Positions 1 to 64,000 are shown, numbered from the stretch's first letter. The stretch: DNA of 64,000 nucleotides from Salpingoeca rosetta (GCA_033442325.1 JAWQFM010000020.1:842819-906818); one strand, 5' to 3'. Program-made: numbers and translations. Notes: generated from the letters alone by a model not told the origin.

Positions 1-88
1 CACACACACACACACATACAGGCAGGCACACACACAAAATCACGCACACGCACACACACACACACATACATACACGTGCATGCATGCG

Positions 89-3046
89 CTAGAGGCAAAT
101 AAACTTGGAGGCGTCAAACTTGCCGCCAGTGCCAGTGCTTGGATCGATGATGATGCACCCGGACTCGCAGATGTATCGGCCAGCATGCGCAGACAGCACC
201 TCGCCATCCTTCCCAGCAACACCATCCGCATCATCCACGTCACCAGCGTCACCAGCATCGCTGCCACCATCACCAGGAGCCGTGTCGTTTCTGTTGCTGT
301 TGCTGTTGCTGTTGGAGTCGCTGCTGGTGTCGGTCTCAACGGCGTGAGCACTCGTCGCAGACGCCTCATCATCGCCACTGCAATCACTGAGCACACCCCC
401 TTCTCCATCGCCATCGCCAGCGTTGTTGGTGTTGTTGTTGCCGTGCTGCTGTGTCTGCGACAGGATGCGCATGTCTGCGGGCAGGCTGTCGATGATGGCG
501 CGGGTGCCGAAGAACGGGTGAGCAACAATGCCCTCCTCAATGCCGTGCGCGAGCGTGATGGAGGCAACTCCGTCCGTGATCAGCGCGGGCAGCTTCAGCG
601 TGTGCGCGTTGCGCAGGGCAATGGAGACAATGTACTCGCACGGCACGCGCCTCTCCTTGTGTCCGGTTTCCGCGGGGTGCACCCAGACGCCCTCTGCACC
701 CTCCTCCAGCTGGCGCTCCTGCAGTGGCAGGCGCTTCACGCGCGGGCAGAGCTCATGCACGCGGTCGCCGGGCACCCACACGGGGTGGTACGGGGTGACA
801 CGTAGCCCGCCAGGCATGCACACGGCATCCATCATGCCGTCCGCACATCGCGTTTGCAGGATGACCTCCACCTCTGCAGCCTCACCACCGGCTGTGTGGA
901 CCAAATCGCCGGGCTCAAGGTCGATGACGCGCTTGGTGGACGCACCGTCCGCCATGAGCACGCGCGTGTCGTTGTGTACGCAGGGGTTACCCGGGTTGTT
1001 CATCTGCTGCATGCTGTCGAGGGACTGCACCTGCTCGCCACCGCCCTGCCCGCTGCTGGTGGTGGCGCCGGAGGAGGACCTGGCGCCGGACCCCCTGTCC
1101 GAAGCGACGGTGCTGCTGGTGTCGTGCCGGATGGGCCGCGTGGTCTTGGGCGCGGGAAGCAGGTTGTAGCAGTCGTTGGCCTTGGACTCCAGGTCCATGA
1201 AGTAAGGACCGGCATACGGCTGGATGCCGCGGTCCTTGAAGTTGGTGCGCATCTGGCACCCGTGCGCGCTGGCAAGCGACAGCATGTAGTGCTGCCCCCA
1301 CCGCCGGAAGTACACCTGCTGCATGGCCTTGATGACCTGGTCGTCAAAGTCCGCCAGCATGCGCTGCATCTGCTCGTTGCCCTCGCGCTGTCGCATCTCC
1401 TCCATGAACGGCGGCAGTGCCTCTCGCAGCGTGTAGTCGCGTGCGAGCTCACGCAGCAGCACCACCGCGCGCGTGCGCATTGTGTGGAAGGTGCGGGCGC
1501 CGTAGCCAAGGTCCTTGCCAAGCACTGCGTGGACGGTGACGTGCTGCCCGTTGTTGCGGCCCAGCAGCGGGCAGTTGAAGGAAACGGAGAATTCCTCCGG
1601 CACAAACCCGCCCGCGTTCCCGCCCTCGTCAGGCCGTGGCAAGTTGATGACGACGTTCTTGGTCTGTCCCAGCAGCATGGGCCCGAGGTTGAGGCCCTCG
1701 TATTCGGTGGAGCGGTCCCTGTTGGTGTTCATGGCCAGCGTGCACCCCTGCGGCATGTTGATGGTGAGGTCCGTCCCCAGCACCAGCTGTGCGGCCACGG
1801 TGGCGTTGATAAACGCCGTGCCAACGAACGATGAATCCGGGACGAACGCATATGTGCCGCCGCCGAGCGCTGCCAGCTCCGACAGTAACGGGCTGTCAAT
1901 CTGCTCAAAGCCAAAGCCAAACGTGTTGACGATGAAGCGGCGGGCGTGCTTGTATGTGTTTCTGAAGCTGCGCAGCACGTCACGTGCGTCGTTGCCCTCG
2001 TTCGGCTCGCCGTCCGTGAGCACCATGAGCACGGGCTGGGCCTTGGTGGTGTCTGTGCCCTTGAGGAGAAGCTGCATGCCACGCAGCACGCCGTCGCCGA
2101 GGTTGGTGCAGCTGCACGGCTGGAGGGCGCCCACGGCATCTGTGGCGCGGCTCACGCCCGCCTCTGTCATCCGCTCCATGGGCAGGGTCACAGACGCGTT
2201 CTCAGAGAAGGCGACAACGGAGAGGTAGTTGTCCTCGTTTTGCAGGAAGTTGGCGATGCTGCGCGCGGCGTGCTTGACAATGTCCAGGTATGTCTGCTCA
2301 AACTTCTCCAGCTGGTTGTACTTGTTGCGCTGGGTGGCGTGGCGGTCCATGGACCCGGACACGTCAATCACCAGGCAGATGTGCACGGGGGTCTTTATCT
2401 TGTCCAGACGCGGCATGATGCTGAGGATGCACTGGCCGTCCTTTGGCGGGCTCACCTCCACCTTGGCCACCTCCGTTCCGGGCTCGTCCGGCTCCAGCGG
2501 CTTGGTGCGCAGGGGGATGGGCGGGTTCTTTGGCGTTGGCTGCGGGAACTTCTTGGGTAAGTGGTGTGGGAGCTGCTTTTCCTTCGGTTGTTGTGGTGGT
2601 TGCTGCGGCTGTTGCTGTGGTTGTTGTTGTGGTTGTGGTTGTTGTGGTTGTTGTGGTTGTTGTGGTTGTTGTTGTGATTGTTGTTGGTGTTGTTGTGGTT
2701 GTTGTGGTTGTTGGTGTTGTGGTGGTGGTTGTTGTGGTTCTTGCTGTTGATGCGTGTGAGTGGCGGAGCCAGAGGTGTCAGGTGTGGCGCTAGGTTGCGA
2801 TGCTGGTTGGGACTGGCCCAACGTCCAACGGGAAATCTGGTCGGCCAGATCGTCATCGATGCGGATGTCTGAGAGTTCAGCGTCCACGCCATTTGGGGTA
2901 CACCCCTCCTCCGCCAGTGCCTCCAACAACGCCTGGAAGTCGTACACTTGCGTGTCTCCCGGAACAACGGCCGGCGTCTGAATGACTTTGCCCGATATTG
3001 GGCAGATGAACCGCTCCGGCACATCCCCCGAGCCGTCGGGTTCCAT
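89..3046 (-). CDS. U-box + Q/P-rich linker + VWA + Vwaint + Vint (Hint-superfamily) protein, intronless, ~985 aa
   Basis: Uninterrupted ORF from ATG at 3046 (MEPDGSGDVPERFICPISG..., U-box-like). VWA MIDAS motif DVSGSM at 2348-2365, then TNL, LTDG and FGFG. Vwaint-like segment RWGQHYMLSLASAHGCQMRTNFKD. Hint block A CVHNDTRVLMADG (Cys codon 980-982), block B LRVTPYHPV, and Vint-type HPFFGT. Confidence 0.9.
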   Translation of the reverse strand: MEPDGSGDVPERFICPISGKVIQTPAVVPGDTQVYDFQALLEALAEEGCTPNGVDAELSDIRIDDDLADQISRWTLGQSQPASQPSATPDTSGSATHTHQQQEPQQPPPQHQQPQQPQQHQQQSQQQPQQPQQPQQPQPQQQPQQQPQQPPQQPKEKQLPHHLPKKFPQPTPKNPPIPLRTKPLEPDEPGTEVAKVEVSPPKDGQCILSIMPRLDKIKTPVHICLVIDVSGSMDRHATQRNKYNQLEKFEQTYLDIVKHAARSIANFLQNEDNYLSVVAFSENASVTLPMERMTEAGVSRATDAVGALQPCSCTNLGDGVLRGMQLLLKGTDTTKAQPVLMVLTDGEPNEGNDARDVLRSFRNTYKHARRFIVNTFGFGFEQIDSPLLSELAALGGGTYAFVPDSSFVGTAFINATVAAQLVLGTDLTINMPQGCTLAMNTNRDRSTEYEGLNLGPMLLGQTKNVVINLPRPDEGGNAGGFVPEEFSVSFNCPLLGRNNGQHVTVHAVLGKDLGYGARTFHTMRTRAVVLLRELARDYTLREALPPFMEEMRQREGNEQMQRMLADFDDQVIKAMQQVYFRRWGQHYMLSLASAHGCQMRTNFKDRGIQPYAGPYFMDLESKANDCYNLLPAPKTTRPIRHDTSSTVASDRGSGARSSSGATTSSGQGGGEQVQSLDSMQQMNNPGNPCVHNDTRVLMADGASTKRVIDLEPGDLVHTAGGEAAEVEVILQTRCADGMMDAVCMPGGLRVTPYHPVWVPGDRVHELCPRVKRLPLQERQLEEGAEGVWVHPAETGHKERRVPCEYIVSIALRNAHTLKLPALITDGVASITLAHGIEEGIVAHPFFGTRAIIDSLPADMRILSQTQQHGNNNTNNAGDGDGEGGVLSDCSGDDEASATSAHAVETDTSSDSNSNSNSNRNDTAPGDGGSDAGDAGDVDDADGVAGKDGEVLSAHAGRYICESGCIIIDPSTGTGGKFDASKFICL

Positions 3047-3217
3047 CCTGCTGGATGATGGGCAAGTGCGTGCGTGCGTGCGTGCGTGTGTGCGTGTGCG
3101 TGTGTGTGTGTGTGTGTGCGTGTGTGTGTGTACGGATATGGAGGTGGACAACAAGTGGCAGAAGGAGGAGGAAAGGGAAGGCAAGCTCAAGAAGACACAA
3201 CAAACCACACAAAATTC

Positions 3218-3257
3218 GCTGACGTCAGCACTTTTTGCTTGGTGCTTGTTGTTGCCA
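3218..3257 (+). promoter_or_regulatory. Bidirectional promoter elements: CRE-like palindrome GCTGACGTCAGC (3218-3229) and RFX-type half-site GTTGCCA (3251-3257)
   Basis: Both motifs lie in the ~260 bp between the divergent ATGs at 3046 (-) and 3305 (+). The downstream + strand gene is ciliary. Confidence 0.45.
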
Positions 3258-3304
3258 ACCAAGACGACAAAAAGAGAACAACAGAAAGCAGCCGAGAGAC
3301 GGAG

Positions 3305-9786
<6,482 letters not shown>

Positions 9787-9987
9787 TGTGTGTGCGCGTG
9801 CGCGCGCGCGTGTGTACGTGTGAACGCACAATACTTTGCACGTGTGTTGGCGTTGGTAGTGTCCACACCCTTTCATTCAGCCTTCTGTGTGTTTATGATT
9901 CGTTGCTTCTCTTCTTCTCTTCTTCTTGTATTCACTTTATTTGATGCATCCGATAACCAATGTACAATTCAAACCTCCTCCTAGTTG

Positions 9988-13581
<3,594 letters not shown>

Positions 13582-14370
13582 GCCACCGCTCCCGCCACCA
13601 CCGCCGCCTGCGCCTCAGCCGGCTGCTGTTGAGGACTCGAGCGATGGTCCAAGACGAGTAGTGGCTAGCTCGGCGGCACGCGTAAGTTTCCCACGACATG
13701 CCGAAGCCAAAACAAAGCACGGTTTTGCATGCAGTCAAGCCAGGCATGCAAACGCGTTCCATGGCCTCCACGTCACCTTGATCGTTGCTCGTGCATGCGA
13801 GTGTGCACATGAGCAATACCGTGTAATGTAATGCGCGTCCACAGCGTCACCGCCGTTGATTCTTGCTTCTGTGTGTTTCATGAGAAATAGTTGTCAACAT
13901 CACAACACATCACACACAACAGCCGACATGCAAACCGTTTTGCATGTTGGTGTGCTCGGTGCTTGTCCTTCCACACACCCCACACGTCACCGAGCAATAC
14001 TTGTGCGCATTTCTTCTTCTTCTCCTTGTTGCCGTCTTTCTTGATTTCACACTCTCTCCCCAGCCAGCACCAACAAACAAACAAGACACAAAACCAGCCA
14101 AACATCGAAACCAGCACACCTGCCTGTCTGTGTGTATCTTTGATCGAGTGTCCACTTCCTCCCTTTTGTTTGCGTGTTTGCGACTCGACCTTCCTACTCG
14201 TCTCAGCTCACATTCTGGCTCTCGCCCCGGGTCTCTCCTCCCCATTTACGTTTGTTTGTAATCACACCCCACTGCGACTCTCTCTCTCTCTCTCTCTCTC
14301 TCTGTCTTTGTCTCTCTTACCCTCCTTCACACTTCTCCAACGCCTTCTGCCCTCCCGACACCGTTCCACC

Positions 14371-15292
<922 letters not shown>

Positions 15293-15694
15293 ACGCACAC
15301 ACGCGTGCGTGGTTTGGACTGTGATAATGGCGTGATGGCATGACGATGCGATGAGAATGCCAGCTGACGGATGTATGGATGTTCGTAACTCATCTAAGCA
15401 GAATTGTGCGTGTTTGTGTCTGTGCTTTTTTGGTTTTCTTCGCCGCTGTCGGTATTGGTGGAGTGCAAATCCCTCGTGTTATAACATGGCGCGTGGGTCA
15501 TGGACGACCCTGCTCCCTTCTTCATTGTCTCGCCCCTTTCCCTCTTCTCTTCACTTTCCGTCATTTCTGTGTCTTGAGACGACACTTCTGCTGCACTCGT
15601 TGCGTTTGTCGTGTTGGCTGGCGAGGAAGCGCGGGCCGGTTACTGTTTACTGTTTGTCTGTACACACGATGCCGTGGTTCCCTTATGCCTTTGT

Positions 15695-15743
<49 letters not shown>

Positions 15744-15958
15744 GCGTTGACGCAAGAACGAATGTAAACAACACAACTAAACGCAACGTTATATGTACAA
15801 ACGTCACATCAGCTCATGGATGCATACGTAACACATTGGGGTCAGACAGACACTCACATCCTTCGCATGTGTACATTTGTCATCACCACCATGGTCATCA
15901 TATCGCCATCATGCCAACACCAGCTGAACATAACCCCCCCCCGTCTCCAAACCCAACG

Positions 15959-17755
15959 TTATCGTGACGCTGTGCTGGAGGAAGCGAAGGAGGACTGGAG
16001 AGAGACAGCAAAGTCGTGCACGTGTGCAAACAGCTGTTGGCTGTGCATCTGTTTGCTGTCCTCGCCAAAGAACTCTGTGATGCGTGTGCTTTCCTCCTTT
16101 GTCCGCTCAAACGCCTCCTGTGCAGTGGCCAGCTTATCCTGGTGACGATGACGAGAGTGATAGTGTTGTGTCGCGTGTGACCATTTGGGAGAGGAAAGAG
16201 AGCAACAAGTCGTCGAGCAGAGTGAAAACACAAATACAAATACAGACAGGGGCACAATGAGTACCTTCACAAGAAGACAGAGACACACAGAGAGACACGT
16301 ACGGTTGCGTGTGTGTAGAAGGAGGCGAGCTCAGGCACGAGCGATTGCACGGTGTCGAGTTTTCGCTCCAGCAGCTGCAAACCTGTGGTGGGGTAGTGTG
16401 CAGAGGTGTGCAGAGGTGTGTATGTGTGTTTGTATGTGTTTGTATGTGTGTGTATGTGTGTGTGTGTGTATGTGTGTATGTGTGTGTATGTGTGTGTGCG
16501 TGCAAAATAGCCATAAGTGATGGGAGCGGAGGAGGAAGTGGCCAATGCATTGCGACAGACAGAGGACAGGATGAGAGTGACAGTTTGCAGTCATACACAG
16601 AGTTGTTGGCATGCATGAAGACGAGAGGACTGCCACGTGTTACCAGTCTTGAGTTTGCGCATATCCTCGCTGACAATGTTGAGGTCGACGTGTCGCGCCT
16701 GCAACAGTGGAGACAGGTGCGACACAAGACGCTCCAGGCAACCAGGCCTGTCGGTGACGATTGTGACAATGGTGGCGATGGTGGTGAGCATTGGCCACGG
16801 TTATGGCCACAAGGAAGGACGAAGTGCTGGGCAGACTTTGTTTGCGCGAGTACACGAGCAACACACACACACACACACACACACACAGGCACAGACACAC
16901 ACGCACGCACGCACAGACACAGACACAGACACAGACACACACACACACGCACGCACGCACAGACACAGACAGACAGACAGACACACACACGCACGCACCA
17001 CTTCCGTTCGAGCGACTGGGCGAGAAAGGCGAGCAGATCGATTTTCTTGTCCGCGGCTGCTTTGATGTCTTTCAACTTACACAGACTGAACACGCACAGA
17101 GGCATTTGTGCGTGTGTGCGTGTGTGGAATTGGCATGATTGAGCACGGATGCACGTGTGAATGCGAGTCAGAGTTCTTCATTCCGGTGGTGTTTCCGTCG
17201 CGGATATTGCGCGTGCATACTTCCATTCTCAACCATACACACACGAACACACACACAACATACGTATACACACGCGCACACACAACATACGCATACACAC
17301 ACGCACACGCGCACATGCACACCTGCTGGCTGAGATGCCGTACGCCTGGCGAGCGCGCAGATGGGGCGGGGCGTACACAGTGTTGGTCATGTTGCCAAGC
17401 TCAAGCGCCTACAGTTGTTGTCAAATGTGTGGACGTGTGCGTGTTGTGTGCGAGTGTGCGTGTGTGTCACAAGGGAGAAAGGGTTGGGAGATGAGTTAGC
17501 AGTGGACACAGCGCAGACAGACAGGCAGGCCGACAGGCAGACAGACGGGCTGGCAGAGATACACACAGCACACCACGAACCATGCGTAGGGCGCGGTGGA
17601 GGTCAGTTGCGTCACGAAGGGCTTTGCATGCGTCGTTGACGGTTGCCAGGGAGCGAAAAATATCGTGCAGGGTGCTTTCAAACTCAAGCTTGAGCTGGAA
17701 GCCCTCAACAATCACAGGCAGCGCAGGGCACTCGTGGTGGATCATCCTGGCATGA

Positions 17756-17823
<68 letters not shown>

Positions 17824-17925
17824 AATTGGCGCATGGTTGTGTTGGGCAGGGAAGGGGGAGGAATGAAGTGAGTGGCAAACGCACAAGTACGCGTGAGCAT
17901 TAAGTGTTTGGGCGAATGGATTGTT

Positions 17926-18000
<75 letters not shown>

Positions 18001-18525
18001 CACACAACAACGACGACTGACCAGAAGAATTTATCTGCCTGTGCGAGCTTCTCTGGCGGTCCCGTATAGAGGGCGATGGCCTGCAGCTCATCGGGTCTAA
18101 GCACGGATGGATGGATGGATGGATGGATGGATGGATGGATGGATGGATGGATGAACGGAGGGATGGATGGATGGGAGCAGTGGTTGGCCGGCAGAAGAGG
18201 AAAGTGCGATCACATCCACATAGGAAGGATGATCAGACAGACAAACGCACATGCACACACACACGCACGCACGTACACAGACAAACACGCACATGCACAC
18301 AGGCACAAGGGAGGGCAGTTGTACTTTGGGAGGGCTTTGCTGAGGATGTGCAGTTCATCTGCGGACCACACGTCTTCATCCAACTCAAGCAGCGACGAGA
18401 TAATGCCCTCAATCCCTTTCACCAGCCTGCACGCGCACGTGCATGCGGATGGGTTGGAGGTGTGAGAGGTGTCTGCCAAAGAAGAGCGCACGGTGACGCA
18501 GGAGTGCACACACGCACACAGCTAC

Positions 18526-18596
<71 letters not shown>

Positions 18597-19233
18597 CGCA
18601 GCGACCTGCCGAAAACCAACACAAAACACGGCACGGACTTGTTGAATCGACGAAGAACAATGCCAACATTGCGGGCGCGCGTGGGATCGATGACAGATAC
18701 AGCTGTGCTGGTGGCTTTCTTGTCTGCAAGTGCACGTTGTGCTAGTTTCCTCTTCTTCTCAGCTGCTCGTTCCTCCTCGCTCTTGCAGAACAGCGCCTCA
18801 AACTCCTGCGCGCGCGCCAGCGTGTTGTGGCATGTATGTGCATGTGTGTGTGCATGTGTGAGTGTTTGAGTGCTTGAGTGAGTGCGTGTGTTAACGCGTG
18901 TGACACCACAGCACCGACGCCAGAATGCAGACAGGTTCCATCCGTCCACCACAGCAGTGCATAACACACACAAAATAAGCCATTAACACACAAGCAGTCA
19001 TCCATCATCATCATCATCATCGTAGCTGACTGACCTTGACATCGACGACCTCGTTGACTGCATTTGGCAGAGCAGTGGCATCTGCCCAGATGGTGTCCCT
19101 GTCCGCAAGGGGATAGCGCACGTGATAGGGATGGTGGTGAGTCGGGGTGAATGAAATGGTAACTGTTTGCTTGGCGGCAGGACGACAGAATACCCAACCA
19201 AGCCACGAATGCACAGACACACAGACACACACA

Positions 19234-19290
<57 letters not shown>

Positions 19291-20437
19291 CAGCCAGCAG
19301 TACCGGAGGCGGTGTGTCGGCACGGTCTTCCAGTGGAGTTTCTTCCCCACGAGTTTGGTTGGCTGTGCTGCTGTAGGTGGTGGTGCTGGCCCAAACCCGT
19401 TCCCAAGCAGCATCGGCGGAGGCGGCGGCGGCGGCGGCGGCGGCGGTGCTCCTGCTCCAAGGTGTGGAGGCGGTGGCGGTGGCGGTGGTGGTGGAATGCC
19501 TGGGCCCAAAGGTGGTGGTGGAGGAGGAGGAGGAGGAGGAGGAGGAGGAGGAGGAGGAGGAGGAACGGTATCGTGTTGACCAGATCCAAGTGATGGTGGT
19601 GGTGGTGGTGGAGGTGGTGGTGATGGCGGTGGGGCTGGCTTGGTTGCAGACGCTGAAGCACAGACGCCGTTCTTCTCTCCACTTGGTGGTTCAGCTTCCT
19701 TCATCTTGGCACCATCGCCTCTGCTATCATCAATCACCGTGTCCTGCTCGTGCTTGTTGGCCGCACCACCCTGCATCTTATTTTCTTCACTCACTGCAGC
19801 CTTTCCTGCACCGGTGTCACCACCCATCACTCCTTCCTTCGACTCCTCCTCGTCCATCTTCACCTCATCCTTCCCTTGTGTTCCTTCCTCCTCTCGGCCA
19901 GCACCATCACCATCATCACTAGAGCAGGAAGAGAGGTCAAGGCGCGGCACGTGCGGGTTCTTCGTCCTGCGACCACTGCCCCCTTTATCAACACCGCCCA
20001 TCGGCTTCCGTCTCCTATCTCGATGCCCTCGCCTCCGCCTCCGCCGTGGCTGTTGCCGATTGTGTTGCTGCTCTCCACATTCACCCTCAACGGTACTGCC
20101 GTTAGCATCTTCCGCACTCGTGTACTCCTCCTCCCCCTCATCATCATTGTCACCGCTGCTGCTTGTGGGCGAGCGGTGTGTGCGGCTGACTGCTTTGCTT
20201 CCAATTGGTGTTGATCGCAGCGGATTTGCGATGCTATTGCGCCAGTGTTGCTGAGGGTTCGGTGGCGTGTGCACTTGTGGTGATGCGTGCACTTGTGGTG
20301 ATGCGTGCATTTGTGGTGATGCGTGCACTTGTGGTGACGCAAGGGCAGTTGCAGCTACCCCTTCATCGTCTCCCTCCTTGCTCTGCAGGCGTGCAGACGT
20401 GTTGGCGCTGCCATGGCTCCCGTCTGATGTCTGCTGC

Positions 20438-20470
<33 letters not shown>

Positions 20471-21979
20471 TGTTGCTGCTTGGCTGAGCGCGCCTGTGCG
20501 CGGGACTGCGCAGTCAATTTTCGACGTCGGTGCCGCCGCACACTATCATGTGTGTATGAGCGAGTGTGAGTGGGTGCGTGTGAGTGAGTGAAGGTAGGTG
20601 AGTGAGCGAGTGTAAGTGGGGAACGACACACAGACACACAGACACACAGACGCAGAGACACATTTGTCACACAGACACATTTGGTCACACACAACCCCAC
20701 TCACATGGACTGCGCCTTTTGGAGTTTCTCGTTGCGCTCCTTCTGCCGCACGTCCTGTGCATGCTGCAGCACAGACTTGGTGTCGCGAGCAGCAGCCGGC
20801 ACCTGTGAGACATGCAGCACATGTAACCCTGCGCCCTCCAGTCGACGAAGTGGACTTGGCAGCTCAAGCACTTGACGTGCCTCGCTCGCCCCAAGTAACA
20901 CTTTCCCTCGCCCACCGCCGCCCTGGTGCTGGTGATGCTGCTGGTAGTGCTCTTGTTGTGAAGACTGGGGCATGTGCAGACTGCCACTAATGCTGCCTCC
21001 ATCACCAGCAACAGCAGCAACATTATCGCGGGCTGTGCTGGTCTCGGGATTGGCGGGTGCACATGTGGCGGTGGTGGGGTCGATCGTGGCAGCGGCAAAG
21101 GCATTTCCTGTTGCCATCATTGGCAGTGAAGGCTGTGACATGTGCTGGTGTGCCGTGGACATGGCAGATGGTTCCTCGTGCTCGTGGTGGTCTGGTGCCT
21201 GGACGAGTGCGGTGAAGCTAGAAGCAGTCGCAGTACCAGTCGTGACGCCGGTGGTAGCGTGTCTTGAAGCACTCACCATTGATGATGCTGGTAAAGTAGA
21301 CGGGCACGAGCCATGACGCTGTCCGCCGCACACCTGCGAACCGTCGACACTGCCACCACCAGCACCGCCACTTTCGCTGCATATTCTCGGCGCTGTTGTA
21401 CCCACAACTTCAGTCACTGCTGTTGCTGGCATTGACACTGTCGCAGCACTGAGACGTTGTTGTTGTTGTTGTTGCTGTTGTTGTTGTTGTGTGACAGGTT
21501 GGTTAGCGTGACTGGTGCCATGTATAAAGTCTTGCTCGCCGACACTAACATCCTCAACAGCACTGCGCTCGGCTGTACTGTCGTACAGCTGCTCCTCCAC
21601 CTCGGCTGCTTCATCGTCAATCAGGTCGGTGACATGGACGGTCTGTGGTTGCGGCGCCACGATGGAGTTGGCCTCCCATATGCTCTGCTTCTCCAGCCGC
21701 TTGCACAGCGTGTGTGCTGTTTGCATGTCGTTCTGCGCACGGCACAGTGCAAACGTGGCCAGATGCGTGGGGAAGCCACTTCCTTCCAAGGCATGCACGT
21801 GCTGCTGATCGGGTTTCAATACAAACAGCGCACTCAGCATCTGCAATGCCAGTGTGAGTGGTGGCGGTGTTGTGAACCCGGCGTCAAGGCGTGCCGTACT
21901 GTCTGCCACTGCGGCAGCGAGCAGTTCGTGTAAGCGGCTGCACGCACCAGGTGGACACCACGGTGGCAGCTCCTGGTTG

Positions 21980-22013
<34 letters not shown>

Positions 22014-22519
22014 GATCGTCATCGTGTTGGTCAAAGTGCGGCAGCGCGACGCGCGTCTTGTACGTAATGTGCAGCGAGTCCACACACCGCTCCCACTGGC
22101 GCGACGTTGCTGTTGTCTCCAGGTTGCCTGGTGTGATGCGATACGCCTGGTTTGGCAGCCAGCCCGTGTGGAACCAGTGCCGAAACAGCTCTTTCTCCGT
22201 CTCCTCGCCATTGTCATCGACATACGACAGTCTGCACACGAGCAGGCAGTTGCCTACAGCACGCACGCCGTCCATGGGCGCAATCATGTCATCCTCGGTG
22301 CCCCTCAGCTGGTTATTGATCTTGCTCGAATACACGAGCTTGTCGCCCTCCAACACCTCAAGCACAATGTTGCCGGATAGCGTGCGGTCACTGGCGTGCA
22401 TGTGTGCGTGTGCGTGCGTGTTTGGCTGTGTGGTCATGGCAATTTGTTGCAGCGACAACTCCTGTGCACGTGGGATGCTGGCCTTGAGAGCCATCACAAA
22501 GTGCGTCAACACCCTGCCA

Positions 22520-22579
<60 letters not shown>

Positions 22580-22980
22580 GGGCAGGGGGTTGAGTGGGTG
22601 TAAAGAAGGTTTAAGTGGGCTGATCGGGGTTGTGATCACATCCCAGAATACGGCAACAAACATTGGCACGCACACATGCTTTGTACAATTAACAGTCCGT
22701 ACGCACATCTGCACATGCACACACACAACACACACACACACGCACACACTGACACACCTTCACAGCAAACACACACACATACACATACACAGCTATACCT
22801 AATTCGGAAGCGGGTGATGATGGCTTTTGGAGACAGCTGCCTGAGCGTGCAAAAGTGCTCGAGGGCCTCTTGTGGCGACTGCACCTGTTCTGTGAACAGT
22901 AAGTACGCTGCAATGGCCAACGACGAGCGGGACTGCAACCACATGCATCCACATACACAGATGCAACACACACATACGCG

Positions 22981-23026
<46 letters not shown>

Positions 23027-23840
23027 AATCACATGGTGTGGGTGAGTGCGGGCTCGTGTGCAGTCGCATGAATGTGACCGCTTGTGAATGCAAGTGATCT
23101 GATGTTGCACAGGCACGTTCCGCATGTTCTCGTCACCATCAGGCCGCAATGCAACAGCGCACCTTGCTGTCTTTGCAATGCACAACAACATAATGGCTGA
23201 AGCTCAAGCGAAGAAAGGCTGCAGCGGTGTGGCAGAAGGTGAACAGGCTGGCCAAGCTGGGACACTTGCTGGAGATCGTGAGGCGGCAGACCTATCCACA
23301 TCGAGATTTGCAACGGGATGGGAGGTGGTGAGGCAGGGGGCGACTTGGTAGGCGCTTCTTTGCCTAGTCGAAGGCAAGGGAGAAAAGCGCTTGTCCAAGG
23401 CATGGCGAGGATGCATCGATGGGCGCAAGGGTGCAAAAGAGCGTGGTGGCACAGACTTGATTGTTGAAGAGAGCTGGATCGTAATGGCACTCGTTGGGAG
23501 CAAGGTTGAAGAGGAGGAAGTGGTCTTGACATCTTTGCTTGAGATGCTCTGCGAGCTCGGCCGCGTTGATGGCATGAGCGCGCTAGCAGCGAAGCAGCAG
23601 GAAGGAGGGCAAGAGAATCACAGAGCAGTGAGTGCACAGTGCATTCCAGATAAGCAAGTCCAATGTGCTGTAAGCGTCATGGACGAGTGGTAGCGTGGAC
23701 GAGTGGAAGCGTGGACGAGTGGTAGCGTGGACGAGTGGTAGCGTGGACGAGTGGTAGCGTGGACGAGTGGAAGCGTGGACGAGTGGTAGCGTGGACGAGT
23801 GGTAGCGTGGACGAGTGGTAGCGTGGACGAGTGGTAGCGG

Positions 23841-23911
<71 letters not shown>

Positions 23912-23995
23912 ACACCTTGACGCTTCTGTTGGCCCAGGGTTGTCCGCATGCTAGCAAGCTGTCTGTTATGTCCGTGATATCCAGCTCGTTGTCTG

Positions 23996-24066
<71 letters not shown>

Positions 24067-24284
24067 GTCATGGTGTGCGCGTCTGCTGCGATGTCGTGTG
24101 CAAGCAATGCATACAACCAACGCAACAGGCAAGCAAGCAGAGTCCGAAGTATGACAGGCTTCTTATTCGTCCTTCCCCGGTCCCTCTCGTGCACCGTCAC
24201 ATCAGCGATGTTGTCACCTTGCAGGGACGCAGATCGGCCGCCACCAAAAGGGTGTAGCACGTTGTTGAGCTTGACGGCACACAT
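15959..24284 (-). CDS. Formin with N-terminal PTEN-like phosphatase + C2 domains, UBA-like helix bundle, FH1 and FH2 (multi-exon; start approximate)
   Basis: PTEN-like segments [15 protein letters not shown] and [11 protein letters not shown]|[14 protein letters not shown]2-tensin type GNCLLVC...[11 protein letters not shown]. Poly-Pro FH1 at ~19370-19640. FH2 motifs [38 protein letters not shown] and KLKDIK. Stop at 15959. Confidence 0.85.
18105..18172. repeat. (GGAT)n microsatellite in a formin intron
   Basis: Seen directly. Confidence 0.9.
23681..23840. repeat. 16-bp minisatellite GGACGAGTGG(T/A)AGCGT x10 in a formin intron
   Basis: Ten head-to-tail units without spacers. Confidence 0.95.
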
Positions 24285-24380
24285 GTCACCTCCTCCTCAT
24301 CGTTGTCCTCTGACTTTGCTTGGCTTTGCTTGCTTGCTTGCTTGGTTTCCGTTATTCGCACAATTCCCGCGCCTTTTTCC

Positions 24381-24458
<78 letters not shown>

Positions 24459-24913
24459 GTGTGTGTGTTGTGTGTCCCTCTGTTTGTGTGTGTCTGTGTC
24501 TGTCCCATGCAAGTCCAAGTTCATGCTGTACTTGTGTGTTCACACCACAAAGGCAAGGCAAGTCACGCATCTCAAAGCCAGACAACAGGAAGCACATGCG
24601 CGTTGTGTTGGCAATGAATGGTGGTTGGTTATGAGTGTTGACAAGACAACAAACAAGTAAGGAACGTACATGACCGAGGCAAGAGAACGAAAAAAGACCC
24701 ATGCAAACGATCATGCGACAACATAACGTTGGTTGGTACGTGGGCGTTGTTGTTGTTGAGGTGCTGGTGGATCAGGGCGAGTTTGGGGAGGGGGGGAGAG
24801 ACTGATAGTTGCAAATCATGGTCATTGCAACATCATGACTTATTGCTCATCATGGTGGTTGCAGACAATGGCGATTGCACAAGCCACCCACCCACCGGCT
24901 CACTCCGTGAGCT

Positions 24914-27627
24914 TTACTCGAACTTGATACCCTGCGCAAGTGGGAGCTCGGTGCCGTAGTTCATGGTGATGGTGGAGCGGCGCATGTACTGCTTCCAGGC
25001 ATCGCTGCCAGACTCCCGGCCGCCGCCCGTCTCCTTCTCGCCGCCAAAGGCACCGCCAATCTCGGCGCCGTTGGTCGGGATGTTCACGTTGATGATGCCC
25101 GTGTCGGAGCCAAAGGGCCCAATCCACTTGAAGATCTTCGACGGGTCGCGGGTGAACACGCTGCTGGAGAGACCCTGGCTGACCGAGTTGTTGATGGCAA
25201 TGGCCTCCTCAAAGGACTTGCACTTGGTGATGTACAGGATCGGGGCGAAGGTCTCCGTCATGATGCAGCCGACGTCAGGGCGTGGGCACTCCACGAGCGT
25301 GGGCTCAACAAAGTTGCCGGGGAGGTCAGACAGCACGTTGCCGCCATGCAGGATGGTGCAGCCCTCGGCCTTTGCTTGCTCAATCATCTGAGGAGGGGGG
25401 GGGGGAAGAGTGGGTGAGAGGTTGGAGGGGGAGGGAAGAAGAATAGTGAGGGACGAAGAGTAGTGAGTGAACAGTGCGTGAACAGTACGGGCAGAAGAAC
25501 CAAGCACGAGATTGGGTGCAATCAAGGGAGCGAAGGGTGAATGTGCATGTGTGTGTGTATGCCATGACACACACATGTAGTATATACGCACACACACATG
25601 CACACACACACATACACACACATACATACACACACATACATACACACAATACGCACACACATGCATACACTCACACACACGCACACACAAAGGACTGACC
25701 TTTGTGTAGTTCTCGACGGCCTGCTTGGTGTGGAGGGGACCGCAGAGGGTGCCGTCCTGGAGCGGGTGGCCAATGCGCACAGAGGCATACGCCTTCTTCA
25801 GGCGCTCAACAACCTCGTCATACACATCCTCGTGCAGCACCTGCACACACAAAAAAGGAGGAAAAAAACATGGTCAAGAGGAGGGGTGGGAGATGTGTGA
25901 GCAGATGAGCGGATGGGGGCGTTGTGACAAAAAAGGAGTGGGTGGCGGCGATAAAGCGAAAGAAGGGAGACACCATGGAATGGACCAAGGCGACAGTGCG
26001 GAAGCACAGGCCAGAAACCGCAACACGTGGCGCCACGCGCAATCAGTAGCAACACGAAGATACGGCACGACACGCAGGGCCACGGCAAGCGAGCATGAGG
26101 AGACTGACCAGGCGGCGGCAGGTGGTGCAGCGCTGGCCGGCGGTACCGACAGAGGCGAAGAGGACGGAGCGGACAACCATCTCGAGATCGGCGTCATCCA
26201 TGACGACAATGGCGTTGTTGCCGCCGAGCTCGAGCAGGGAGCGGCCAAAGCGGGACTGGACGGTGACGCCAACCTCGCGGCCGACCTTGGTGCTGCCCGT
26301 GAAGGAGAGGAGGTCCACGCGGCGGTCGGCGCACAGGGTGTGGCCAACATCCGCGCCGCCGCACACCATGGAGATGATGGCCGGGTTGATGTTGTTGCGC
26401 TCAAGCACCTCGGCCATGACCTTGGTGAGGGCAATGCTGGTGAGTGGGGTGGTTGGGGAGCCCTTCCAGACGTGCGTGTTGCCCGCAACGAGGGAGAGGG
26501 CAAGGTTCCAGCCGGCGACGGCGACAGGGAAGTTGAAGGCGGTGATCATGCCAACGAGACCGCGCGGGTTCCACTGCTCCATGAGCATATGGTCAGGGCC
26601 TGGCGGAAAAGAAGAAGAAACGTTGGCAGAGGAGAGGAATGGAGGAGTGGGTGGGTGGGTTAGGGTGAGGTAAAAATCGTGTGAGCTTTGAAGGAAAAGG
26701 AAAAAAAAGAAAGAAAAAAAAAGATGATACACCACAACACGGACAGCGATAACACGCAAAGCGGCAACACGTATGCACGCATGTGCGCACACACACGCAC
26801 ATGATGCACACGCTGCATACACATACACACACGCGCGCACAGACTTGACTTTATGTTAGTCTACTTACGCTCGGAGGGGAGGATGCTGCCGTTGATGGAG
26901 CGGCTGAGGCCGAGAGCGTAGTCGCAAATGTCGACAAACTCCTGCACCTCGCCACGGGCCTCGGGCAGGATCTTGCCGTTCTCAAGCGTCAGCTATCAAC
27001 AACAAGATGGGTAGAGCGGAAACACACGGAGGAGAAAAGCGGGTTCGTGTGAGCAGTGGCACGTAGCAGTAACTGCAGTAACTGCAGCAGCAGCAGCAGC
27101 AGTAGCAGCAGAACTTTGCCGTTGCCGTTGCTGTTGCCGTTCAAGACCATGACAAGGCGACACATGTCCAGCTAGTAACGCCAAGGCAATTGCATATTGC
27201 ATATTATGCACGAAAAACAAAGCAATCACACGTTTGAACTGACCACTTGGGAGAGGGACTCGAGGTTCTCGCGGAGGGCGTCGCCAATCTGACGGACAAT
27301 GTCGCCGCGGGCGGGCATGGTGAGCTTTGCCCACTCGGGCCAGGCCTCCTTTGCGGCGGCAATGGCCTCTTCCATCTGCTCGGGGGTGCCGTAGGAGACG
27401 CTGGCAATGCCGTTGTTGGTGCCTGGGTCCAGGGAGGTGTACTCCTGGCCCTTGCCCTGCTGCCACTTGCCAGTGAACACGCCCTGGTTGACGTCCTTTG
27501 CCGTGAGGCCGGCGTTGGCCAGGATGCCCTCAACGTCAATCTGCGGGGTCTGCGACGACATAGCGCGTGCGCCAAGAGCACGGCCAGCCTGGGATGCCGC
27601 GCGGGTTGCCTTCATGAGAGACGCCAT
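24914..27627 (-). CDS. ALDH7A1: Aldehyde dehydrogenase family 7 (antiquitin / alpha-aminoadipate semialdehyde dehydrogenase), 5 exons
   Basis: Motifs [29 protein letters not shown], catalytic [48 protein letters not shown], and C-terminal [10 protein letters not shown]. Confidence 0.97.
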
Positions 27628-28257
27628 CGTTGCTGTCGGGTCGGGTTCGGGTGGTGCTGTTTCCGTGTCAACAGGAGAAAAGCAAATGAAGAGGTAGAGG
27701 GAGAAGAGAGAGAGGTAGAGGTAGAGAGGGGGGGGGGGTAGAAAGAGGTGGACAGACGGCGTTAAATAAGTGAAAAATGAACAAGCGTGAGACAAAGCGA
27801 CAAGTGAAGCAAGCAAGCAACAGATGAACCATAAGGACACGCAACACATACACACGCACACACACCAGGCAGCCACGTTGCAGCACACGCTCCAGCATAT
27901 CCAACACACCACGCAGCCACACGCACACGCGCTCCAACACACGCCAACACACGCACCTTCTCGTTTTCTTCGTTTGCAGCGGCGTGGCTTGCTGTGTGTG
28001 TGGTAAATGGCGAACGCAAATCCAGGAGAACAAAAGCGGTGTCGCAATGAGGAAAACTTCTGGAAGATTTTCAGCAATCGCCCAGAACGGAGTTGGCGAT
28101 GACGAGGAGGAAAAGGACGAGGAAGAAGAAGAGGCAGCAGCGCGGCGTACACAAGAGCAGCGTGGGTTGGAGATGGCAGCAGGAGGCGAGACGAAGCCAA
28201 ACAGATGATGATGGGGGAGGTGATGATGGTGGGGGAGAAGGGACAGGGAGAGGAGCG

Positions 28258-28816
28258 ATGTTGCCAGTGGGTAAGGTTTACAGCTCCATGCCATCACACA
28301 GACAACGACATCAACGACAGCCTGTGCCCTCAGCGGCGTTGCTGAGGTCAACAACGGCACAGCATGGCCAAGGGCACAGGGATCAACCACAAGAGCTTCA
28401 AAACCAGCAGTATCGTCGACAGGGATGGCAGCAGCAGCAGTGCCGGTCAGGAGAGATGCGACAATCTGCAGCTTCCAGAAGACACACACAATCATGGGAA
28501 GAGGCGGATGCCGTGTTTGAGCTGGCGCTCGTGTTTGGCGATGCGGCTCAGCTGCAGGCGTGCTTGGACGCAGGCTGTGATCCAGATTGCCGGTTTGATC
28601 GCCCCTACTACGAGACTCCGCTAGGCCTCGTTGTGGCTGCAGCGCAGGATCCGTCAAGCTACCTCCAGTTCCTCAACATTGACCGTCATCGCCACGTGTA
28701 CCAACAAGGCATGGGGGTATCGGACTCGCAGCAGATGGGAATGAGGAACCTTGCACCAACGGAAGCAGTGGATTCAATGACTGCAATGACAGCAGAAAGG
28801 ACAACAACAACAACAT

Positions 28817-28851
<35 letters not shown>

Positions 28852-29856
28852 GTAACAGCGGCGGTCACAGCAGCAACACCAACACCAACAGTAACAGCAA
28901 CAGCAACAGCATCAGCAACAGGGAGGGTGAGGCCATGCACAAGGACAACCAAGTCGTCGCAAGCACCGACACCATCAGCCACACAACGTGGAATGCCAAG
29001 CCAAGATGACCCAGCACCGAGGCGCCAGCACCTGGAATGCATCCGGCTGCTGCTTGCGCGTGGTGCCAAGGTAGACGCCACGTTCACCTCTGTTAACGGC
29101 ACCATCACATGCTTGCATGAGGCCATCCTGCAAGACAATGCAGATGCTGCGGCGCTGCTGGTGGATGCAGGCGCCACGCGCATGGTCATGCCAGGTTACA
29201 GTGCACTTGAGCTTGCTGTCACCAAGGGCGCCACCTCGTGCGAGGAGCTGCTCTTGAAGGACCTGTGCTCGCACCCTCTGCTGCACTTTGATGCGGCTGC
29301 ACGTGCCTACGTGGCATCCCTGCAGCGCGTGCTACGCCACTATGTCGTGGAGACGGAAGATGCTGTCTCCGCATACCGGCTGCTTCGCGCCAATGTCCCT
29401 GTGCCCGCTGCGCCCGCTGCGCCAAGCATGGCCGGAACAACAACGGCAACAAGGACGAGGGCAAGCACGGCGCCGCCTTCGCGCACGGATTCACAGCATG
29501 CTTTTGGAGATGCACTGCACCGCGGGCATGCTGCCGTGTTTTGCAACCTCTTTGCCAGCTTCGGTTACTTGTGCAGGCACGGCGGTGTGAGGCGGGAACA
29601 GCGCGGGCTGCGAAGCGGCTCTTTTCTCGCAGCGCCAGCCACCTCCACTTTTGCGACAGTGCGCACGCCATCACTGCGGCCCGTGCCAAGCTTGTTCTCC
29701 ATGGCGTACGCAGCAGCGCTACACACAGACCAATTGAAGCTGTTATCAGACGACCACCGTGACTCGCTCCATGCTTCCCTCTACTCTGCGGCGTTTCGCT
29801 CCCTCGCTCTTGCCATGCAGACTAACCTCGACACCAAGCGACGTTATGATGCGTGA
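28258..29856 (+). CDS. Intronless ankyrin-repeat protein with possible C-terminal SOCS/BC box (ASB-like); start uncertain
   Basis: ETPLGLVV...HLECIRLLLARGAKVD, TCLHEAILQDNADAAALLVDAGA and SALELAVTKG are ankyrin-like. C-terminal RPVPSLFSMAYAAAL resembles a BC box. Confidence 0.7.
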
Positions 29857-29865
29857 TCGTGTGTG

Positions 29866-30070
29866 GTGTTGTGTTGTGTTGTGTGATCATTTTATGTGTG
29901 TGGTGTTGTGTGTGGTGTTGTGTTGTGTTGTGTGTGTTGTGTTGTGTGTTGTGTTGTGTTGTGTTGTGCTGTGTTGTGTGTGTTGTGTTGTGTTGTGTTG
30001 TGTTGTGTTGTGTTGTGTTGTGTTGTGTTGTGTTGTGTTGTGTTGTGTTGTGTTGTGTGTGGTGTTGTGT
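29866..30070. repeat. (TGTTG)n microsatellite immediately after the ankyrin gene stop
   Basis: Seen directly. Confidence 0.9.
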
Positions 30071-30733
30071 CGTCGCACTCCACAACAACAAACTGCGATT
30101 CGATGCCAATTTAATAAACGAATTTGGGCGACCCAAACTTTTTCTTTCTGCAACCAACCACACAGAACCCGCCAACGACCACAACGAGGCACCGATTAGA
30201 GATTTGTCAGGCAAGCAACAACAACAAGGCTCAAGGCACACACTGCCTTGAGGGATCGTCCGTGCCCGAGTTTGTCAGGTGCGTTGTCATACGCCACGTA
30301 TTGATGGTGCGAACCGTGGCGAAAACCTTTGTGATGACGACACCCAGCCACCACCAACCATCACACACCCCACACGCAAGGCACCACCAGTGCAGCACGA
30401 AACCAAACCGCCGCCGGGTTGTGTGTGTTCGCTTGCTGCTTGGGTGGCTGGTTGAGTGTGTTCATCGGTGGTCAGCCATCGCACACACGCACGCACGTTG
30501 GTTGCTTGGCTCGGATTGAAGGAGCCTTTGTTTGAGGCCGTGGTTTGATCGTTGGTTTTTTTTTCGTTGCCACAGCCACTTCCATCTCGTCCCCCCCCCA
30601 CAACCACAACCACACAGACAACAACCACACAGACACACACACGCACACACCAGCCACAAGCCACCTGTTGCTTCTTCTTGGTCGCGCTCTTCATTATCAT
30701 TTCACAGCCACAGCAAGCAAACACCCACAACCA

Positions 30734-30785
<52 letters not shown>

Positions 30786-30993
30786 CACGCACACACACAC
30801 CCGAGCGTCAAGAGCGAGCACTGCACCCATCATCATTTCTCACTTTCCCAAACCGTTGGTTGCCTGGGCTCTCCCAACGACAACCACCACTGCGTACCAC
30901 CACCAACACACGTCTCTGTGATCCATTGCGCCTCCCTCACCGGTCTTCTCCCATCACCCTCACACCGCGCTCGCATTCGCCGACGCAAACGCC

Positions 30994-32077
30994 ATGGCGA
31001 CCCACGTTCCACCAAACGTGTCGCCTGCACACGACTCCAACGTGCATCATGCTGCGAATACTGTGTCGTCGTCATCTCACGACCGTCACAGGCAGCACAA
31101 GCACCACCACCACCACCACCACCACCACCAACAGCACCAGCACCAAGAGCACAGCACACACGAGACCCAAGAGGGCAATTCCATCAAGCTCAAGCTCAAG
31201 GACCCGCCCAAGGACCGGCGGGAACAGCGCCGAAAGCTAAAGGCCGCCACTGCAAGCAAGGACAAGAGCGAGCCAACACCAGCAGCAGCGGCCAAGGCTG
31301 AACAGCCGTGTCCAAGTTGCAGCGACGACCCCGCATCACAAGACCAACAGCCACCGCAACCGCAACCACAACAGCAACAGCAAGAGCAACAGCAGGCAAA
31401 CGGTCGCACAGGCCATTTGTCACCACGCCACGCTCGACAGCGGCGACGCCGATCACCGTCCTCTGCTGTCTCTCCACCAGCGACAGCAAAGGCCGAGCAG
31501 ACGTGGGACAGGCGGTTTATCAGTAGCCCCTTCCGCAACCCGTCGCCGCTGAAGCGACAGCCGCGCAGCAGGCCGGAGGAACGCGCCCGCTGGTCGTCGA
31601 ATGCACCCAGCACTGTCGACTCAGAACAAGCCACAGCATCCAACAACCACAACAACAACAGCAGCAAACAGCAGCAGCCGCGCTCGCCACTTCACGAGGA
31701 CGCGCACGTGAGCGACGCAGCGGAGACATCACGCCCGACAACAGCCAACTCGCAAGCGTCGCAGGTGATCCGGGTCATCAGTGCGTCGAGCGCAGACACA
31801 ACCGACTCTGCACCCGACACACGCACCGAGGCGCGCAGACACGAGCAGCGGCAGAAGCAGCGCAACAGCATGAACGCACAGCTGGGCCAGGCGGCCGGCG
31901 AGGTCATGTCAGCCCTCACCGTCATGCCAACACGGGACCTCACGCAGGAGCAACTGGTGAGGGGCGAGTGAGGAGTTTGAGGGGCGAATGAGGAGTTTGT
32001 TGGGGGAGGAGTCGAAGAAGCGAGCGAGTGTGTGTGTGTGTGTGTGGGTGTGTTTGAGTGTGTGAGTGAGTGAGTGT

Positions 32078-32140
<63 letters not shown>

Positions 32141-35100
32141 TGTGTGTGTGTGAGTGTGTGTGTGAGTGTGTGTGTGTGGGTGTGTGGGTGGGTGTTTGAG
32201 TAAGTGCGTCTGAGAGAGTCTGTGTGCTGCATGCAGTTGACAGCTGCTTGGGTTGATTCACACGCCAATGCCGTCTAAATTGCGTGTGTGCCGTGCCAGG
32301 GCCTGGTGGAAGACGTGCGGCGCTTCTTCAACCGCGTCACCGTCATGATCTCCGCCGGCGCCTCCCTCAAGCGGGTACGCATCTGTTGGTGATCGCAATG
32401 GCACAGGCATTGGGACTGCGTGCCCACGGAGTTGGGTGTGCTCTGCCTGTGGTTGTTTTCCTGTGGTTTGGAGTCTCTGTGTTGATGACAGTAATTGTTG
32501 CTGTAGTTGTTCTTGATGCTCATCCTCTCTCACCCGTTCTTGCATCCACCACATCCACCACATTCATCACCTGCAACACCTCCAACGCCTCCATTAACTC
32601 CAATCTTCAACAGCTGCAGCAGGAGCTGACGTTGACATCCCAGCCCATCCTCGCCGCAGCGAAAGGTGAGACGCATCGAGAGTCATGCATGGCGCGGTGC
32701 TGGTTGCTAGGCCGCAACAGATACCCATCCCCATGTCACATCTCTCCCCATATCGCAACCCTCTTTCCCCTCCCCCCCCCCAAAAAAAAGTCAGCTCACA
32801 TCACATTCCTGCTGACGCAACTACTCTGCGTTGTTTGGTGGTGTTGTTTAATCCACCAACATCTTGCCTCTTCCATCTCCATCCCTCACCCCCTTGTTCA
32901 ACGCATCACAACGCTCCAACAACCATCACCACCACCATCACCACCAGTGCCGTACTTTGACGAGGTGGCGGCCAAGTTTGATGCCCTCTGTGACCTCGCC
33001 GGCGTCTCCATCTCCTCTCGCACGCGCACAAACCCGTACGTCACCCCGCGCTCTGTGTATGTGTGTGCATGTGTGTGTGCATGTGATTTTGCTGTTGTTG
33101 CGCTTCTCCACACCACGACTGTGTAGTCATGGGACAACCTGTCGAGCGTTGAGTTGACACGCACACATGGGCACATGTTTGCACCACCCACCCACTCACA
33201 TACACACTCACACACACACACACACATAAACACACATGCGCGCATAACCAGGGCGTCGCCGCACAAGGCAGATGAGGGAGAGAAGGGAAGCTCGAGCGTC
33301 CCTGCATCGCCCAGCGAAGGTGCGACATGCACATCTCGTTGTTTTCGCTTGCCTGCATATTCTTCCTTCAACGTTCAAACTGTTTAAACTGTTCAAGCTG
33401 TTTTGTCGCGCACATTCGCCTCAAAATCTGCTTTCTTCACCTCTACCTCCGCCTCACACTCTTACACGCACATTCGCACACACACACATTCACACACACA
33501 CATTCGCACACATTCACACACACACACACACATTCGCACACATTCGCACACATACACACACACATTCGCACACACACACACATTCACACACATACACACA
33601 CATTCACACACACACACAAACACACACAAACACACATACAAATTACACACAGCTCGGGCGGCGGCGATTGAGGCGGCAAAGGAGGACAAGGCGCACTTTC
33701 TGCTTCGACGCATCATGCAGCGGAAGCTCGCCAACAGGGGCGACAGCAAGGGCGCAGGCAACAAATCAGGAACATCACCCGTCAAGCCGTCAAACCTCCG
33801 CCAGTCGTTCTCCACGGAAACGATCAAGCGCACGGAGCACGCGGCTGGTGGCGACGCTGCAGACAACCACGGTGACGGGGATGGTGCCGATGGCGATGAT
33901 GGTGATGGGCACCGCCACCACGGCACAGAGGCCCGCTCACCACGCCGTGACAAGCAGCAGCAGCAGAAGCAGAAACAGGAGAAGCAGGAGAAGCAGAAGA
34001 CAGCACAGCGAGAAGAGGACACGGAGCACAGGCATGATCACCATCGCCATCACAAGCATCACCACAGCGACCACGAGCAGGAGCGAAAGCACAAGCACAA
34101 GCACAAGCACCGCAGCCGCAGCCCCACATCAGGCAAGAAGAAGGCCAACAAGAGAGACACCAATAGCGGTGCTGCTGATGGTGGCGACGGAGGTGAGGGC
34201 GAGCCGCAGGTTGTCCGCTTGACTGCAGCGGCCCTGGCAGCAAACCAGGACATGGTGGACGACTACTGCCCCATTGGCCGCATGTACAAGACCATGATTG
34301 ACCAGGAGGATCAAGACGAAGAGACTGCTGACAAGGGCGAAGGCCACCAGCACAAGCACAAACAGCACACGCAGCAACAGAAACAGCAGCAACAACAGAA
34401 CGGCACACACAGTGGCCAGCACGGCAACGGGGAGTATCTTCGGGACGGTGACTCTGCGCACCACGAGCGGTTGAGCCAGGAGGAGCTGATTGCCGCTGCG
34501 GTGGGCATGACGAAGAGTAGTGGCAGCAGTCGCGGCCGCCACAGCCGCCTCCGCCACAACAGCCAGTCGCTTGACCCGGGCGAAACCAATCTCGAGCTCA
34601 CTGTCGGTGTCAACCAACAACCACAGCAGCAACAGCAGCAGCAGCAGCATGGTGATGGGAGCGCTCATGTTGCACATGACACCAGCAACCGCCGCCTGTC
34701 TGTTGACTCCACGGTGCAAGCTGCCTCGTCCCTTGTTGAGGGCGGCACGTATCTCGTGGACGGCTTGCTTGCATGCAAACTCGTGTTCATTGGGCCACTG
34801 GACAAGGTTGCTGGTGCTTGTGGCGATGGCAACGCCAACGATGATGGCAATGGCGCTGACAATGATGATGACGATGGTGGCTTCCTGCATCCACCAGGCA
34901 TCCTGTCGAGCCGCACATGGTGTGGCGTCATCTATCACCACAAGCGCCATGGCAGCTGTGACGGCACCATCAACGGCTACCGGTACTTTGTGTGCGACCC
35001 CGGGTATGGTGATTTTGTCCACCCGAGCCGCCTCAAGACCGTAACACAGCCAAAAGAAGGGTTTATGGAGCAGGCCAATGCGTCCACCTCCGACTCTGCC

Positions 35101-38100
35101 GAGGAAAGCGACGGCGAGACACACAATGACCGCGACGACAACGCCAATGGTGGCGACACCGGTGCTGGTGCCGGTGGTGCTGTGCAACGCGACGTGTATG
35201 CGGGCAAGTCTGCCATTGCAGCTGCACACCGCACCGTGGCCAAGGTGAAGGGCGCAGCTCGTGGTAGTGCTGGCGCTTCAGGGAACATGAAACACCCGCA
35301 GCAGCAGCATCAAGAGAAGCATGGGCAGGATGATGTGCAGCAGACCTCTGCCGATGCTTCCAGCGATGACACTGCTCCAAAGCGGTTTAGCATCGGTGCG
35401 TCTTTGATGTTTTGGCCCGGCTTTGTTTCTTCTCTGTTTATTGTATCGTGATACAGCGTAATGTGATCCTTTCGTATTTTGGAGTGGACCTGAATGCTTT
35501 GCACTGTGTGTATTTGTGTTTGTGTTATTTGTGTGTGTTATTGTTTGTGTGTGTGTGTTTATGTTTGTGTGTTTGTGTACATTTGTGTGTTTGTGTACAT
35601 TTGTGTGTGTGTGTGTTGTGTACGTGTATTTGTGTAGTTGTGTGTTTGTGTTTGCGTATGTGTATATGTGTGTGTGCGTGTGCGTATGTGTGTGTTATGG
35701 GGAGAGACCGCATGCCAGAACCCAAGTGACCAAACCATCCCTAATTGCCTCAACTCACAATGCATGCGTCGTACCATTTTTCAGATGCATATGGGAAGGT
35801 TGTACGGCACCCGAGCGTGGTGCTCACAGATGCCAACGGGTCGGTGCTGGCCGATTTGCTCGCTGACCAGCCTCAGGTGAGCTGCTATCCTGAAGACAAC
35901 AAGATATTGCGTGCAGGCTTTTTCAATGTATGCTCGCAGGCACAGGCACCGTGTACTCACTCCCCAACCACACACACACACTCACATACATACACTCACA
36001 CACACACACACGATATCATGCCTTGTTCGTTTCAACCACCACCGCCGCCACCGCCGCCACCGCCACCACCACCACCAGCAGCAGCAGCAGCGTGGCGAGA
36101 AGCGACTGGCGCCAACAACAGAGGAGGAAGACGGTGATGTTTCAGGCCTCGACATTGATGGCTTTGGTGTAGCACTGCTGGACCACCAGCAGGAACAGCA
36201 GCGGGACAAGCAGGAGCAACAGCGTCGCCACAAGGCGCAAGCAGACACCACGCATTCGCACCACCACCACCATCACGTTGATAGCGATGAAGAGCATGAC
36301 GACTACCACGGTGCCAGTTATGAGTACCACCACAGCCACCACAAGCATGAGGAGGTGACAGCCCATGATGATGCGCAGGCCAAGAACAGCAGGGGCAAAG
36401 AACACGGGGATGCCAAGCACGAGAGCACACCCCACCATCACCGTCACCATCACGATGATCACGATGACAACAGCGACAACGACGACAACGACGAAGAACA
36501 CCGCCACCGTCATCAGCATCATCATCATCATCACCGCGATTCACGCGAGGTGTGGGCGAGCCGCCTTGAGCAAGTGCCGGCTCGTCCATCGAGCCACGTT
36601 GATGCGGACGCGGCAGCCGCAGCTGCTGATCTGGCACCAAGCGATACGCGCTCACACGTTGATTTGCTGCAAGAGATTGACACGCTGCAGCACACGCTTG
36701 AGGCGACCCGGCGCGAGTCGAGTCGCAAGGACAAGGTCATTGATCGCTTGGAGGAGAAACTGAATTCAGTGCGCCGGGCCAAGGGTCTGGTGAACAGCAG
36801 CGACGAGGATGTGAGCGATGGCGCTGCCAGCACGCCACAGAAGAAGGACAAGAAGAAGAAGAAGAAGAAAGGGCAGAAGCACAAGGCGGCAGGTGGGGCT
36901 GAGGATGTGGGTGGTGACACGGGCAGCGAGCATGACAGCGACGATGGCAAGGGTGGCGAGGAGAACAGCGACCTGCCGTGGTCTGGCATGATGGATCGCC
37001 TGCGGTGCGATGTTGATCGCCAACTCCACGTCGTCGACATGCTCAGCGGCGCAACCGAGGTGCCGTACACATGTGTTTGCGTGTGTGTGTGTATGTGTGC
37101 GTGTGTGTGTGTTGACAGCATGTTTGGCTTGTTGTTGTAAAGACGTACTTTTGCATGCATTCTGTGATTGAACTCCGTATACCTTAAAACTCACATTTCG
37201 CTTCACCATGTCGTTGTGTTCTACCACCTCCAGGAAACCGTTGATTCTGAGGGTGAGCGCAAGCATCTGCGTAACTTGTTGCACGTTTTTGTTTCTCCCT
37301 TCTCGTCCCATTCGCATTCGTTGTGAGAAACTTGTGTGGTTGATCAAACGTTGCTGTAAGCTACGGCACCCTGTCATACTCATGCATACGTTTGTCAATG
37401 CATCGGTTGCGCAGTATTGATGTCGGCGCTCAAGGCTGCACAGACAGAACTCCTCTGCTTGCGCGAACTCAACTCCGTCAAGGTACCCACGTCGCGCGTG
37501 TGTCTGTGTGCTTCGATGTGTATGTGTGTGTATGGATGAACGCATGGTAGTCTGTGGTGACGCGTGTGAGCAGATGCATTCTTGTTTCCTTCTTCCGCTC
37601 TAGCAGTCGCGCCCACATACTAATGACCACCACTTCCGTTGTTGCTGATGTATGTAGACGGCGGAGAAGCTGCATCGTGACCTGGACGCGGCGAAAGCGC
37701 GCATCAAGGAGCTTGAGAGCGACCTGAATGCGGCCCGTGGCGAGCTCTCTCCAACCAAGCACGGCAGAGCTGGCGATGTGAACAACATGAGCCACATCAA
37801 TGGCGATGGTGGTGTTGGTTTTGCAGCAGCTGCAGCCGACAGCGTGCCTCCGTCCCCAATCGCCCCCGTCAATAGCGCCGCCAGCCCGCTCAACTTGCAC
37901 CGTGGTGAGTGGACATTCAGGATGGTTGGTGGCTGTGGTGGCGACGGCCGGGAGGAGCTTGCTTCCACCGCATGCTGCCTGTGCACATGTGCATGAGGCT
38001 GGTTCGTTTTGTTCGGTGTTGGTTGTGTGTTCCGCAACTGTTCGCCTTCTTTGCATCAGCACACTCCTCACACCCCTTGGCTGTCATCACACCTCACCAC

Positions 38101-39135
38101 CCTCCCCAAACACCTCCACAACAGAGACGCCTGTGTCGCCTGTTGTTGCTGAGGTTGACAGGATGGTTCGCAGCTCGCTCGAGCGGTCACGCCGCGTGGA
38201 AGAGTCATTCCGCGCGCGTCTCCTTCGCCAGCAGCACCTGGACAGCGTGCTCTCACCGCTGGGCAACAAGGAGAACGCTGCACCCGGCACATCCACCCCT
38301 CATCGCGGTGCTGGCAGTGCTGGTGCATCCGCTTTGCGCGGGCTGGGGCGGTCACCACCACCACCGCCGCCGCCACTGAGGTGGAACACACAAACAATGG
38401 AGGAGAAGGACCGCGAGATTGAACAGCTGCGCGACAAGCTGGCTGAGGCGCAGAGCACAATCGAGGAACTCAAGGGCAAGAACTTGCAGACAAGTCTTCT
38501 GCTTGGGGCCGAGCGCAAGCAGGCCGAGGCCAGGGAGCTTCACATCTCCTCCTTTGTGGTGCGCCTGTGTTTGTGTGTCTTTGCTTGCTTTATGCTTGTG
38601 TGTATGTGCGCATGGGCGTGTGCGTGCGTGTGTGTGTGACGTGGGTGGGCACTGCAATTCAACACATCTTGCAACTCATCTCAATTACTGCTTCTCGTTA
38701 CCAGGCCGCGCCTTCCTTTCACGGCACCGACAGCTTTGCAACTGCAAAGTGCGTCCGCAAGCCTTGCACGCATACACGTGTGCATGTCCATGTGCGAGTG
38801 TGCGAACGTTGCGTTGTTGCCAACCATTTTCCTTGCCACACGATTGAGTACTTATCACCGCCTTCATGCACCTCATCCACTCTCGTCACTGCATTCACAT
38901 TGCAATCAAACAGGGATGCTTCGATGCTCAACTCACTGCTGGCCATGTCGGATGACGAGCTGGAGCGCCTGCAGCACAGCAAGGTTTGCACAGCGTGCGC
39001 CGCTGCTGATGATATTCTGGCTGTGCATCCAAAGGTTACCACCCTGTTTAGTTGTTTCACACACACACACACACACACACTCACACACAAGTACAACGAA
39101 CGCTCATACCCTCTCTCACACACACCAACCAACCA

Positions 39136-39202
<67 letters not shown>

Positions 39203-39516
39203 ATGTGACTTCAGGTGACGACGCTCAAGTCGACGATTCAGAATGCGGCGCGGGTGCTGAGCTCGTTGGATGCAGAGCACATTGACGCATCGCTGCTGAA
39301 CGGTGACGGGTCAAGGACTGCCGCAGCAGCCACCTCGGCGGCGGCGGCGGCAGCGGCTGATCACCGCGTGCCTGAACGCAAACCGGGCAAGTACGAGTAC
39401 GTTCCCATCGCCAAGTCAGGGCGCAGCGACTGGAAGCAAACCGCCAGCAAGTGAGTGTGCGTGTTTTGAATTTGTAATAATCTACATACGTTTATTTGTG
39501 TGCATCTGTGATTGTA

Positions 39517-39561
<45 letters not shown>

Positions 39562-40081
39562 GTGCGTGCGTCTGTGATTGTACGTTTGATTGTGTGTGTG
39601 AGTGTGTGTGTGCGTTTGTATGTGCGCTTATGTCCTGTACCTTGTGCGTTCGCGAGTGAGGTTGCACGCTCTGACCATTCCCGATACCGCCGTGTTCATC
39701 TTGACGCATTCGCAGGGGTGAGGATGACAATGCTGCAGATGAGGACGAGAGGCAATCGCAGGGTCAGGCATCAGAGCACACGACTGCCTCGTCTGACTCC
39801 ATGCGGCCTGTGGCGATGAAACGCATTCCGTCAATGAACTTTGAGAAGCAGCGCCCACTGATTGAGGCAGACGAGACAGACTCGACGCACGCGCGGGCGC
39901 ACGGCGTACGCAAGGACGGCGAGGCGAGTGGCGATGGTGATGATCACAGCGCCAAGCAGCACATGCAGCACAAGCACGCGAAGCATGATGATGAAGGGCG
40001 GGAACACGACGCTCGCGTGTCTGATGGCGCGGGTGCACATCGCCAGGAGACACACGAGCACGATAAGCGTCAGCAATCATC

Positions 40082-40114
<33 letters not shown>

Positions 40115-42337
40115 ACAACAACAGCAAGCAGAGGCATCACAGCACCCAGCGACACAAGATGGGAAACAGCCGCAGCGCCACGACAGCGATGGGTCGATTG
40201 GGCAGTCCACGACACCAAGTGATGAGGCCAAAGAGCCGTCGCCAAAACAATCCACGTCCACGGAGGGGCAAGCACAGGTGGTGAGCGCATCAACCGACGC
40301 ACACGATGATGTGGACGCTGCTGCCGCCGCCGCCAAGCCCGAGAACAAGAAGCGCGGGGAGAGGCGTGTGCGTCTGCAGGTGCAGGAGCGAAAGACCAAC
40401 AGTCCCCATCGCAATTCAAAGCCAGCGCGTCGCAGTAGCCGACCGGACAAGAAGCCTGCTCGTCGCTCCATGCTCTCTCGTCAGCCGCGAAGCAGCGAAG
40501 AGTCACGCAGGTACGGGAGACGTGCACCTGACGTTGCATGTGTACGTGTGTGCGTGTGTCTGTGTGTCTCTGTGTGCGCGTGTCTGTGTGTGCGCGTGTC
40601 TGTGTCTCTCGTGTCTGTGTGTCTCTGTGTGTGCGTGTGTCTGTACGTGTAGTCTGCATGCACATGCGATGGACTGCCGCCTGCAGTTGCGCTGTGTGGT
40701 GCTGGATCCTTAAATCCACTGTCTGCTCGACAAAGCGCACGCGCACTCATGTTGATGCTGTGTTATCCTCAGGCGTTCTGAAGTGAGCTTGACCAGCTCG
40801 GCTCTGGCCCGTGTCCGTGGTGAGTTGACCACTGCCGCCCTCGGTGCGACAAGCATTGCGTCATGATTGCGTGTACTTTGTTGCTCCCTAAGCCTGCCTT
40901 GTGGGCAGTCGAAATGCTGCACTGTCGAATAACACCACGTCGTCTCTTCAACATCACAACCACGCTTTCGAAAACACACACACACAGACACACACACACA
41001 ATCTCTCTTCTCCTCACATAAACACGCACAAACACGCACAAACACATACAAACACATACACACACACATTTTCATCGATACCACCACTCACCACTCACGA
41101 CCCAACACGACGCCACCATTATTCATTGCGACTTAACTCAGGCGCGCGTCGTTCGTCGCTGCGCCGCTCCAGCTTCCAGTCTGCTCGCTCCCTGCAGAGT
41201 TCTCTGATCGAGGTCGGTACAGTGTGGCATGGCAGGGAATGCACGGTTGTGCGTTGTGTTCTGTGTGTGTGCGTGTGTACGTGTGTGCGTTCTGCGTGCG
41301 TGTTCGTAGCCAGGCAAGGGCCCGAGGAGGGGTGTTCATGACTCGTTTGTTCATATCGTGTGTGCGTACTCGTGTGTTGAACCACAGGGAGACTCCTCTG
41401 ACACATCTTCTGTCACGTCCAATGATGATATCGAATCCTACGTCGGAGGAAAGGTGTGTTGACGAGTCGCAGCTTGTTGTCGTGCTGCAACTGGGAACAC
41501 GGATGCACGTACCCATGACGTGCACGTGTGTGCGTGTGTGCGTGTGTTGGACCTCCCGGCATGTTTTCGTACATTCTCACACGCACGTTCACGGACACAC
41601 CCCAACACACCAAACACATCAAACGCATCAAACGCATCAAACACACTAAACACAACCGCGGATCAGCAGCAAGTGAGTCGTGCTCTGTCGGACGGTCTGT
41701 CCGCACGCGAGTCCTTCCTGGAGGACAACGACCCGCATCAGTACTTTGAATCTGGCGGCTCTGACGATGAGGAGATGGTGGAGACACTGCGCCGCCTGAA
41801 CGAAGCGACAGACACGAACGGCGCCGGCACCACGGGCTTCCTGCTTCCTGTGCGCGATCCGTTCATCAACAGCGGGCCAGCAAGCCATCGCAGCTCAAAC
41901 ATGTACCACTACGAGTACGACGATGACGGCCTGACAGAGTCTGCGTCCATGCTGACCGTGCCAATGAGTCGCACCAACTCTGCGTTTGACATGGAGCAGG
42001 TGCGATCGCGGAGTTCGCAGAGCGACGCCGACTCGAAGACGGGCGACTTTAGTCCGCGCAGCTCCCTGTTCCCCGCGCCGCCCGCACGTGCGCGCGCCAC
42101 ATCTGTGGAGAGTGTGCTGGTGCTACAAGACGTGTCACACCTGCACCGCCTTATTTGCAACTGCGGCATTGCAAACCCGAACAAATGCCCCAAGATCAAG
42201 AAGCTGCGCAGTGACCCAAATGCACAGTGCGTTCACTTGATGACTCATGCGATTGTCCTGCGTGCGTGCGTGTGTGTGTTTGTGTGTTTGTGTGTTTTGT
42301 TTTGTTTGCGTGCGTGTGCGCGTGCGTGCGTGCGTGC

Positions 42338-42385
<48 letters not shown>

Positions 42386-44493
42386 ATGGTCGTCGTGGTT
42401 GTTGTCGGATGTTGTGTGCGCGTGAGTCTGCGACATGTGTGTGCACAGGATGTTCTGCTTCGTGTTGGTACCTCAGCACTACCGACATCACACACGATGT
42501 TCACCAAGCAACTTACACGACATGCGGCTGCCATGACCGCAATCACTTCTTTCAGGGCGAATCTGCACCCGCAGATTTGCCGGTGCGACCAGGCGCCAGA
42601 GAACTGCCAGCTGCTGCAGGGCGTGTTGAGCAGCAACAAGAGCTCAAGGCGCGCAAGCAACGACATTGCGGGCGCTGGTGCCGCTGGTGCCAGCAACAAC
42701 ACCACCTCCGCTGCAGGTGCACACAGCGAGGACAATAACGGTTCGCTCGCGCCCAACACGCCCCGCATTGTGCTGACATCTGAGCGCAGTTCCCAAGAGA
42801 GCATCTACCACTTTCGTCACGAGGAGGAGGTGGATGGCGACGATGCAACGGGCGTGCTCACTGCCACGCCGAGCACAGCTTCCATGCACAGCCGCGGCGC
42901 TAGTGTTGACCATACGGGTCACTCACAGGTCATTCCCGGGCCCGAAGGGCGTGAGGACGAGAGCGACAACGAATCGGCATACACGAGCGCATCGCAGGCG
43001 CGCGTCAACTACGAGCTTGGTCTCATGTCTGCTAAGGAAGCAGGTGTGTGTATGAGTGTGTGTGTATGAGAGAGTGTGTGAGTGTGTGTGTGTGTGTTTG
43101 TGCTTTTGCATGTGAGTGCGCGCTTTTTGTATGCGAGTTTGTGAGAGAGTTTATGGTTGTTTGTGCGCGCGTGTACGTGCATGTGTGTGTATGTGTTCAT
43201 GGATACACAAGTGTGAGCGCGGTGCCCGTCGTGTGTTGCGTCGCGCTCGAGTGTAGTTTCAGTCGTCTTCCCCTCAACCACTTGGCTCACACATTCACGT
43301 CTGCATTTGGATTGTCTCCTACATCGTGCCAGATCAACGCGTGAACGCTGCCGATTCCTCACTGCAAGCTCGTTTGACCAAAGGCCGTGAGGGCGGCTGG
43401 TGGGCCCGCAAGGTGTGTTGGTGTCTTTGGATGCCAGTCACTGTGTTGCTGATGTGAACGAAGAGGCTGCTTTGTGTGGACATGTCTTTGGTTTGGTTGG
43501 GTTGCTTGTACAGTGCTGTTCTCTTTGCAACGTGTTGGCTCACTGCTTCTCCTCCTCCTCCTCCTCCTCCTCCTCCTCCTCCTCCTCCTCCACCGTCACC
43601 ACCACCATCACCATCACACAACGACGACAACAACACCAACGCGTGTGGCCACGTGACAGCTGAAGAGCAAGGCTGCCGCGAAGAAAAAGAGCGAAAGCGA
43701 AGGCGGCGATGAGCAAGCAGAAGGTGAAGGACAGGACGGCGCCAGTGCCGCTGCCACACGCCCTGGTGGCCTCTTCCGCAGCAAGATCCGCGCCATTGCG
43801 TTTGCTGCATCCAAGGCCAAGGCAACAGCGGCAGCGAGGGCGAAGAAGCAATCGAACACCATCTCCCCTGTGGGGTCCAGGTCGTCATCACCTGGACCCA
43901 CGCGGTCCATCTTGTCCCGCGTAAAGAAGTACGCCACCATCCACGACTTTGCGTCAACGGAGGACGGCGAGTCGCGTGCGGGCGCTGATGCCGCCATCAT
44001 GAACGATCTCGACAACGCCGCAGAGACACGGCGGGACACGGAGGTTGCAGACAGCGTGTTTGGGCTCTCGCGCCGTGGCTCGCGGCTGGCGAGCCTGCGT
44101 GCTGAGGCCATGCATGATAAGGCGAGCACCATCGCCGACTCTGAGACGGCGTCCACGACAAGCCATACGACTGCGAACACGTCGGAAACAGTTGACGGCG
44201 CTGCGTCGGCCAAGGAAGATGAGGTGGTGACGCCGCCGCCGCCTGGCGTTGTTGCCGCATTCCTGAACAAGTGGAAGAAGACGCTCATCGTTGTTGGCCT
44301 GATGCTCTTGGCGACTGTGCTGGCGGTGGTTGGCGCTGTTGTTATGTATCCAGAGCAGACATGGGCGGCTGTGGCCGGGGTGCAGGCAGCGTACACAGTG
44401 GCACACAACCGCATGAACAGCGCGTACGAGGCGTTTCATGAACTCGTCCCAGTCATCCGACACCCACCCGTGTGGATACCACGCACGACCTGA
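30994..44493 (+). CDS. Giant low-complexity protein with CAP-Gly domain, coiled coils and C-terminal transmembrane anchor (~23 exons, ~2,700 aa estimated)
   Basis: I traced phase-compatible GT-AG junctions from ATG 30994 to TGA 44493. CAP-Gly at 34741-35034 (LVFIGPL...WCGVIY...[28 protein letters not shown]). Coiled-coil exons at 36660-36780, 37660-37740 and 38400-38540. TM segment [23 protein letters not shown] at 44281-44349. Confidence 0.7.
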
Positions 44494-44993
44494 ACGCCAG
44501 GATCTGAAGCGGGAATGATTGCGTGAACCGGTGACCGGGGATGCGGTGCAGTTGTTGATGATGATGAAGGACAAGTGTACAGTCAGTCGCACAACAACAA
44601 GTCTGCCAACCATGGCATCATTGTTGGCGGCTCGTATTAAGTCTGTGTGTGTGTGTGTGTTGTTTGAAGAAAACTTTCTTACCAGCGTGTTTTGTGTATC
44701 TTCTGTTAATGAGAGGTGACAGTGAGGTAGGAAGGAGGAGATGCATTGTGCAAGCTGTTTCTTTTTGATTTTAATTTGCGTTGGTGGGTCTTTGTTTCTC
44801 ACTTGATTAACAGCTTCATTTCATTTTGGTTGCGGTGTGTTCATTCCAAGAATTACAACACAAACAAAACAAACAAGAGCTGTGTTGAACTGAACTGAGC
44901 TGGGCTGGTTGTGGTGCGGTGTGTGTTGGATGTATGTAGTGTGTTTGTGAATGTGGTGTGGTGTGTGTACGTGTGTTGTGCTGTGTGTGTGTG

Positions 44994-45155
44994 TCACAAC
45001 TCGTCCTTCGAGGGAGCGTTGTCGTTGGTGGTCTGCTTCTCCATCACAGCTGGTGAAGTCAAGAGAGAGCGCGACAGGCAGTGGTCGAAAAAGAATGCGA
45101 TGAGAAACGGCATGTGAGGGCACAAGCAGCTCGAGCCCAGGCCATCCTTATTCAG

Positions 45156-45200
<45 letters not shown>

Positions 45201-45392
45201 GCACATATTCACGGACGCGCACGCACACGCACACACACACAGACAGACAGACAGACACACACACACCTGTGTACTCGGCAACAAGCTCCTGTCCCCACGA
45301 CTGCTGTGAGTCTGTTCGCTGGATCAGGACAGCAAACCCGGTGGGCGTGACGCGTGCAACCCGAAACTCAAACTACGTACACATACACACAC

Positions 45393-45478
<86 letters not shown>

Positions 45479-46183
45479 ACACGCGCAAACAGGGGACACG
45501 TGTACGTTGTGTTGGTGCGTGGGAGTGTGGCGATGGCTCAGTGGATGCTGTGGCGGAAATAGCGAGAGGCAACACAGCGCTCACACGACGGAGCAGCAGC
45601 AAAACCAATCACAATGGCACGAACAGCAACAGGGAATTATCGCCACCAACATCACCACCACAGCAGCAGCAGCATGAAACCACACCTGATCACCGCAACA
45701 TTCGTTGACGGGGCGAATGGAGCGAATGACTGGCGTCACATCGGCGTCGGCAAAGAGGGGCAACTCAAATGACACGTTCAACTGCTTCATGTTGCCCTCA
45801 GAGGAGCCAACTGTGATGTTGCCTGCAATGCGTTTGCACGTGTGTGGTGCGAACACGAACGAAATGTCAATGCGAGAGCGACGCAGGGCCAACGTAAGTG
45901 GCATGCGTGCACAGAGATGAAAATGCGTGGGTATGTTGGCGTCAGTGCAGTTGCGACCGGCACCCTGCACGCCGTCTCACCTTGAAGCGACGTGGATGCG
46001 TCCACATCAGCAGCATCGATGCGCTCCTGCGTAACGGTAACCGAGCTGTCATCATCATCGTCAGCGTCATCATCGTCGTTTGCTCGGAAGGGAAACCAAG
46101 ATGGCAGTGCGCACGACACCGTCCCGTCTGCATTCTCAACCTGCAACCATGTGTACGCGAATGTGTGTGAAAGGTTTGTGATT

Positions 46184-46262
<79 letters not shown>

Positions 46263-46792
46263 ACTCGCACCCGCGTGTGTGTGAAGATTGATGTGCATGT
46301 GAACATGAGGAATTGATCCAACCCACCTCAACCGCCGGGCCTTTGCACACGCATGCGTAAGTGCCCTCCTCGTTCGTGCAGGTCTTTGGCCGATCGCACA
46401 CAAACTCCTCGCACTCGTTCACATCCTTGCAAGCTTCAGATCAGAGACCAAGTCGTGCAGGAGTGAAGACAACATGGTGAGAATCAAGCACGCGACGGCA
46501 CACTCACTTGAGCTTGCACAAACTTACACACACACAATGAACTGTGCCCCAACGAAGGGTGCACTGCGGCTGTTGCCGGACACCTCGTCCGCAACTGCCG
46601 CGCAAGCTCACCACTCACCTCCATCAACGCGCTCAAACCCAGCAGCACACGCTGTGCAGTCTGACGCCCCTGGTCCTGAGCAGCCACTGCTCGCATCGCA
46701 GCTTGAATGGCACGTCTCGCACCGGTAGCTGCCAGCCGTGTTGACGCACCCTTGGCCTGGTGTGTGTGTGTGTGAGTGAGTGTGTACGTGAA

Positions 46793-46841
<49 letters not shown>

Positions 46842-47181
46842 GTGTGTGTGTGAGTGAGTGAGTGAATGAGTGAGTGAGTGTGTGTCTGTGCGTCTGTGTG
46901 TCTGTGCGTCTGTGTGTCTGTGTGTGTTTGTGTATGTGTGTGTGTGTTGGTGCGAATTGGAGGAGTGCTCGTCGATGGCAGTTCCACCAAACCTTCAGTG
47001 CAGGGATAATCCAGGCACTCGTCCACATCCCGGCAGCCGCCGTCCGGTGCGGGCTCGTAACCGTCACGACTGCCGTGGACATGGCGACAGCAGTCAGCAT
47101 CGCAATGCAAGCGTGAGGTCATACGCAGTAGTAGTAGTAGTGGTGGTGGTGGTGGTGGTGGTGGTGGTGGTGGTGGTGGTG

Positions 47182-47217
<36 letters not shown>

Positions 47218-47486
47218 GTGGGTGTGTGGGTTCGTGTACGCATTAGGGCAGACAATAGCAGGGAGCATGGAGCGTTGTGGTCGAATGGGAACGAGCAGGC
47301 CGCGTTGTACGCGAGAGGAAGACGACACTTATTGTGGTCAACGAACCAAGCGTGGCAGTGTTGTGGTCCGTCACCGGAGCATCCGTCCAGACACGCCGCA
47401 TCACACGGCGCGCACTCAAACGATCCGGGCGTGTTCTTGCAGAACGTGTTCACGTCGTCCGAACACGAATTCGGGTCCGCTGCGCA

Positions 47487-47578
<92 letters not shown>

Positions 47579-47968
47579 CAGCCCAACTGGCGCCGCACCT
47601 GTACATGTGTTCTCGCAAGCAGCATCGCACGGCTCACACGTGGTCTGGCCACCCTGTAGCTGTTGCAGCGCAATCCAAATATCAGCAACCAGAAGCGTGC
47701 ACATACACACACATACACTCACGACAATGTGGTGTGTGTACACTCACGGCACACACTTCGTTCATGTAGAAGCCTGGGGCGCATTCACTGCATGTGGGGC
47801 CCGTGAAGTTATCTGTGCACTGCACCGTGAACACACGCACACATACAGGTGGTGAGAACGCACACATACAGGTGAATGTGCGGTGAGACAAGCAACATGT
47901 TAACTGCTCCTGTTTGCGACAGCCCCCGTGCACTGATGTGAGCGTATTGTTACGTGCTGCACCAAGAG

Positions 47969-48009
<41 letters not shown>

Positions 48010-49017
48010 CAACCTTGCACTTTCCGTTGCCGTGGCGGAAACCATCACCGCTGCACGTTCCGTGTCCAGAGCAGGGCGTATCAGCCCCACCAGCACATGG
48101 CTGGCACAGGGGCAATATACAAGTCGAAAGAAAAGGTGGCACTTGCGCGGTGAGCGGTGGTGGGACATGAAAGCACAGTCAAGAGGCACACGAGCGATGG
48201 TGTGCTAGGGTTCGCACGAACCTCATGCGCACACGGTCACGAGCAATGGGGATACATTGTACCCATGTCACATGTCCAGCTAACCTTGCATGTCTTGCCA
48301 TATGTGCCAGCCGGGCAGCAGTACTTGTGTTTGTCAATGCAGAGCCATTCTATGAGAGCATCGCGGGTGGTGGTGTCGTCTGGCCGCTCCTCTGTCCACC
48401 AGTCCTCGATGTCCTCCTCCAACTCCGCAAACACTTCCGTGCATCTGGCAAGTTGTGCGCGTGCGTATGCGTGAGTGAGTGAGTGAGTGAGTGAGTGAGT
48501 GAGTGAGTGAGTGAGTGAGTGAGTGAGTGAGTGGGTGAGTGGTGGAGGGCATGCGACCGTAACCACGGCAGCAGCACGGACAAGCCGCACGTGGTCACGT
48601 ACTTGTAGTCTTGCTGACAAACGCCCTCGAGTGCCACTGTCATCCGCGCCTCATTCATGGCGTACTTTCCGAGGAACTTTTCATTGTCCTTGGTCCACCT
48701 ATCAGCGCAGGTGTGTGTATATGTGTATGTGTGTGAGAGTGAGAGTATGAGTGAGTGCGTGAGTGTATGAGTGTGTATGTATGTGCGTGACTGCGGGAGT
48801 GTGTTGCTGTTGCCGCCTGTCCACTTGGCGTGTTGCTTCTCGACAGTGTTCAACGAACCCCTTTGACTCGCCGCGAAACTCAATGTCGTTCTCTGTCTTC
48901 TCAAGGCCTGCAAGAGTCAGCACGCACAGGCAGCCACAGTCACAGGAAGCGAAATGGTGCTGGTGGAACGCGCAAGAGAACACGACACACCATGCACGTA
49001 CACACACGCGTACACAC

Positions 49018-49078
<61 letters not shown>

Positions 49079-49265
49079 GCACACACGTACCGTTGAAGAA
49101 GTCGTCCACGATGCGCCTGCATGTCGTGCACTTGTGTTTGGCCTTCTCCGTGGCGCTGGACAGCCCGCGTCGTCCTTTCCTCCTCCCTTTGGCACCGTCC
49201 ACCACCACTGAACACAGCAGCAGCGCAACCGCCACAACAGCAACAACAGCAACAGCAGTCCTCAT
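44994..49265 (-). CDS. CRELD: CRELD-family protein (signal peptide, CxxC/WE domain, EGF and furin-like repeats) with C-terminal H-lectin-like domain and KDEL
   Basis: Signal peptide MRTAVAVV..., [74 protein letters not shown], Ca-EGF motifs DVDEC/DVNEC. Last exon ends APSKDEL*. Confidence 0.88.
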
Positions 49266-49772
49266 CGTGCGATTTATGGTGTCGGGCAATCAAACTGGGG
49301 CGCTCAGGGTTTCGAGTGACTTGGTGACACGGTGGTCGCAGGCACATGACACTCGCATCGCAGAAGCATAAACTATCAACGCAATGGGAGGGGCAAGCAG
49401 TCAAAGGTCAAAGAGTCAAGAAGGGAGTCAAAGAGAGCAAGAGAATGCAAAGCAACTACAACAGGACGGCAAGACGGCAGGAATGGCCACATTCATCATG
49501 CTCACAACACACACAAACACACACATGATGGTGAGACAGAAGAAGGCACACACGCAAAGACGGAATATGACTATGCCACAAGCTGTGACAGAGCGTTAAG
49601 TGAATGAATGGCACGTAAGGTGATGATCGAAAAGGACGCAGGCAAGGTGATGAGAATACACAAAAGAGCACTCCCACCACACAACACGGTAACAGAAATT
49701 CGGTGCAGCACACAAAACACAGTGCCAGGGAGACAGGTTCTTGGCTCCAGGGCGGCCGATGCTGTTCTGCTG

Positions 49773-51727
49773 TTAGACAATGGCTGTGATGCCGAAGATG
49801 TCTGTGCCGCCGCCAGACCAGTGGAAGCTCACAGCCATGAGTTCCTTCGACGAAGAGTTGGGCACAGCATACAGGCGGTACCATTGGTCACAACAACCAT
49901 AGTTGCCTGCAAGCAACCAAGCAAGCAACGGCAAAACCGGGCCAGCGCAAGATGAGGGTGGTTGTCAACATGTCAACGGGAGGGTAGAAAGGCGGAGACA
50001 ACGAGGCATACGGCCATGACAACCACACCCTTGAAGGGACAACTGGAGCCACCCCTCAGTGACATGCATGCAGTTGCCACTGAGAAGCAACTTAACATGA
50101 CGTGACTGCTACCCTCATTACACAAGCACGAACACAGTACAGAGACAACTCAACAGGCAAGCAAGATGCTCAGAAGCGTCGGCTGACCGTAGCCGCCGAG
50201 GTGGGTGATGGAGAGCCCGCTGGCGCCTGATGCGCCCGCTTGGCAGTCCCAGGCGATGCTGCCTGTTCCCGTCTGGTACGTGTTGCCGTCTGTGTAGTAG
50301 AACCTCACGTAGAAGCTGAAGCCGGTGCCACGGCCGCCAGACACGAGAAAGTGCATCTGCTGCACGGGTTTTGACGGGACAAGCTTCACCTGGGCACCGT
50401 TTGGCACCACAGCAAATCGGTTGTTGCTCTGCTTGAAAGGGCCCGTGATGAATGTGATGCCGCCACTGGAGTATGCGTTGCCGCCTACAAAGTACGAAGG
50501 GCAGGAGCTGCTGGTGAAGGGGCCCTCCTCCTCCTTTGGCAGGCGGTACTGGTTCCCGTCCAGGACCCAAGGCCTGAACTGGCTGCACTCGGGCGGTGTG
50601 CCACGCCACTGGCCATCGGCACCGCACGTGAGGGAGCTGTCACCGCCCACGAGGAACGGACAGCTTGTAACGTGGCAGCTGGAGCCGTAGGTGTGCGCGT
50701 CACACTGGTACGTGACGCCGTGCGGGTTGGGCGGCGCGCCGCAGTCCACAATCTCGCAGTCGAGATCAGGCACGGAGAACGAGCGGTCAGCCTGGCACAC
50801 GGCGATTGCAGAGTTGGGAGAGGCCTCATAGCCAAGGGAACACTGCACGAGGCAACCGACGCCACCAAAGATGGTACCACACGAGGTCTCCACCACCTCA
50901 GAGTGGGAGCTGGCAATTGCCATTTCCAGCAGGTCCTTGTTGCAGGCGATTGTTTTGGCCGGCACGCACTCGTCCTCGCTTGCGTCGTATAGGTTGCGCC
51001 CCTCTGCACAGGCCAGCACCCCGGGAAGGTACATGATATCCCTCTCAATGTCGTCGACGCGGGATGAGGCGGCCGTCTGGTTGCGTTCGGCAGCGGTGAC
51101 GCGATGCTCCACGGCGTCCAGTGCGTCTCCGAGCTCACCGGCCGTCACGGCATTGTCCTCAACCTCGCCTTCCAGGGCTTCCAGCTTTTGGTCGTGCGTG
51201 CCAACGAGGTCCTGTGTAGTGGAGAGCTGCTCGGCCAGGCCTGAGGTGCGCGATGTCGTTGCGTTGTCCAGTTCTGTGACGCGTGCGTTCACGCGGTCGA
51301 TGCGGGTGTTTGTGCTTGCCCGCAGAGTTGCAACTTCATCTCGTAGCCTTTGCAGCTCCGCCAGCACCTCGAGCGGGTCAAAGTCAATCCCACCATCGAG
51401 CCGGATGAGAAACCGCCCGTCCTCCACCACAATCTTTGGACGAAACACGGGCTCCGTTGTTGTCGTTGTTGTTGTAGTTGTAGTAGTAGTAGTTGTTGTT
51501 GTTGTTGTTGTTGTTGTAGTAGTGGTCGTAGTAGTTGTTGTTGTTGTTGAGATGGTGGTGGCCGTCGTTGCGTTCATGCCTGCATTTGTTGTTGTTGTGC
51601 CTGCAGTTGCTGTTGTGCCTGCAGTTGTTGTGCTGGCAGCCAGGGCACTCGGGGGGCTCACTGCCAGCAGAAGCACAGCAGCCAGCGTTGCCGTCGCTGC
51701 CGCAACCAAAACGCCATTTCCTTGCAT
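49773..51727 (-). CDS. Secreted protein: signal peptide, poly-Thr mucin stalk, coiled coil, Sushi/CCP-like domains, C-terminal beta-rich domain (exons 51727-50188, 49906-49773; 557 aa)
   Basis: MQGNGVLVAAATATLAAVLLLAVSPPSALA signal and a T-run. Heptad region LAELQRLRDEVATLR... Sushi-like DCGAPP...C...TYGSSC...LVGGDSSLTCGADGQWRGTPPEC. A phase-1 intron joins to GNYGCCDQWY...IFGITAIV*. Confidence 0.8.
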
Positions 51728-51941
51728 CTTGACCTGCTTGGCGCTTGCTTGTATCCGTGGGGTGGTGGGAAAACAAAACAAACAAAGAAAGGCAAAATTA
51801 CGGCTGCGCTGTTTTGCTTGCTTGCAAGCAATGTCGATCTTTATTGGGCAACATCAACAAACTTCGATAAGTGGGAAGGACAGCGAAAAAGGATGCAAAG
51901 GACAGCAACGCACGTTGTTGCGCCTTGGCTGGGTGGAACGA

Positions 51942-52401
51942 CTAGGCCTCTGACGCGGCTGTGGTGTTGTCAGTGACGACTTCGGTTGACGCATCCAGTG
52001 TTGTCAAGCCAAGCTTCACATGGATTCGACGCACTTGAGGGTGGTCCGCGTCATACGTCTGCGTGCGTGCGTGTGTGCGTGTGTGCGTGTGTGTGTTTTT
52101 GAGTGAGAAACCAGGGGGCGGTTGAGCAGACGTGCATGTTCGTACACGCTCGTGCGGTGTGTGTGTGTGTGTCTATGTGGGCAGACGCTAAGATGCACAG
52201 CTGCAAGGGCACAGGACTCACGTGTCTGTACAAATCGATGCATTCGGCATACATCTCCCGCGCTTGGTCGCGGTCGCCTTTGGCCAACGCAAGATCGCCA
52301 GCTGTGCAGCAAGCAAACAAACCAACAACAACACGTGAAGCGGTGAGGAACACGGAAGGATGGCAGAAGAGATCAGGACAAATGCGGGCCAGGCAGCACG
52401 G

Positions 52402-52434
<33 letters not shown>

Positions 52435-52595
52435 TAGGGGCAAGCAAGCGAATAAACGAACAGCGACACACACACACACGCACGCACGCGCGCACACACC
52501 GGCCTCTGCGTAGTCTGCGTTTCTTGGATCCAGAGGATCAGAACTGCAGAGCGCTTTGCTCTTCTCCAAGTAACTCTCCGCCTACAATGGCCACG

Positions 52596-52646
<51 letters not shown>

Positions 52647-52925
52647 GTCTTGGGTGAGCGACAACACACAAGCGAAGACACTGCGATTGTGTGACCATCT
52701 CCCGCTTGCGTTCTGCACCACCACCACCACCACCACCACCACCAGACTACTCATCACAGCGCACATGTACGCACGAACGGTACCTCTTCAAAGTGCTTGA
52801 GAGCAGTGCACGCGCGGGCAACGTCGGCATATGTCATGCAGAGCATGGACTTGTTGCCCGAGCTCTCCCGCACATGCAGCACACGAAGGAACATGTCCTT
52901 GGCCTGTTGACACCACAAGTCATAG

Positions 52926-52994
<69 letters not shown>

Positions 52995-53307
52995 TGAAGG
53001 CATTTCGGTGATCAGACGGTTGATGAGTGCGAGAACCAGTGCGTTCCTGTGTCTTACTGACACAGGCATTTGCATGCATGACTGCATGTGCAGGCAATTG
53101 GTTGGAGCACGTCCGACCCACCTGCTGTGGCTGCTTTGTCTTGAGCAAGACGTGTGCGCGCATGGACATGGCAGACGCCGTGCTCTGATGTGTTGGGCCG
53201 AGGAGGCGAAGGCGGATTTCTATCAACCCAACAGGTACCACGTAGTGAGCACCACAAGGTCGGTTGATGGAGGAAGATGCGTGTCACTGCTTGCAGGGTC
53301 AGCTCCG

Positions 53308-53382
<75 letters not shown>

Positions 53383-55580
53383 CACACACACACACACACA
53401 CGCATGCACACTGTACCAAGGCAGTCCTGGATGTGCTCTTGTGCGAGGCCGTAGCGCTCTTGCCTGAACGCGACCAGCCCAAGGTTGAACAGCGCCACAC
53501 TCAACGGCACAGAGGGACCTGGTGAAATAAAGGTGGGTGTAATCGCGTGTATGGGTGCGCAGGTGAGTGTCGGCGGAACAGTGAAGCAAAGAAAAAAAGA
53601 AGCGAAGAACCGTGTCACCACACCACTGCACGGTATCAACAACACAAGCGAACAGCACCACCATGAACAACAACAACAAGAACAAGAACTTAAACAACAA
53701 CTTAAACAACAACGCCGTCACCACGACTGCACGCACCAAAGTACTTTCGTCTGCGGTCCACCACCATCTTGTAGAGGTCGTATGCTTTTGGATAGTTGCC
53801 CATCACCGAGTGCACGCTCGCAACGTTGTTCATAATCTGCATAATCGATACATTGTCCTCGTTGGGGTTGATTTTCTGAACACACGCAAGCACGCAAGCG
53901 AGTGCGCAGCAGAGTGAGCACATGAGCAAGGGCGAAGCGGAAACAGCAAAGAAGATGATGAGTGGTGCTGGCTTGGGCCAACAAACAACGCAGCACACAT
54001 GTATCTGATCCAAAGAGCACAACCACTGCAGGGGAACGCCACGCACACACACACAGTTACACACGTGCACACACACACACACACACACACGCACACATTT
54101 CCTCCACACACCTTCTGCAACTCCAGCGCCTGGTTGTATGTTTCGAGTGCCTGTTCATATCTGCCCTCGCGCTTGTGGATGATGGCAATGTTGTTGTACG
54201 ACGCAGCAATGGCTGCACAAGCCACGACAACGACGACGAGGGCAGTGCATGCAAGATGAGACGACGGACGCACGCGTGGAAAATTGGCATGAGCACACAG
54301 AACGAAACATGCAGCAACGCACATACACACACGCACACAAGCAAACACGCACACACCTTTGCCCAGATCCTTTGTTTTGCCGAGTTTCAGGCGCATTTCA
54401 AGCGATTCCTCAAATCGCTCCAGTGCCAACGCACGGTCGCCAAGCTCAAGCGCACACATGCCTGCAGGCAACAACAAGCAAACAGCGCACACAAGTGTTA
54501 CACAACGTGCGCACACACACATGCGCATGCAGGCAAAACACACGCAATTATATGCCCCTCCCCTCTCTGTCTCTGTCTCTGCCTCTGCCCCTGTCTCTGT
54601 CTCAGTCTCAGTCCCTCTCTTTCTCGCTCCCTCCCACCCCCTCTCTCTTACACACATGCATACGCACCCTGGAAGTTGATTGTCATTGCAGTGTCGTCGT
54701 GCTCGCCCAAGTGCTTCCGCCTCCACTCGCCGCACGGCTCCTGGCAGCAACAGCAATCGCAGCAGGGCAAGTCGAGGTCAGCACGTGTCGCACGCATGCT
54801 TGCAGGCAAACTGCAAACGCCCAGCGCTGCGCAAAGAATCGTCTCAACACAAGGGCACGCAGGTATGCACATGTGCGTGTGCGCATGAGTGCGTGTGTTC
54901 GTTGCAGGAAACCTACGAGGACGTTGAGTGCGTGCTGGTAGTGCCCGGCGCAGTAGAGGTAGCCGGCCAGCCCAACGTGCAGGAATCGCGCCTTACCCTC
55001 GTCAAGCTGCAGGCACAACCCACGGGCACCAGCGTAAGATCAATGAAGTGATGAATCACGTATGCATCCGAGCCCAAACGCAACATGCGGTGACACAAAC
55101 ACCCATCGAACCAGGCCAGTGTATCCCAGCCATGTACGACACGCATGTGCCACACGGGCGTGTACGCACGTGTTCTGCGTCGAGCAAGTTTGCAAAGCCG
55201 CTGACAATGTCCTCTGGGGAGTCGCCGAGAAAGCGCCAGTACGCAGCGAGATCGTAGTTGACGTCTTGGTACAGGTAGTCCTGCAGGAACTGCACACGCC
55301 GCAACGCAGTGGAGTCGGTGGGTGGGTGTAACAGCAATCACGTGCAATGCACGAAAAGGAAGCAGCACGGCACGCCGTGACAAGGCAACAATCACACACA
55401 ATCAGCGTACCATGAAGATGTGTGTGATGTTGAGTGTTTCCCTGAGGGCGTCGTGGTCACCAGCCTGCATGAAGAGCCAAGGGATGACGTCTGCAAACCG
55501 TTCCAGCTCCGGTGGAGGGCCGGGCTGCCCAGATCGCTCCCGCTCCACAATCCGCTCGCGAAGATGCTCCTGCGCACAAG

Positions 55581-55641
<61 letters not shown>

Positions 55642-58600
55642 ACACACACAATTGATGACAATGACAATGGAGGCGATGGCAAGATCGTAAGTTGGTGGAG
55701 TGAGGATGCGCTAAGTAACAGCAACTGCAGTGAGGAGGCAGAAAGGTGCAAGCGCGGCCAACGTACAAGCAGCACGGCGCCTGCTGCCTGCTGGAGGGAG
55801 CGCTTGTGTGCGGCGTCGCTCAGGTAGCGCAGATCGGCCGCTTGGTGGTACTGGTGGTGCGCCCTGGAGAGGGGGAGGCGGAGGGGGAGGGGGCGTGAAA
55901 GGGGACGCGGGGTTGAGTGGAAGTGTGGTCGGTTGTGCATGTACAGATAGGAAGCAGTTGAACACAGACGCAGGCACACAGGAAGACGTAGGCAGCAGCT
56001 ATGCACATAGGCACAAGCAAAAAGAAGCACAGACACAGTTCTCTGTCTGTCTGCCTGTCTGTCTGTCTCTCACTCACTCACACATGAGCACAAACAAAGA
56101 CACCACCAAAAGCCCGCACCATGTGATGGATTCGTCTGTGCCGACGTTGAGCTGTGCACCAAGCGCGCTCTTGAGCATGAAGATGAGGTGTTGGGGCAGC
56201 GTGCCGTCGGGCGGGAGGTGGTGGCGCGAGATGGATGCCATCACCTCGTGGTCCGCAGACAGGATCAGGCACAGCTCGTCAGCGTTGAGCCCGTTGCGCG
56301 AACACGTCAGATACCTGGTGGAGGAGGGGGATGGTGTTGGTGGCGTGCGTGTGAGGTGGAGGAGCAAGTCAACGCATGCAAGCGAGTCTAATGCACATGA
56401 ACTCAAAAACAGTGACGGTGTCGTGCAGCAACAGCACGCGCACATGCAACCTGTGCGCATATGGCAACGCGCCATCGTGCGAACACGCTGGAGCATGATG
56501 CAACACGCACGTAACAAGCAAGAAGGCAGCAGCAGCAGCAGCAGCAAATGAAACAGCAGCAAACATGACAACAACTGCATCAGCGATTAACGACACGGCG
56601 CACCCGAGTGTGCGGGAGACGAAGACTTGGCCGAGTTTGTCCTCGATGGACTGCAGACGGGCGTCCAAGATGGGCAGGATGGAGGTGGTCAGCTCCGGCA
56701 CGGCGTCGCTGGACCGCCACTCGCACGCCTGTTGGAAGAGGAAAGAAAGAAAGGGGGGGGGATAGAAGGAGAAGAGAGTGAGAGGCACACGAGTAACACA
56801 CTCTGGTTTGTCCGCCAGGGAACGACGGGGTAGTGACGGCAGCGCGTACACGCACAGGCACACGCACAGGCACACGCACAAGCAAGCACAAGCAAGCACA
56901 AACAAGCACATAAACCTACAGGCAAGAAATCGCAGCGCAGCAACGCAAAGCAAAGCAAAGCAAGGCAAGGCAAGGCAAGCAGGCAGGTTTGCGCACCGTG
57001 TCTGCGAGGAGATAGACCGCGAGTGGGAGCGGGCTCGCTGATGCGAGTGCACTGTGCACGGCGTCGTGTTGCTCTGCCGTCAGTTTGCGGTTGCGCTCCG
57101 AGAGAATGCGCTCAAACATCGCCTTGGACTCTGCCTCGTCCTATCGCACGTGGTAAGACAGTGCAGGCGAATGGGAATGAGAAGACACAAGCGGAAAATG
57201 TAAAGGTAGAGGCAAGGTGCGCGCAAACAAGTGCAGAGCAAGCAACACACATAGAGAAACAGGCAGCACTTGCCAATCAAGATCACATCATTGCACAACC
57301 CCAGCAGCGAACCCAACACCAACAACAAACCAACCAACCAACCAACCAACCAACCAATCAACAAACAAACAAACAAACAACAAACAAACAAACCACATCA
57401 CACCAACCCACCATGGGTCCGAGGGTGACAACGGCGTCGTCCTGCACGAGCTCCGACAGCTGCTCAAACGCGCGGTCGTGCTCGCGTGCGGAGACGATGA
57501 GGCGAACGTTGTCTGGGAGCACGGTGGGCAACCACGCGGCGAGGCCAACCCGCTCGTCCAGCCGGTTCTCGTCGTCCACGTACTCGTCAAGCGAGTCGAT
57601 GATCTGAAGCAAACGGCAGTGGGACACAGCGGGCGTGGGAGTGTATGTGTGAGGGTGTGTGTGTGTGTGTGTGTGAGGGGGAGGGGGAGCACACAGACAC
57701 ACAAACACACACAAACAGACACACACATACACACACCAGCACGATGCGTTTGTCGAGTTTTGCGAGGTTTGCGAGGTGTTGTGGCAGCACGGAGATGATG
57801 GCCCTAAAGTCCGTGGGAATCGTCTCGCTGTCCATTTCAGGGTGCACCAAATACAAAAACTGCTGAGTCAGCAGCCGAAGCGTGTGCGTCAGCGACGCGG
57901 CTGCGACAACAGTCAAAGCAAAGAAATGAGCGTGAGTTAATTTGTGAGCGGGCGAGGATGAGAGAGTGTGTGTGTGCGTGTGTGCGTGTGTGCGGGCGTG
58001 TGTGTGACTTGGGTAAAGAGCTTTTCATGTTGAGCTGAACAAACAAACGGAGCATGGCAAAAGATGGGCTGGGAGTGAAAGGCTTTGATACCACAACGAC
58101 ATGCACACACAAACAGACACACACACACACACACACACAAACACACACATACACATGTTCACACACCCTTTGCCGTGAATCCTGCGAATCGGGCAATGAC
58201 GGCGGTTGCGTCGTCCTTGGCGAGCTCCGTCACGACCTGTGCCAGCACCGTCGACTTGCCCGACCCCGAGGGCCCCGTCACCACCAGTGGGCCGCTCGCT
58301 GTCGAGGCGTTGACATATGTCATCACCTGCGCCATCACGGCATCCCGCGACACGGCGTTGCCTGCAAGCTCCTGCGCATGCTGCACATGCTGTTGTGGTG
58401 GTGGTGATGATAATCGTGTGATGGTGGTGGTGATGATAGTCGTGTGATGGTGATGATAGTATGGAGAGGGTTGTGAAGGGCAGGGGGAGACGAAGGAGTG
58501 AGAAGATGAACGTGTGTGCATCTGGTTCACAAGGCCGGGGGCATGGCAGGTGGACATCAATGTTCGCACACGCACACACGCAGTGGATGCACTCACAGCA

Positions 58601-59472
58601 ACGGCTTCGCGGCACCATTCGGGGAGGGCGAGGCGAAGATCTGAGCGGAACGAGGCGCCGATGCGGTTGATGACAACGCGGGTCGTCTCAACGCACAGCT
58701 GTCATCATGTCAAACAGCACGGTGGAATGCTGACGTCAGCACGTTGGCTTTTCGGGCCACGACACTTGAGGCAACGTACATTCAGTCGAGGGCAAACACA
58801 GACATACACACCACACCACACCACACCACACCACACCACACCACACTCCACACAACACACGACACGACACGACACCACATCCCCACCACATGCTGGTGTG
58901 CGCACCTCTGTGAGGTAGTCGATGAAGGCGGTGTTGTCCTCGAGACCGTCCGGGATCCACTTCACCTTGAATGGCCGCCGCATCAGGCACGACTCGTCCA
59001 GCGTCTACACACATGCACACGCACGCACATGATTATGTGTCATGTGTAAGTGTATGCAGTGCGTGCGTGCGTGTGTGCGTGCGTGCGTGTGTGTGTGTGT
59101 GGTATTCCAGTGGTCAACAACCATCACAAGAACACCTGCATCGACCACTCACCGAGAGCGCCATTTCCTGTGCCGGCTTTGAAGAGATGCGTGTCGTGTT
59201 CACCTGTGAAAGGACACAAGGGGGGGGGGTGCGTTGGTGAAGACAGCAAAGAGAGAGCGTGTGTTTATGTGTTTATGTGTGTGTGTGTGTGTGTGCGTGC
59301 GAGCGTTTTTGAGGGGCACGTTGCCCGCAGCAGCAACTCAAGCACATGTGTCCAGTGCATGTGCTCGAGTGGCCACACCTCCTCGTCGTGTTCGAGGTCA
59401 AAGTAGACGTCTGCGTCGTCGTCCGAAGCCTCGCCTTCCACCAGTGAGCGCTGCAGCCACAGCACTTGCCTG

Positions 59473-59505
<33 letters not shown>

Positions 59506-59792
59506 CATGAGCATGCACGCACGTGAAAGGAAAGGTGCCAGGTGGATGTATTGGTCATTGTGCAATGGGTGGTGATTGGAGCCTGCTGCATCTATGAAAT
59601 GCAGACCATGAACACAGACAGCAGCCTGAGGTGCGTGTGCGCATGAGTGCATGTGCATGTGTTGTTGTGTTCTGTTGTCGGCCCACCTTGCAGGAGAGTG
59701 CGCGTGGTCGAGAGCGGTGATCACTTCCTCCTCCGTCGCCGTGCGCACCGCAATGTTGGCGCCAATCAGCGCATCCCGCAGCGCCTCAACAT

Positions 59793-59848
<56 letters not shown>

Positions 59849-60094
59849 TGAATGACTTGGTTGATACCCCGCTGACGACAATACAGTCGCAAGAGCGCAA
59901 ATAGCCCGCTAACCAAAACCAAACACACACGCACACTCGGGCACACGCACGCGCACTCACGTGTTGGATGCCCAGCTCATGGTGCAGGCGGTACACGGGC
60001 GGCTCCGTGTTCTCGTCGAGTCTGCAGCAATAAAGTACAGATACAGATAACCACGCGACATGTCAACACATCACCACCTCGAGATACGTAAAGT

Positions 60095-60148
<54 letters not shown>

Positions 60149-60171
60149 AGAAACGCGCGCACACACACGCA

Positions 60172-60203
<32 letters not shown>

Positions 60204-60797
60204 CATACACATACACCAACAGCCAGGTGATTGCACGTACGTGTATGCGGCCTGCACAAGGGGCTTCGCAGCATCGTTCTTGAGTGCAGCGGCCATCTGG
60301 GCGGCGGAGAGGGTGGCAGGCACCACCCGGTATCCAGACCGATCAGTCAGCAGCGCAATGAACGCCGTGGACGGCCGCTTGTTCCGCACGCACTCCTGCC
60401 ATGCATGATGCAAGGTGGTGGTGGTGGTGATGGTCGTGGAAGGTGAGACGGGGTGTGCATCATGTGTGAGAGAATGTGTGCATGCGCGTGAGCATGTGAG
60501 CATGTTCATGTGGGTATGCGTGAGCTTGACAGCGGGGAGCTGTGTGGGTGAGGCAAAGTACCTTGACTTGGGACATGCATGCTGTGATGGCGAGTTCGCT
60601 GCTGAGCTCGTGGTTTGCGCCCCAACGCCTGAACACACGCACGCATGTCAACAAATGCACACCGCCACAGTCAAAGAGGCAGTGAGAAACCAGGCAGCAC
60701 ACAATCACTCACAGCCATACATGCCAAAGACAAAACACCAACAACACCACCACCACCGCCATGCACTCCCCCCCCCACACACACGCACACACGTACA

Positions 60798-60843
<46 letters not shown>

Positions 60844-61448
60844 GATTCAACGCCACAGCAGCGACGCACATGTCAACAAGACTGAAAGTGATGTTGAAGA
60901 GGCGAGCCCACGACTTGATGACGGGCACAGCGTGGTTGAACAACACGTTGCGCTCGGCTGTTGTGTCGCGGAAGGTGGAGCTCAGAAACGCCTGGCACGA
61001 ATCTGGCAGGAACACGTGCTTCTCCGCATCAAACTGTGCGCACACATGAATAAGTATGAGCAGGATTGAGCGAGGGGATGCCAAAAGGTGTGCAAGTCAG
61101 TCAGTCAGTCAGGAAGCAAGCAAGCAATCACATCAACGAAGATGCGTGTCATCTCGCGCGCGCGCATGTGCGTGTATGTGTGTCANNNNNNNNNNNNNNN
61201 NNNNNNNNNNNNNNNNNNNNNNNNNNNNNNNNNNNNNNNNNNNNNNNNNNNNNNNNNNNNNNNNNNNNNNNNNNNNNNNNNNNNNGTATTTTTTGTGATT
61301 TTTTTTGTCGTTTCGGACCCTCCCCCGGTTCCTAGGGGGAGAATGAGTTGCGTCCACCCCAAACCGGTGGCCCCATCGCGCCCCCCGCTCTGGTATTCCC
61401 CCCTGGAGCATTTGCGTTTATGTGTGGGTGTGTGTGTGTGTGTGTGGT

Positions 61449-61537
<89 letters not shown>

Positions 61538-62801
61538 TGTGTGTGTCCGGTGAACATGGGGGGGGGGCGATTCCGGTGTTGAATGTAAACAGGGTGGTGT
61601 GCATGACCACACTCCAAATCAATGGAAAGCAACGAAGCAGGCAAGCAACGAGCAAGTGTGCATGCGTGTGTGGTTGTGTGTGTGTGTGCGCGCGCGTGCG
61701 CGTGCGCGTACGAACCAGCGTATCCCGCAGCCATGTCAGCGAGGCGCTGTACGAGGCATTTGATGTACAGCGCCCGCCCAGACGGCGTCACGTGCCGCTG
61801 CGGCCTGTCGCCAAGAGGGGGGGGGGGTGTGTGACATGATGTGATGTGTTGCGTGAATGGTATGTGCATTGGACACACGGGAGTCAAGTACCATAGCGTA
61901 CACGCATGTATATACGGTGTCACGGTTGACACAACACAACACACAGACACACACAGACACACAGACACACACTGTCTCTCGCACGCACACGCACACATGC
62001 ATGTGCACACACCTGGATGTAAAGTCAAACTGGTCTGGGGCAATGTGTTCAATGTACTCCTCATCTGCATCATCGCCAGCCGCGCTCGCGTCGCTGCCAT
62101 CATCCTCAAAGCTGAACGTCGACATCTGTGCACTCAGACCGTCCTCACTCATGCCAGCTGTCTGCACGGTGTCATCGCTGTCCTCGGCGGGGTCGTGTGG
62201 CGGCACCGGTTTGGCGGGGAACGACGTCACGCGCGGGCCAGACTTGACACGCTGCTCTCCACTACTGCTGGTGGCGGTGGCGGTGGTTGATGACGCTGGT
62301 GTTGTTGTTGTGGTTGTTGATGATGGTGTTGGTGTTGGTGTTGATGTGTCGTGAATACCGCCCATCGTCTCTTCTTCCTCGTCCTCCGACTCCTCGTGCA
62401 GGTCATCTGCACACGCATACACACATTCACACATACGCGCACATTCACACATACACACAAGTTGGACAGCGCCAGAGTGAGTGTTGCGTAGGAATCGATA
62501 ACACCAGTTCATACGCATGCGAGCGAGGGCACAGCAGTGCAGGACAATATGCGGATGTACGCGTGATGAAATGCACACAAGATGCATCATGTCACGCATT
62601 ATGTGACAGGATGGACACAGCGGCACAATCAGGTGATGAGCAACAGGCGACACTGCTCACCAGGCAGGTCGATGCCTTCTTTGTCCTCAGCCTACGTGAT
62701 GGTGATGCATTCCATGCACACGTGTGAGGCGGGAAACAGTGAGGAGGGTGTCAATCGTAAAGGTGGCAGCAACACACACACGCACACACACACACACGCA
62801 C

Positions 62802-62878
<77 letters not shown>

Positions 62879-63478
62879 GGCATGACGTACGGTGGCGAGG
62901 CGCTGCTGCTTGCTGCTGGCGCGCCGGGCAAGCTGCCCAGACTCGTGCACGTCTGCGAACGTCACAGCGCCGTTCACCGCCATCTGGAGTGCTGTCACCC
63001 ACTCTGCACAGTCCGCAGCAGACTCTGTTGCACACAAGGCAGCACAGCGCACGTGAGGGTTGGTGTGTTTGTTTGTTTGTGTGGTTGTGCGAGCGCATTC
63101 CTGTGTCGGTGACTCTCTGTGTGTGTGTGTGTGTGTGTGTGCACTTACCGCTTTCTGGCTGGAACACAAGCTTCTTCCCGTTCTTGAGAGTGACCTGCAA
63201 GACACGCGCGACAGCAATGACATACACGTGTGTGTGTGTGTGTCAGCAAGAGGAGGGTGCAAGGACGCGTGCCATCAAGTGACACGGGTAGGAGCAACAC
63301 GCTAATAGCAGGGGGACAAATGGCAAACCTGGAACGAGCGTGGCGGCTTGGCCAGGGGTACGATGCGTGCATCCTACACGAGACAAGCAGTGCAACGCAG
63401 TGACGATGAATCGAGTGGTGGTGGCAACAAGCAGCAGTGCGCTGCAAAGGGCGACGCGAAAGGGGGAAGGACAGGACG

Positions 63479-63513
<35 letters not shown>

Positions 63514-63922
63514 CACAACACAACACAACACAACACAACACAACACAACATACGCCAAACCTTGAGGTCATAGCTGGTGGCCAGAGTCTTGCCAGAGTAG
63601 GCTTCAAACTTGGAAGGCCTGATCTCTCCGGGCTTTCCAAACGTGTCCTGGCGAAGCACAAACCAGAAGATGCCCTAGAAGGCAGCGGACAAGGGTGCAT
63701 CGGCGATGCGCGTGTGCATTGCAGCAAGTGCAGTGTGTGTGTGTGTGTGTGTGTGTGCGTGCGTGTGAGCATGGACTTGTGTGTGCGTGTGCGCAAGTGT
63801 GTGCGCAGGTACGTGCACATGCGCAGGAGCTGCGTGCACCGTCACCGGGACACTGACCCTCACATAGCACCAGCCCGCGTTCAACGCATGCATGCACAGC
63901 TTGTCAGGCCAGCAGCACGCAG

Positions 63923-63992
<70 letters not shown>

Positions 63993-64000
63993 CGACGAAC
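51942..64000 (-). CDS. STAND-type NTPase: PH-like domain, DUF4062-like domain, P-loop (NACHT/AAA-like) NTPase, TPR array (NPHP3/TTC41/NWD-like); 5' end outside window, spans a gap
   Basis: PH C-terminal helix LVFQPES..ESAADCAEWVTALQMAV. AFLSSTFRDTTAERNVLF..LVDM at ~60870-60990. Walker A GPSGSGKST at 58249-58275 and Walker B IVL|IIDSLDE. TCSRNGLNADEL. TPRs such as SYNNIAIIHKREGRYEQALETYNQAL and ALFNLGLVAFRQERY. Last exon TYDADHPQV...SEA* ends at 51942. Confidence 0.75.
61186..61285. other. Assembly gap (100 N)
   Basis: Run of N. The flanking sequence looks low quality. Confidence 1.

Follow-up and report, generated by a model that had tools for sequence, protein, structure and literature searches.

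A PTEN-formin of the choanoflagellate Salpingoeca rosetta with a complete CX5R loop in a probably non-catalytic head

In plant class II formins, such as Physcomitrium For2A and Arabidopsis AtFH13/14, a PTEN-like PTP-C2 head stands ahead of the FH1-FH2 half and serves phosphoinositide or membrane targeting, with the PTEN domain of moss For2A targeting the formin through the binding of PI(3,5)P2 (PMC3410418). The plant heads lack the catalytic-site Arg, and the PTEN-formins of stramenopiles retain the P-loop Arg (Grunt 2008) but reportedly have no His in the HCxxGxxR motif. The name “PTEN-formins” for the choanoflagellate proteins comes from Pruyne 2017 (PMC5628938), where they are tied to those of chytrids and heterokonts and where the opisthokont members comprise S. 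rosetta PTSG_07580, M. brevicollis MONBRDRAFT_25412, Spizellomyces SPPG_06651/06650 and Encephalitozoon Eint_101200.

The window analyzed here, a stretch of 64,000 nucleotides of S. rosetta DNA (GCA_033442325.1, JAWQFM010000020.1:842819-906818), contains such a gene. Peptides from it coincide exactly with the PTSG_07580 (XP_004991377.1) rows in S1 Text of Pruyne 2017, and on the strength of this match the locus is the S. rosetta PTEN-formin gene PTSG_07580, sharing its PTP-C2-FH1-FH2 order with the other opisthokont PTEN-formins; both gene and architecture have already been published. A sequence-only reading of this DNA had correctly placed it in a holozoan, the source being a choanoflagellate, and had proposed a PTEN-C2-FH1-FH2 architecture that is borne out by the single open reading frame model, Pfam, the ortholog matches and the C2 fold. 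The PTEN-formin is not new, as this exact gene was described by Pruyne 2017 (PMC5628938). The terms “catalytic”, “active site”, “cysteine” and “UBA” have zero occurrences in the main text of that paper (PMC5628938), and what appears to be new relative to it is the CX5R motif kept here, the loss of CX5R in relatives, and a UBA-like domain.

The coding region occupies positions 15959 to 24284 of the minus strand, the same span that the earlier reading had given, and consists of 17 exons separated by 16 GT-AG introns. The exon chain starts with an ATG at 24284, terminates in a stop codon at 15959-15961 and forms a single open frame of 1566 codons (1566 aa) with no internal stops, and tblastn of orthologs on the window shows the model to be collinear with the 1333-aa open reading frame of a Hartaetosiga gracilis transcript. 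The placing of the splice sites follows the GT-AG rule, the transcripts of orthologs and the annotation already in print. Searches and fold models used individual exons of the window and orthologs taken from databases. The domain order is PTP (PTEN-like), C2, UBA-like, a long linker, FH1 and FH2, the low-complexity linker between the UBA-like domain and FH1 measuring some 700 residues. Exon 1 (24218-24284, minus strand) provides the ATG and the N-terminal 22 codons plus 1 nt before the donor CAAG/GTGACA, and its spliced N-terminus may be comparable to the PTEN N-terminal YQEDGFDLDLTYI. Exon 6 (20705-22513, minus strand) is 1809 nt long; it encodes the end of the PTP domain, followed by C2, a poly-Q stretch and the UBA-like domain, and ends midway through the low-complexity linker. 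In exon 9 the donor, CC/GTGTTT, is weak and putative. An intron suspected between IAMTTQ and SGNIVLE was rejected, as a GT donor is absent and the stretch is coding.

Only one junction, intron 6 (20543-20704, minus strand; 162 nt, donor GTGAGT, acceptor GATAG/), joins the PTEN half to the formin half, and a single in-frame stop between two long open reading frames, the TGA at 20701-20703, could be read as the boundary between two adjacent genes or transcripts, one for PTEN-C2 and one for FH1-FH2. This TGA, however, lies inside the consensus donor of exon 6, AT/GTGAGT, and an in-phase acceptor follows 162 nt downstream. Transcript-derived orthologs of three other choanoflagellates are continuous over the junction, with complete open reading frames of 1333 aa in H. 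gracilis and of 1196 and 1227 aa in A. spectabilis, and a C. flexa transcript that covers C2 through FH2, and the annotation XP_004991377.1 was itself published as PTP-C2-FH1-FH2 (Pruyne 2017, PMC5628938). A split into two genes is thus extremely improbable. The best explanation of the locus, and a probable one when its two parts are taken jointly, is that one 17-exon transcript would encode both the PTEN half and the FH2 half, and that the PTP-C2 head of PTSG_07580 is a non-catalytic targeting module on an actin nucleator.

In the formin half, FH1 (19375-19641, minus strand) has 57 Pro among its 89 residues, arranged in four poly-Pro tracks, and is followed in the same polypeptide by a complete FH2 (15962-19344, minus strand), which runs from KKLHWKTV, at the end of exon 7, to the C-terminus in exon 17, as delimited by Pfam and by tblastn of ortholog FH2; the polypeptide is continuous both in the single-frame model and in the orthologous transcripts. 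Collinear PF02181 fragments cover FH2 profile positions 43-368, and the exon junctions are those of the PTSG_07580 rows in S1 Text of Pruyne 2017. A phmmer search of exon 9 alone against PDB gave no match, and the ortholog FH2 matches mDia1, DAAM1 and INF2 in PDB at E 1e-19. As the earlier reading had noted, the actin-binding Ile and Lys are retained (NVGIVLRRF, 18650-18670, and KLKDIKA, 17058-17078, both minus strand), and, with the ortholog as a bridge, they line up with SIF and RDTK in mDia1. By analogy with other formins, FH1-FH2 would nucleate and elongate actin filaments; the relevance to the microvillar collar raised in the earlier reading is speculative.

In the head, the PTP (PTEN-like phosphatase-fold) domain was located at 22460-23992 on the minus strand by tblastn of orthologs on the window, and is distributed over exons 2 (23992-23916), 3 (23582-23457), 4 (23291-23163), 5 (22932-22799) and the start of exon 6 (from 22513). 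Pfam gave no matches on these short exons. The H. gracilis ortholog aligns over exons 2-5, and its N-terminus matches the structures of auxilin, Ci-VSP and PTEN in a PDB sequence search with E values of 1e-13 to 1e-11, which indicates the PTP-like fold of the PTEN-formin subtype. The P-loop HCKDSK/SR (22927-23180, minus strand) is split by intron 4 (23162-22933): exon 4 ends with HCKDSK at the donor AAG/GTGCGC, exon 5 starts at 22932 behind the acceptor TTGCAG/, and both are in phase 0. The 23163/22932 junction thereby gives HCKDSKSR, a complete CX5R with Cys129 and Arg135 of the model, and the claim that splicing creates an intact motif stands. The H. gracilis transcript has the same loop uninterrupted as HCKDSKAR, and the position of the intron is common to two other relatives, L001 and L002.

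The general-acid (WPD-like) loop is less well preserved. In the HMMER alignment of the H. gracilis ortholog to Ci-VSP, ISS-TCPSL lies opposite IDDHNVPTL, which places Ser at the general-acid Asp (PTEN D92, Ci-VSP D331); the corresponding loop in the window, ISSKCPSL (23253-23276, minus strand), likewise has Ser in the place of Asp, confirming the suspected replacement, and Ser occupies this position in every relative. Both Gly of the HCxxGxxR pattern are Ser in HCKDSKSR, and an Asp is also present within the loop. We take the TI-loop Gln position to be changed as well, relative to PTEN KGVTIPSQRR. Across S. rosetta and four relatives the P-loop Arg is found in two of five and the Cys in four of five. 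H. gracilis is the only relative that keeps the Arg, which has been lost in the environmental relatives L001 (HCKDAK/KS) and L002 (HCSDGK/LL), and in Acanthoeca (HEHTGHSL) both Cys and Arg are gone. Canonical loops exist elsewhere in the S. rosetta genome, in paralogs: HCKAGKGRTG in a PTEN, and HCKGGKGRTG.

Behind the PTP fold directly follows a C2 domain of PTEN type (approximately aa 196-332, in exon 6; 22051-22461, minus strand). The Pfam match to PF10409 (E 5e-5, 23.5 bits) is below the 27.1 cut-off; an AF2 model of exon 6 contains the C2 beta-sandwich with pLDDT of approximately 70-83, and in Foldseek the window C2 resembles auxilin, PTEN and Ci-VSP, with E values between 1e-7 and 1e-5. 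The loop at 22189-22224 (minus strand), which we presume to stand where PTEN has its basic CBR3 loop, is acidic, and the N-terminus of the protein is only weakly basic, which leaves lipid binding by the PTP-C2 head in doubt.

Comparison with solved structures bears on whether such a head could be an enzyme. The best solved match is the PTEN-like domain of auxilin/GAK (PDB 3N0A), a non-catalytic domain that the ortholog matches in sequence at E 1e-13 and the window C2 matches in fold at E 1e-7. The auxilin P-loop, HCLDG, shares with the S. rosetta PTEN-formin the Cys, an Asp at the second position and the absence of the general acid, whereas the aligned auxilin HCLDGRAAS lacks the Arg of CX5R, and the fusion partner in auxilin is a J domain, not FH1-FH2. 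PTEN and the voltage-sensing phosphatases (1D5R, 3AWE) have the same PTP and C2 fold and the same H-C-K-x-x-K-x-R-(S/T) pattern, but the S. rosetta protein lacks the Asp/His of their WPD-like loop and both of their P-loop Gly. Stramenopile PTEN-formins resemble it in the retained Arg; they differ in the His, which S. rosetta keeps, and in S. rosetta it is the Gly that are absent. The eroded, Arg-less head of plant class II formins is not what is found here, since S. rosetta retains both Cys and Arg.

The view that the head functions as a PTEN-type phosphatase, in a protein that hydrolyses phosphoinositides and nucleates actin, draws on the complete H-C-K-x-x-K-x-R-S loop of S. rosetta and H. 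gracilis, which includes both of the Lys that in PTEN contact inositol phosphates, and on the fact that some Cys phosphatases, such as the myotubularins, work without the WPD-loop Asp. With His, Cys, both Lys, Arg and the next Ser kept in these two species, residual or unusual catalysis is conceivable. Against this stand the general-acid Ser in all relatives, the replaced Gly pair with an Asp inside the loop, and the canonical PTEN elsewhere in the genome; the loss of Arg in two close relatives and of Cys and Arg in Acanthoeca means that catalysis is without family-wide constraint. An active phosphatase is unlikely on these residues, and the sequence-only suggestion of possible hydrolysis, with general acid and both P-loop Gly missing and Arg or Cys lost in three of four relatives, is not upheld. 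We favor a non-catalytic head because of the Ser at the general acid, a P-loop (HCKDSKSRS) unlike the canonical loops of the genome, the losses in L001, L002 and Acanthoeca, and the inactive auxilin domain as best solved match. By analogy with auxilin, tensin and plant class II formins, it would be a pseudophosphatase module for targeting or ligand binding, positioning the formin at a membrane or partner while phosphoinositides are not dephosphorylated. With its Cys, Arg and two Lys kept, the P-loop may still bind a phosphate group, making the head perhaps a natural substrate trap.

Between C2 and FH1 lies a further domain, a conserved UBA-like three-helix domain that appears to be previously unreported (aa 390-461, three-helix core at approximately aa 414-453; 21664-21879, minus strand), recognized by alignment, profile search, AF2 and Foldseek. 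An exhaustive search with C2 plus UBA as the query yielded five relatives, the window's own protein and that of M. brevicollis not among them, and alignment finds the domain in all five. Word searches gave back nothing beyond their own queries, the one with an alignment probably because proline-rich words dominated it. In a PDB profile search the best five matches are all UBA domains, with weak E values of 0.03-0.75, and Pfam UBA is matched by one of six members only (E 0.18). AF2 predicts helices at 25-33, 38-47 and 52-64 with a core pLDDT of 88-90, and nearly all of the 50 matches listed by Foldseek are UBA or UBA-like (EF-Ts, NAC, CUE, SOUBA), the best with prob up to 0.99 and rmsd of 0.3-1.0 Å; both describe the compact three-helix bundle of some 40 residues typical of UBA. 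At the MGF-loop site, three of six members have GF, one KY and two GV. The modeled domain may contribute a protein or ubiquitin contact. A bolder reading, that the S. rosetta and Hartaetosiga head is a substrate trap or very slow phosphatase for 3-phosphoinositides combined with UBA-like input, is unlikely. If true, a substrate-trap head would couple the nucleation of actin to one particular lipid patch, and the UBA-like domain could bring in ubiquitin or partner proteins, giving a lipid-and-ubiquitin-gated formin that was lost in animals.

PTEN-formins are the one formin subtype kept by choanoflagellates and lost by animals (Pruyne 2017, PMC5628938), and their working mode bears on the change of the actin toolkit at the origin of animals. 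To this the present analysis adds detail at the level of residues: S. rosetta and Hartaetosiga retain CX5R, the motif has decayed more than once among their relatives, and the general acid is absent throughout. Together with the UBA-like domain, such details put an ordinary, testable question more sharply, in a model organism that is tractable, and the overall picture is unchanged.

The earlier reading had also proposed an independent or lateral origin. A lateral transfer of the architecture, with plants or algae as donors, or its independent assembly within choanoflagellates, could be argued from FH2 trees in which non-plant PTEN-formins, including the S. rosetta type, are not joined to plant class II (Pruyne 2017, PMC5628938; Prostak et al. 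preprint), and from the argument that the fusions of plants and stramenopiles arose independently (Grunt 2008). In Pruyne 2017 (PMC5628938) the S. rosetta FH2 clusters with those of the other choanoflagellate and chytrid PTEN-formins, with a bootstrap of 99 for its grouping with M. brevicollis. Orthologs are, however, present in craspedid and acanthoecid choanoflagellates alike, and PTEN-formins also occur in chytrids and one microsporidian; the PTEN domains of choanoflagellate and fungal PTEN-formins group with those of heterokonts (stramenopiles) with a bootstrap of 78, in a paper that argues for an ancient PTEN-formin (Pruyne 2017, PMC5628938). Because of this heterokont grouping, old vertical descent with losses is favored, and we consider lateral or independent origin within choanoflagellates quite improbable; the lateral part of the proposal is not supported, and independence from plant class II survives as a possibility in the literature. 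Also speaking against transfer, the (CA)n-rich introns of the gene and its GC content are both typical of its host.

On the minus strand of the window, stop-free stretches between 24284 and 15959 encode, in order, PTEN-like phosphatase pieces, a PTEN-type C2 domain, a long low-complexity region, a poly-proline segment and an FH2 domain. Working out the junctions one by one yields a model of 17 exons separated by 16 GT-AG introns, each 162-333 nt long; its reading frame opens with the ATG at 24284, continues for 1566 codons without interruption and closes with the stop at 15959-15961. Domain searches were run exon by exon, the joined protein being checked by script for frame, stops and length only. 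The weakest junction is the exon 9 donor, CC/GTGTTT (slashes mark splice boundaries). The exon peptides are those of the "Sro PTSG_07580" rows in S1 Text of Pruyne 2017 (PMC5628938), the paper that named the PTEN-formins, and the exon joins derived here recur in those rows (VVDVK/EFEALF, ADKFFW/MIHHECP, HRALRM/ALELGN, KLKTG/LQLLERK, FYTHAT/DKLATAQ). Together with the accession in its S1 Table, XP_004991377.1, these identify the gene as PTSG_07580, whose architecture has been published already: the PTEN-C2-FH1-FH2 order described in the sequence-only reading is seen in the window's reading frame and Pfam matches, and is the same as the published one. The other members of that group are M. brevicollis MONBRDRAFT_25412, one chytrid and one microsporidian formin. 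The words "catalytic", "active site" and "cysteine" do not occur in the main text of that paper, and no other mention of PTSG_07580 was found in the literature searched. What is new here, a residue-level picture and a UBA-like domain, makes small additions to a known gene.

Strong though indirect evidence suggests that the PTEN and formin halves form one transcript in S. rosetta. The sole in-frame stop separating them, the TGA at 20701-20703, sits within a consensus donor (AT/GTGAGT), with an in-phase acceptor (GATAG/) 162 nt downstream. A protein search with the C2-plus-downstream exon recovered five relatives, three being transcriptome ORFs from other choanoflagellates: Hartaetosiga gracilis (complete, 1333 aa), Acanthoeca spectabilis (complete, 1196 and 1227 aa) and Choanoeca flexa (N-terminally short, 974 aa). 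PTEN_C2 and FH2 lie within a single ORF in H. gracilis and A. spectabilis, the C. flexa ORF runs continuously from C2 to FH2, and the H. gracilis protein aligns collinearly with 23579-15992 of the window.

The P-loop of the phosphatase domain is assembled across an intron. Exon 4 (23291-23163, minus strand) ends in VVVHCKDSK with the donor AAG/GTGCGC, and exon 5 begins at 22932 (minus strand) after the acceptor TTGCAG/; both boundaries are phase 0, and the mature loop is therefore HCKDSKSR, a complete CX5R with His before and Ser after, bearing out the splice proposed from the sequence. This loop keeps the PTEN-type His, Cys, both Lys, Arg and next Ser; its two glycines are replaced by Ser and its second position is Asp. 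Canonical loops occur elsewhere in the 55.4 Mb S. rosetta assembly, HCKAGKGRTG (G000:C30:231500-233800) and HCKGGKGRTG (G000:C27:395400-397600), both followed by PTEN_C2 exons. The general-acid Asp of the WPD loop is replaced, as the sequence-only reading had suspected: HMMER aligns IDDHNVPTL of Ci-VSP with ISS-TCPSL of H. gracilis, the S. rosetta sequence is ISSKCPSL, with Ser for Asp, and none of the five sequences has Asp at this position.

Among the relatives, H. gracilis has HCKDSKAR, uninterrupted in its transcript. Two contigs come from uncultured relatives. One, genomic and of 37% GC (Logan SRR14727191, L001:1290-1480), has the C2 most similar to that of S. rosetta among the relatives (41% identity); its P-loop is interrupted at the corresponding position and is spliced to HCKDAK/KSSS. 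The other, a Choanoeca-like metagenome contig of 60% GC (ENA ERZ27317262, L002:255-450), gives HCSDGK/LLSG through the only in-frame acceptor that yields the conserved AIAAY; the Arg is lost in both. The phase-0 intron after the second P-loop Lys is common to these two contigs and the S. rosetta gene. The Acanthoeca loop is HEHTGHSL. Arg is present in two of five sequences and Cys in four of five, a pattern that implies repeated loss of catalytic residues. Among solved structures, auxilin provides the best match in both sequence and fold, with its PTEN-like domain, which we take to be non-catalytic. Given the absent general acid, the loss of the glycines, the residue losses in relatives and the auxilin match, we read the PTP-C2 head as a probable pseudophosphatase used for targeting. 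The suggestion that the protein might hydrolyse phosphoinositides thus fares badly, the intact CX5R notwithstanding, and real catalysis by the S. rosetta head appears quite improbable. The CX5R may instead be an ancestral remnant, perhaps still able to bind phosphate groups.

The C2 domain matches PTEN_C2 (PF10409; E 5e-5 in a Pfam scan of window pieces). A 12-residue loop at 22189-22224 (minus strand), presumably at the place of the basic CBR3 membrane loop of PTEN, is strongly acidic; the H. gracilis loop is acidic too. Such a charge is at odds with simple PTEN-style binding of anionic lipids. Lipid binding by the head is a putative function, suggested by the precedent of moss For2A (PMC3410418). 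Between PTP and C2, exon 6 contains a His/Ala-rich insertion of 10 residues (22393-22422, minus strand) that is encoded by CA-repeat-like DNA and that the H. gracilis protein lacks; since it contains no GT donor, it appears to be translated.

Between C2 and FH1, a block of about 70 residues (21664-21879, minus strand) is common to all six sequences, S. rosetta and its five relatives; its P, L, L, D, A, H and C do not vary. Searched against PDB sequences, the block profile finds UBA domains as its best five matches (NUB1, UBAC1, a plant UBP14, Ede1), although the E-values, 0.03-0.75, are marginal; Pfam UBA matches one of the six members (E 0.18). AlphaFold2 predicts three helices for the window's own segment (pLDDT 88-90), with the same fold in a longer exon-6 model, and almost all of the 50 Foldseek matches listed are UBA or UBA-like (EF-Ts, NAC, CUE, SOUBA); probabilities reach 0.99, and the best superpose at rmsd 0.3-1.0 A over 33-42 residues. 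Their E-values fall short of significance, as the small size of the fold would lead one to expect. The block is thus predicted to be a UBA-like domain, with ubiquitin binding a putative function. Neither "UBA" nor "ubiquitin" occurs in the text of Pruyne 2017 (PMC5628938), and, an FHOD3 paper (PMC3002041) left aside, none of the literature searched describes such a domain in PTEN-formins.

In the formin half, FH1 has 57 Pro among 89 residues in four tracks, and FH2 (PF02181) is matched by four collinear Pfam fragments at profile positions 43-97, 166-206, 229-256 and 322-368. The H. gracilis FH2 aligns with the structures of mDia1, DAAM1 and INF2 (E about 1e-19), placing GIV opposite SIF and KLREFK opposite KLRDTK, where the window has NVGIVLRRF and KLKDIKA. 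These we take to be the sites of the actin-contacting Ile and Lys (mDia1 I845/K994, Bni1p I1431/K1601), both retained as proposed. No DAD-like tail follows the FH2 of PTSG_07580. The disordered stretch that connects the UBA-like domain to FH1 carries two Arg-rich clusters (minus strand), one of 14 residues at 20005-20046 and RRHRRRK at 20518-20538, with a basic patch in H. gracilis at the place of the latter; they may be nuclear-localisation or acidic-lipid motifs.

On the origin of PTEN-formins the literature is split. The PTEN-domain tree of Pruyne 2017 (PMC5628938) groups choanoflagellate and fungal members with heterokont ones (bootstrap 78), and the paper argues that a PTEN-formin existed early; Grunt 2008 and a preprint on chytrids prefer fusion events separate from that of plant class II. 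The orthologs in both craspedid and acanthoecid choanoflagellates and the host-typical, (CA)n-rich introns of PTSG_07580 argue against recent lateral transfer. The sequence-only reading, which had inferred an independent or lateral origin, stands in its observations and in part of its interpretation.

Runs of (CA)n or (GT)n, 18-43 units long, occur in most of the 16 introns, and intron 2 contains a minisatellite (23680-23839) with 10 copies of a 16-nt unit, 97% identical. The sequence immediately upstream of the gene (24914-25852, also minus strand) looks by eye like the last exon of an ALDH7/antiquitin-like aldehyde dehydrogenase; its end near 24914 confines the 5' region of the formin to about 24300-24900.
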